This document shows, in pieces, positions 1-64,000 of a stretch of DNA of 64,000 nt. Below the pieces are notes generated by a model. It saw only the letters and a list, made by a program, of their open reading frames with translations. It did not search any database and was not told the origin of the DNA. Source of the DNA: Octopus sinensis (Eukaryota); the NCBI RefSeq assembly GCF_006345805.1, contig NC_043020.1, positions 10,416,001 to 10,480,000 of the forward strand, read 5' to 3'. The translations under genes were made by a program, and so were the position numbers. How positions within the stretch are numbered: position 1 is the first letter of the stretch; each line of letters starts with the position of its first letter.

Positions 1-289
1 AAATGGAGAAATTGACACACTGTCATTGGTTTATTCTGTAATATTCAAATAGATATAGTATGAAATTCTAATCCTTACAGCCGTTTCCATACCCAATCAA
101 CTCAATTAGAGAAACTGAATTAGATAATTTTAAGATTTTCATAATCTTGGTTGGATTATATTGTTATCAGTTTTACACATCTTTCTATATTTTCTAAGTG
201 TCATCATATAGAAACATTTCTCATCGCATCAGCACACAATTTACAGATACATACATTTTTTTTAATGTTTTCCATGAAGTTTTCACAGG

Positions 290-790
290 TTCATCATCAT
301 CATCATCATCATCATCGTTTAACGTCCGCTTTCCATGCTAGCATGGGTTGGACGGTTCAACTGGGGTCTGGGGAGCCCGAAGGCTGCACCAGGCCAGTCA
401 GATCTGGCAGTGTTTCTACAGCTGGATGCCCTTCCTAACGCCAACCACTCCGAGAGTGTAGTGGGTGATTTTATGTGCCACTGACACAGGTGCCAGACGA
501 GGCTGGCAGACGGCCACGCTCGGATGGTGTTTTTTATGTGCCACCGACACAGGTGCCAGACGAGGCTAGCAGACGGCCACGCTTGGATGGTGTTTTTTAT
601 GTGCCACTGACACAGGTGCCAGACGAGGCTGGCGAACGGCCACGCTCGGATGGTGGTTTTTATGTGCCACCGACACAGGTGCCAGACGAGGCTGGCAGAC
701 GGCCACGTATGGATGGTGTTTTTTATGTGCCACTGACACAGGTGCCAGACGAGGCTGGCGAACGGCCATGCTTGGATGGTGGGTTTTTTT
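290..790 (-). repeat. Interspersed repeat with (CAT)n end and an internal ~60-bp minisatellite (about 5 units, 471-785)
   Basis: Unit tttatgtgccactgacacaggtgccagacgaggctggc...ggatgg repeated in tandem. A related copy lies at 30700-30985. Explains ORF 475-867. Confidence 0.75.
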
Positions 791-1379
791 TTTCTTTTTT
801 TTTAGTAATAATAAATATCAGTAAATATATTTTTCCATTTTTACTATCAGTAATTAAAACAGAATAAGGTGAGTCTGTTCTTTCCAAGGCCAAGGTAGCT
901 CTTCTCATTGACTATCGGCCAGACCTATTTACAGACCTGTGGAATTTGGTCTATTCACCATGCTGCTTTTCTTCTTCCTACTACCCCCTTCAGCCCTCGT
1001 ATTTATGATTATCTCAAGAACAAAACAAAAGTCAAAACCAAACAACATTTAATAATACTACACAGTAGTAGGAGCAAAGATGGCAGACTTAACTAAATAA
1101 TGGTTATACTGTTGCCAGGGCTACAAAGATTAGTCACAACGATACAGATCAAGGTACTATTTGGTAACTAACAGTGAACAAAGCTGTAATGGCAAGGTTT
1201 AAGTAACTGCAACAGTGTTAATGGCGGAGTTGACAGTAGTGGCAGAGACAACTGTCTCTACATCTGCCACACTGAGATCAATACTCATAATTTTAATGTA
1301 GAACAAATATATCTTATGAAACAAACAGGAAAACTACAACAGTACACCAAATTGCTTGTCCTGTAGTTAATCTGGAAGC

Positions 1380-3791
1380 ATGTCCTCCAGGAGAGAGAGA
1401 GAGAGCCAGCCTGAGGTCAGAAAGTCATCCACTGACACAAACACTTCTCTGGATATGAACCTGGATCGTCGCTTGAATGGGAACTGCCCCAACTCAAGCC
1501 CTTCAAGTCTACCCCACACCCATCACAGAAAGAAAAATGTAAGAGGATCAAATGGACCCAAGAAGAGTGTACATAAGTAATATACACCCATTACTATGCA
1601 TTAGGCAGGTCATTTGAAGAGAAACACACTGCACACTCTTATCAAATATGGAGAACATGAAATCAAGACAGCAGACTATATTTGGACTAAAACAAGTTAG
1701 AAAATTTAGGAGGGATACTTTCAGAAATAAATGACTCACAGATAGTGAAATAACCATGATCAAGCATGCAGTGAAAAAGAAGAACCAGATGAAGAAGGCA
1801 ACTCTCCATGAGTCTCAATTAAAAGACTGTCATCTGACCAGAATGCACAAATGTCTAAAGAAATGAATTGTAATGAGCCTGATAAAGATAGTGAGGAAAT
1901 TGGTAAAGAAACAATATTTGAAGACTACACATTTACTGAAGATCATAGAGAGTCTATGATAGAAGTGAAGCAGAAAATCCTGACTAAGCTTGCAGTTATA
2001 AGACACACCAATATGTATGATAGAGAACAACTTCATAAACTCTTAAGTACAATCCAAAATAGAAAACAAATTAAAATTGGAAAATGTGTAACAAAAGAAA
2101 TTATACAAGAACTAAAACCAGTTCTCACTGAGGTAAGTGAAATTATTTGCACAGCTGCAAAGACAATTGAAACAAGTTGTAAGCCTCTGCAAAAATAAAG
2201 AAACCTGAGAAGAATTCCAAACTGGAAAAGTAAAATTGAAAAGTGGTCTAGTCGCATAGCAACTATACTACTTACAAGTGAACTTAATGGAACAGGGTAT
2301 GGGTATGAAATTGTCAACAAGAAAATAAGTCATATATTTTATATGGATGACTTAAAACTCTATGGCAAAGATGGTAATGAGTTTGAAGGACTGCTACATA
2401 CTGTGAAAGCATTCAGTAATGACATTGGGATGGAATTTGGTCTTGATAAATGTGCCAAAGCCACTTTCCAGAAAAAAAATTGAAGACCTCACATTTCAGT
2501 GGTGTTGAATGTTGACACAGTTATAAAAGAACTTGATCAGAAACAAACTTACAAATACTTCAGAATAAATGAGGGCTCTGGTATTCGGCATATAAACACG
2601 AAAGGAAAGATTAGAAAGGAATGTTACAGGAGAATTCAAGCAGTCCTAAAATTCAAGTTAAATGCATGTAACAAAGTATTAGCTATAAATTCCTTAGCAG
2701 TTCCTGTTGTTATTTACAGTTTCAATGTGTTGAACTGAAATATGAGTTGTAAGCTGCTGACTTGCAATAGGATGCACCAACCAAAAGGCAGACGCAGAAC
2801 ATCTTTACCTACCCAGAGTTCAAGGAGGAGGTCTAGGTTTGATCCAGTTTGAAATCTCTTATAAAACCACCACAATTGGACTGGCAAAATATCTTGAAAT
2901 ATCTAATGACTGGACACTAAAATTTGTTGAAAACCATGAGAGATGTTAGAAGCTTCATTCTTTTGTGATGGAGTGTAAAAAATTTTCTAGTGAGTTCATG
3001 CATAATACCCAGGTTGGACAACATGATGGAAATGCAGCAACTTTAGTTGAAAAAAAGGTGAAATCAATAACAAAGCAAATTGCATTAGAGCAATTGGCTG
3101 ATAGGTGGGAACAAAAACCTCTGTATGGTAAATATATGGCCCGTGGCAAACAAGATGGAGTAGACCAGAAGCATGCCGATCAGTGGCTATGGAGCCCAGG
3201 GCTAAAGGCAGAGAATGAAGGCTTTATTTTGGCTGCTCAGGATCAGATTATTGACCTGGAACTACCAAGCCAATGTGATGAAAAATGGTATAGACCCAAA
3301 GTGCTGATATTGCAACAATGGGATTGAAACAATGGACCACCTAATCTCTAAGTGTAAGGTTTTATAGCACCTGTAGAGTACAAAGTAAGACACGACAGAA
3401 TTGGCCAATATCTACATTGGATAATGTGTCAGCATTATAACATCAAAACTGCTGACAAATGGTACAAGCACTGAGGGAGAAAATGTAACAATTCTTTGGG
3501 ACTTTCGAGTATGTACAGACTGGACCATCAAAGCAAATAAACCAGATATTGTTGTGAAAGACCAAAACAATGAAGCCTGTTTATTGATTGACATGAGCAT
3601 AGTATCTAGGTGCAGGAGTGGCTGTGTGGTAAGTAGCTTGCTAACCAACTACATGGTTCTGGGTTCAGTCCCACTGCGTGGCATCTTGGGCAAGTGTCTT
3701 CTGCTATAGCCCCGGGCCGACCAATGCCTTGTGAGTGGATTTGGTAGATGGAAACTGAAAGAAGCCTGTCGTATATATATATATATATATA

Positions 3792-3831
<40 letters not shown>

Positions 3832-4560
3832 TGTTTCTGTGTTTGTCCCCCTAGCATTGCTTGACAATCGATGCTGGTGTGTTTACGTCCCCGTCACTTT
3901 GCGGTTCGGCAAAAAGAGACCGATAGAATAAGTACTGGGCTTACAAAGAATAAGTCCCGGGGTCGATTTGCTCAACTAAAGGCAGTGCTCCAGCATGGCC
4001 GCAGTCAAATGACTGAAACAAGTAAAAGAAATAAAAGAAAAAAATATACCCTGTGGCTGTAATATCTCAGCAAAAGAATTTGATAAGCTCAGAAAATATA
4101 AAGATTTGCTAATCAAAATCAAAAAGATGTGGCATCTCCAGATAGTTACAAAACCACTGATTGTAGGAGCACTTGGAATGATAAAATAAAGGAACTGAAT
4201 GATCCCTGGCTTACCGTCCATACAGGAAGTGCAAAAGATTGTCTCAACTGGTACGTCACACATGCTGGGAAGAGTATTGTCACTGACAATTCAGTGACAA
4301 TACTCTTCCCAGCATGTGTGACGTACCAGTTGAGACAATCTTTTGCACTTTCCTTTCCCCCCCCCTTATTTTCTGCTTACTTTTTTTTTTTTTTCCTTTT
4401 TCTCTGTCTTTCTTCCCTTTTCTCTATCACATGACTTTGTAAATGAATAATCTGGTGTGTTTATTTTAATGCCATACCAATGTATATAGTGCATTTCTCT
4501 GTCCTAGGTGTCACGAGGACATTTGGCAAGAAATGGAAACAGAATTGAAAGAAGATGATA
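1380..4560 (+). mobile_element. Degenerate R4/Dong-like non-LTR retrotransposon (RT + CCHC + restriction-like endonuclease), internally deleted and split by a SINE
   Basis: Fragments IKWTQEE (N-terminal), HIFYMDDLKLY...GMEFGLDKCAK (RT), WLWSPGLKAENEGFILAAQDQ and ANKPDIVVKD; many stops; ends in a (TAA)n tail. Confidence 0.85.
3609..4045 (+). mobile_element. tRNA-derived SINE family 1 (resembles described octopus SINEs; exact family not verified)
   Basis: A-box-like tggctgtgtggt, B-box-like ggttcagtccc, internal (TA/TG)n, tail ggcggtgctccagcatggcc...gtaaaaga. Confidence 0.85.
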
Positions 4561-4598
4561 ATGATAATAATATAATAATAATAATAATAATAATGATG

Positions 4599-4638
<40 letters not shown>

Positions 4639-4639
<1 letters not shown>

Positions 4640-5880
4640 CACCCAAAGGCAGACGTAGATCGCCTTTACCTTCCCAGAGCCCAAGGAGGTCGAGGCCTGA
4701 TCCAATTTGAACTAGCTTACAAAACAACCACAATTGGACTGGCCAAATATCTCGAAATATCGAATGACTGGATGCTAAAGCTCGTGGAAAATCACGAGAG
4801 ACGAAAGAAGCTTCATTCTATCATAAAGGAAAGCAAAAAATTTGCTATTGATCTCGTGCAGGATACCCAAACAGAACAACCCGAGGGAAGTACGGCAATT
4901 ATTGTTGCAAAGAAGGTGAAAATAATGGCAAGGAAAAAAGTGCACGAGCAATTGGCTGATAGGTGGGAGGAGAAACCTCTGCACGGCAAATATGTGACCC
5001 GCAGCAAACAAGCTGATGTTGACCAGAAGCAAACCCATCAGTGGCTACGGAGCTCAGGGCTAAAAGCAGAGAGCGAAGTTTCATCCTGGCTGCTCAAGAT
5101 CAAAGCCTATTAACCCGGAACTACCAGGCCAATGTGATGAAAAATGGAGCAGACCCAAAATGCCGATTCTGCAACGACATGATTGAAACAGTGGACCACC
5201 TAATCTCTGGATGTAAAGTCTTAGCTCCAGTGGAGTATAAATTAAGACATGACAGAGTTGGCCAATATCTACACTGGCTAATAAGTCGGCATTACAATAT
5301 CAAAACTGCCGACAAGTGGTATAATCACCACCCTGAGGCTGTAACTGAAGGAGAAAATGTAACCATTCTGTGGGACTTTCCAGTACATACAGACCGAACC
5401 ATCAAGGCCAATAAACCAGATATTGTTGTGAAAGACCAAAACAATAAAGTTGCTTATTGATCGACATGAGCATCCCCTGTGATCATAATATCTCAGCGAA
5501 AGAGTTTGACAAGCTCAGAAAATATAAAGACCTACTCATTGAAATTGAGAAAATGTGGCATCTCAAGGCGGTTACAATACCAGTGATCGTAGGAGCACTA
5601 GGAATGATCAAGAAGGGAACCGAAAATTATATGAGAATGATCCCTGGCTTACCATCCCTGCAAGAAGTGCAAAAGATTGTCTTAACTGGTACATCACACG
5701 TATTGAGAAGAGCATTGTCGATGTGAGAACTGTTGCTGCTCATGTATTTTAATTTAAAATGAACGAACTATTGAGTTTGGTTTAATGGCCTACCAATGTA
5801 TACTATGAGTTTCTTTGCCCTAGGAGTCGGGAAGACACTCGGCAAGAAATGGAAGCAAATTTGAAAGAAGAAGAAAAAAA
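4639..5880 (+). mobile_element. Younger 5'-truncated R4/Dong-like LINE inserted in (TAA)n
   Basis: HPKADVDRLYLPRAQGGRGL; CRFC...ETVDHLISGC knuckle; KPDIVV...IDMSIP...K..KY RLE motif; ends VLRRALSM*. (TAA)n on both sides. Confidence 0.9.
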
Positions 5881-6291
5881 AAATAATAATAATAATAATA
5901 ATAATAATAAGAAGAAGAAGAAGAAGAAGAATAGTTAATGACTATATTTATTCATAATTTAGAAAATTACAATGATTTGATTTGTGGGTATAAATATATC
6001 ACTTTTATGTTAAACTTTAGATAAATATTAAAAAAACTTTCAACTGTGATTGCATAACTCCAAAAGACAAGGTGCATGAATAGTGGCTTGTGTATTGCAT
6101 TCATGATCACAATATCATGGTTTCAATTCCTGAGCCAGGCAGAGCATTAAAATTCAATACATATAAGATAAGAATACAATTATAAAAACCTTAATGTAAA
6201 TTATTAGAATCTTACAATTCAATTTATTGAGGCTGCAGGCATTAACAAAGATTATAAAGTACATTAAAGATATAAATAATAATAATTAAAG

Positions 6292-6323
<32 letters not shown>

Positions 6324-7188
6324 TAATAATAATAATAATAATAATAACAATAATAATAATAATATTTTTATTAGTCAGTAAAGAATTACATCATCTCTCT
6401 ATATAAATGGCAGTTTGTCTGTCTGTGTCTGTCAGGTTCTACCCTCAACCTGACCACAGCTTTCAACCAATTCTGATGAAACTTGACACACACATAGCCC
6501 AATGTCATAATTCAAAACTAACGCAGCGAAAATTTTGAAAAGTTCCTCCAGTTCTGAAAAAAATCGATAAATTTCATTACCAGCCCGGCTGAAACCGGCT
6601 CTGGCTCTGTAGTACAAATGTTTTGTTTTCATAAGTTTTGAATTAAAATCTTCCATCAAACCTTAATCACAATTTAAGTTCCTAACTCTAGCTGAACGAT
6701 AACTAAGTTATTTTACTAAATTCTTTGTTATATTTAAAGTAACTCAAAGAAACACAGAACATCTCAAAATAAATACAGTAACGAAAGGCTGATCAGCCAT
6801 TTACTTAATTAACGGATTTTTTTCCAGTAATAAAGTATCCTATTGGAATAAAAAGGACCATATAGCTCCTTGGAGTAGACATGATGCTCGCTGTGAATTT
6901 AAAAAAAAATTCCTGCCAATTTGTGAAAGATATTGTCGAAAATATGTCATCTTGAATTTGAACGCGATTTCCCAAAATGGCATGATTTTATCAATTTTTT
7001 CTGATAGCAAGGTATTGCATGGAAAATTAAGTTTCTTAGGGTAACATTAAGCTTCACCATGAGTTTGGTGAAAATCGATTGCAAGTTGCAAAAACTACAA
7101 CAGAAAATGTGTTGCATATAAAAAGCTTAGATTCTCGACCGGTTCAGCCGGACTGGTAATGAAAGGGTTACACAACACTAATGTTTTA

Positions 7189-7562
7189 TTAAAGACTATT
7201 TAGGTATAAGCTAGAGATAGACAAGTAACTTGAGGGCATATTGGGCCTGACAAATTTCGCTTTGTTTATTTTCAAAAAGATTTCATCGTTAAATTTAAGT
7301 TTGTATTTAAACGATAATTGTACAATGGCATGTTCCGGTGTATTTAAAATGCTGGGTCTTTTCTTCATAAACACAGAATGTTTTCCATTATATTTTCTCT
7401 CCAACACCAAGGTATAAATTGCTGCAGTAGAATTTTTCGGAATGTGCAATTGCACTGTACACGATATTTCGTAAATCCCATCTTGAGGTATAAAAATGTA
7501 AGTTCCATCAACCAATTTAAAGTCGCCTTCTTCTTTCACCCACTGTAAATAAGAAGCTTCCT
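7189..7562 (-). CDS. TNF-like gene A, coding exon 4 (bulk of the TNF-homology-like domain)
   Basis: Acceptor tttttctttttcag|ag; EASYLQW...KLVDGTYIFIPQDGIYEISCTVQL...LKFNDEIFLKIN...SYLSISSL*. Carries the L-x-W, G-x-Y and L-x-x-x-D-x-I pattern of TNF-family ligands. The four exons total 657 nt = 218 aa + stop with no internal stop. Confidence 0.85.
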
Positions 7563-8641
7563 CTGAAAAAGAAAAATGAATAACAATCATAATGTTTTCT
7601 TTATTAACCACCAAAAGTTCACAAAAAAAGAAACATTGGTAATGGTACAAGACAGTGTAGGGTTACATAAAATGAAGCATGTACTGATGACAGCAAAAGG
7701 ATTTTATATGTCTAAGCTAGAAATTGATCTATAGTTAACTCTTTTTAAAAAAAATCTTCTTTGTTCATTTTTCTTGCTTTCAACCAGTGCTAATGGAGTA
7801 CATAATGTAGTTTTTAGAATCATTGGGTGTCTATTTCTATCATGTGGTGCTATTCATTAGTGCCTTTATTATAATTATAATTACATAATTATATACTTGA
7901 ATCAATTGTTACCGATATGGGTTTTATTACATGCTGTCTACTTGATAAAATCTTATGATTTCATCCTTAATTATAGATCAGTCATTTTAATGAATTTCAA
8001 TTACCTTTTTCTGATGATGTCTGGAAAGAAACAGCAATTTTATCAAAACATATTAAGCAACACTAATAATAAATAAAAAAAAAAACATGAAAATAAGTTT
8101 TTGATGGTTTTATAGATATTTCAAAATTATGATACTAGGTGTTTCCATTATTTTGTCCAACCGTTGTATATATATATGTGTGTGTGTGTGTATGTGCATG
8201 TATGTGTGTCTGTTTTCTGTGTGTACATGTGTGTGTATATATATATATATATACACACACACACATACACACATATGTATGACTGGTAGATGATTTTATT
8301 TGTGAAAATACAAAGGTCAGCTTGATTGTCTGAGTTGCTTTTTGGTTGTTCTATGCCAATGGAAATTTTTTGGGGTCTTTTGCAATTTTATTTAACGTTA
8401 TCTGATAATTAGCATATAAAATTATGTTTGACTCACGTACTAATTTTTATATTATATGATATTTTTTACTTTTGTTATGTTTATGAATTTGCTTTGCAAG
8501 ATTCTTGATGTGAAATCATGTGTTGAAACACATATTGATGTATTTATCCAAATTCACACTTTCTATTTTCTGTATAAGTTATTTAATTGTTTATATGACA
8601 TGGGTTATATATATACATATATATATATATATATTATATAT

Positions 8642-8767
<126 letters not shown>

Positions 8768-8789
8768 AATACATATATATATATATATA

Positions 8790-11135
8790 CAACAATTGAG
8801 GGTAAAATTAATTAATTAATTATTAATCAATTTCACCAAGTGTTCAGTATGTAAAGGGACCATTTAAGGCGAATTCAAATTATTACATTATATAAAAGGG
8901 CTTAGTAAAATAAATTACTTTGCCACATACTGAACTCATTAGAAATAGCAGCTAAAAAAACTTTTTTAAAACTATTTCTAATACTTAAAGAAAATCTCTC
9001 TCATATAGTGCTTGCTCAATTCAACTCACGAAAGTATGGGGGTAAAGACATTAAAAAATCAGATGCAAAGGTTATTTGAGAACGTACGTTTCAAGATTAG
9101 TCAAACACGACATTTCTATCATCAGCTCAGAATTCCTTGGTTTGGATTTGAAAACACTGAAAGTGGGAGCATACCTTTTCGTCATCCCATCGCTTCCGAA
9201 GATCTGCTCGAAACTAACAGTGCCAGCATACCCAAAAATGCAAGCGAAGAATTTCTGCTCTCCCCTTTCCACCAGCGTGGGTTAAAATCAGCAAACGCTA
9301 AGCTTTTTCGGTAAATCCGAAACATTAAATATTAAATAGAGAGAGATGAATTATAATTTCAACAATTGAGGGTAAAATTAATTAATTAATTATTAATCAA
9401 TTTCACCAAGTGTTCAGTATGTAAAGGGACCATTTAAGGCGAATTCAAATTATTACATTATATAAAAGGGCTTAGTAAAATAAATTACTGCCACATACTG
9501 AACTCATTAGAAATAGCAGCTAAAAAAACTTTTTTAAAACTATTTCTAATACTTAAAGAAAATCTCTCTCATATAGTGCTTGCTCAATTCAACTCACGAA
9601 AGTATGGGGGTAAAGACATTAAAAAATCAGATGCAAAGGTTATTGAGAACGTACGTTTCAAGATTAGTCAAACACGACATTTCTATCATCAGCTCAGAAT
9701 TCCTTGGTTTGGATTTGAAAACACTGAAAGTGGGAGCATACCTTTTCGGCATCCTATCGCTTCCGAAGATCTGCTCGAAACTAACAGTGCCAGCATACCC
9801 AAAAAATGCAAGCGAAGAATTTCTGCTCTCCCCTTTCCACCAGCGTGGGTTAAAATCAGCAAACGCTAAGCTTTTTCGGTAAATCCGAAACATTAAATAT
9901 TAAATAGAGAGAGATGAATTATAATTTCAACAATTGAGGGTAAAATTAATTAATTAATTATCAATCAATTTCACCAAGTGTTCAGTATGTAAAGGGACCA
10001 TTTAAGGCGAATTCAAATTATTACATTATATAAAAGGGCTTAGTAAAATAAATTACTTTGCCACATACTGAACTCATTAGAAATAGCAGCTAAAAAAACT
10101 TTTTTAAAACTATTTCTAATACTTAAAGAAAATCTCTCTCATATAGTGCTTGCTCAATTCAACTCACGAAAGTATGGGGGTAAAGACATTAAAAAATCAG
10201 ATGCAAAGGGTATTGAGAACGTACGTTTCAAGATTAGTCAAACACGACATTTCTATCATCAGCTCAGAATTCTTGGTTTGGATTTGAAAACACTGAAAGT
10301 GGGAGCATACCTTTTCGTCATCCCATCGCTTCCGAAGATCTGCTCGAAACTAACAGTGCCAGCATCCCAAAAATGCAAGCGAAGAATTCTGCTCTCCCCT
10401 TTCCACCAGCGTGGGTTAAAATCAGCAAACGCTAAGCTTTTTCGGTAAATCCGAAACATTAAATATTAAATAGAGAGAGATGAATTATAATTTCAACAAT
10501 TGAGGGTAAAATTAATTAATTAATTATTAATCAATTTCACCAAGTGTTCAGTATGTAAAGGGACCATTTAAGGCGAATTCAATGTAATAATTTGAATTAG
10601 CCTTAAATGGTCCCTTTACATACTGAACACTTGGTGAAATTGATAATAATTAATTAATTAATTTTACCCTCAATTGTTGAAATTATAATTCATCTCTCTC
10701 TTTTATATTTATGTTTTCGGATTTACCGAAAAAGCTTAGCGTTTGCTGATTTTAACCCACGCTGGTGGAAAGGGGAGAGCAGAAATTCTTCGCTTGCATT
10801 TTTGGGTATGCTGGCACTGTTAGTTTCGAGCAGATCTTCGGAAGCGATGGGATGACGAAAAGGTATGCTCCCACTTTCAGTGTTTTCAAATCCAAACCAA
10901 GGAATTCTGAGCTGATGATAGAAATGTCGTGTTTGACTAATCTTGAAACGTACGTTCTCAAATAACCTTTGCATCTGATTTTTTAATGTCTTTACCCCCA
11001 TACTTTCGTGAGTTGAATTGAGCAAGCACTATATGAGAGAGATTTTCTTTAAGTATTAGAAATAGTTTTAAAAAAGTTTTTTTAGCTGCTATTTCTAATG
11101 AGTTCAGTATGTGGCAAAGTAAATAATTTTACTAA
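8790..11135. repeat. Tandem array of a ~568-bp unit (starts 8790, 9360, 9928, 10494) folding back into an inverted copy from ~10582
   Basis: Near-identical units beginning caacaattgagggtaaaatt; the reverse complement runs 10582-11135. Confidence 0.9.
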
Positions 11136-11332
11136 GCCCTTTTATATAATGTATATATATATACATATATAAATACATTATATATATATACACATATATA
11201 ATATACATATGTATATATATATAGTATATGTATATATATATATGTATTGTAATATAATATATATCTATATATATATATGTATATAATATATATATATGTA
11301 TATGTATATTGTATATGTATATATGTATAGTA

Positions 11333-11420
<88 letters not shown>

Positions 11421-11512
11421 TATTTATTAATATATATATAATATATATATAGATATATATATATATATGTATGTAAATATATCTATCTATCTATCTATCT
11501 ATCTATATCTAT

Positions 11513-11568
<56 letters not shown>

Positions 11569-11647
11569 AATATATCTATCTATCTATCTATCTATCTATA
11601 TATATATATATATATTATATATATTATATTTATATTATATGTTATAT

Positions 11648-11694
<47 letters not shown>

Positions 11695-11973
11695 ACTCAT
11701 GTCATATAAACAATTAAATAACTTATACAGAAAATAGAAAGTAAGAATTTGAATAAATACATCAATATGTGTTTCAACACATGATTTCACATCAAGAATC
11801 TTGCAAAGCAAATTCATAAACATAACAAAAGTAAAGCTACTTACCACACAGTCACTCCTACGTCTATAATGAAAGTATTTTAATTAATGCTATAACCATT
11901 GTTTAAATCTGTAACTGTAGTTATTTAAGGGGATAATTCAAATTATGAGAAAAATCTGTATAAATTTGTTTAC

Positions 11974-12021
11974 CCGACGGTGTGTAATGACTTGTTTTCA
12001 GGTGGAACATGGCATAGTAAG
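11974..12021 (-). CDS. TNF-like gene A, coding exon 3 (48 nt, (S)YYAMFHLKTSHYTPS), first strand of the TNF domain
   Basis: Acceptor ttttttttctcag| and donor g|gtaaac; phase 1 to 1. Same length as the paralogous exons in B and C. AMFHL resembles the TNF strand-A 'AHL' motif. Confidence 0.82.
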
Positions 12022-12256
12022 CTGAGAAAAAAAACAGACAGTGAGAAACATATATTTGAATACAGGTTTAATATCTGACAGAAGACTAAGACAGAAGAAT
12101 GTATTTCCTATATTGAATACTTCAGATTATCATCTAATAAATAACTATACAACATATTAACTGTAATGCAATCATTATTATCATAACGAAAATGATGTGC
12201 ATAGAGAATAATTATTTATCATTAATGAAAGAGAGCCAAGACTTTATAAATATCTA

Positions 12257-12430
12257 TATATTACACCCATCACATTGTAGTTTCATGAGCTTTGATATGG
12301 TCAGTTGTACAGCAGCGATGCCTTGCTGAGACTGATAGTACAATTCTAGCAAACATGTACAGGAGGCTTCATCCTATCAAAGTGTCATCTAAAGCCATGG
12401 TCCAGTTAATCCTTGTAGACATTTCATTCA
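12257..12430 (-). other. Highly conserved intron-2 element, copy in gene A
   Basis: 174 nt; 9 differences from the B copy and 9 from the C copy. Confidence 0.85.
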
Positions 12431-12472
12431 TATATTTAATGATGTGGGTATTTTTGCCATTTATTTCTTTAG

Positions 12473-12854
12473 TACTCTTTACTTTTTTCAGTCATTTGAC
12501 TGCGGCCATGCTGGAGCACCACCTTTAATCGAGCAAATCAGGACTTATTCTTTGTAAGCCCAGTACTTATTCTATCGGTCTCTTTTGTCAAACCGCTAAG
12601 TGACGGGGACATAAACACACCAGCATCTGTTGTCAAGCAATGCTACGGGGACAAACACAGACACACTCACATATATATATATATACATATATACGACGGG
12701 CTTCTTTCAGTTTCCATCTACCAAATCCACTCACAAGGCTTTGGTCGGCCCGAGGCTATAGTAGAAGACACTTGCCCAAGGTGCCACGCAGTGGGACTGA
12801 ACCCGGAACCATGTGGTTGGTAAACAAGCTACTTACCACAGCCACTCCTGCGCC
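12473..12854 (-). mobile_element. SINE family 1
   Basis: Reverse complement of 3609-4045. Confidence 0.85.
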
Positions 12855-13014
12855 TTAGAATGTCTCTTATTTTCAAAATTAAAAAAATTGTTGCCTATTT
12901 TAAGATTGTAATGTATCGAGGACATGTTTAGTGATTTGATTAACTCTACAATAGGTTACAGTGTTAGATAATTTTATTGAGAATATTGAAAGTGAAATTA
13001 TGAAAATAACTTAC

Positions 13015-13042
13015 ATTGTGGACGATTTGGGTGATAATTCCA
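13015..13042 (-). CDS. TNF-like gene A, coding exon 2 (28 nt, WNYHPNRPQ)
   Basis: Acceptor ttctttctactttag| (near identical to gene B) and donor caat|gtaagt; phase 0 to 1. Confidence 0.8.
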
Positions 13043-13585
13043 CTAAAGTAGAAAGAAAAGGTGAGAAAATGAAAATTAAGATCTGCTGGTGACAGGTGTT
13101 GTTTGTGTAACTTTCATCATATAATAGTCCCCTTTACTGTGTGCCACAATCTTGTTACAATTTTAACACGCACCTTGATACAGTGTTGTATTAATCTCGA
13201 AATATTAAATTTTCTGTTTGCAAAATTTCTGATAGGAAATGCCTTACATGTTTCTTCTATATTTACAATTTTGTAACCCCTATTAACAAATGAAACATGT
13301 GTAATGGTGGATAAATGATACCAAAAATTTTTCAGTTTCCTGTTCTGATATATAATTACTATAATTACTCTGCAAAAAGTATTTCCCAGAATTTTGAACT
13401 CTTATGCAAATCTTACACAAATATAACATCTACATATGGATTTGGAACACTGGTATAAGCAGATGTGCTTCAAGAGGACACAACTTGAATTTTAACCCTA
13501 TCTACATAATCTTTATATATAAAACTGAGAATGTGTGTATGTGTGTGTTAGAAAAAGCATATTTACTAACAGAAAAGTATGCTAT

Positions 13586-14004
13586 GGATCTTTTCGGTTT
13601 GAACGGCAGTTTTTAACATAATTTCTAGGTAACTAAAAAATTTTAAACTTCGTATACTGGTAGAATGTGTTTATAAAACATCTTTTTCTCTTGGCTTTAT
13701 AGAGAAAATTCTATAGTTTGTAAGATATTTGTTGTTGTTTTTTCTTCAGTTTCTGCAATTTCAACCAATCACTCACGTCTATTGAGGTAAAAAAAACATT
13801 CTTTGCCGTATGAATATATCCCTCATTTAAGAAACAGATTGTGTTTATTTACATTTGTGAAGAAAAAAAGATACCCTTCCCCCACCCCTAACCCTAACCC
13901 TAAAACAGATTGAAATGCAATAGATCGATACTAGGGTCATAATTATGGGTGACAATTTCATATGACACCGCTAGAAAAAACTGCCGTTCAAACCGAAAAG
14001 ATCC
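13586..14004. mobile_element. MITE with 29-bp terminal inverted repeats, copy 1
   Basis: GGATCTTTTCGGTTTGAACGGCAGTTTTT ... AAAAACTGCCGTTCAAACCGAAAAGATCC; internal (CCCTAA)2-3. Confidence 0.75.
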
Positions 14005-14623
14005 GAAAAGAAAAGAGAGGCCGGACGTCACGAATTTTTCAGATAGAAATAATTTTCATATTTTGTTTGTACGAGTGAGCGTGGGAGTCAGTTTCTATGC
14101 TTTCAGGTTAACGCAGTGTGTGTATTTATGAAGTGTTGCTTACACAGTGCCAGTGCTCATGGCCCTTGTTTGGGGTGGAGAGAGGAAGGCGTGTCTCGCA
14201 GGGAGCACCTCACTTGGGGGCGGAGACGGTAAAAAAGAAAACATGTCATGCCGCCCCCACTAGGAGATGCGGTGGAACTTCTGCGAGCGAGTTGCCTCTA
14301 GTGATATGGACAAACAAAACATAAAATTAATTTCTATGGTGACAGGCTATACACACGCAAAACGTACACAGAGCGCTGAGTTGCGAGCTGCTTCACAAAC
14401 TGTTTATTTATTCATCGAAGAAAAATTACAGCAGTAAACTTCGGCGTTAATATTAAGGAATAAGTTGACGACCGGACTAACGGGCCGGATTCGAAGGCTT
14501 CGTGGGCCGGACGTTGGGAAGCACGGGGTTAGTGTATAATAGACGGGCAGAGATAGTTGTCTTATTATAGAGGGAATACTTGAAAGGGGAGAAAGAGGTA
14601 GAGAAGAGATAGAGAGAAAACAG

Positions 14624-15038
14624 GGATCTTTTCGGTTTGAACGGCAGTTTTTAACATAATTTCTAGGTAACTGAAAAAATTTTAAACTTCGTATACTGGT
14701 AGAATGTGTTTATAAAACATCTTTTTCTCTTGGCTTTATTGAGAAAATTCTATAGTTTGTAAGATACTTGGTCCTTAATTTCTTGCATTTCGGCAATTTC
14801 AACTAATCAAATACCGTCTATTGAGGTAAAAAAAACATTCTGTGCCGTATGAATATGTCCCTCATTTAAGAAACAGATTGGGTATATTTAATTTTCTGAA
14901 GAAAAAAAGATACCCTTCCCCCTAACCCTAACCCTAAAACAGATTGGAATGCAATAGATCGATACTAGGGTCATAATTATGGGTGACAATTTTATATGAC
15001 ACCGCTAGAAAAAACTGCCGTTCAAACCGAAAAGATTC
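14624..15038. mobile_element. MITE with 29-bp TIRs, copy 2 (direct repeat of 13586-14004)
   Basis: Same TIRs and internal sequence. Confidence 0.75.
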
Positions 15039-15324
15039 GAAAACAGATGGTGCTGGAGATGTATTGGGGCTTATTTGTTGGGAACAGAGGTGGTGGTGGT
15101 GTTGGTGTGGAGTATAAGTAGCACAGAGAGGATAGAAGGGGACGTTTCAAAAGTGTGTGAGTGGAGACGTTCAGATATGAGGAAGTGGTGGTGAGAGAAA
15201 ATGAGAATCTTTCCTGTTTGCCCTCACTTTTTGAAATTTTAAATTTAAGGGAAAATTTTCAAATTTGGTGTGTTGATGTGTTGGATGTAAGTTTTCATGC
15301 TGAATCTCAGGCCATTATTCACTT

Positions 15325-15606
15325 ACTCTTTTACTCTTTGTAAGCCCAGTACTTATTCTATCGGTTTCTTTTGCCGAACCGCTAAGTTACGGGGACGTAA
15401 ACACACCAGCATCGGTTGTCAAGCAATGCTATGGGGACAAACACAGACACACAAACACATACACACATATATATATATATCTATACATACATATATACGA
15501 CAGGCTTCTTTCAGTTTCCGTCTACCAAATCCACTCACATGGTATTGGTCGGCCCGGGGCTATAGCAGAAGACACTTGCCCAACATGCCACGCAGTGGGA
15601 CTGAAC
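15325..15606 (-). mobile_element. SINE family 1, 5' end replaced by a 28-bp hairpin
   Basis: Sequence match; breaks at gggactgaac|ggatc. Confidence 0.8.
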
Positions 15607-16574
15607 GGATCTTTTCTTTTTGAAAGCCAGATTTTCCTAAATCTGGCTTTCAAAAAGAAAAGATCCCATACATACATACATACATATACACCGTTCACAG
15701 TAATTGTGTGTAAAAAAAACTTTAAAGTTCGTTAATTTTGGTATCATTTAGATATTCTCCATTTTCGCGGGGATTTTTTTCAAATCTTTTTTTTTTTTAT
15801 CACCTTCTTCGAAATGATGGGGAACATCATGAAAAATTGGGGCAATTTTTAATATTGTTTCGCCATCCACCCCACACACGCCACCCCCAGCAGCCCCGCT
15901 TCCCTTTCCGGACCGATTTTGGCCAATTTTGTTTGGCACAACGCACTTAAAAAATCATGGGAGAAGCCTTTTCGGTAAAAGAAAAAAAAAAGAAGAAAAA
16001 GAAAAACATGTAACTATTTTCAGACGGAAAGATGCGTGATTTAAGGAAGATTTAACTGTTGTTTCTAGCACATCCACATCACACCATTAACTTCCTCATT
16101 TCTTCGTCACTCTCACACTTATTCATGTGTATGTGTGCATGTAACATATGTTGTAAGTAAGCTGTTAGTAAGGTCTGTGTGCATATATATATATATACAA
16201 TTGCAGCGTGGAAGGTGTTTGTAAGCCATTTAAGAAACACACAAAAGCCGTTCGATTCACTTCAACATTTAAGTTTAATTTGTCAAAATATTTTCGTCGC
16301 TTTTAGTTCGTTATATATACGTACGTATGTACATACGTACATATATATAACGAACTAACTATTACTTTCTCAGATGCAGCACGGATTTTTGTCAGTGAAC
16401 AGGTCGCGGTCTTAAAGCGACGAAAATATTTTGACAAATTAAACTTAAATGTTGAAGTGAATCGAACAGCTTTTGTGTGTTTCTTAAATGGCTTACAAAC
16501 ACCTTCCACGCTCCAATTGTTTTCGTTTCAGTACACGATCTCAGATCAAATAACTTGCTATGCAAATCCAGGTG

Positions 16575-16622
<48 letters not shown>

Positions 16623-16979
16623 TAAGGGTAGAAATTGATATTTATCAATTAAAACCACTGGTCTAGCATATTAAAAAAGAATCCGAAGATTAAAATATTT
16701 ATATATACCAATTAAGGACTGAACACGAAAAGTGGACAGTCAACATGCTACATATAGACGTCAAATCGTCATTCTCCACAAAAGATTATGTTCTCAAATC
16801 AAACTCAGCACAGTTTGATTTGAGAACATAATCTTTTGTGGAGAATGGCGATTTGACGTCTATATCTAGCATGTTGACTGTCCACTTTTCGTGTTCAGTC
16901 CTTAATTGGTATATATATATAGTTAAATAGTTTGACAGATAAAAACTATACGTATATGAAATTAAGAGGAATTAATTAC

Positions 16980-17186
16980 CTTCATTGAAACGGCAATAAC
17001 AATCATTGTTACCACAAGAGCAACGAGACAAATAGAAAGTAAGATCATACGAGTAGGTCGTTTAGCAGCATGTGTCTTTTCCTTAGTTAGTTGGAGAAAT
17101 TCAGATGTCGTATTTTCATGATTTTCTTCAATAACTGTAGATAATAGGCTGTCTATATTTGGATCGTTTTCGACTAAACTGGGCAT
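16980..17186 (-). CDS. TNF-like gene A, coding exon 1 (cytoplasmic tail + transmembrane helix), 69 codons
   Basis: ctaaaATG start; MPSLVEND...KRPTR-MILLSICLVALVVTMIVIAVSM-K. A basic patch precedes a ~22-aa hydrophobic helix (type II topology). Ends aag|gtaatt, phase 0, the same junction as gene B exon 1. Confidence 0.85.
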
Positions 17187-18154
17187 TTTAGAAACTTTTC
17201 AACTAACAGTTACGACTTAATAAACTTCTTCCACTTCGCTTTATTTATCTTTCTCTGGCCTCGCCGTATACAACCGTACTTCACAAAATACTTCCTGGTT
17301 TTGAAACTGATAAAAACGTTAGCAAGTATTTCTCTTCTCTTTACGCTCTCTCTAAGTTCAAATTCCGCCGAGGTCGACTTTGCCTTTCGGTGCCGTTAAA
17401 TTAAGTACAAGTTGTGTACTAGGGTCCAATCGACTGGTCCCCTCCTAAAAAATCCCGAGAAAAGTACACAGTTTCTGGTCGTAGTCTCTCTTGCTTTCGC
17501 TTTCTGTGATTCTCCCACCCTCTGTTGCTGTTTCTCTCTCTCCCTCTCCCTCTCCGTCTCTCTCTCTCTCCCCCTCTCCGTCCCTCTCTCTCCCTCTCCG
17601 TCTCTCTCTCCCTCTCCGTCCCTCTCTCTCTCCCTCTCCGTCTCCCTCTCCGTCCCTCTCTCCCTCCACTCGGACTCTTCTCGGACACTTGGAACGTTTG
17701 CATGGACTTAATGCGGGAGTGGTTTTGCTCGGTTGATTTCCACTACGCTTGCATGCATGTATATATGTATGTATGTATATATTTATGTACGTATGTATAT
17801 ATGTATGTACGTATGTATGTATGTATGTATGTATGTATGTATGTATGTATGTATGTATGTATGTATGTATGTATGTATGTATGTACGCACACACCTACGC
17901 ATGTATGTATACGGGCATGCAAGTATATTTGTATAAGACCAATAAACACACTACATCGACCATTGGTAGGGTGAAAAATAAATATTACTTCACTGTAATT
18001 TTTATTGAGTACATAAAGCCTGAGACATTAATGATTTGAACTTGACACATTTGGTCAATTCACTGGTCCTGGGGTATAAAAATATGCGCTAAATTTTGAT
18101 ACGAGTACCATACTTGTCAAAAAACGCACGTGTATTTGTTTATGGTTCTGAAGA

Positions 18155-18741
18155 GAATCGTCGCGGGTTCGTTAACTTTCGTAAAAAAAGGTTTTCTCTC
18201 TCTCTCTCTAGTTTCAGCTCAGAGCCACGGCCATGCTGATGCACCGCCGTTTTTTTTTTTTACTTTTGTTTTAAAGTGAAACCGATGAAGTGAAACATGT
18301 ATGTACGTGTACATGAAATGGACGTAAGTGTGTGTGAAAGAGAGAGAGATTAAAGGGTTGTGTTGTCATGTATAAGTACATACATCAATACATATGTATG
18401 CATCTTTTTGTATGTACATGTGCGTGTGTGGGGTGGGTGGGAGAGAGAGTGGGAGACATGCACGTACATACATGCACTCACACACACACACACACACGCA
18501 AACCTAAGATAGGTGTGTCCTCCTCATGAATCTTTTTTCTCATAACTTTCAGAAAAAGGCATTTTTAATGAAAATTTTTACAGGAGTGGCTGTGTGGTAA
18601 GTAGCTTGCTAACCAACCACATGGTTCCGGGTTCAGTCCCACTGCGTGGCATTTTGGGCAAGTGTCTTCTGCTATAGCTCCGGGCCGACTAATGCCTTGT
18701 GAGTGGATTTGGTAGACGGAAACTGAAAGAAGCCTGTCGTA

Positions 18742-18808
<67 letters not shown>

Positions 18809-19390
18809 TTGTGTGTCTGTGTTTGTCCCCCTAGCATTGCTTGACAACCGATGCTGGTGTGTTTATGTCCCCGTTACTTAGCAGTTCGGAAGAAGAGACC
18901 GATAGAATAAGTACTGGGCTTACAAAAGAATAAGTCCCGGGGTCGAGTTGCTCGATTAAAGGCGGTGCTCCAGCATGGCCGCAGTCAAATGACTGAAACA
19001 AGTAAAAGAGAGTAAATCCATTGAGACGAAGTAAATTACGATTATATCCGAATTTAATGTTAAAAATACTTCATGGCCCACCGTATATATTACCTATATT
19101 TTATATATACAAAACGAACCCGGAAATACTGAGAAAATTACGTCACGTATAACGTCATGTATGCGTGCGTATCCACCATTTTTTAAGAAAAAAATTTGTG
19201 TGTGTTAATTTAAATTACGATATATTTGAAATCTGCCTCACTTGAAAGGTGCTTGTGGAAAATCTCATTGAAAATGCCCATTTTTCTGAAAGTTTTCGGG
19301 ATACAAAATCGGGATGGATGGGGTACATATATTGTGTGAGTTTGTGTGTGAGTGTGCGCGCGTGTGTGTGTGTGTGTACACACACACACA
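18155..19390 (+). repeat. ~1.2-kb segment directly duplicated at 20813-22070
   Basis: Both begin gaatcgtcgcgggttcg and include the same SINE and flanks, with few differences. Confidence 0.85.
18581..19010 (+). mobile_element. SINE family 1 (duplicated at 21243-21665)
   Basis: Sequence match. Confidence 0.85.
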
Positions 19391-19435
19391 CACACATACA
19401 CACACACACACACACCCACACACACACACACACAC

Positions 19436-19528
<93 letters not shown>

Positions 19529-19703
19529 GTATATACATATATATATATGTATATACATATATAAATGTATATACATATATATATATGTATATACATATAT
19601 ATATATGTATATACATATATATATATGTATATATATATGTATATATATATGTATGTATATATGTATATATATATGTATGTATATATATGTATATATATGT
19701 ATG

Positions 19704-19809
<106 letters not shown>

Positions 19810-19926
19810 GAGTTACATACATACATACAGACACATACACACACACACTATGGCCATGAACTCAATTTCAAACATTCACTTTCTCATTGTTGACATTTGC
19901 TTCTATCAGGTTCGACAGTATTCCTC

Positions 19927-20030
19927 CCATGGCCACGCCCACAGATGATTGTCTCGCACTGATTTGTGTTTATATACCATCTTCTCCAACTTCTTAAGCA
20001 ATTTTCTTTCATTCTATAGCAGAGATGGAA
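19927..20030 (-). promoter_or_regulatory. Putative core promoter of gene A: TATATAAA (19976-19969) and TCA initiator (A at 19946)
   Basis: Aligns with 42231-42330 upstream of gene B, with identical TATA-to-TCA spacing and a shared GAGACAATCATCTG. Confidence 0.6.
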
Positions 20031-21128
20031 AAGAAGGGTTACTCAAGCGAACGACGCTCATCTACTCTTTCAGCACATGAAGGACATTGGTGGTTTATAT
20101 CATCTGGTCTCACCTTACCAACCTCAGCCCCTTGGACCCTAAAGGAACCCTGGTTCTTTAATATCGATTTCTGTCTATATTCCTCTGTCTCTCTATCTTT
20201 GTGTCAGGCATCGCCAGACCAAAGATAACTCTAGCTTAAAGATAACAACAGCAATGACCCAATGGTTAGGACAGCGGACTTGCGGTCTTAAGAACGCGGT
20301 TTCGATTCCCAGACCGGGCATTGTGAGTGTTTATTTGTAGCTTTATTAATAAAGTGTGTGCATGTGTGTGTGTGTGTATATATATACATATATATAAAAT
20401 GAGAAAACTATAGATAACTGCTATGGTTGGAGTTAGCTCACCCATATCAACCTATATCTTCTCGAAACAGCTGTAAGCTTTTGTACTTATTCAGGATTCC
20501 TTATGAATCATTAACTTTCCTATCTAGCCTCTTCATTGATTCTTATAAGGACATTCAGACCTCATAAGTACATCTATGTATTTATATTTGTGCTTATATA
20601 TTTATAAATCTTCGTATGTTTATATGCGTTTATAAATTTTTATTATGTCTAAACTCTACGAGGCTCCGGCGGCGGGGGAGGGAGGTGAACCCCGCTGCAC
20701 TCTTTCACCACAAATTTCTCTCACTCTTTCTTCCTACTTCTGTCACAAAGCAGAGGAGCCATGGTGTAACCCACTATGGTGTGGTAAAGTTTCAGACCCT
20801 AGTCTAGATTGCGAATCGTCGCGGGTTCGTTAACTTTCGTAAAAAAGGTTTTCTCTCTCTCTCTCTAGTTTCAGCTCAGAGCCACGGCCATGCTGAAGCA
20901 CCGCCGTTTTTTTTTACTTTTGTTTTAAAGTGAAACCGACGAAGTGAAACATGTATGTACGTGTACATGAAATGGACGTATGTGTGTGTGAAAGAGAGAG
21001 ATTAAAGGGGTGTGTTGTCATGTATAAGTACATACATCAATACATATGTATGCATCTTTTTGTATGTACATGTGCGTGTGTGGGGTGGGTGGGAGAGAGA
21101 GTGGGAGACATGCACGTACATACATGCA

Positions 21129-21162
<34 letters not shown>

Positions 21163-21409
21163 AACCTAAGATAGGTGTGTCCTCCTCATGAATCTTTTTT
21201 CTCATAACTTTCAGAAAAAGGCATTTTTAATGAAAATTTTTACAGGAGTGGCTGTGTGGTAAGTAGCTTGCTAACCAACCACATGGTTCCGGGTTCAGCC
21301 CCACTGCGTGGCATCTTGGGCAAGTGTCTTCTGCTATAGCCCCGAACCGACCAATGCCTTGTGAGTGGATTTGGTAGACGGAAACTGAAAGAAGCCTGTC
21401 GTATATATG

Positions 21410-21453
<44 letters not shown>

Positions 21454-22120
21454 GTATGTGTGTTTGTGTGTCTGTGTTTGTTCCCCCTAGCATTGCTTGA
21501 CAACCGATGCTGGTGTGTTTATGTCCCCGTTACTTAGCAGTCGGAAGAAGAGACGATAGAATAAGTACTGGGCTTACAAAAGAATAAGTCCCGGGGTCGA
21601 GTTGCTCAATTAAAGGCGGTGCTCCAGCATGGCCGCAGTCAAATGACTGAAACAAGTAAAAGAGAGTAAATCCATTGAGACGAAGTAAATTACGATTATA
21701 TCCGAATTAATGTTAAAAATACTTCAGGTCCACCGTATATATTACCTATATTTTATTATATACAAAATGAACCCGGAAATACTGAGAAAATTACGTCACG
21801 TATAACGTCAGTATGCGTGCGTTATCCACCATTTTTTAAGAGAAAAAAATTGTGTGTGTTAATTAAAATTACGATATTTGAAAATCTGCCTCACTTGAAA
21901 TGGTGCTTGTGGAAAATCTCATTGAAAATGCCCATTTTTCTGAAAGTTTTCGGGATACAAAATCGGGATGGATGGGGTCATGGTGGGGGTACATATATTT
22001 GTGAGTTTGTGTGTGAGTGTGCGCGTGTGTGTGTGTGTGTGACAACACACACACACACACACACCACACACACACAATATAATATATATTATATATAATA
22101 TATATATCTATAATATTATA

Positions 22121-22158
<38 letters not shown>

Positions 22159-22243
22159 TATATATATATATATATGTAGGTCGGGTTGATTCGGGAGTAA
22201 CCACCAGTAAATAAGGTACTCAACATAAAGCAGAGTAAAATTA

Positions 22244-22904
22244 ATTTATTATATAGAAGGGCTTCTACAGGACTAGAACTGTTTTATTCAAGAGAAATCT
22301 TCAGGAAGCTAGTTAACAAGAATTGTATTGGCATTTATACATTTATTGCAGGGTGGTTGGGGGACTTTTGGGGGGTAGGCCTAGCGCAAAATATCATACT
22401 TGGGGGAGTGGTCAAGGAGTCAGTGTTAAATTAGATAAAAGAATAAATAAAAAATAAAAAAAAATAAAAAATAAAAAATATATAAAAAAATATATATAAA
22501 AAAAAGGATAGAGTTTTAGGTAAATAAGGAGATTCTCACTTATACCTATGCACATATGTATACATATATACACACACATACAAACATATATACATATACA
22601 TACACACATACATACATACACACACATATACATATATATACACTTACACATACATATACATATCTACACATACACATAAATGTATACATACACACACTCA
22701 CATGCATACACGTACACACACATGTATATATACACACCCGACCACACATACATATACACACAGAAAAATATCTATACACATACACACACATACACACATA
22801 CACGCATACACACACATATCCACACACACACATGCACACACAGCACACTAGTCCCTATATACACATATATATACACATACACACACATATACATATACAT
22901 ACAT

Positions 22905-22954
<50 letters not shown>

Positions 22955-23360
22955 CATACATATGTGTACCTATACATACCTACACATACACACATATATA
23001 TACATACAATACAGACCCATTCCCTAATTTTAATTTATTATCTTCATTTTTACTTTTGTTATCTTTGACCGCTGGTCACAAACATCTTGGCTATGACAGC
23101 CAGTCCGTTTATCTGTCTACTTGAAACAAGCACTCATTCACTCACGCACACTCTTCAGCACGTACACTCACTCATTCGTACACTCATACACGTACACGCC
23201 CCGCACGCGTATATCATACATACATACATCTACATACATTCACGTATATACACATACGTACGCGTACCTACAGATTCATGTCTACACTCTTAGAAGGCTT
23301 GTCTATACATATACACCAATAAATATATATACACACACATACATATACACCTACATACAA

Positions 23361-23409
<49 letters not shown>

Positions 23410-23419
23410 TATACCACAC

Positions 23420-23495
<76 letters not shown>

Positions 23496-23725
23496 TACAC
23501 ATACATACCCATACACACATACACATACATACGTATACATACATACATACATACATCCATACATCCATACATACATACATACATCCATACATCCATACTA
23601 CATACATTATACACATACACACACCCACACGTATACATATACATACATGCATATACGCGCATGCATACACATACAAATACATACACATACGCATATACAT
23701 ATACATACATACACATACAACACAC

Positions 23726-23757
<32 letters not shown>

Positions 23758-24142
23758 ATTATACATACACCACGTACATATACATACATACATATACAAT
23801 ATACGCACACACATACATACATACTCATATACACATACACAACATACACATGTACATGCGTACCCCCATACACACACACACACGCGCGCATCCCTATATA
23901 CACATAAGTACACACATGCGTAAAAGTATACAATATCTATGCTTACACATACACCACACACACACGCGCCTCCTTATATTCATTCATGTATGTTATTGTA
24001 TACGTGTGGGTGTGTGTATGTGTATAATGTATGTATGTATGGATGTATGGATGTTGTATGTATGTATGTATACGTATGTATGTGTATGTGTGTATGTGTA
24101 TGTATGTGCATGTGTGTATATATATATATATATATATATGTG

Positions 24143-24186
<44 letters not shown>

Positions 24187-24626
24187 ATATATATGTGTAT
24201 ATATATATATAATATATATGTATGTATTTGTATGTAGGTGGATATGTATGTGTGTGTATATATATTTATTGGTGTATATGTATAGACAAGCCTTCTAAGA
24301 GTGTAGACATGAATCTGTAGGTACGCGTACGTATGTGTATATACGTGAATGTATGTAGATGTATGTACGTATGAATATAACGCGTGTATGTGTATGAGTG
24401 TACGAATGGGTGAGTGTACGTGCTAAAGAGTGTGCGTGAGTGAATGAGTGCTTGTTTTCAAGTAGACAGATAAACGGACTGGCTGTCATAGCCAAGATGT
24501 TTGTGACCAGCGGTCAAAGATAACAAAAGTAATAAATGAAGATAATAAAATTAAAATTAGGGAATGGGTCTGTATTTGTATGTATATATATGTGTGTATG
24601 TGTAGGTATGTATAGGTACACATATG

Positions 24627-24672
<46 letters not shown>

Positions 24673-25573
24673 ATGTATGTATATGTATATGTGTGTGTAT
24701 GTGTATATATATGTGTATATAGGGACTAGTGTGCTGTGTGTGCATGTGTGTGTGTGGATATGTGTGTGTATGCGTGTATGTGTGTATGTGTGTGTATGTG
24801 TATAGATATTTTTCTGTGTGATATGTATGTGTGGTCGGGTGTGTATATATACATGTGTGTGTAAGTGTATGCATGTGAGTGTGTGTATGTATACATTTAT
24901 GTGTATGTGTAGATAGTATATGTATGTGTAAGTGTATATATATGTATATGTGTGTGTATGTGTATATATATGTGTATATAGGGACTAGTGTGCTGTGTGT
25001 GCATGTGTGTGGATATGTGTGTGTATGCGTGTATGTGTGTATGTGTGTGTATGTGTATAGATATTTTTCTGTGTGTATATGTATGTGTTGGTCGGGTGTG
25101 TATATATACATGTGTGTGTACGTGTATGCATGTGAGTGTGTGTAATTATACATTTATGTGTATGTGTAGATATTTATATGTATGTGTAAGTGTATATTAT
25201 GTATATGTGTTGTATGATGTATGGGTGTTGTATACTTATATGTTTTTGTGTGTGTATATATGTATACATATGTGCATAGGTATAAGTGAGAATCTCCTTA
25301 TTTCCTAAAACTCTATCCTTTTTTTATATATATTTTTTTATATATATTTTTTATTTTTTATTTTTTTATTTTTTATTTATTCTTTTATCTAATTTAACAC
25401 TGACTCCTTGACCACTCCCCCAAGTATGATATTTTGCGCTAGGCCTACCCCCAAAAAGTCCCCCACCACCTGCCTAAATGTATAAATGCCAATACAATTC
25501 TTGTTAACTAGCTTCCTGAAGATTTCTCTTGAATGAAACAGTTCTAGTCCTGTAGAGCTCTTCTACATAATAA

Positions 25574-25575
<2 letters not shown>
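22244..25575. repeat. ~3.3-kb imperfect palindrome, mostly CA/TA microsatellite with unique islands
   Basis: 22255-22450 is the reverse complement of 25370-25570; 23040-23300 is the reverse complement of 24290-24560; centre ~23970. Confidence 0.85.
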
Positions 25576-25637
<62 letters not shown>

Positions 25638-25673
25638 TATATATATATATATATATATGTATTATATATAATG

Positions 25674-25734
<61 letters not shown>

Positions 25735-26345
25735 TATATATATATAGAAAGAGAGAGACAGAGAGAGAGAGAGAAGAGAGTGATGGTTCAGCTCTCCACC
25801 CATTAAAAAAGCCACCGTTTACGGAATGAGGATAACAACGTAGCTCTCGCGCCCGTGCAACCGCCAGTCTATCGCGTGTGGTGGGTGGATCTTCAAGTTG
25901 TCACACTCATTCTTAGTAGCTTAGAGGAGGCTCGGATTAGAGATTATTATCTGTGGCTAATGGCGTGAGTCCTGAGTGGAAGAAGAAGGAGAAGAAGAAG
26001 AAGAAGAAGAAGAAGAAGAAGAAGAAGAAGAAGAAGAAGAAGAAGAAGGAGGAGGAGGAGGAGAAGAGAAGAAGAAGAAGAAGAAGAAGAAGACGACAAC
26101 AGCATGTATATGTGATCGATCTCGGTACTTGATTGGAACTTATAGGTTCAAGGTCTCTAAGTTCGTTATAGTTGATTAAAATCGATCGCAGTCCTTGATT
26201 GAGTCTTTATTTTATCGATCTCAGTTGTGGCAAAAGCGAAATTTAATTCTTTTACTACTATTTTCACATAGTTCAATTTCCACCCGAAATTTCACTGATT
26301 AAAAACGAAATCTATTCTAATTTATCTTTATACTTTTTATATTTC

Positions 26346-26845
26346 TTGCAGTATCGCCCGGCGTTGCTCGGATTTGTAAGGAAAATAACTATATAAGCAT
26401 TTTTAGAGAATTATAGCCAAAAAATAGCAAAGAAAATGCATCAAAAATGGAAGAAAAATGATGGTAAATTTTTTTCTTAATCGTTGACTCATAGTAGACA
26501 TTTTTAGAGAGTTACTTCCCTTATATAATAGCGAGAAAATGCATCAAAATGGAAAAAAATGATGGTAATTTTTTTTTAAATCGTTGACTCATCGTAGACA
26601 TTTTTAGAGAGTTACTTCCCTTATATAATAGCGAAAAAATGCATCAAAATGGAAAAAAATGATGGTAAATTTTTTTTTAAATCGTAGGCTCATCGTAGAC
26701 GCGAGCTAATACCCAGAAGGGCTCGATATGAATCACGACTATAAGATACCCGCTTTTGGTTAAACTGCACCGCAAAATGTGGGAGTAGTTAGGAATCTAA
26801 ATTGTAGGGCACAGACACACAACTTCTCTTTTATATATAAAGATT
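26346..26845 (+). mobile_element. Non-autonomous Helitron/Helentron (HINE/DINE)-like element
   Basis: Starts gcagtatcgcccggcgttgctcgg and ends cttttatatataaagat. Inverted copy at 39700-40080; related element at 32658-33090. Family assignment is inferred from the termini. Confidence 0.5.
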
Positions 26846-27009
26846 TCTTTAAGTACAGTTGCTATTTGCCCGCTTTTTCTTTTTATCTCAGTGTCATTTT
26901 AACCTTTTTGTACCACCCTGTAATTTGGTTTCATTCAATAAAAAAAAACTTGCGTTTCACCGTGAATGGACTGTTCAATGCGCGTGCGTATCAGTACGTT
27001 TGTGTGTGT

Positions 27010-27053
<44 letters not shown>

Positions 27054-27163
27054 CAACTGTATATAGATATACAAGCATTCATATGTATAGGGATGTTTGT
27101 GTGCTTATGAGTGTTTCGGTACACACACACACACACACACACACAAACATACATACATAAATG

Positions 27164-27205
<42 letters not shown>

Positions 27206-27376
27206 GGCGCAGGAGTGGCTGTGTGGTAAGTAGCTTGCTTACCAACCACATGGTTCCGGGTTCAGTCCCACTGCGTGGCATCTTGGGCAAGTGTCTTCTG
27301 CTATAGTCCCGGGCCGACAAAAGCCTTATGAGTCGATTTGGTAGACGGAAACTGAAAGAAGCCTGTCGTATATATG

Positions 27377-27454
<78 letters not shown>

Positions 27455-27530
27455 AGAGTGTTTGTGTGTCTGTGTTTGTCCCCCTAGCATTACTTGACAA
27501 CAGATGCTGGTGTGTTTACGTCCCCGTAGA
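27206..27530 (+). mobile_element. SINE family 1, 3'-truncated
   Basis: Sequence match. Confidence 0.85.
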
Positions 27531-27539
27531 TTTTCCGTA

Positions 27540-27765
27540 GATACCTATTTCTTTACTGCTCACAAGGGGCTACACACAGAGGGGACAAACAAGGACAGAC
27601 AAAGGGATTAAGTCGATTATATCGACCCCAGTGCGTAACTGGTACTTATTTAATGATGAAAGGCAAAGTCGACCTCGGCGGAATTTGAACTCAGAACGTA
27701 ACGGCAGACGAAATACGGCTACGCATTTCGCCCGGCGTGCTAACGATTCTGCCAGCTCGCCGCCT
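27540..27765 (-). mobile_element. tRNA-derived SINE family 2 (head ggcggcgagctggcagaatcgttagc)
   Basis: Further copies at 38665-39085 (tandem), 44830-44975, 47760-48180 (tandem) and 58435-58660; fragments at 17350-17450 and 31920-32030. Confidence 0.8.
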
Positions 27766-28199
27766 TAGTTTAGTTATTTATTAAAGTGATCAATGTTTGA
27801 AATTTAGAGATGTGATGAACCAGGATCTTCATCACTGTGATGAACCAGAAGCTTCAAAAAAGGTCACTGTCAAAGTAGACGGTTCAAATTCAGTGTTTTG
27901 CAGAGCTATCAGCGACAGACCGATTGACGAAGTAGTGTATTATCATTCCGGTATAGAAGAGACATAATGTATCCGATACCAAGAAAATATCGTGGCTACT
28001 AGAGTAGATACAACAGCTACAGTTAGAACAGTGGTCACACATTATAAATTTAAATTGATATCGTTTATATCCTTACAACTAGATTTCATATCTACATTAG
28101 TAAAGGTAGAAGAGATTGAATGGAATTAATGTAGGTAATTAATATAATTAATTAATGAAATCTCGTTGTAAGGATATAAACGATATCAATTTTAATTTA

Positions 28200-28930
28200 T
28201 ACACCAAGACCAAACAGAGGGAGGGAGATAACCCTTATTTAACCCCCTATTTTCGTACTAAAGGTAAATCTATGTCTTTCAAAAATAGTTACACTAAAAA
28301 TAAGGTAACTAATAGTAAAACCCTTTGGTTAATTATTCCATACGGGAGGCAAATTAAATCTAATCTTCCTTTGCAGTTTCGAGAATCTATTATTAGGAAT
28401 TTTCCAAGAATTCTAGGCATTACTCTATTATCAACTCACACACGGTTAGATTGGTTTTTCCAACACAAAAAATCTCTTACAAATTATCTCTTCACATAAT
28501 ATTAACTTGTTAAATATTGATACATTTGCTAATACTAACATTAATTTAGCTAATATCATCCATCCCCCTAGAAATATTAATAACAAGGTTATTATATCTG
28601 AAATCAATTACAACAGAATCAAGTTTATGTCAAGTAACTCTCAAACTAGAAATTTTATATACCAGTGTAAAATTACTACTTGTAATGAAGTATTTTTTAT
28701 ATAGGAAGCACACCTTCTCAGTTATCTAAAATAATTTCTAATCATTACTCTACATTTAGGGATAGGAATAAACGTAACAGTACAGGGCTTAGTAAATTAA
28801 TTTGAGAACTAAAAGACCACAATAAACAATTTAATTTAGATTCGTTGATTCTCTCAATCTCGATACCTTATGACAAAGGCAAGGAATTCTGTCTTTTCTG
28901 TAATTCTGAACTATTTTTTATTCTTTTTTT
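28200..28930 (+). mobile_element. Degenerate Penelope-like element, thumb/GIY-YIG endonuclease region
   Basis: Remnants of FNPPY, LIIPY..IKSN and IYQCKITTCNEVFFIGST...HYSTF...NSTGLSKLI...PYDKG...C.FC..E; stops and frameshifts. Confidence 0.75.
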
Positions 28931-29295
28931 TTCTAAAAATCACCTTGTAAACACGGTTATAGAGCGTACATACCAATGTAAACATTGGCAGAAACACACC
29001 TTTACTTCATGTAAGTGATATCTATCATATATAATTTAAACATTAATTTTCTTCTTACGTTTCACATTCACTAGATATATCTTTTTCCAAATCTATATGG
29101 TTTTATTTAATATAGATATAGTTATGTACTTCTCATTTATTTAGGTTTTCTTTCCTTTATCCTTCCTCTTTCTATAGGCTACCTATATATCCTATAACGT
29201 TTTTTTTTTTAAACAATCTTAATAGCGTTCAGTTAATCACTATATATATCCATCATTTTCTGTTAAAATGTCTTATTGACGAGTTTCATTTCTTC

Positions 29296-29385
29296 ACTTC
29301 CCTGAAGAGAAGATTACATTGTTTTAAACCATTTTATTCTTTTTGGAATAATACCTGTGATATCTTCGAAACGTGTGTTGGAAGT
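29296..29385 (+). ncRNA. Type I hammerhead-ribozyme-like motif downstream of the Penelope ORF
   Basis: Stem I ACTTCC/GGAAGT; core CTGAAGA; stem II GAAGAT/ATCTTC; GAAA; minimal stem III AC-GTGT-GT; cleavage triplet GUU. Confidence 0.65.
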
Positions 29386-29597
29386 AAAAGAATTTGAATA
29401 ACACCTGCATTTAACTCCATTTATTTATTTATATATATTATACAAAATATTTCACGTAAATCCGAAGTTTCTACCTTTAAAAAGAAGGAGTTACAACCTT
29501 TTTACCTGTGTGATTTTTTGGCTACCCTGGTAACTATTTATCTATTTTTTCCGAGTTAATTTTTAACAAGGGAAAATACACTCATGTACACCCCCCC

Positions 29598-29632
<35 letters not shown>

Positions 29633-30574
29633 CTGGTCTTACCAATCGGTTTCATATGAAATTATATAATGGAGTGTTAGACAACAAACCAGTTATATAA
29701 TATACGTTCGCCAGAGATAGCCGACTTGGAAGGGGAAATGGCGACCATTTGCCCTTCCACGTCGGCTATCTCTGACTTTCTGCCCAGACTTGTACCCCGG
29801 AGGGAAACCTTTTAGGTGCACCCATGGTTATTTGTGACCGACCTTATTTATATATATATATGAATTAAAAATGGAGTTAACGCAGGTTTAAACAAATATT
29901 TTTACTTTCTACATATGTTTCAAAAATTCCACTGATACTATTCAAAAGAATAAATGGTATAAACAATGCAATCTTCTCTTCGGGAAAGTGAAAAAACGAA
30001 ACTCGTCAATACGACATTTTAGCAAAAAATGATGGATTTGTATAGCGATAGACTGAACGCTATTAATATTGTACAGTATTATATATCCATCACTGCGATT
30101 CTTACCAATCGGTTTTGTGCTAGGGGCACGACGGAGTGCTAGGTAACAATTCGATTATATAACCCTACTCTCATAAGAGGTAGCCGATGTGGAATGAAAT
30201 ATGGCGACTGCTCTCTATTGTTGGATGTGAAAGAAGACATCCAGTTTGCGGTTGCTGTGAAAAGGTGATGGAACCGCGTAGGGGATTTAGTTAAGAGTTA
30301 TGTCCTTTAGACTGAGACCTCGCCACTGGGTTGGTTATGCTGTAAGTCGGTATGAGCCATCATGAAGTATTTGTAGGAATTGTGTGCGTCTTTCCGGTTG
30401 GTGTTCTTGTGGATACGTGATATGTGTAGGGGTACTGAATGCATAACTTTTTCAGGGTGGGGTAGGCTTTCATTACTGTGTTCGCAGGTGTATTTTCATT
30501 CTGTATTGGTTGATGGTGCTTTACTTGTGCATGCAGTGCGTATAGGGATACAATGTGTGAGTGAGAGTTTATAT

Positions 30575-31660
30575 AAAGCTATTAGCTTATCCCATGAGAG
30601 AGTTGAGAATATTCTGCATAATGAACTTCGCATGACGAAGGTATATGTTCAGTGGGTGCCACGTCTTCCGATACCTGATCAAAAGCGCACCAGGCTGATC
30701 ATGATCATCATCATCATTTAGCATCTGCTTTCCATGCTAGCATGGGTTGGCCGGTTCAACTGGGATCTGGGAAGCCAGAAGGCTGCACCAGGCCCAGTCT
30801 GATCTGGCAATGTTTCTACGGCTGGATGCCCTTCCTAACGCCAACCACTCCGTGAGTGTAGTGGGTACTTTTTACGTTCCACTGGCACAGGTGCCAGACG
30901 GGGCTGGCAAACGGCCACGGTCGGATGGTGCTTTTTACGTGCCACCGGCACGGGGGCCAGGTGAGGCTGGCAACGGCCACGACATTGTTTGAGGCACATA
31001 CAGCTAATTCCCTTGAACGTCTCTAAAGCCAGGATAAGTGCTGGCAACATCACTTTGAGTCAGAGATAAAGATACAATCCATGCAGTGGAAAACCCCTCT
31101 TCGCCTGCTTCACAGAAGGCCAAATGCGCTTCATCTGCAGTGAAGGCGATAGCTTCAGTCTTTAGATTCACAAAGTATTGTGCTTATTGATTATCTTCAA
31201 AAGGGGCACACTATCAAAGGAGGGTACCATGCCAACATACTGAGGCAGTTACGAAAGGCTGTTAAGGCCAAACGCCCTGGAAAACTGATGAAAGCAATCT
31301 TGCTTCATCAGGACATTGGACAATGCTCTTGCACACAAGTCTTTGGTTTCAATGACTGCTGTTGATTACCCTCCCTATTCTCTTGATTTAGGCCCATCTG
31401 ACTATTATCTGTTCTCTAGCATGAAAAAACACTTAGTTAGGAACCAGTATTGTAGTGATGATGATGTCATATCTGCTGTTGAAGACTTTTTTGAGCAACA
31501 GGATGAAAAATTCTTCACCGATGGGATCCAAGCACTGCAGCACCAATGAAAGAAGTGTATGGACTGCAAGTGGTGGGGGAATGATGTTGAAAAATAAACC
31601 TTATTTGGTCACATTCCATAAGAGTTATCTTCATCAACCTACGAACTTTTCAGCTGAGAC
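30575..31660 (+). mobile_element. Mariner transposase pseudogene, interrupted by a repeat at 30700-30985
   Basis: WVPRL, IDYLQKGHTI.G.Y, LLHQDNA-like and YPPYSLDLGPSDYYLF (YSPDLAPSD motif); frameshifts. Confidence 0.85.
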
Positions 31661-32029
31661 ATGTAAAGAATGAGTGTGATTTTCTACAGGGTTCATTCCC
31701 CAAGTGTATTTAGAATAGTGATATTTTCATGTATAAGGGTTACCACAAATAAAACACTAGCTCTAACTTGATTTCCGGTCATGGCCTAGGGGCGACAAGT
31801 TTACCCTATGTAACTTGCTGCAGAACTCCCGCAAATGCAGAGGTAACACTGGTTCATGCAGGGCCAGGATGGCACGGATTGTCTGAAATGTCCACGTGAA
31901 CAGCCGTTATTGTTTGTAGGACGGCGAACTTAGAGGTATTTCGTCCGTCTTTACGTTCTGAGTTTTAATTCCGTCGAAGTCGACTTTGGCTTTCATCCTT
32001 TCGGAGTCGATAAAATAAGTACCAGTTTT

Positions 32030-32650
32030 AGTGCAGTCGGACAAATCAAAAAATCTGTACGCTGTGGAGAAAAATTTATATAACAGGCTTCTCTCCAATA
32101 GCATCACAGATACATATAAGAAAGCAGACAATATTTTATACAACACGGTGAATCTCAAAGTAAGAAGAATCACAATCAGCCTTAATATCTGTGATAGGGT
32201 AGCGTACCTCGCTCCACGTAAGTCCTTTATTACCCTTAAAGCCAATTTTATTAGATACCCCAAATATAGTCTCATTAACCCAGCTAAAATAGAAATGTGA
32301 TTAATTAGCGAGAATATTTTAGAGTCACTTCTCCATAGGCTTAGAAGTTATCGATTTCTCGTTATGGAATCACAGCATTCTGCTTTAGACTGTTTTAGAC
32401 ATTAACAATAAGTATAACTGTAAGTTTACCTAGTTCGATATTGTGAACTTTTACTCGTCTACAAGGCCTTTACTGCTTAAGGTTCTAGATTTTGCTAAGA
32501 AGTAGGTACCCATCAACAACTCTGACATCGACATCATCCTGCACGCCAGGAAATCCATACTATTTTTCAAAGACTCCACACCTAGATCAAGAGAAGAAAG
32601 GGGATGCCTTGTTCGACGTGCCAATGGGCGCATATGATGGAGCAGACTTA
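32030..32650 (+). mobile_element. Degenerate Penelope-like reverse transcriptase fragment
   Basis: SDKSKNLY...FITLK...LINPAK...FDIVNFY...IILHARKSILF...FDVPMGAYDGAD. Confidence 0.8.
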
Positions 32651-32657
32651 TATATGC

Positions 32658-33090
32658 TTACTAGCAGCATAGCCCGGCGTTGCCCGGGTATGTAAGAGCC
32701 GCTAGTAGGCAACGACTAATCCCAAGGCGCATGTGTAGTTTGCAATGTATTCTCTTCACTCGAATACTTCTGTGTATACGATGTTCCTAGTTTTCCCTTT
32801 GGGCGAAAACATGGAAACATCATTGCGCCTCCCAACGCGTGAACAGCCCACGTACAGCCCAGAAAATGTTTTGCATATAAAAAGCTTAGATTCTCGACCC
32901 CATGTCGAATTTATCGATTTTTTCAGAACTGGGGGAACTTTTCAAAATTTTCGCTGCGTTAGTTTTGAATTATGACATTGGGCTATGTGTGTGTCAAGTT
33001 TCATCAGAATCGGTTGAAAGCCGTGGTCAGGGTGAGGGTACAACCTGACAGACACACAGACAGACAAACTGCCGTTTATATAGAGAGAGA
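32658..33090 (+). mobile_element. HINE-like element truncating the Penelope RT fragment
   Basis: actagcagcatagcccggcgttgcccggg ... gacaaactgccgtttatatagagag. A related internal segment occurs at 6400-6575. Confidence 0.5.
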
Positions 33091-33129
33091 TTGGTGTATA
33101 CATTTTGCAACATTTGCATATAGAATTTC

Positions 33130-33490
33130 CTAATTTAGATAAAGGTTTGTCTGAGTTCATTCAATGTCGTCTGGAGTGCGTTGATAACATTACAGAACCT
33201 AATTTTTCTTATAAAATCGAAAAGGTCCTTTTCAAACGGTTCTAAATCTTTATTTGCGGGCGAGCTCTTTCTGGATTTGAAGCCATAATTATTGTCAGTG
33301 CTGTTTCAATGTTCTTTCCTATCAAAGAAATATGCTCACCATCTTATTCTGCCAATGAAATCTTCATTTATTTTTTTCATGTAAGATCTTTCAAATACTG
33401 TTTATTGATGGAGCCCGGATCTTCTTTGTCGAAAAATTTCAGTGAGTGTAATTCCATTTTCCACCTGTTTCTTCTTCCACTTGTGGAATG
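33130..33490 (-). mobile_element. Penelope-like N-terminal fragment, inverted
   Basis: Minus strand reads NNYGFKSRKSSPANKDLEPFEKDLFDFIRKIRF, typical of the region preceding PLE RT. Confidence 0.6.
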
Positions 33491-34106
33491 TTGTGCACAA
33501 GTAATCACAGAGGTGCAGAACAAGGATGAAAAATCGTACATGAATACCAATAGTAGGGTAAAATACTACTTTTATTAAAGCCAAGAAAATTGGGGGAAAT
33601 TGTTATTCAGATTTTCACATGACTATTCATCAGACAGTTATGATAATACAGACTAGTATAGAAATTTCATGAATTATGAATATATATAAGAATTTATAGA
33701 TACCAGTTCATTTAACCCTTTAGTGTTCAGGTTATTCAATCAAACATAATGCCTATTGATTCCCATTGATTTGAATTAATCATGCATTATTTCATATCTT
33801 CAAGATCTTGATGGTGTAATTACTTAATGTAGAATAACATTGTAGGGTAGGTGTGAGAGCCTGGATCTGGTCAGTTTGAACATAAAACAGACTAGCTATT
33901 TTGGCCGGATACGGCCAGTTTTAATACCAAAGGGTTAAAGCTAATTGTAATTTTGAAAATCAACAATGTATAGTATAGGATGTAAGCGGGGTTGCTGGCT
34001 CGATGATAAAGAGAGATAATACTGAGAACGAGAATATAATTATATATACATGTGTAAATACATATTCAAGTATGCATGTGTGTGTATGTGTGTGTGTATG
34101 CTTGTG

Positions 34107-34141
<35 letters not shown>

Positions 34142-34423
34142 GTGCGTGCGTGCGTGCGTGTGTGTGTGTGTTTGTGTGTGTGTGCGTGTGTGTGCGTGTG
34201 TGCGCGTGCGTGTGTGTTTGTGTGTGTGTGTGTGTGTCTGTGTGTGCGTGTGTGTGTGTGTGTGTGTGCGTGCGTGTGTGTGTATGTGTGTGTGTGTGTG
34301 TGTGTGCGTGCGTGTGTGTATAGCTACATATGCTTATATAAAAGTGTATATCTATAAGAAAAGAAGAAATCTAAAGAACCACTAATTCACAATTAAAGAT
34401 GATTTCAGGTCAAAGATAAATTT

Positions 34424-34812
34424 TTAGGGAACTTGGTCGATCGTGTATAAGCTGGTGATAGACAAATAGCTTGAGGGCGTATTGCGGCTGATGAATTTTG
34501 CCATGTTCATCCGCAAAAGGATTGCATCATTTCGTTTAAACTGGTATGCAAATGATGATTGTATCATGAAATTTTCTGATACATTTAAGGAACATGAACT
34601 TCTTTTAATATATTCATATTCCGCTCCTTTCTTTCTCTCTAACATCAAGGTAATGGTCCTCGAATGAGTATCTTCTGGAATGAACAATTGCACTGCACTG
34701 TTTATTTGGTAAACCCCATCTTGAGTTATTAAAATGGAAGTTTCATCACGCAATTTAATGTTACCTTCATCCTGGCTCTCATCTCTTTTCCAGCGTAAGT
34801 AAGTGTCTTTCT
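34424..34812 (-). CDS. TNF-like gene B, coding exon 4 (TNF-homology-like domain)
   Basis: Acceptor cctacttttacag|ag; KDTYLRW...QDGVYQINSAVQLFIP...TLMLERK...FKRNDAILLRMNMAKF...PSSYLSITSLY. Colinear with gene A exon 4 (roughly 40-45% aa identity by eye). The four exons total 954 nt = 317 aa + stop. Confidence 0.85.
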
Positions 34813-34829
34813 CTGTAAAAGTAGGTATG

Positions 34830-34879
<50 letters not shown>

Positions 34880-34881
<2 letters not shown>

Positions 34882-35100
34882 TCCTACGCAAAATACTTTC
34901 TATGTAATCTCAGGGTTTAAAACAAACATAATTTTCGGTTTTTTTTTTGGACATTCACTAGTACAACACCAAAAAAACAACAACAAATATATGGCACACT
35001 AGGCATAACAACAACATGAACTTCCAACCGGTTGTCTCTTGAGGTCTCTGGGTGAGACTTGGAGCCAACTTGTACAAATATAAAGCAAAAGTCAAACATA
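34880..35100 (+). mobile_element. Very short 3' fragment of an R4/Dong-like LINE within (TAA)n, in the last intron of gene B
   Basis: ATC CTA CGC AAA ATA CTT TCT ATG TAA (ILRKILSM*) plus 3'UTR, flanked by TAA arrays. Confidence 0.7.
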
Positions 35101-35289
35101 TAATAATAATAATAATATAATAATAATAATAAATGCTTTCTAATTGATATATCAATACCAGCAGATCACATGTCTCTAAAAGAAATGGAGAAACTTTCAA
35201 AATACAAAGACGGTGTACAGGTGTGGAGGTGGAAGTGGAGTGGCAGTGGAAGGTGGGAAATATGTGTGAATGTGTTTAAGGGTGGGTTT

Positions 35290-35830
35290 AGATGAAGAGG
35301 GGTGACGAATTAAGAGCATTAGGGGCAGAGGAATGAAGAAAGAAAATCAATTCCTACTCTCTCTAAAGGCAGACGTCCAGGTGGACTCTGTGCAAGGACA
35401 GTCTGAACACAGACAGACGTTGTATCGAATGACCAGTCAAGCAAAAGTGACACGAGACCGGGGTGTCATTGCTGAATCTGAGGTACCGGAGATTGTCAGC
35501 AAACCAGTCAGCTATGTGCTGTCTTGTTTGCCCAAAGTACGGGGAAAGATAGAGAGAGCAGGGGATACAATAGATGACATTACTAGAGGTGCAGGTGATG
35601 TGGTAGGAGCGGTGATGGGTTACAGGGGCCGGTAAAGATAGTGGAATTGGAGAGGTAGGGAAAAGTGCAACAGTGTGGGCAAGAGAAAAGGGAAGGTGCC
35701 AGATTGGGTGTCAGGAGTGGGTAAAAAAGTACAGGCCAGAAGGCTACGTAGGTTGTAGGTGCGTTTGAAGGAGGGTAGACGTGGGAGGAAAAGGGATCAG
35801 ATTGGAGCTGAAGTAGGGCTCGAATAATGA
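35290..35830 (-). mobile_element. Degenerate Penelope-like GIY-YIG endonuclease end (a different PLE family)
   Basis: Minus strand HITCTSSNVIYCIPCSL...GQT-like...LHSSAPNALNSSPLFI*. Confidence 0.7.
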
Positions 35831-36821
35831 ATATTGGACGGGTGATAGGTGACACATACACACACACACACACACACGCACACATTTTTCATGCTTGGAT
35901 GAGTCAGATTGATTTTGCTGAGGCAAATTTTCTACAGCCAGCTGCTCTTCATGTCACCTCACCAGTTTCCAAAGCAATATTTTCTCACGATTGGACATGT
36001 ATATCAATATCAATTGACTTCCTCTGAGATTTATTTTCTTTTAAGTGGTCAAGTGAATCTATAGCCATAGGGAATTAGGGTTTGGAAGAATATCTAACAA
36101 TATTAATTTATGACCAGCAACTAGAATTTCACTGTCAACTCCTAGTGTCATAACACTAGCTGCATTAGATCTTTTGATGTTGATAAGAAGATAGATTGTG
36201 ATAAGAGGATAAATTACCAATCTCGTGACCCCCATTATATCTCCATTTCCGTCATTCCAAAATTGCATTTGTTTCTCTTTAAGCCTATATATATATATAT
36301 AACTTATAAACTTTTTTTTCGAAAAATTTTATCCTATATTAGATGTAAATTTAATAGTGTTCACTTCCGGATTCTCTAACTCTATGAGAGTTTTCAGTTC
36401 GAATCACACGTGTCTCGAGGTTTGCTGGAGAATTTCTATTTTGGATATATTTGGGGTACTTAATTGTGCTCATGACTTAGTGTTTGCTTCTTCCATGGGT
36501 ATAAGTAAGTATTTCGTTTATTTCTTACCATATCTCTCACTGACGAAGAGAAGGTTCTTATGAATTAACTTTGAAATCGGGTCTGATATGATAATAACGG
36601 AATTTTTTAGAAATTTCTGTCGGCTTTCTTCGAGACACGTGCTTATAGTGATGAATTATATGGTTATTGATGACGTGTCTATTTTCGGCATATTTGGTAT
36701 CGGAATTTTTTTTCTTTTGCCCTCGTTTATAAGTTGTTTATAAATTTAACCTTTAAAGGTGTTTTTTAATATGCCAGCCATTGCTAGAATTTTTTTTTCG
36801 AAAAATTTTATCCTATATTAG

Positions 36822-36899
<78 letters not shown>

Positions 36900-36920
36900 T
36901 GTGTGTGTGTGTGTGTGTGT

Positions 36921-37205
36921 GGAGGCGCAATGGCCAAGTGGTTAGGGCAGCGGACTCGCGGTCGTAGATTCCCAGACCGGGCGTTGTCAGTGTTTATTGA
37001 GCAAAAAACACCTAAAAAAGCTCCACGAGGCTCCGGCAGGGTGTGGTGATCCCTGCTGTACCCTTTCACTACTCTTTCTCCCACTCTTTCTTCTGTTGGC
37101 CTGCTCGCTTAGCCAGCGGGGTGGCGTCATTCAAAGGCTAAAACAATGCGAACGCATTGTGACCAGCGATGTGTAACTACATCTGATGGACTGGTCGGTC
37201 ACGTG
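36921..37205 (+). mobile_element. tRNA-derived SINE family 3 (ggaggcgcaatggccaagtggttagggcagcggac)
   Basis: tRNA-like head; fragments of the same family at 20255-20340 and 20645-20790. Confidence 0.7.
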
Positions 37206-37217
37206 ATGTCACGTGAC

Positions 37218-37255
<38 letters not shown>

Positions 37256-37611
37256 TATGAATGTATGTATGTATGTATGTATGTGTATATTATTGTAGTT
37301 GAATGAGAACCAACTAGATTAAGAATAGTAATCATTCAGGTATGCTTTGCATATTTAAAACTTCTGAATACAATTAAATGAAGTTTAAAGACATATATAT
37401 TCTTACATCGAATCGTCTCTATTTAACCTTTGTTGATGAGATCATATTAATGTTAGAATACTGAATATATCTATTTCTCTTGTATGTTGATGTGGCATTT
37501 CTTCTTTTGTATTATGGTTATAGGTTTTGGCAGTTGCTGTTTGCTATGTAATAGTTAACCATAACCCAAGCAGTAAATCCATCCCGCCTGTAGTATTATC
37601 AGACATATGTT

Positions 37612-37643
<32 letters not shown>

Positions 37644-38035
37644 GGTGGTGGTGGTGGTAGTGGTGGTTTGTTGGTGGTGGTGGTAATTGTAGTAGTAGTA
37701 GTAGTAGTAATAGTAGTGGCAGCAGCAGTAGTAGTAGTAGTAGTAGTAGTAGCTGTAGTAGTAGTAGTAGTAGTAGTAGTAGTACATGTCTCTAATTACA
37801 ATGATAGTTGGCCTATGTCATTAAGTATTGTATACTAGTCATAATACTAAAGTCCATAATGATAATATATTTCACCTAAGTGTAATAGTTTCCCCGATTC
37901 GATAACAGCAGGAGTCAACCCAAGTACATGATAATTAGTCACTAAAACACGTCGATATTGAAAGTATTTTAATTAATACTGTAATAGTAAAAATTAACGT
38001 AAACCTGTAATTGTAGTAAGCAGATAAGGCCAAAA

Positions 38036-38300
38036 ATGTCGCTAGAAGCTGGGATCACCAAGCGTAGATTGGCATATTTCGGTCATATTATGCGGAGAAA
38101 ATCCCTGGAGAAGGACATCATGCTCGGAATGGTCAGTGGCAAGACAGGAAGAGGCCGACCAAGAACCCGCTGGCTTGACACCATCAGGAGTGATACCGGA
38201 ATGGACATGGCCAATCTGAAGGAAGTGGCCCAGGATAGAACTGACTGGAGGACACTGATCCAACGAGTGACCGAGAGTCGACTTCGACTGAGCAGATAGA
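38036..38300 (+). mobile_element. RTE-clade LINE 3' fragment in intron 3 of gene B
   Basis: RRLAYFGHIMRR.SLEKDIMLG...GRGRPRTRWLD...AQDR..WR. It interrupts intronic sequence that is contiguous in gene A. Confidence 0.85.
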
Positions 38301-38364
38301 GAGAGAATGGGATAATTCAAATTATGAGAAAAAGTGTGCAATAAATCTGCATGACTTAGCTTAC

Positions 38365-38412
38365 CTAACTCAGTGTAACCCCTAGTTTTCAGGTGGAAGA
38401 AGGCATGTTGAA
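38365..38412 (-). CDS. TNF-like gene B, coding exon 3 (48 nt, (F)QHAFFHLKTRGYTEL)
   Basis: Acceptor ctctcttacctttcag| and donor ag|gtaagc; 33/48 nt identical to gene A exon 3. Confidence 0.82.
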
Positions 38413-39097
38413 CTGAAAGGTAAGAGAGAAAGCAGATGGTGAGAAGGTTATATTTGAATACTGATTCAGTGTCTGGCAAAAGACTAAGACAGAAGATAGG
38501 ACACTTCCTGATGTATTTCATTTATTGAATACTTCAGATTATCATCTAATAAATAACTATACAACATATTAACTATCATGCAATAATTATTATCATAATG
38601 AAAATTTTCTACATGGAGGACAATTATTCACTATTAATGAAAACAGCCAAGACTAAACATTTATATATTTATTTCTTTATTGCCCGCAGGGAGCTTAACA
38701 TAGAGGGGGCAAACAAGGGCAAACAAAGGGTTTCAGTCGATTACATCGACCCCAGTGCTTAACTGACACTTATTTAATCGACCCCGAAAGGATGAAAGGC
38801 AAAGTCAACCTCAGCAGAGTTTGAACTCAGAACATAACGGCAGACGAAATACCTATTTCTTTACTACTCACAAGGGGCTAAACACAGAGAAGACAAAAAA
38901 GGACAGACAAAGGGATTAAGTCGATTATATCGACCCCAGTGCTTAACTGGCACTTATTTGATCGACCCCGAAAGGATGAAAGGCAAAGTCAACCTCGGCG
39001 GAGTTTGAACTCAGAACGTAACGGCAGACGAAATACCATTAAGCATTTTGCCCAGCGTGCTAATGATTCTGCCAGCTCGTCGCCCTCTAAACATCTA

Positions 39098-39271
39098 TAT
39101 ATCACACCCATCACATTGTAGTTTCATGAGCTTTAACATGGTCAGTTCTACAGCAGCTATGCCTTGTTGGGACTGATAGGACAATTCTAGCAAACATGTA
39201 CAGGAGGCTTCATCCTATCAAAGTGTCATCTAAAGCCATGGCCCAGTTAATCCTTGTAGACATTTCATTCA
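39098..39271 (-). other. Highly conserved intron-2 element, copy in gene B
   Basis: 165/174 identical to the gene A copy; same position between exons 2 and 3. Confidence 0.85.
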
Positions 39272-39699
39272 TATAATTTATGTTGTCTGTAATGTATTGA
39301 GGACATGTTACAGTGTCAGGTGATATTACAGACATATGAAAGGAGAAGTGATGACAATATATCAGGGGTCACCAAAAGGGTTCCGATGGGACCCCTAGGG
39401 ATCGGTGAGGAATTACATGGGATCGATGATAGCCAAGGGGTGGAATAGGGGTCAGCATGTGAAAGACCAGCTCACCCAGATGAACTGTTTGAAATACCTA
39501 GTGCCATGTTCTTCCCTCACATTGATGTTGTCAATTTCAGTAAAATATTCCAGACATATTTTCACATTTTCTAACCGTGAAAACTATTTCATAAAAATTG
39601 AATGTTTTGATACTGTATGTAGTTTATATGTAAAATATGTGTCATCTTCAATAGAATTTCTTAATTTGTTCTACATGTATATCTTTATATATAAAAGTC

Positions 39700-40080
39700 A
39701 AGTTGTGTGTCTGTCTCCTACGATTTAGATTCCTAACTACTCCCACATTTTGTGGTGCAGTTTAACCAAAACCGGGTATCTTATAGTCGTGATTCATGTC
39801 GAGCCCTTCTGGGTATTAGCGCGCGTCTACGATGAGTCTACGATTTAAAAAAAAATTTACCATCATTTTTTTCCATTTTAATGCATTTTTCGCTATTATA
39901 TAAGGGAAGTAACTCTCTAAAAATGTCTACGATGAGTCAACGATTTAAAAAAAAATTTACCATAATTTTATTTCCATTTTTAATGCATTTTTTTGCTATT
40001 TTTTGGCTATAACTCTCTAAAAATGCTTATATAGTTATTTCCCTTACAAACCCGAGCAACGCCGGGCGATACTGCTAGTT
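39700..40080 (-). mobile_element. Same HINE-like family as 26346-26845
   Basis: Reverse-complement match, including the actagcagtatcgcccggcgttgctcggg terminus. Confidence 0.5.
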
Positions 40081-40254
40081 TTAAATAACATTTTAATTAC
40101 CAGCATCTGTATTCAGTATGCATTTAAGATATGGTATGATAGGGTAGAATATTAAGATATTTTAAATGAGGAGGGTGGTCAATGTGCAAGAAGTGGCTAA
40201 ACGGGGTCGATGATCAAAAAAGTTTGGCGACCCCTGATATTTATACTTACTTAC

Positions 40255-40297
40255 ATTGCAGAGGAGATGGCTTGACAGGTGGTGGGTTATCCTGCAC
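40255..40297 (-). CDS. TNF-like gene B, coding exon 2 (43 nt, VQDNPPPVKPSPLQ)
   Basis: Acceptor ttatctttctactttag| and donor caat|gtaagt; phase 0 to 1. Confidence 0.8.
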
Positions 40298-40466
40298 CTA
40301 AAGTAGAAAGATAAGGAAATGAGGAAAGGAAGATTAAGATAAGAGGGTAACTAGTATTGCTTGTATTATTTCATCATTTTACTTTCTCCTTCGAAGTTTA
40401 TAACAGTTTTGTTTCCATTTTTGTATAGACTTGATACACTAGTCACTCTGTTGTATCGGTTTTGTT

Positions 40467-40530
<64 letters not shown>

Positions 40531-40749
40531 GGACCGTTAGCTCCTACAACGCATTTTTTTTCTCTCCTTGTTTCTTTTTTGTGTATCTTTCTGTCGAAGA
40601 GCGTAGGCTCGAAACGTAAAAGACTTGTTTTATTTCTATTCCTAAGCGCCATACTAATACAATTGTTTGTTTGTACTCCAGCTGCCGTCGTCTTTTGTTT
40701 ATTTTCGTAAACCTGCCTTCGTCTTTTGTTTATTTTCGTAAACCTTCCC

Positions 40750-40782
<33 letters not shown>

Positions 40783-41249
40783 GAGGAGTGTTGAAAAGTT
40801 CCTGGCTTGAAGGGTATTGCAAAAAGGTAGATCCGTTACCTTTACAGAGGAGGTAGGACAACTGTTTTGGAGAATGAGTGATCAATATATAATAAGTAAA
40901 AAAAACTACGTACGTTTCATGGCTACAATTAAATTCGAATTACAATTAAGTTTAAATTCAATTGAAATAAATTCGATTTAAAATTATAGTCAATAGTCTG
41001 AAAAGGTGGCAAGACGCAACGAAAATTTTAGGAAAATAAAAAGACGAAATAAGTGGAAATTTTACCGGTGAGTGTGTTAAATATAAAGGTACTAAAAGAG
41101 AATGACTCTCCCCAGACACAACAGAATATGCTTCAACACACGAACTCATATAAAGAATCTTGCAAACCAAATCCCAAAACGAAATTATATGTATATATAT
41201 ATATTCGATTAGAGGTTGTGTTAACCTCATCATTAACTTCCTAATCTCC

Positions 41250-41290
<41 letters not shown>

Positions 41291-41299
41291 CTGTGCTGC

Positions 41300-41350
<51 letters not shown>

Positions 41351-41461
41351 ATGTATATATATATATATGAAGGTAGATGTCAAGTTCTGTAGGCATGCTT
41401 ACAATTTAACTGGTAGATGGAGAAAAACGAAATGAAAATAAGATTAGGTTAATTTAATTAC

Positions 41462-41935
41462 CTTAATTAAAATAAGAACAATTACCAGAATAATATGAGT
41501 GACTAATATTGCCGTAAGAACACTCAAGATCATATACTTTTGCCATTTAGACCATGGTGTTGGTGGATGTACCTTTTTTGGGCGGCCGTTTATAAAGGGA
41601 ATTGTTACATCTGCAGTTTCAGAGCTGCTTTCACTATTTGCTTGAGAACTCTGTGGTGCCTTCCTTTCATTGGGTACAGGAGGGTTAGCAGATATCATTC
41701 CATTAACAGTTGCTTGAGGACTTTCAGGTTCACCCGTTTCATTGGTTGGTTGAGTTCCAGCTGGCGGGCTACGCTTTTCAGTTTCTTGAGTATCTTCAGA
41801 TGTCTCTTTCAAATCAGTGTGTATAGCAACGACATCGTTCCCCTGTGGCTGGCCTTCCAAAGATGAAATGTTGTGTTCAGTCAGTTCTAAGCCATCTTTC
41901 AGTTTGTTACTATCTCCTGCTGCTTGTGTGGACAT
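41462..41935 (-). CDS. TNF-like gene B, coding exon 1 (long S/T/P/E-rich cytoplasmic tail + TM helix), 158 codons
   Basis: gtgaaaATG at 41935 (the ORF track starts two codons earlier at GTG); MSTQAAG...KWQKY-MILSVLTAILVTHIILVIVLILI-K; ends aag|gtaatt, phase 0. Confidence 0.85.
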
Positions 41936-42230
41936 TTTCACAGTTTCTCAACCTATAACCATAATACAGTACTTCCTCATTAATTACAACCACTTTCAAT
42001 GATTAAAATGATCACAGTCACTTTTAATCTCTTTATCTCTACCTTCTCCTCTCTTACATCCTGATCACCCACACTATCTCTCATTGTTGCAACCAAGCAC
42101 AACAAACCCATACCCCGTTTTTATCTCTCTCTCTCTCTCTCTATCCCTCTGATTTCGTATCAGATAAATGTTTGCAATGGTTGTTTGAAATCAAATGTTA
42201 AACCTGTAACATGTTTAAATAATATTTCTA

Positions 42231-42330
42231 CCATGGCCATCCCCTCAGATGATTGTCTCGCTCTGATTTGGATTTATATACCGACTTATCCAAACTCATA
42301 AGCTTATTTCTTTCATTCTAAAACAGTGAT
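42231..42330 (-). promoter_or_regulatory. Putative core promoter of gene B: TATATAAA (42280-42273) and TCA initiator (A at 42250)
   Basis: Paralogous to 19927-20030; lies ~315 nt upstream of the gene B ATG. Confidence 0.62.
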
Positions 42331-42911
42331 GGTAAAGGAGCCAAGGTGGACAACTACTTTCAGCTTAGATGGACGCAGTTAGTAAATATGAAAGGCTATA
42401 TTTTTCTCCATTCCCCTGCTATTTTAATATTCTTCAGGTGCAACATATGATTTACTTAACCCTTTAGTGTTTATACCGGTCATATCTGGTCCAGATATTC
42501 TACATGTTTTATATTCAAACTGGCAATATCTGGCCTCTCACACCTACCCGACAATGTCATTCTAAATATAAACAATCACATCATTGAAACCTCAAAGATA
42601 TAAGATAATGCATGATTAATTCAAAACATTTGAGTGGAAAAGTATTACATTTAACAGAGTAATCTGAACACTAAAGGGTTAAAACTGAAAACTTTTTTTG
42701 ATTTATTTTTGTACTTTTTTAATAATTTCTTTAGATACGGTTGTTGTTTTCCTGGTTTTTCTGTTTATCACAGTGTCATCTTAACCTTTTTGGCCCACGC
42801 TCGGTTTGGATTCTCCAAATAAATAAATAAAATTTGCATTTCACCGTGAAAGGACTAAGTTCAGAACACACACACACACAAACACATACACACATATTTA
42901 AAATATATATA

Positions 42912-43170
42912 TGCAATACATAGACACACAGGAGACGCATGACTTAGTGGTTAGGGTGTTAGCATCATGATCGCAAGATTGTGGTTTTGATTCTTGGACC
43001 GGGTGACGTATTGTGTTGTTGAGCAAAACACTTCATTTCACGTTGCTCCAGTCCACTCAGCTGGCAAAAATGAGTAACGCTGTGGTAGACTGGCGTCCCG
43101 TCCAGCTGGGGAACACATACGCCACTGAAACCGGGAAACTGGGCCCATGATCCTGGCTAGGCTTTAAAAG
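42912..43170 (+). mobile_element. tRNA-derived SINE family 4
   Basis: Head ggagacgcatgacttagtggttagggtg; central ttcacgttgctccagtccactcagctgg; head fragments at 6085-6150 and 45430-45510. Confidence 0.65.
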
Positions 43171-45075
43171 GGCACATTTATTTTTACATAGACATACATA
43201 CACCCACCTAAACATATATATACATTATGTGTACATATACATATACATGTGTGTGTGACCCCATCCTTGCGTGTGTGTATGTCTATATGTGTGCATGTGT
43301 TTAGTGTATATATATTTCCATACTTCTTTCTACTTTTGGATAGACTTTCCCATCGTCGCATAGACTTTCTCACTAGTAACGCCTTTGTGCTCCGGAAACT
43401 TGATTTTCTGAAATAAAGAGCACTTCATATTCAAGGCTCCTAAGAAGCTAAAGATGTTATCCGGCTGCTCAACTACGAGAAGGGGAACGAAAGAACGAAG
43501 AGTGGAATGAAGTAAGTGTGAAGGGGCTGATAGAAAGAAGAAAAGAATGAAAGAATAGAAAGAATAATAGAATCACACAAAATTTATATATATACTTACA
43601 TATAAGAGACCAAAGTGTACGTACGCCGCTATATTTTTATATATAGAAATATACAAAAATGAGACAAGAACGCGAAGCATCCAGACAGACGATACAAAGA
43701 AAACAAGGATGGGTCACACAGAGTTTTCTTTCCTCGGTCGAGTTCCAGATTATCTTTGCCGCTCTACTGGATTCCAGATCTGAAATTTTCAGTGACTGTA
43801 AACATATGGATAATTTCCTGTTGGCGAACTGGAAAATACCAACCTCACCGAAATGAGTAACTGTACCATTTAGCCTTATTATGGTATTACAGTCAAAGGG
43901 GAAACAACTCTAATCCCCACTTTTTCTTTTTCACTTAACTTTTATTTTCCGGTGTTTTCAGCCTTCCACCTTTTACATCTACTTTCTTCACCCCTTTTTT
44001 TCATATTTTCTCCTATTCAATCTATCTGTTTTAGCTTATATACGCCATATAGGCCAAACAAGAAGATTGCATGATGTCAGCAGACATGTTATAAAATACT
44101 GAGTCGTTTTCATCACGTAAAACTATTAGTAGCTCATAAAAACATATTACTGTATGAGGATGATGAAAATTGTGTTTTGTTCGTTATAGGTAAGTTTTAA
44201 TATACACAGTTTTAGCGTTTGGTTTTGTGAGATACGGGTAGACAGCTATTTTAAATTGTGACCTGAATTAGGATTAATCTGTTGCCGTAAAAATTAAGAT
44301 TTATAAATGCTGGATGAAGTGTGAGAGGAGATAAAACATTTTTCTTTCCTCAGTGACCATTACACAACTTCCACAGTTCGCCAACAGGAAATTATCCGTA
44401 TATTTACAGTCGCTGAAAATTTCAGCTCTGGAATCCAGTAGAGCGGCAAAGATAGTCTGGAACTCGACTGAGGAAAGAAAACTCCGAATGACCCATCCCT
44501 GTTTTCTTTGTATCGTCTGTCTGGATGCTATACGTTCTTGTCTCATTTTTGCATATTTTTATATACAAATATATAGAGTACTTTTTTTTCAAAATTGTTT
44601 TTTTTTTCAGAATCATAATCTCCATATTTTTCTACGTTTCGCCCCCTCACCCACAATTTTTTTTAAAGTGAAAATTTAAGAAATTTAGGAGGTGGGTGTG
44701 AAGGAGGGATTTTTTTGAAGATTCGGAATCTCCACCCTCAATATAGTGTGTTCGTGAAAAAATACCCCCCCCCAAAAAAAAATCCCAAAGGGGGTGCAGT
44801 CCATTGTTTACATTGACATTGATTACATCCAGTATTCAACAGGTACTTATTTCATGGACCCCGAAAGGATGAAAGGCAAAGTTGACCTTGGCGGAATTTG
44901 AACTCAGAATGTGAAGACGGGCGAAATGCTGCTAAGCATTTTGTCCGGTGTGCTAACGATTCTGCCAGAACGCTGCCTTAATAATAATAATAATAATAAT
45001 AATATAATAATAATAATAAATAATAATAATAATAATAATAATAAGAAGAAGAATATTGGTTTCAAATTTTACCAC

Positions 45076-45106
<31 letters not shown>

Positions 45107-45137
45107 TAATAATAACAATAATAACAATAATAATAAC

Positions 45138-45201
<64 letters not shown>

Positions 45202-46624
45202 CAATAACAATAATAATAATAATAATATCAATTGTTTCTTTATTAGCCACTATGGGTTTACAAAGTAGTCATAAAATGATAAGGATAAGAAAGAAAATAA
45301 ATTTCATCAACCATGTGGTTGTTACTGACTATATTTATTCATTTGTGGATATAAAATTTATATTGTACACTCTATAAACATTGAAAAATTATACACCATT
45401 GTTGTCTAACTCTAAAATGGGAGGTGGGTGATAAGTGGTTAGTGTGTTGCACTCATGATCACAAGATCATAGTTTCAATTCTTGAACCAGGCAGAGAATT
45501 GTGTTCTTGAACTAAACACTTCCAGATCTGAAATTTTCAGTGAATGTAAACATATGGATAATTTCCTGTTGGCGAACTGGAAAATACCAACCTCTCCGAA
45601 TTGAGTAGCTGTACCATTTAGCCTTATTATGTTGTTACAGTCAAAGGGGACACAACTCTAATCCTCACTTTTTCTTTTTCCCTTTCCTTTTCACTTTCAT
45701 GTTGCTCCAGTCCACTCAGTCGTAAAAGACTGGTGTCCTGTTCAGGAGATATATTGTGATGTCAGTCATTTATATACCACTAACTGAATTGCAGCCCTCT
45801 GGGCGGTCGATTCAGCTAGTATATATCTCAACTCTTGTTCATAATTTGAAAGAAAAATGTGAATTTCCTTATAAACAACATTGTCAGTGTAGATTCCTTT
45901 CATATCCTTATATCCTGAGTCCGAAGATAATAAATGCACATTGTTCCCAGAACCAAAGCTAATACATGCTCATTGTTCCTAGAACCAAACACGGCTTCTG
46001 TTAACTCAGTCCACAACAAAGTAACACTGAAGGAGACATGGAAAAAAGCACAGCTGGTTAAGAGAGAGTGAGCTAAGGGAAGAAGTAAATATGTAGGATG
46101 GAGAGGGAGAGTTATGAGAGGTAACATTGTATGCAATTCTGTCAATTACCACTCCGCACACTACAGCTCTCAATAAGAGAAAGTGGTAGTAAGCATGAGG
46201 AATAGTAGGAAAGTCATTGAATAGAGAGAGAGGAGTAATTCATTTTGCTGGATTTCACACCAGACTGGAACTGGACCGGTTAATTTTCCTGAATCTCATA
46301 GATGTTGACATTTTTCCGGTACCCACAGTTCCTCAGGCCAAGTTTGGTCAAAATCAGTCCGGTGGTTGCAAAAGAGTTTGCTAACGAAATTTTGACAGAG
46401 ACACACACAGACGTAAATAGCGTAATTATAGTATAGAGAAAAATTGGGTAACTGGTCGTATGAGTGATAGGACACAATAGAGTAATACCCATCCAGTGAG
46501 AGATATATATCAATTTAATACACTTACTGAAAGAGCTACTGATAGTGTTATGCTTTTATCATACTTGAACAGGCATATTTATAAAATATATCATGTATTT
46601 TCAAGCAATTTTTCAGGCTCTTTT

Positions 46625-47043
46625 CTCTTTTACTCTTTTACTTGTTTCAGTCATTTGACTTTGGCCATGCTGGAACACCGCCTTTAGTCGAGCAAATCAA
46701 CACCAGGACTTATTTTTTGTAAGCCGAGTTCTTATTCTATCAGTCTGTCTTGCCTGCCTATGTTCTGGTGTTCGCTGAATTTTCTCTGGAGAACATTCTT
46801 TCTTTGTAGTTAGATCGTATGTGATGTTCTAACGTATGGTTATCCATCTAGTTAGCCCTAAATATACATATATGTACACACATATATACGACGGGCGTCT
46901 TTCAGTTTCCGTCTACCAAACCCACCAAGCCTTTGGTCGGCCCGAGGCTATAGTAGAAGACACTTGCCCAAGGTGCCACGCAGTGGGACCGAACCCGGAA
47001 CCATATGGTTGGTAAGCAAGCTACTTACCACACAGCCACTCCT
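46625..47043 (-). mobile_element. SINE family 1
   Basis: Sequence match with an internal insertion. Confidence 0.8.
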
Positions 47044-47706
47044 ATGCTTATGTTTATGCATTAGATATATTTTTAAAACTTGGATACTAAACAGTGAAAA
47101 AATAAGAAAAATTGAGAAGAAAAACATGAAGAAGGTTGATGCAAAAAATGGAAAGAGAAGTAAAAAAACAAAAGCATCAAAAGCAAGATCCCTGTCATCT
47201 CTGACTGCAGAAAACACAATTAATGCATCTGTTGTAGGACAAAATAACAGAAAATATGACAATGTATGTGAGACAATTACTCAATCTAGAGTAGGTGGTG
47301 TCTCCAGTTTTACAAAAGAAACCTGTCCATGTAATTGCACAGTGAGCAGAATATAGTCTGGGAACCTAGAACACTGTAGGTCTCCACTGACACAAGCTTG
47401 GCTATAAATCTGTCAGAGAGCAGCTGATGCTTTGACATTTTGCTCTTCTCTGCCTAATGAGCAGCTAGGCCTGGGCTAGCAGTTGAGCACACTAGGTTGC
47501 TGCTGGAGAAGGTGACCAATCAAAGAACAAAGAGGTTGATATAATGAAATGAAACTCTCCAAAGAAGCACCTCATCAAAACCACAGGCCGATGATTAAAA
47601 TTGATAAAAATAAAATTCACATAAAATATGTTTTATGGTGAAAGAGAAACCTCTAGGGAAACTACCTTAATTTTCCTTTTCTTGTCTCCTTTTCTTTCCA
47701 GTTTAG

Positions 47707-47749
47707 GAGAACAGCCAGCAAAAATCTGTGACACCAGCTCCTCCGCAAT
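47707..47749 (+). CDS. TNF-like paralog C, exon 2 homolog (43 nt, ENSQQKSVTPAPPQ); gene partial, possibly a pseudogene
   Basis: Same length and phases as gene B exon 2; ends ctccgcaat|gtaagt. The upstream cttaattttc...ccttttctttc tract is homologous to A and B. Confidence 0.65.
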
Positions 47750-48289
47750 GTAAGTACATATACTTATTTCTTTATTACCCACAAGGGGCTAAACATAGAG
47801 GGGACAAACAAGGACAGACATAGGTATTAAGTCGATTTCATCGACCCCAGTGCGCAACTGGTGCTTAATTTTTAGACCCTGAAAGTATGAAAGGCAAAGT
47901 CGCCCTCGGCGGAATTTGAACTGAGAACGTAGCGACAGACAAAATACCCATTTCTTTATTACCCACAAGGGGCTAAACATAGAGGGGACAAACAAGGACA
48001 GACATAGGTATTAAGTCGATTACATCGACCCCAGTGCGTAACTGGTACTTAATTTATCGACCCTGAAAGGATGAAAGGCAAAGTCGCCCTCGGCGGAATT
48101 TGAACTCAGAACGTAACGGCAGACGAAATACCGCTCGGCATTTCGCCCGATGTGCTAACGATTCTGCCAGCTCGCCGCCTTATACTGTCACCATTTCACT
48201 ATCCATGCGTCCACAGAAAATCTGATACTGTAACATATAACATTAAAGAAATCAATAAACATGTCCTCAGTAAAATACAGCAGAGATTC

Positions 48290-48506
48290 TTACTCTCTTT
48301 TACTTGTTTCAGTCGTTTGACTGCGGCCATGCTGGAGCACCGCCTTTAGTCGAGCAAATCGACCCCGGGACTTATTCTTTGTAAGCCCAGTACTTATTCT
48401 ATCGGTTCTCTTTTGCCGAACCGCTAAGTAACGGGGACGTAAACACACCAGCATCTGTTGTCAAGCAATGCTAGGCAGACAAACACAGACACACAAACAC
48501 ATACAC

Positions 48507-48539
<33 letters not shown>

Positions 48540-48700
48540 CACATACATACATACGACAGGCTTCTTTCAGTTTCCGTCTACCAAATCCACTCACAAGGCA
48601 TTGGTCGGCCCGGGGCTATGACAGAAGACACTTGCCCAAGATGCTACGCAGTGGGACTGAACCAGGAACCATGTGGTTGGTTAGCAAGCTACTTACCACA
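48290..48700 (-). mobile_element. SINE family 1 in intron 2 of paralog C
   Basis: Sequence match. Confidence 0.85.
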
Positions 48701-48940
48701 CAACCATTTTTATTTTTTGTGTAGTGATCTCCATCCCACCTGCTGTCACCTTAAGTGGCAAATGAGGTATCATGACTAAATTAACTTAACATGGATGATC
48801 GATTATAGATTTCACTCTATAAATGGATTGTATAACCTTTTAACAGTGGAATGATAAAAACGTTAGTAAAAACAAAAGTTGTAAATTTACTTTATAGTAA
48901 CAGACATACTAAAGAAATAAATGGCAAAAATACCCACATA

Positions 48941-49335
48941 GGTGCAGGAGTGGCTGTGTGGTAAGTAGCTTGCTTACCAACCACATAGTTCAGGGTTCAG
49001 TCCCACTGCGTGGCACCTTAGGCAAGTGTCTTCTACTATAGCCTCGGGCCGACCAATGACTTGTGAATGGATTTGGTAGACGGAAACTGAAAGAAGCCTG
49101 TCATATATATGTGTGTTTGTATATATATATATATATATAAATGTATATGTGTGTGTGTGTGCTTGTCCTTCAACATCGCTTGACAACCGATGCTGGTGTA
49201 TTTACGTCCCTGTAACTTAGCGGTTCAGCAAAAGAGACTGATAGAATAAGTACTAGGCTTACAAAGAATAAGTCCTGGGGTTGATTTGCTCGACTAAAAG
49301 GCGGTGCTCCAGCATGGCTGCAGTCAAATAACTGA
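48941..49335 (+). mobile_element. SINE family 1 inserted just upstream of the conserved element in paralog C
   Basis: Splits aaatacccacat|...|aatgaaatgtctac, which are ~12 nt apart in gene A. Confidence 0.85.
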
Positions 49336-49342
49336 AATATAC

Positions 49343-49515
49343 AAATGAAATGTCTACAATAATTAACTGTACCATGGCTTTAGATGACACTTTGATAGGA
49401 TGAAGCCTCCTGTACATGTTTGCTAGAATTGTACTATCAGTCTGAGCAAGGCATCGCAGCTGTACAACTGACCGCATTAAAGCTCATGAAACTACAATGT
49501 GATGGGTGTAATATA
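49343..49515 (+). other. Highly conserved intron-2 element, copy in paralog C
   Basis: Inverted copy; a 61-nt core is identical in all three paralogs. Confidence 0.85.
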
Positions 49516-49772
49516 AGGATGCTTATATAGTCTTAGCTCTCTTTCATAAATGGTTAATAATTGTTCTAGATCATTTTCCTAATAATAATAATAATGATGA
49601 TTGTGAAATGGTTAATATATTTTACAGTTATTTATTAGATGATAATCTGAAATATTAAATATATGATATACACCAGGAGGTACTCTTTTCTTTGAATAGT
49701 CTTCTGTTGATATTGAACCTATATTAAAATATATCCTTCTCACTGTCTGCTTTCTCTCTTCTTATCTTTCAG

Positions 49773-49820
49773 TTCACCATTCCTTCTTTGACTTGATAAC
49801 AGAGAGTTACAAAGATTTGG
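49773..49820 (+). CDS. TNF-like paralog C, exon 3 homolog (48 nt, (F)HHSFFDLITESYKDL)
   Basis: Acceptor ctctcttcttatctttcag| and donor g|gtgagt; 48 nt, phase 1 to 1. Flanking intron sequence aligns with A and B. Confidence 0.7.
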
Positions 49821-50379
49821 GTGAGTTAATTTATACAGATTTATTGCACACTTTTTCTCATAATTTGAATTATCCCTTTAAATAACTACTATTAAAAATT
49901 TAAGCTAATTCTTACTATTATGATATTAAGTAAAGCTAGTAGTACCCATGGTAATACCGCAGTGAATATGAAATTTTTTTAGATGGTTGGAACTTTATAT
50001 AGAGCCATAAAAATTAATTTTTTCATTTGAAATTGTATATTTTGCAATATTTTCATTTAAAAGAAGAAAACCTTTCAATTCTAGATATTTGAAGGAGTAT
50101 GACTTTTCTATTCTCATAGTAATTCAGTTATAAATATAAGTGTTTCACAATCATTACAGATGCAGCCGTATTTGGGGTAAATAAGTATACAGTGTTAATT
50201 ATGAAGAGAGTTTGACTGACAATATCATTAGATAGCTAATGATTGCTAAAGTAATGAAGGGTACAAGTACATTGGGATGCGACAAGATGATAGCGTAAAG
50301 GAAGGAGAAATTAGGGAGAAAATCTCCGGAGTACAAGAGAAGAATTTGGAGGGTGCTTGAACTAAAATTCAGGAGTAGC

Positions 50380-50530
50380 TGTGTGGTAAGTAGCTTGCTA
50401 ACCAACCACATGGTTCTGGTTTCAGTCCCACTGCGTGGCACCTTGGGCAGGTGTCTTCTACTATAGCCTTGGCCCGACCAAAGCCTTGTGAGTGGATTTG
50501 GTAGACGGAAACAGAAAGAAGCCCATAGTA

Positions 50531-50572
<42 letters not shown>

Positions 50573-50775
50573 TGTTTGTGTCTGTGTTTGTCCCCCTAGC
50601 ATTGCTTGACAACCGATGCTGGTGTGTTTATGTCCCCGTTAGTTTGCGGTTCGGCAAAAGTGACCGATAGAATAAGTACGGGGCCTACAAAAGAATAAGT
50701 CCCGAGGTCGAGTTGCTCGATTAAAGGCGGTGCTCCAGCATGGCCGTAGTCAAATGACTGAAATAAGTAAAAGAG
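50380..50775 (+). mobile_element. SINE family 1
   Basis: Sequence match. Confidence 0.85.
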
Positions 50776-50994
50776 TAATAAACAATACAATGGACATTTT
50801 TAAACAAATGGAGTGGGGCTGGTTTACGGACCCCACGAACCCCGCCTCTCACTGACCACGGTTTTGGGGCTTATCTCGCATCCACGAGAGACCTTTTATA
50901 CACGACATTCTCCCATCAAACACATTTTTACTCAGGCACCTCCTCTCCAGCCCACAGTTGTCACAGTCTTATGATATATATATATATATATATA

Positions 50995-51313
50995 GGCGCA
51001 GGAGTGGCTGTGTGGTAAGTAGCTTGCTAACCAACCACATGGTTCCGGGTTCAGTCCCACTGCGTGGCATCTTGGGCAAGTGTCTTCTGCTATAGTCCCG
51101 GGCCGACCAATGCCTTGTGAGTGGATTTGGTAGACGGAAACTGAAAGAAGCCTGTCGTATATGTGTATATATATATATATGTGTGTGTTTGTGTGTCTGT
51201 GTTTGTCCCCCTAGCATTGCTTGACATATATATATATATATATATATAAATTTGGTAGACAGAAACTGAAAGAAGCCGTCGTGTGTGTATATATATATAT
51301 ATAATATACATAC

Positions 51314-51381
<68 letters not shown>

Positions 51382-51470
51382 ATATATATATACACACACA
51401 CACGACGGGCTTCTTTCAGTTTTGTCTACCAAATCCACTCACAAGGCTTTGGTCGGCCCGAGGCTATAGT
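50995..51470. mobile_element. SINE family 1 fragments in head-to-head arrangement
   Basis: Plus copy 50995-51230, then rearranged/inverted fragments to 51470. Confidence 0.75.
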
Positions 51471-51472
51471 AG

Positions 51473-52678
51473 AAGAAATGGTATTATACGGCAGCGGGGG
51501 ACCGCAGGGAGGAGAAGGAGGAGGAGGAGGAAGAGGAGGAGGGAGAAGAAGAAGAAGAGGAGGAGGGGGAGAAGGAGGAGTATCACGTTTTATTCAATAT
51601 TTTAAAATGGACGAAAGACATTAAAAAAAATCAGTCGACGAAAATTAAACAAAGAATAATACTGAAAAATAAGAAATGGAAAAAGCCCAAAAGACTGGCT
51701 CAGTTCAATACAAAAACAGGGAATATCGCGATTTACCATTCTAGAGGGAGAATTTTGGGAAATTTGTAGAAATATTTCAAGGAAGCCCAAACATACATCG
51801 TAATACTGAGGGTGTTTGTTGGTGGCGACAGTGGTGGGAGGGAATAGTAACTAAATGTTTCTGAAGATTGGAGAGTAATGAGAAGAATTAAGCCCGCCCA
51901 ATCTGGAGGCGTGGTCTATTTCAGAATGAGGCAATTAATATAACTAAGATGACCTAAGTTCCTTCCCATATATATCACATATAATCCTTTCTGCTAATAG
52001 GCACATGATCTGAAAACAAAAGTGCTTAAAATATTTAATTTCATATATATATATAATATATATATATATATGTTTCAGCCGAAGTCGCGTCTCGCCTTCA
52101 CCTTCGAAACGCAGAGTTGATGAAACGATGGCGACTGAAGAAGGGGAATTTTCCTTGTGTTATTTGTCTTGTACTATATTTTTCCGTTGTTTAAGAAAAA
52201 TGTCCAGTTCCTTGGTTTTGTGCTTATGTTTTCGTTTCTCATTGTGTTCGACGTTTTTTTCTTGTGTGTCCTGTACCCATGTATGCATGTATATATACAT
52301 GTAGACGTAGGTACGTACATATGTGTATGTATATATGCATATGTCTTATTTATCAATTTGTTATTACACGACAGAACGCACGCATCCATTTCTAAGTAAG
52401 TTTGTTCTATACATACGCTTTACTCTTTTACTTGTTTCAGTCATTTGACTGCGGCCATGCTGGAGTACCGCCTTTAATTGAGCAACTCAACCCCGGGACT
52501 TATTCTTTGTAAGCCCAGTTCTTATTCTATCGGTCTCTTTTGCCGAACCGCTAAGTAACGGGGACGCAAACATACCAGCATCGGTTGTCAAGCAATGCTA
52601 GGGGGACAAACACAGACACACAAACAAACACACAACACACACACACACACACACACCACACACACCACACACACCACA

Positions 52679-52716
<38 letters not shown>

Positions 52717-53454
52717 CAATAATAATTCTCTAAATGAGATATAGACAGTGACTGCTCCATAACATAAGGGACATTAGCCAACTGAATATGGCTAGGGACA
52801 GGGCAGGGTGGTGGGGGTGTCACTGTTGCATTTAGCCCCAGGCGAACATCAACGTCACAGAAAGGCCGACGCATCACGGCGTCCTCTATCTTGCAAAGGG
52901 AGATCATTCCCCAAGAAGCGGATGCCACATACGGACCCAGGTTTCAAGGTGTATTGCCTATTATCAACGTATGGTAGGCACCGCTTCTCGACGAACAACT
53001 CACCGTGCAAGATATATATAAAGATTTTCAAGTAAATACATTTACTGATTTCGATCCCTAGCCATATTCAGTTGGCTAATGTCCCTTATGTTATGGAGCA
53101 GTCACTGTCTATATCTCATTTAGAGAATTATTATTGCTGTCGAACAGATTTTCGAAATCAGTAAATGTATTTACTTGAAAATCTTTATATATATCTTGCA
53201 CGGTGAGTTGTTCGTCGAGAGCGGTGCCTACCATACGTTGATAATAGGCAATACACCTTGAAACCTGGGTCCGTATGTTGGCATCGCTTCATGGGGAATG
53301 ATCTCCCTTTGCAAGATAGAGGACGCCGTGATGGCGTCGGCCTTTCTGGTGACGTTGATGTTCGCCTGGGGCTAAATGCAACAGTGACACCCCCACCACT
53401 CTGCCCTGTCCCTAGCCATATTCAGTTGGCTAATGTCCTTATGTTATTATATAT

Positions 53455-53499
<45 letters not shown>

Positions 53500-54070
53500 T
53501 AAATATTTTAAGCACTTTTGTTTTCCGATCATGTGCCTATTAGCAGAAAGGATTATATGTGATATATGGGGGAAGGAACTTAGGTCATCTTAGTTATATT
53601 AATTGCCTCATTCTGAAATAGACCACGCCTCCAGATTGGGCGGGCTTAATTCTTCTCATTACTCTCCAATCTTCAGAAACATTTAGTAACTATTCCCTCC
53701 CACCACTGTCGCCACCAACAAACACCCTCAGTATTACGATGCATGTTTGGGCTTCCTTGAAATATTTCTACAAATTCCCCAAAATTCTCCCTCTAGAATG
53801 GTAAATCGCGATATTCCCTGTTTTAGTATTGAACTGAGCCAGTCTTTTGGGCTTTTTCCATTTCTTATTTTTCAGTATTATTCTTTGTTTAATTTTCGTC
53901 GACTGATTTTTTTTAATGTCTTTCGTCCATTTTAAAATATTGAATAAAACGTGATACCCCTCCCCCTCCTTCCCCTCCTCCTCTTCTTCTTCTTCCTCCT
54001 CCTCTTCGACCTCCACCTCCTCCTCCTCCTCCTCCTCTGCAGTACACCGCTGCCGTGTAATACCATTTCT
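51473..54070. repeat. Nested fold-back: outer arms 51473-52075 / 53450-54070, inner A-B-A'-B'-A' structure 52715-53447
   Basis: Direct reverse-complement matches. Confidence 0.85.
52408..52625 (-). mobile_element. SINE family 1, 3' half
   Basis: Sequence match. Confidence 0.8.
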
Positions 54071-54079
54071 ATGACGCTA

Positions 54080-56820
54080 TTGATTGATTGATTGATTCTA
54101 GTTTCAGCTTATGAGCTGTGGCCATGCTGGGGCACCGCCATTTGGTGTTGCTACTTGGTTTCACTTCATGGAGGCTTTCTAGCAACTGCTATTTGGTGCA
54201 TGAGAGAGTTCGATGCAGCTGCCTCATCTGCCCCTCTGCCGTGAAGTTGGTTCATCTGGGAACACCTGACAGGAAGAGATCCAGCTTCATTTTAAAGACA
54301 TCTGTATCCACCCCATGCAGGTCTCTCAGGTTCTTCGGGAGGATATTGAAGAGCTGTGGGCCTCGGAAGCCCAGGCTATCACAGAATCTGTCCTACAACT
54401 TGATGGCAGGTTTGGAGTCCTAGGCACACGCAGTGGCGCCCAGTTCTGGCATTTGCGTAACTCTCGATGCCAAAGTTCAGGACACTTCCCTCCAGGATCT
54501 TCCAGATGTATATTATGGCATATCTTTCCGCCTACGCTCCAGGGAATATAATTTTAATCTCTTGAGTCTTCCCAGTAGCTTACATTCTGCATAGAGGCTA
54601 TCTTTTTGTGTAGCTTCGTTGGATCGCCTCAAGTTCTGTGATCAATTTGACACTGGATGGTGACCATAGCTGAGAGCAATAGTCAAAGTGGCTTAGACAA
54701 AGTGTCTTCCAGAGGACCATCATGGTTTCTTGTTCTCTTGTTCTAAAGGTTCTAAGAATCCATCCAGCCAGCCGTCTACATTTCATTGTCAGTTTAGCAA
54801 CATGTACCTGAAAGGTCGCGTCATCACTCATGTGAATACCCAGGTCACGCACTGATTGTGCCTCTGGGATTGCAATCCCTCCGGGTCCAGTGTATTCATT
54901 GGGTATTGCATTCAGTTTTGCATGCTGATAGTATAAGCTTGAAACTTTCCAGCATTGAACTGCATGCTATTCTTTTCAGCCCACTTGTATATTTCGTCCA
55001 GCTCACATTGCAGGTATTTAGTGTCCTCAGGGTTCTGTATTGCCTGTGAAACTTTTGTATCATCTGCATAAATTGTGATCGTGGCTCTCTGCGTGGCTGA
55101 GGGCATGTCTGACTGAGAGGGCCATTATGAACAGTAGTGGTCCCAGAACAGTGCCCTGCGGAACACCGCTCATATTGTGTATTAATGGAGGTGGCCCCAT
55201 TGGCTACTACCACCTGACTTCTATCTTCAGAAAGTCATGAAGCCATTCTCCCAGTTTTCAACTATGTTGAGATCACGCAGTTTGTGACATTATTCCATGA
55301 TCGATTTTATCAAAGGCCTTTACAAAGTCGAGATATATGACTTCCACATTTGAGTGGTGAGCATTGTTTCAGCACCAGTCATAGTGTTGTAGGAGCTGAG
55401 TTAAACAGCTTCTCCCTGGTCGGAAACCATGTTGGGGTCGGGCAGCAAGTCATTCTCTTCAAGGAAGGTGATCAGCTTCCTTCTGACTATTCGTTCCACG
55501 ACCTTGCTGATGTGTGAGGTGAGAGAGATAGGTCTATAGTTCTTGGCTTCAGCTCTGCTACCTCCTTTATGAATGGGGCATATTTTACCTTCCTTCAGTT
55601 TTCCTGGAAGTTTGCCAGCTGCAAGGAAGCTCTGAAAGAGGAACTGCAGTGGTCTTGCTAGGACTCTCTTACATGCTTTTAGGAGTTTTGCCGGGAATCC
55701 ATCGGGGCCAGTAGCTGAGTCTATTTTCATTTCATCTATAGCCTTGGTTACATCGTCTTCCTTTATATCGATGTAATCTATCGTCGCCGCCTCTGATTTT
55801 ATATCTGCAGTGGTAAAAAAAGTCAGTTGGATTGGTGATTTGGAGATGCCCAAGGGGTGGAGTGAAAACACTCTTGAATTGCTCATTCAGTATTTCACTT
55901 ACCCTCATTGGTTTTCCTGTAAGTGTGCCATCCTTTTCGAGGAGTGCCCTATTCTACAGTGCACCGTAGCTGTTTCTTTGGCATACCTGTAGAAAGCTCT
56001 GGGGTTAGATTTTATGTTTTCTATAGCCCAGGCTTCTTTGTCTGCTCTTTCTTTTCATGGGAGAGTTGCAGACATTTTCGATTTCCAACAGTTTTATTTT
56101 TAGGCGGGACTTTTCACTGCTTTCAATCTGTTTGTTTAGGCGATTTGAAAATTTCGTACGCCGTCTCATTAAAATTTTCCTCTCTCTGGGGATTTTGTTC
56201 TTGTGTACAGTGGCCTTTCTCTCTGGGACACATTTGTAGCATATGGCTTGCATTACAGACATGAATTGTTGAAGTTTCACGTCGATGTCTGGCGAGGAGA
56301 CATTTAGGCCAGTTTTGTTTGAGGATCTCTTTCTCAATTTGTTTCCAGTTTGCCTTATGGTAGTTCAAGCTGGAAAGATTTGAGGGTTCTTGTAGGCTGC
56401 ATGTCCGTGCTCTCTTTTGGCCCGTACATGGTCAGCTCTATCATGTTGTGATCCGAGAGTAGTGTCGGTGTCACTTTCACATTATGGATGAGATCCATGT
56501 CATTTGTGAAGCAGAGATCCAGTGTGTTACCTGCCCTAGTTGGTTGGAGTATTACCTGCTCCATGTACAGGGTGTTGATGAGGTTCAGGAGGGACCTCGC
56601 CTGTCCTCATTCACATCTTGTCATTCCTGGGAGAGAAAGGCCCTCGAGCCATCTGACATTGGGCAGATTGAAGTCTCCCATAAGAAGCACACCTATGTGT
56701 TGTTCTAATGTGGTTAGAATTTCTTCTATTTTCATAAGGCAGTCTTCAAACTTGCCCACATGGCTTGGGGCATCTGGAGGGCGATATGTAGCACACACAA
56801 CTACATCAAGTTGCCTAATA
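54080..56820 (-). mobile_element. CR1-group LINE, 5'-truncated, frameshifted (part of the APE endonuclease + RT)
   Basis: YRPPDA, GDFNLPN, NYRPISLTSH, GVPQGTVLGPLLF, YADDTK and DYCSQLWSP; (ATTG)n tail. Confidence 0.9.
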
Positions 56821-56990
56821 TGGCGCAGGAGTGGCTGTGTGGTAAGTACCTTGCTTACCAACCGTATAATTCTGGGTTCAGTCCCGCTGCGTGGTACCTC
56901 GGGCAAGTGCCTTCTACTATATAGTCTCGGGCCGACCAAAGCCTTGTGAGTGGATTTGGTAGACGGAAATTGAAAGAAGCCCGTCGTGTG
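56821..56990 (+). mobile_element. SINE family 1, 5' half, at the truncation point of CR1 copy 1
   Basis: Sequence match. Confidence 0.8.
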
Positions 56991-57049
56991 TCTGTGTGTG
57001 TGTGTGTCGCTTCGTCGGTTCGTTCCATCTCTTGTCCTCCATTTTAATT

Positions 57050-57057
57050 CTTATATA

Positions 57058-57122
<65 letters not shown>

Positions 57123-57390
57123 GTATATATATAATATATATATAATATATATATATATTATATTATATATATATATGTATGTATAATATATATATATATA
57201 TATATATGTATGATATATATATGTATGCATATATATAGTATGCATATATAATTATATGTATGTATATATATATGCATGTATATTTTTATGTATATTTATA
57301 TATGTATATATATATGTATGTATATATATATATATATTATATATATATATGTATGTATATATGTATATATATGATATATATATACATATA

Positions 57391-57424
<34 letters not shown>

Positions 57425-57490
57425 CTATTGTTATATATATATACATGTTTATATATATATGTGTGTGTATATATATATAATATATATATG

Positions 57491-57523
<33 letters not shown>

Positions 57524-57532
57524 GTATATATG

Positions 57533-57603
<71 letters not shown>

Positions 57604-57900
57604 GTATATATATATGTTATATATATATGTGTATATATATATGTATATATATATATGTGTATATATATATGTATATATATATACATATATATATATGTAT
57701 ATATATATATAATATATATATATATGTATATATATGTGTATATATGTATGTATATATATATGTGTATATATATATGTATATATATATGGTATATATATAT
57801 GTATATAAGTATATGTATATATATGTATATATGTATACGTATATAAATACATGCATATATATATGTACATACTACATATATATGTATATATGCATGCGTG
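57050..57900. repeat. Long degenerate (TA)n/(TATG)n microsatellite; representative of many (8600-8790, 11140-11700, 19370-19830, 22550-25250, 34075-34320, 37610-37785, 44980-45230)
   Basis: Directly visible simple repeats; source of the YI/VC/HT-repeat ORFs. Confidence 0.95.
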
Positions 57901-58219
57901 TATGGGTACAGGATATTAAAAAACGAAGACACAATGAGAAACGAGCCAGGCAACATAAAGAACATTCCCCTTCATCAGTTGTTCCCTGCTTCATCTACTC
58001 TGCGTCTCGAAGGTAAGCACAAGACGTGACTTCGTTGAAACAGTCCTTCCCGCAAAGCAAATTAAATAAAATTTGTGATTTTTTGCGGAGGGGAAAAATG
58101 GTAACGAAAAATAGGAGTCAGAAAAAAGACAGTAAAAAACAAACGGTGAGGGTCGTTAAAGCAAAACGATGTGAAGATTATGAACGCTAGAACGACGAGC
58201 TTTGAAAAGAGACAGGTAG

Positions 58220-58256
<37 letters not shown>

Positions 58257-58922
58257 AATTGAGATAGGGGTTATAAATGCAACCCTCCATGGGATAACAT
58301 ATATCCAAAATACTGCTAGTGAAGTACCCAAATGTTAATGATTGCGATGCAATCAATTCATTTACTGTATTATATGGGCAAAGGTAAAATGATTTACCAC
58401 AAATTACAAATACAAGATAAGAAAATGGAGAATTACCTATTTCTTTACTACCCACAAGGGGCTAAACACAGAGAGCATAGACAAACGGATTAAGTCGATT
58501 ATATCGACCCCAGTGCGAAACTGGTACTTTATTTATCGACCCCGAAAGGATGAAAGGCAAAGTCGACCTCGGCGGAATTTGAACTTAGAATGTAGCGGCA
58601 GACGAAATACCGCTAAGCATTTCGCCCGGCGTGCTAACGTTTTTGCCAGCTCGCCGCCTTCCGCTAATGTTGTATAATAAGTAGAATATATTATATTTAT
58701 ATTTACTTATATCTCTATTCTCTTTTATATATATTCTACTTATTATACAACATTACTCTTTTATGTACACTTTTTTATGTACATTCCTTTCTGTACACTG
58801 ATTTGTTCTGCTTTTAATATTTAACCCTACAGTCTCTTATGTGGTGGTTTAATAAAGTATGCGATTGAGAATTATCTGGTAATTGATATTTGATTTAGTG
58901 GTATTTCTCCATTTTCTTATCT

Positions 58923-58954
<32 letters not shown>

Positions 58955-59113
58955 TATAGATATATATATATATATTATATTATATCTTTATATATTATAT
59001 ATATATTATATATATATTTTTTTATTATATATATGAAAAGTAGAAAAGTATGAAAAAAAAAGTTAAAAAAGAAAAGTATATTAATATAATACATATATAC
59101 ATACACACACACA

Positions 59114-59150
<37 letters not shown>

Positions 59151-59689
59151 CAGAAATATGTTACGAAAAGAAAATATAAAATATACGTGGAAATGTAAGG
59201 GTAAAATATGAAAAATCAACGAAAATGCATATTACACATAGAAAAAGGCTATTTATGACAGGTAGTGACAAATATATACATTTAGATTGACTTAGGTAGC
59301 AATACGAGTCATGAAGGTCATTATTATGAGATGATTATAAGAAGTAAATAATAATAATAAAGTAAGAGACCGAAACGAACCAATTGGTTTAGACGTGGGC
59401 TATTCATCGTTTGAACAACACGTTTGTTCAAACGATGACTTTCATGACTCATATTACTACCTAAGTCAATCTAAATGTATATATTTGTCACTACCTGTCA
59501 TAAATAGCCTTTTTCTATGTGCAATATGCATTTTCATTGATTTTTCATATTTTATCCCTATATATATATATATATATATAGGGATAAAATATCAAAAATC
59601 AATGAAAATGCATATTGCACATAGAAAAAGGCTATTTATGACAGGTAGTGACAAATATATACATTTAGATTGACTATGTATATATATAT

Positions 59690-62600
59690 GATTTTGATTT
59701 TGATTTTGATTTTTCCAGTTTCAGCTAATGAGCTGTGGCCATGCTGGGGCACCGCCATTTGGTTTGCTACACGATTTTACATCACGGATGCTTTTTGGCA
59801 AACGCCATCTGATGCATGAGAGAGTTCGATGCAGCTGCCCTCATCTGCACCTCCTGCCGTGAAGTTGGTTCATCCGGGACACCTGACAGGAAGAGATCCA
59901 GTCCTACTTTAAAGACATCCGCATCTACACCATGCAGGTCCCTCAGGTTCTTCGGGAGGATATTGAAGAGCTGTGGGCCTCTGAAGCCCAGGCTATCACA
60001 ATATATTGTCCTACATCTTGATGGCAAATTTGGAGTTCTTGGTACTACGCAGTGGCGTCCGGTTCTGGCATGTGTGTGACTCTCGATGCCAAAGTCTAGG
60101 ACAAGACCTTCCAGGATCTTCCAGATATATATTATGGCATATCTTTCTCGCCTACGCTCCAGGGATAGAGCTTAATCTCTTGAGTCTTTCCCAGTAGCTC
60201 ATATGTGCACAGAGGCTATCTTCTTCGTGTAGCTTCGTTGGATCGCCTCAAGTTCTGTGATCAACTTGACACTGGATGGTGACCATAGCTGAGAGCAGTA
60301 GTCAAAGTGGCTTAGGACAAATGTCTTCCAGAGGACCATCATGGTTTCTTGTTCTCTTGTTCTAAAGGTTCTAAGAATCCATCCAGCCAGCCGTGTACAT
60401 TTCATTGCCAGTTTAGCAACATGTACATGAAAGGTCGCGTCATCATTCATGTGAATACCCAGGTCACGCACTGATTGTGCCTCTGGGATTGCAGTCCCTC
60501 CGGGTCCAGTGTATTCATTGGGTATTGCATTCAGTTTTGCATGCTGATAGTATAAAGCTTGAAACTTTTCAGCATTGAACTGCATGCTATTCTTTTCAGC
60601 CCACTTGTATATTTCGTCCAGCTCACATTGCAGGTGCTTAGTGTCATCAGGGTTCTGTATTGCCTGTGAAACTTTTGTATCATCTGCATAACTTGTGATC
60701 GTGGCTCTCTGCGTGGCTGAAGGCATGTCTGAGAGGGCCATTATGAACAGTAGTGGTCCCAAAACAGTGCCCTGCGGAACACTGCTCACTATTTGCGTGT
60801 TAATGGAAGTGGCCCCATTGGCTGCTACCACCTGACTTCTATTCTTCAGAAAGTCATGAAGCCATTCTCCCAATTTTCCAACTATGCCAAGATCACGCAG
60901 TTTGTGACATATCATTCCATGATCGATTTTATCAAAGGCCTTTGCAAAGTCGAGATATATGACTTCCACATTTGAGTGGTTGAGCAGTTGTTTCAGCACC
61001 CAGTCATAGTGTTGTAGGAGCTGAGTTAAGCAGCTTCTTCCTGGTCGGAAACCATGTTGGATGTCAGGCAGCATGTCATTTTCTTCAAGGAAGGTGATTA
61101 GTTTCCTTCTGACTATTCGTTCCATGACCTTGCTGATGTGTGAGGTGAGAGAGATAGGTCTGTAGTTCTTGGCCTCCGCTCTGCTACCTCCTTTATGAAT
61201 AGGGCATATTTTACCTTCCTTCAGTTTTTTTGGAAGTTTGCCAGCTGCAGGAGCTCTGAAAGAGGATCTGCAGTGGTCTTGCTAGGACTCTCTTACATAC
61301 TTTTAGGAGGATTGCCGGGAATCCATCGGGGCAATAGCTGAGTCTGTTTTCATTTCATCTATAGCCTTTATTACATCGTCTTCCTTTATATCGATGTAAT
61401 CTATCGTCGCCGCCTCTGATTTTATATCTGCAGTGGTAAAGAAGTCAGTTGGATTGGTGATTTGGAAATGCCCGAGGGGTGGAGTGAAAACACTCTTGAA
61501 TTGCTCATTCAGTATTTCACTTACCCTCATTGGTTTTCCTGTAAGTGTGCCATCCTTTTCAACGAGTGGCCCTATCCTACAGTGCACTGTAGCTGTTTCT
61601 TTGGCATACCTGTAGAAAGCTCTGGGGTTAGATTTTATGTTGTCTATAGCCCAGGCTTCTTTATCTGCTCTTTCTTTTTCATGGGAGAGTTGCAGACATT
61701 TTTCAATTTCCAACAGTTTTATTTTCAGGCGGGACTTTTCACTGCTTTCAATCTGTTTGTTTAGGCGATTCGAAATTTTGGTACGCCGTCTCATTAAAAT
61801 TTTCCTCTCTCTGGGGATTTTGTTCTTGTGTACAATGGCCTTTCTCTCTGGGACACATTTGTATCATATGGCTTGCGTTACAGACATGAATTGTTGAAGT
61901 TTCACGTCGATGTCTGGCGAGGAGAGACATTTAGGCCAGTTTTGTTTTAGGATCTCTTTCTCAATTTGTTTCCAGTTTGCCTTATGGTAGTTCAAGCTGG
62001 AAAGATTCTGAGGGTTTCTTGTAGGCTGCATGTCCGTGCTCTCTTTTGGCCCGTACATGGTCAGCTCTACCATGTTGTGATCCGAGAGTAGTGTCGGTGT
62101 CACTTTCACATTATGGATGAGATCCATATTATTTGTGAAGCAGAGATCCAGTGTGTTACCTGCCCTAGTTGTTGGAGTATTACTTGCTCCATGTACAGGG
62201 TGTTGATGAGGTTCAGGAGGGACCTCGCCTGTCCTCGTTCACATCTTGTCATTCCTGGGAGAGAAAGGCCCTCGGACAATCTGACATTGGGTAGATTGAA
62301 GTCTCCCATAAGAAGTACACTTATGTGTTGTTCTAATGTGATTAGAACTTCTATTTTTATAAGGCAGTCTTCAAACTTGCCTACAGGGCTTGGGGCATCT
62401 GGAGGGCGATATATAGCACACATAACTACATAATTGCCTTATATGTACAATTAGTGTGTCACACACCAGAGTTTGAGTATGACAAAAGGACCTGGGGTGT
62501 GAGGTCCTCACGGATGTACATAGCAACTCCTCCATGACTCCTTTCTTTTCTGTCGGTCCGTAGTACAACACACTGTGGTATGTGTAACTCCGCATCTGCT

Positions 62601-63620
62601 ATGTCCGGTTTCAGGTGCGTTTCCGTAAGTGCTATGCATAAGGCTTGATTGCATGCGACAAAGTCTCTCAAGAACGGGATTTTTGTCCTGTTACTGAGTG
62701 TTTGCAGTCCTCTGATGTTCAGTAGGAGCATCGAGGTGAGGTGTATGTTGCTCCCGGCGGTGTCCATCTTGGGTCTGTTTGCTGTGGTGGTCTTGTTTAT
62801 TGTGGGTAGTCCTACCTGCGAGCTTGGGTTTGATGAAGTCAGGTCAGCTGCTGTACAATCTTTTGTGCCATGCACAAAAAAGATTGTTGCTCAGCAGCTG
62901 CCCTTTCAACAACATCATGTTGGCGGTTTGTGGTACGCACCACATCTGCGTACCTCCGTTTTGGGGCAGGTGGTGCGTGGTCCATCCCTTTTCCTTTCGG
63001 TGGTTGGTTTCTGCGGCAGGGTCCCGGATGTGCAACACGGCAGCCTGCACCTTCCTCTCCAGGCCGGCTGGCACCTCTCAGGTAGAACCTACATACCCGT
63101 GTGCGCTGCTTGTTTCCATCCTTCTTGGCATATGGATAGTTAGGTTTGCTTCTATCCTAGGCTGTTTGGTTTTTTGGTTTTGCCTGAGTTTTAGTTTTAG
63201 TTTTTCCTCCTTTTTTGGTTCTTTCATCTCCATGTCCATGGCTTTTGGTGCCGGTAGGAGCACCCGCACTTGGGTTTACCTCCTGGGCAGGTTTCTCACT
63301 GGAGTTTTCTTCCTGGGCGTCTACCAGGTGGGAGTGACCTTTTTCATCAACGCCCGCGTCTCCATCCTTGCCATCTTTACTTTGTTCGCGTTTTTCGCTG
63401 TGAAAGATGGCATCCAGCGTGTTAATGTGCGATCTGACAAGTGCGTAGGAGCGTATAAATTCTTGCTTCTTCCGCTCTATTTGAGCTGACGTCCTTTTGT
63501 ATCCGCTGCTCTTCAGCGCAGCCGTAATTATGTTATTTGGATTTTCTCCGTCAGCGCATCACCATCCTCTCAGGAACAACGCCAGTTCGTCATTTTTCCA
63601 GGTTCTGGACATTCTTGATA
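59690..63620 (-). mobile_element. Near full-length CR1-group LINE (ORF1 with CCCH-like finger; ORF2 APE + RT), frameshifted
   Basis: LLNIRGL...ALTETHL...RSHGGVAMY (APE); ORF 60199-61125 has HGFRPGRSCLTQLL, YLDFAKAFDK and SYADDTK; ORF1 has CRFYLRG...GCRVAHPGPC; (GATTTT)n tail. Confidence 0.9.
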
Positions 63621-64000
63621 TTTTATCTATCTATCTATCTATCTAATTATATTAATTTATATTAATCTAATAGTGCAATAGGGGGTAGGGAAGAAATAGA
63701 GAAAGAGAGCGTCTATGTACTTAAGGAGAGATTGGGAGCCGAAAGAAGAGAGTAAGAGAGAAGAGGAAGAGGAGAGACTGAGAGATTAAGAGCTGAGAGA
63801 GGAGAGTAAGAAAAGAAGAGAGTAATGAAGAGACAAGGAGAAGCGTGAGGGAGAGAACTGAGGAGACAGAGAGAGAAGGAAGAAATAGAGAAAGAATATA
63901 TATATCTGTCCGCAGAAGATTTCTAAACGAAACTAATTGCACACACACAAACAGCTAAATAAAACACAAATATATACACATGTATACATATACATATATA

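What the first reader, a model, noticed from the sequence alone, without database searches (positions are those of the whole stretch)
12257..12430. Intronic element far more conserved than the exons, in all three paralogs (also 39098-39271 and 49343-49515)
Seen: the 174-nt block in intron 2 differs at only 9 positions A-B and 9 positions A-C. A 61-nt core (CCATGGCTTTAGATGACACTTTGATAGGATGAAGCCTCCTGTACATGTTTGCTAGAATTGT) is identical in all three. Neighbouring exon 3 is 33/48 identical A-B and the TNF domains are under half identical. SINEs inserted right beside the block in A, B and C but not inside it. It matches no other repeat in the window. Inference: strong purifying selection on a non-coding function (enhancer, splicing or editing control element, intronic RNA) or repeated gene conversion of this tract.
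Basis: partly seen in the sequence, partly recalled or inferred. Interest (0 to 1): 0.78.

Follow-up and report, generated by a model that had tools for sequence, protein, structure and literature searches.

The report
Intron tract homogenised by gene conversion
The near-identical 174-base intron block shared by three neighbouring octopus TNF-like genes is real, but it is kept alike by copying between the gene copies (gene conversion), not by selection for a hidden function, so it is an ordinary feature of a tandem gene family.

Summary
The window is Octopus sinensis CM016882.1:10416001-10480000, a cluster of TNF-homology-domain (THD) genes. The block differs at 9 (A-B), 10 (A-C) and 17 (B-C) of 174 positions, and a 61-nt core is identical in all three copies. 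The block is the best-kept part of a larger alignable unit that runs from exon 2 through intron 2 and exon 3 into the first ~70 nt of intron 3.

Between true orthologues the block is not slow. Gene A against O. bimaculoides LOC106876236 shows 9.8% divergence in the block, 9.8% in the core and 9.8% in 1014 flanking intron sites (p=1.0). THD dS is 0.13.

Flanks and exon 3 group copies by orthology. The block groups the same-genome paralogues A, B, C and D (triplet tests p=0.015-0.0004).

Elsewhere in the family the block is deleted, split by a MITE or SINE, lost, or ectopically multiplied.

There is no Rfam match, no excess folding, no covariation, no open frame and no pairing with exon 3.

Verdict: short-tract interlocus gene conversion in an intron, with exons staying distinct, as in primate red/green opsin genes. 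Strong purifying selection is not supported. Interest is low.

The parts
12257..12430 (-). Block copy A, in intron 2 of LOC115223891 (THD gene A). The 61-nt core is 12340-12400.
39098..39271 (-). Block copy B, in intron 2 of LOC115224014 (THD gene B, protein P0007). The core is 39181-39241.
49343..49515 (+). Block copy C, in inverted orientation relative to A and B. The core is 49372-49432. The tract where C stops grouping with its own lineage and groups with A/B lies within about 49363-49515.
11903..12458 (-). Alignable unit of gene A downstream of the SINE: rest of intron 2, the block, exon 3 (11974-12021) and the first ~70 nt of intron 3. It continues upstream of the SINE at 12860-13130, including exon 2 (13015-13043).
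12459..12859 (.). SINE inserted in intron 2 of A, 28 nt from the block edge.
38306..38662 (-). Unit of gene B downstream of its SINEs: intron 2 remainder, exon 3 (38365-38412) and the start of intron 3.
38663..39087 (.). Two tandem SINE copies inserted in intron 2 of B, 10 nt from the block edge.
48940..49337 (.). SINE inserted in intron 2 of C, 5 nt from the block edge. Homologous intron resumes at 48896-48939.
49516..49903 (+). Unit of gene C downstream of the block: intron 2 remainder, exon 3 (49773-49820) and the start of intron 3.
7189..7562 (-). THD (TNF-homology domain) exon of gene A, used as the coding yardstick.
34424..34816 (-). THD exon of gene B. The 5' boundary is approximate.

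Best explanation
The block is an ordinary stretch of intron 2 in a tandem cluster of fast-evolving octopus TNF-like (THD) genes. Short tracts of roughly 150 nt of non-allelic (interlocus) gene conversion have repeatedly overwritten it between neighbouring paralogues. A break or heteroduplex in one copy is repaired from another copy on the same chromosome. A, B and C lie within 40 kb, D and E just upstream, and C is inverted.

The exons on either side are not homogenised. Either selection for different proteins removes converted alleles, or their accumulated mismatches stop tract extension. The intron tract therefore ends up far more alike than the exons. High identity in turn makes the tract the best substrate for the next conversion.

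Shown: the phylogenetic conflict between block and flanks, the neutral rate between orthologues, and disrupted, lost or multiplied blocks in relatives. Inferred: the repair mechanism, why this part of the intron is the favoured tract, and the role of selection in keeping exons apart.
For: 1. Orthologue rate. A against O. bimaculoides LOC106876236 (same private indels, exon 3 92% identical, introns collinear) gives block 17/174 = 9.8%, core 6/61 = 9.8% and flanking introns 99/1014 = 9.8%, Fisher p=1.0. THD dS is 0.132. C against its probable orthologue Obi4 gives block 11.3% and flanks 16.4%, p=0.13.

2. Distances. In flanks and exon 3 the nearest neighbour is the orthologue (A-Obi3 11.8% and 8.3%; Ovu1-Obi1 13.2% and 6.2%). 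In the block A is nearest to B, C and D (5.2-5.7%), although their flanks differ by 16-25%.

3. Triplet sites, counted as A=paralogue versus A=orthologue. Block: 13:5 (B), 15:8 (C), 12:5 (D). Flanks: 18:30, 14:39, 15:50. Exon 3: 1:12, 0:16, 0:12. Fisher p=0.015, 0.002, 0.0004.

4. Mosaic boundaries. Fifteen sites in downstream intron 2 support A+B against C+Obi1+Obi2. None does so inside alignment columns 546-699, where A=B=C differs from the O. bimaculoides copies.

5. Footprints of ectopic exchange. O. vulgaris intron 2 of the Obi1 orthologue carries three block segments of different paralogue types.

6. Dispensability. There is a 56-nt core deletion in Obi2 and a 289-nt MITE with an 8-bp target duplication inside the core in Obi4. 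The resident O. vulgaris copy has a deletion plus SINEs inside. The unlinked O. vulgaris paralogue has lost the block. Its O. bimaculoides orthologue is deleted, SINE-split and 12-20% diverged.

7. Precedent. [quoted passage not shown]
Against: Block divergence is also lower than flank divergence in non-orthologous comparisons between species (9-13% against 17-27%). It is mildly lower in the unlinked copy too (12-20% against 18-26%). This needs either conversion before the species split or some weak constraint.

A 33-nt stretch is identical in A, B, C, D, one O. vulgaris copy and Obi1.

My permutation version of Sawyer's run test is only nominally significant (best pairwise p about 0.01 over 28 pairs).

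A converted block makes the 'orthologous' distance an upper bound, so a modest constraint could be hidden. Only two to three species and no population or expression data were available.
Confidence: 0.8

Rival explanations
1. The block is a cis-acting element (intronic enhancer, splicing enhancer for the tiny exons 2 and 3, or a shared regulatory site) under purifying selection. Gene conversion only helps to spread the favoured version.
For: The block is less diverged than its flanks in deep paralogue comparisons across species and, mildly, in the unlinked copy. A 33-nt stretch is identical across six copies in three species. Exons 2 and 3 are 29 and 48 nt, a size that often depends on intronic enhancers (established knowledge; exon sizes).
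Against: Between orthologues the block and its core diverge exactly as fast as 1014 flanking intron sites and about as fast as synonymous sites. The core is deleted, split by a MITE or SINE, or lost in five family members whose reading frames are still intact. The block lies more than 200 nt from either splice site.
Confidence: 0.12
2. The block encodes an intron-hosted structured RNA (snoRNA, miRNA precursor or another small RNA), or is the intronic partner of an ADAR editing duplex with exon 3.
For: Its intronic position, length of about 170 nt and high identity prompted the idea. Cephalopods edit RNA heavily (established knowledge).
Against: No Rfam family matches at gathering score, and none up to E=10 other than chance CRISPR-repeat hits. 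Single-sequence fold z-scores are +0.74 and +0.81. Alignment fold z-scores are +0.17 and -0.36 over eight copies. Only short AT-rich inverted matches exist to the exon 3 region, and they are not shared between A and C.
Confidence: 0.03
3. The block is a young mobile element or a recently duplicated segment that entered each gene independently.
For: High identity, with SINE insertions clustering at its edges.
Against: In every copy it sits at the same place in intron 2, with homologous intron on both sides, in three species. It has no terminal repeats or target duplications. There is no copy outside THD-gene intron 2 in the window or in about 225 kb of related loci. It shares no sequence with the window's repeats.
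Confidence: 0.02
4. The intron evolves neutrally and the contrast is entirely due to accelerated, positively selected exons, as in venom and conotoxin genes, with no conversion.
For: The exons are fast. A-Obi3 THD dN/dS is 0.81. Exon 2 differs at 8/29 positions between orthologues against 9.8% for intron. Paralogue THD dN/dS is 0.5-0.6.
Against: This explains slow-looking flanks but not the block. Paralogue block distances (5-6%) are below the orthologue distance (9.8%), and the block tree conflicts with the flank tree. Rate variation alone cannot produce that.
Confidence: 0.03

Closest known systems
Intronic gene conversion between the primate X-linked red and green opsin genes (reviewed in PMC3924837, which cites Shyue et al. 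1994 and Zhou & Li 1996)
   Same: These are tandem paralogues. Intron sequence is more alike within a species than between orthologues. Exons group by orthology because functional differences are kept. The result is a mosaic of low and high divergence along the gene.
   Different: Here the family is larger (at least five linked copies plus an unlinked one) and one copy is inverted. The homogenised tract is only about 150 nt in the middle of one intron. Which exon differences are selected is unknown.
Mosaic divergence from interlocus gene conversion in tandem arrays such as Arabidopsis halleri HMA4 (bioRxiv 10.1101/2025.10.29.685298), and long-lasting concerted evolution in mammalian gene pairs (PMC2720389)
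   Same: Effective conversion rates vary within genes and give mosaic divergence among tandem copies. Paralogues are more alike than orthologues in the converted stretches.
   Different: I read only the abstracts of these two papers. The octopus copies are much older (paralogue THD dS 0.45-0.8) and only a short non-coding tract is still exchanged.
Conserved non-coding or ultraconserved elements
   Same: A long run of identical bases in non-coding DNA next to variable exons.
   Different: The defining property, slower change than neutral DNA between orthologues, was tested and not met. The element is also broken or absent in several family members.

Membership tests
Interlocus gene conversion / concerted evolution tract | Within the tract, paralogues of one genome are more alike than orthologues of different species. 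| tested here: met
   In the block, A-B is 5.2%, A-C 5.7% and A-D 5.7%, against A-Obi3 (orthologue) 9.8%.
Interlocus gene conversion / concerted evolution tract | Sequence outside the tract gives the orthology tree, so the tract and its flanks are phylogenetically incongruent. | tested here: met
   Flanks and exon 3 give A nearest Obi3 and Ovu1 nearest Obi1. Triplet tests of block against flanks give p=0.015, 0.002 and 0.0004.
Interlocus gene conversion / concerted evolution tract | A discrete tract is detectable as an over-long run of shared polymorphic sites (Sawyer/GENECONV type test). | tested here: inconclusive
   The longest runs fall in the core (A-C columns 87-161, p=0.010; C-Ovu1b p=0.016). 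They are not significant after correction for 28 pairs. Site patterns do give sharp edges at columns 545/546 and 699/700.
Interlocus gene conversion / concerted evolution tract | Donor and acceptor are physically linked; an unlinked copy escapes homogenisation. | tested here: met
   A, B and C lie within 40 kb. D and E are 10-45 kb upstream on the same chromosome. The copy on another chromosome is 12-20% diverged with a deletion, or lost.
Conserved non-coding element under purifying selection | The substitution rate between orthologues is lower than in neighbouring neutral sequence. | tested here: not met
   9.8% against 9.8% (p=1.0) for A-Obi3. 11.3% against 16.4% (p=0.13) for C-Obi4.
Conserved non-coding element under purifying selection | The element is retained intact wherever the host gene is retained. 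| tested here: not met
   It is deleted, interrupted or lost in Obi2, Obi4, the resident Ovu1 copy, and the L007 and L008 copies.
Intronic structured RNA (snoRNA, miRNA, other Rfam family) | A match to a covariance model, or a stable fold supported by covariation. | tested here: not met
ADAR editing-site complementary sequence | An extended duplex between the intronic element and the edited exon. | tested here: not met
   Only 12-21 nt AT-rich partial matches were found, and they are not conserved between copies. Editing itself is not testable here.
Transposable element / dispersed repeat | Copies at unrelated loci, with terminal repeats or target-site duplications. | tested here: not met
   There is no copy outside THD-gene intron 2 in about 290 kb examined. 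A genome-wide count was not possible with these tools.
Unannotated coding or cassette exon | An open frame kept across copies, and presence in transcripts. | tested here: not met
   Every frame on both strands has at least one stop in every copy. The block is absent from the only transcript contig available (L003).

The most novel reading that the evidence does not exclude
The block is a functional module shared by the cluster, for example a common intronic enhancer or a site that itself initiates recombination or conversion. Weak selection together with conversion keeps it alike across the linked THD genes, and individual genes can lose it because neighbours supply the function.
Probability: 0.12. 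Interest if true: 0.5.

Novelty: new member of a known kind. Interest (0 to 1): 0.2.

Why it matters
The result mostly serves as a caution. In tandem gene families, an 'intron more conserved than the exons' within one genome is the expected footprint of interlocus gene conversion plus fast-evolving exons. It should not be read as a constrained element without an orthologue comparison.

It also documents that an octopus-specific cluster of TNF-like ligand genes evolves quickly. The orthologue THD dN/dS is about 0.8, and the small stalk exons change faster than intron. The cluster still exchanges short non-coding tracts, which is of modest interest for cephalopod immune-gene evolution and for annotating this cluster.

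Tried and rejected
- **Rfam.** Searched at gathering score over the whole window and at E up to 10 around copy A. Only chance CRISPR-repeat hits appeared.
- **Folding.** Single-strand folds of both strands have z-scores of +0.7 and +0.8. RNAalifold on eight copies gives z +0.17 and -0.36. A first attempt timed out.
- **Reading frames.** No frame stays open in any copy. A 9-codon upstream ORF with a good Kozak context in the core changes by non-synonymous steps in Obi1, so I dropped it.
- **Exon pairing.** An inverted-repeat search for pairing with exon 3 gave nothing conserved.
- **Transcription-factor motifs.** TCF/LEF-like CTTTGAT, GATA-like TGATAG and forkhead-like TGTTTGC are visible in the core. 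They are 6-7-mers with no test available here, so I gave them no weight.
- **Paralogue dS as a neutral yardstick.** Nei-Gojobori dS (0.45-0.8) and four-fold sites (12-36%) disagree and rest on few sites. I relied on orthologue comparisons instead.
- **Protein look-ups that failed.** P0001 and P0007 are not on record as gene products.
- **Data handling.** Only the first locus of a batched look-up is saved for scripts, so L005 had to be imported through a bulky alignment and L006 and L008 pieces pasted by hand.
- **Searches not possible.** No collection here holds cephalopod genomes for a DNA search, so a genome-wide copy count could not be done.

Full report
**Where the window comes from**

The window is 100% identical over 27 kb to Octopus sinensis chromosome record CM016882.1. 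It corresponds to positions 10416001-10480000.

Gene A is LOC115223891, a type II membrane protein with a TNF-homology domain (THD). It lies on the minus strand. Its coding exons are:
- exon 1: 17186-16980
- exon 2: 13043-13015 (29 nt)
- exon 3: 12021-11974 (48 nt)
- THD exon: about 7562-7189

Gene B is LOC115224014 (protein P0007), also on the minus strand. Copy C is on the plus strand. It has an open exon 3 (49773-49820), but no THD exon lies in the 14 kb of window downstream.

**Checking the observation**

They differ at 9 (A-B), 9 plus one gap (A-C) and 17 (B-C) of 174 positions. The quoted 61-nt core is identical in all three. No other copy exists in the window, even at three mismatches over a 33-nt probe. 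The block shares nothing with the window's repeats.

Exon 3 is 33/48 identical A-B. The THD exons are 46% identical in protein.

A SINE lies within 5-28 nt of the block in each copy, and none lies inside.

The block is not an island, however. After the SINEs are removed, the whole stretch aligns among the copies. In A this runs from about 100 nt upstream of exon 2, through intron 2 and exon 3, to about 70 nt into intron 3. The intron parts are 72-87% identical. The block is the best-kept part of this unit. The two small exons are among the worst-kept parts.

**What the block is not**

- Rfam gives no family at gathering score. Only chance hits appear at E up to 10.
- Neither strand folds better than shuffled sequence, with z-scores of +0.74 and +0.81.
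- An alignment fold over eight copies gives z-scores of +0.17 and -0.36.
- All six frames carry stops in every copy.
- The block has no conserved complementarity to exon 3 or its surroundings.
- It is absent from the one transcript contig of the family that I could fetch.

**Relatives from other loci and species**

Protein searches with the THD exons found the rest of the family. Look-ups returned their genomic loci. The block occurs at the same place in intron 2 in these genes:

| Copy | Species | Gene / locus | State of the block |
|---|---|---|---|
| D, E | O. sinensis | Genes just upstream of the window (L006) | Present |
| Obi1 | O. bimaculoides | LOC106873363 | Present |
| Obi2 | O. bimaculoides | LOC106872472 | 56-nt core deletion |
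| Obi3 | O. bimaculoides | LOC106876236 | Present |
| Obi4 | O. bimaculoides | Next paralogue (L009) | Split by a MITE |
| Ovu1 | O. vulgaris | Orthologue of Obi1 (L004) | Three segments |
| Obi_U | O. bimaculoides | Paralogue on another chromosome (L008) | Degraded |

**The decisive comparison**

Obi3 is the orthologue of gene A.
- The two share private deletions in intron 2 and intron 3.
- Exon 3 is 92% identical.
- The introns align collinearly for about 3 kb.
- The THD is about 80% identical in protein (25 of 125 residues differ).

Between these orthologues the divergences are:

| Region | Differences | Divergence |
|---|---|---|
| Block | 17/174 | 9.8% |
| 61-nt core | 6/61 | 9.8% |
| Flanking intron | 99/1014 | 9.8% |

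The Fisher test of block against flanks gives p=1.0. Synonymous divergence in the THD exon is 0.132, with dN/dS 0.81. So the block changes at the neutral rate between species.

A second probable orthologue pair, C and Obi4, gives 11.3% in the block against 16.4% in the flanks (p=0.13).

**Evidence for exchange between copies**

In the flanking intron and in exon 3, each copy's nearest relative is its orthologue. A-Obi3 is 11.8% and 8.3% diverged. Ovu1-Obi1 is 13.2% and 6.2%.

In the block, A is nearest to B, C and D of its own genome (5.2-5.7%). Yet their flanks differ by 16-25%.

I counted sites where A agrees with a same-genome paralogue but not its orthologue, and the reverse:

| Region | vs B | vs C | vs D |
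|---|---|---|---|
| Block (paralogue : orthologue) | 13:5 | 15:8 | 12:5 |
| Flanks | 18:30 | 14:39 | 15:50 |
| Exon 3 | 1:12 | 0:16 | 0:12 |

Fisher tests of block against flanks give p=0.015, 0.002 and 0.0004.

In the five-copy alignment, 15 sites in downstream intron 2 unite A+B against C+Obi1+Obi2. None does so inside columns 546-699. There A=B=C stands against the O. bimaculoides copies. This marks a tract of about 150 nt in which C carries A/B-type sequence.

A permutation run test places the longest shared runs in the core, but it is only nominally significant.

In O. vulgaris, intron 2 of the Obi1 orthologue holds three block segments:
- an E-like 5' half
- a complete C/D-like copy whose core equals that of A/B/C
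- the resident copy, with an internal deletion and SINEs inside it

This arrangement is a direct footprint of ectopic exchange.

**Is the block needed?**

- Obi2 lacks 56 nt of the core.
- Obi4 has a 289-nt MITE with an 8-bp target duplication (CTTTAGAT) inside the core.
- The resident O. vulgaris copy is deleted and interrupted.
- The unlinked O. vulgaris paralogue has lost the block altogether. A palindromic MITE sits in its place, while the rest of intron 2 is still recognisable.
- Its O. bimaculoides orthologue keeps a copy with a 41-nt deletion and a SINE in the 5' part. That copy is 12-20% diverged from the cluster copies.

These genes keep open reading frames.

**Interpretation**

The data fit short-tract interlocus gene conversion among linked paralogues. 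The exons stay distinct because the proteins evolve fast (paralogue dN/dS 0.5-0.6, orthologue 0.81) and converted exon alleles are not kept.

This is the pattern described for primate red/green opsin genes. There, introns are homogenised within species and exons group by orthology (PMC3924837).

**What remains open**

The block is somewhat less diverged than its flanks even in non-orthologous comparisons between species, and also in the unlinked copy. A 33-nt stretch is identical in six copies. Conversion before the species split explains this. A weak constraint cannot be excluded with two or three species and no functional data. I put that alternative at about 0.12.

**Verdict**

The 'strong purifying selection' reading is not supported, and the 'repeated gene conversion' reading is. 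The finding is a new example of a known process, and its interest is low.

Noticed in passing
window 19919-19999 and 42223-42303 (minus strand): An 81-nt stretch 83% identical between genes A and B, about 2.7 kb upstream of A's start codon. It contains a TATATAAA box followed about 25 nt later by CAATCATCTG. This is probably the shared core promoter or 5' UTR exon of the THD genes. It has no match in the O. bimaculoides locus L002.
   Followed up: partly
window 49821-64000: Copy C has exon 3 with an open frame and good splice sites, but no THD exon in the 14 kb downstream. That stretch is filled with SINEs, microsatellites and reverse-transcriptase ORFs (for example 55401-55886, 60199-61125, 61303-61794). 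C is either a truncated gene or has a very long TE-filled intron 3.
   Followed up: partly
window 13015-13043 and 11974-12021; L005 13935-13963: The two tiny stalk exons change faster than the introns around them. Exon 2 differs at 8/29 positions between orthologues against 9.8% for intron, and varies in length (29-44 nt) among paralogues. Exon 3 is 58-75% identical among A, B and C. This suggests diversifying selection on the stalk between the membrane anchor and the THD.
   Followed up: partly
L004 32263-33440 (O. vulgaris OX597837.1): Intron 2 of the LOC115223917 orthologue holds three partial block copies of different paralogue types plus three tandem SINEs. The gene model there spans 33 kb. 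This could be real ectopic recombination or partly an assembly or annotation artefact.
   Followed up: partly
L009 23355-23643 (O. bimaculoides); L007 9083-9243 (O. vulgaris): Two different MITE-like elements are present. One is 289 nt, with CAGGGGTTTTCAAA terminal inverted repeats and an 8-bp target duplication. The other is a roughly 160-nt near-perfect palindrome. Both lie at the block position.
   Followed up: no
L002 22315-27667 / L009 10001-26261: The 315-aa O. bimaculoides product LOC106872472 (P0006) joins the first half of one THD gene to exon 3 and the THD of the next paralogue. It looks like a fused gene model rather than a real protein. A further THD exon lies inverted at L009 32029-32391.
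   Followed up: no
window 11143-11694, 19436-19807, 57052-57891: Long imperfect AT/TATA-type microsatellite arrays share 80-85% identity with each other. They dominate the window's self-similarity.
   Followed up: no
window 12459, 38663/39087, 49337; L008 about 7910: Independent SINE insertions cluster within a few to 30 nt of the block edges in four different copies. This hints at a preferred insertion site (an AT-rich target) next to the block.
   Followed up: no
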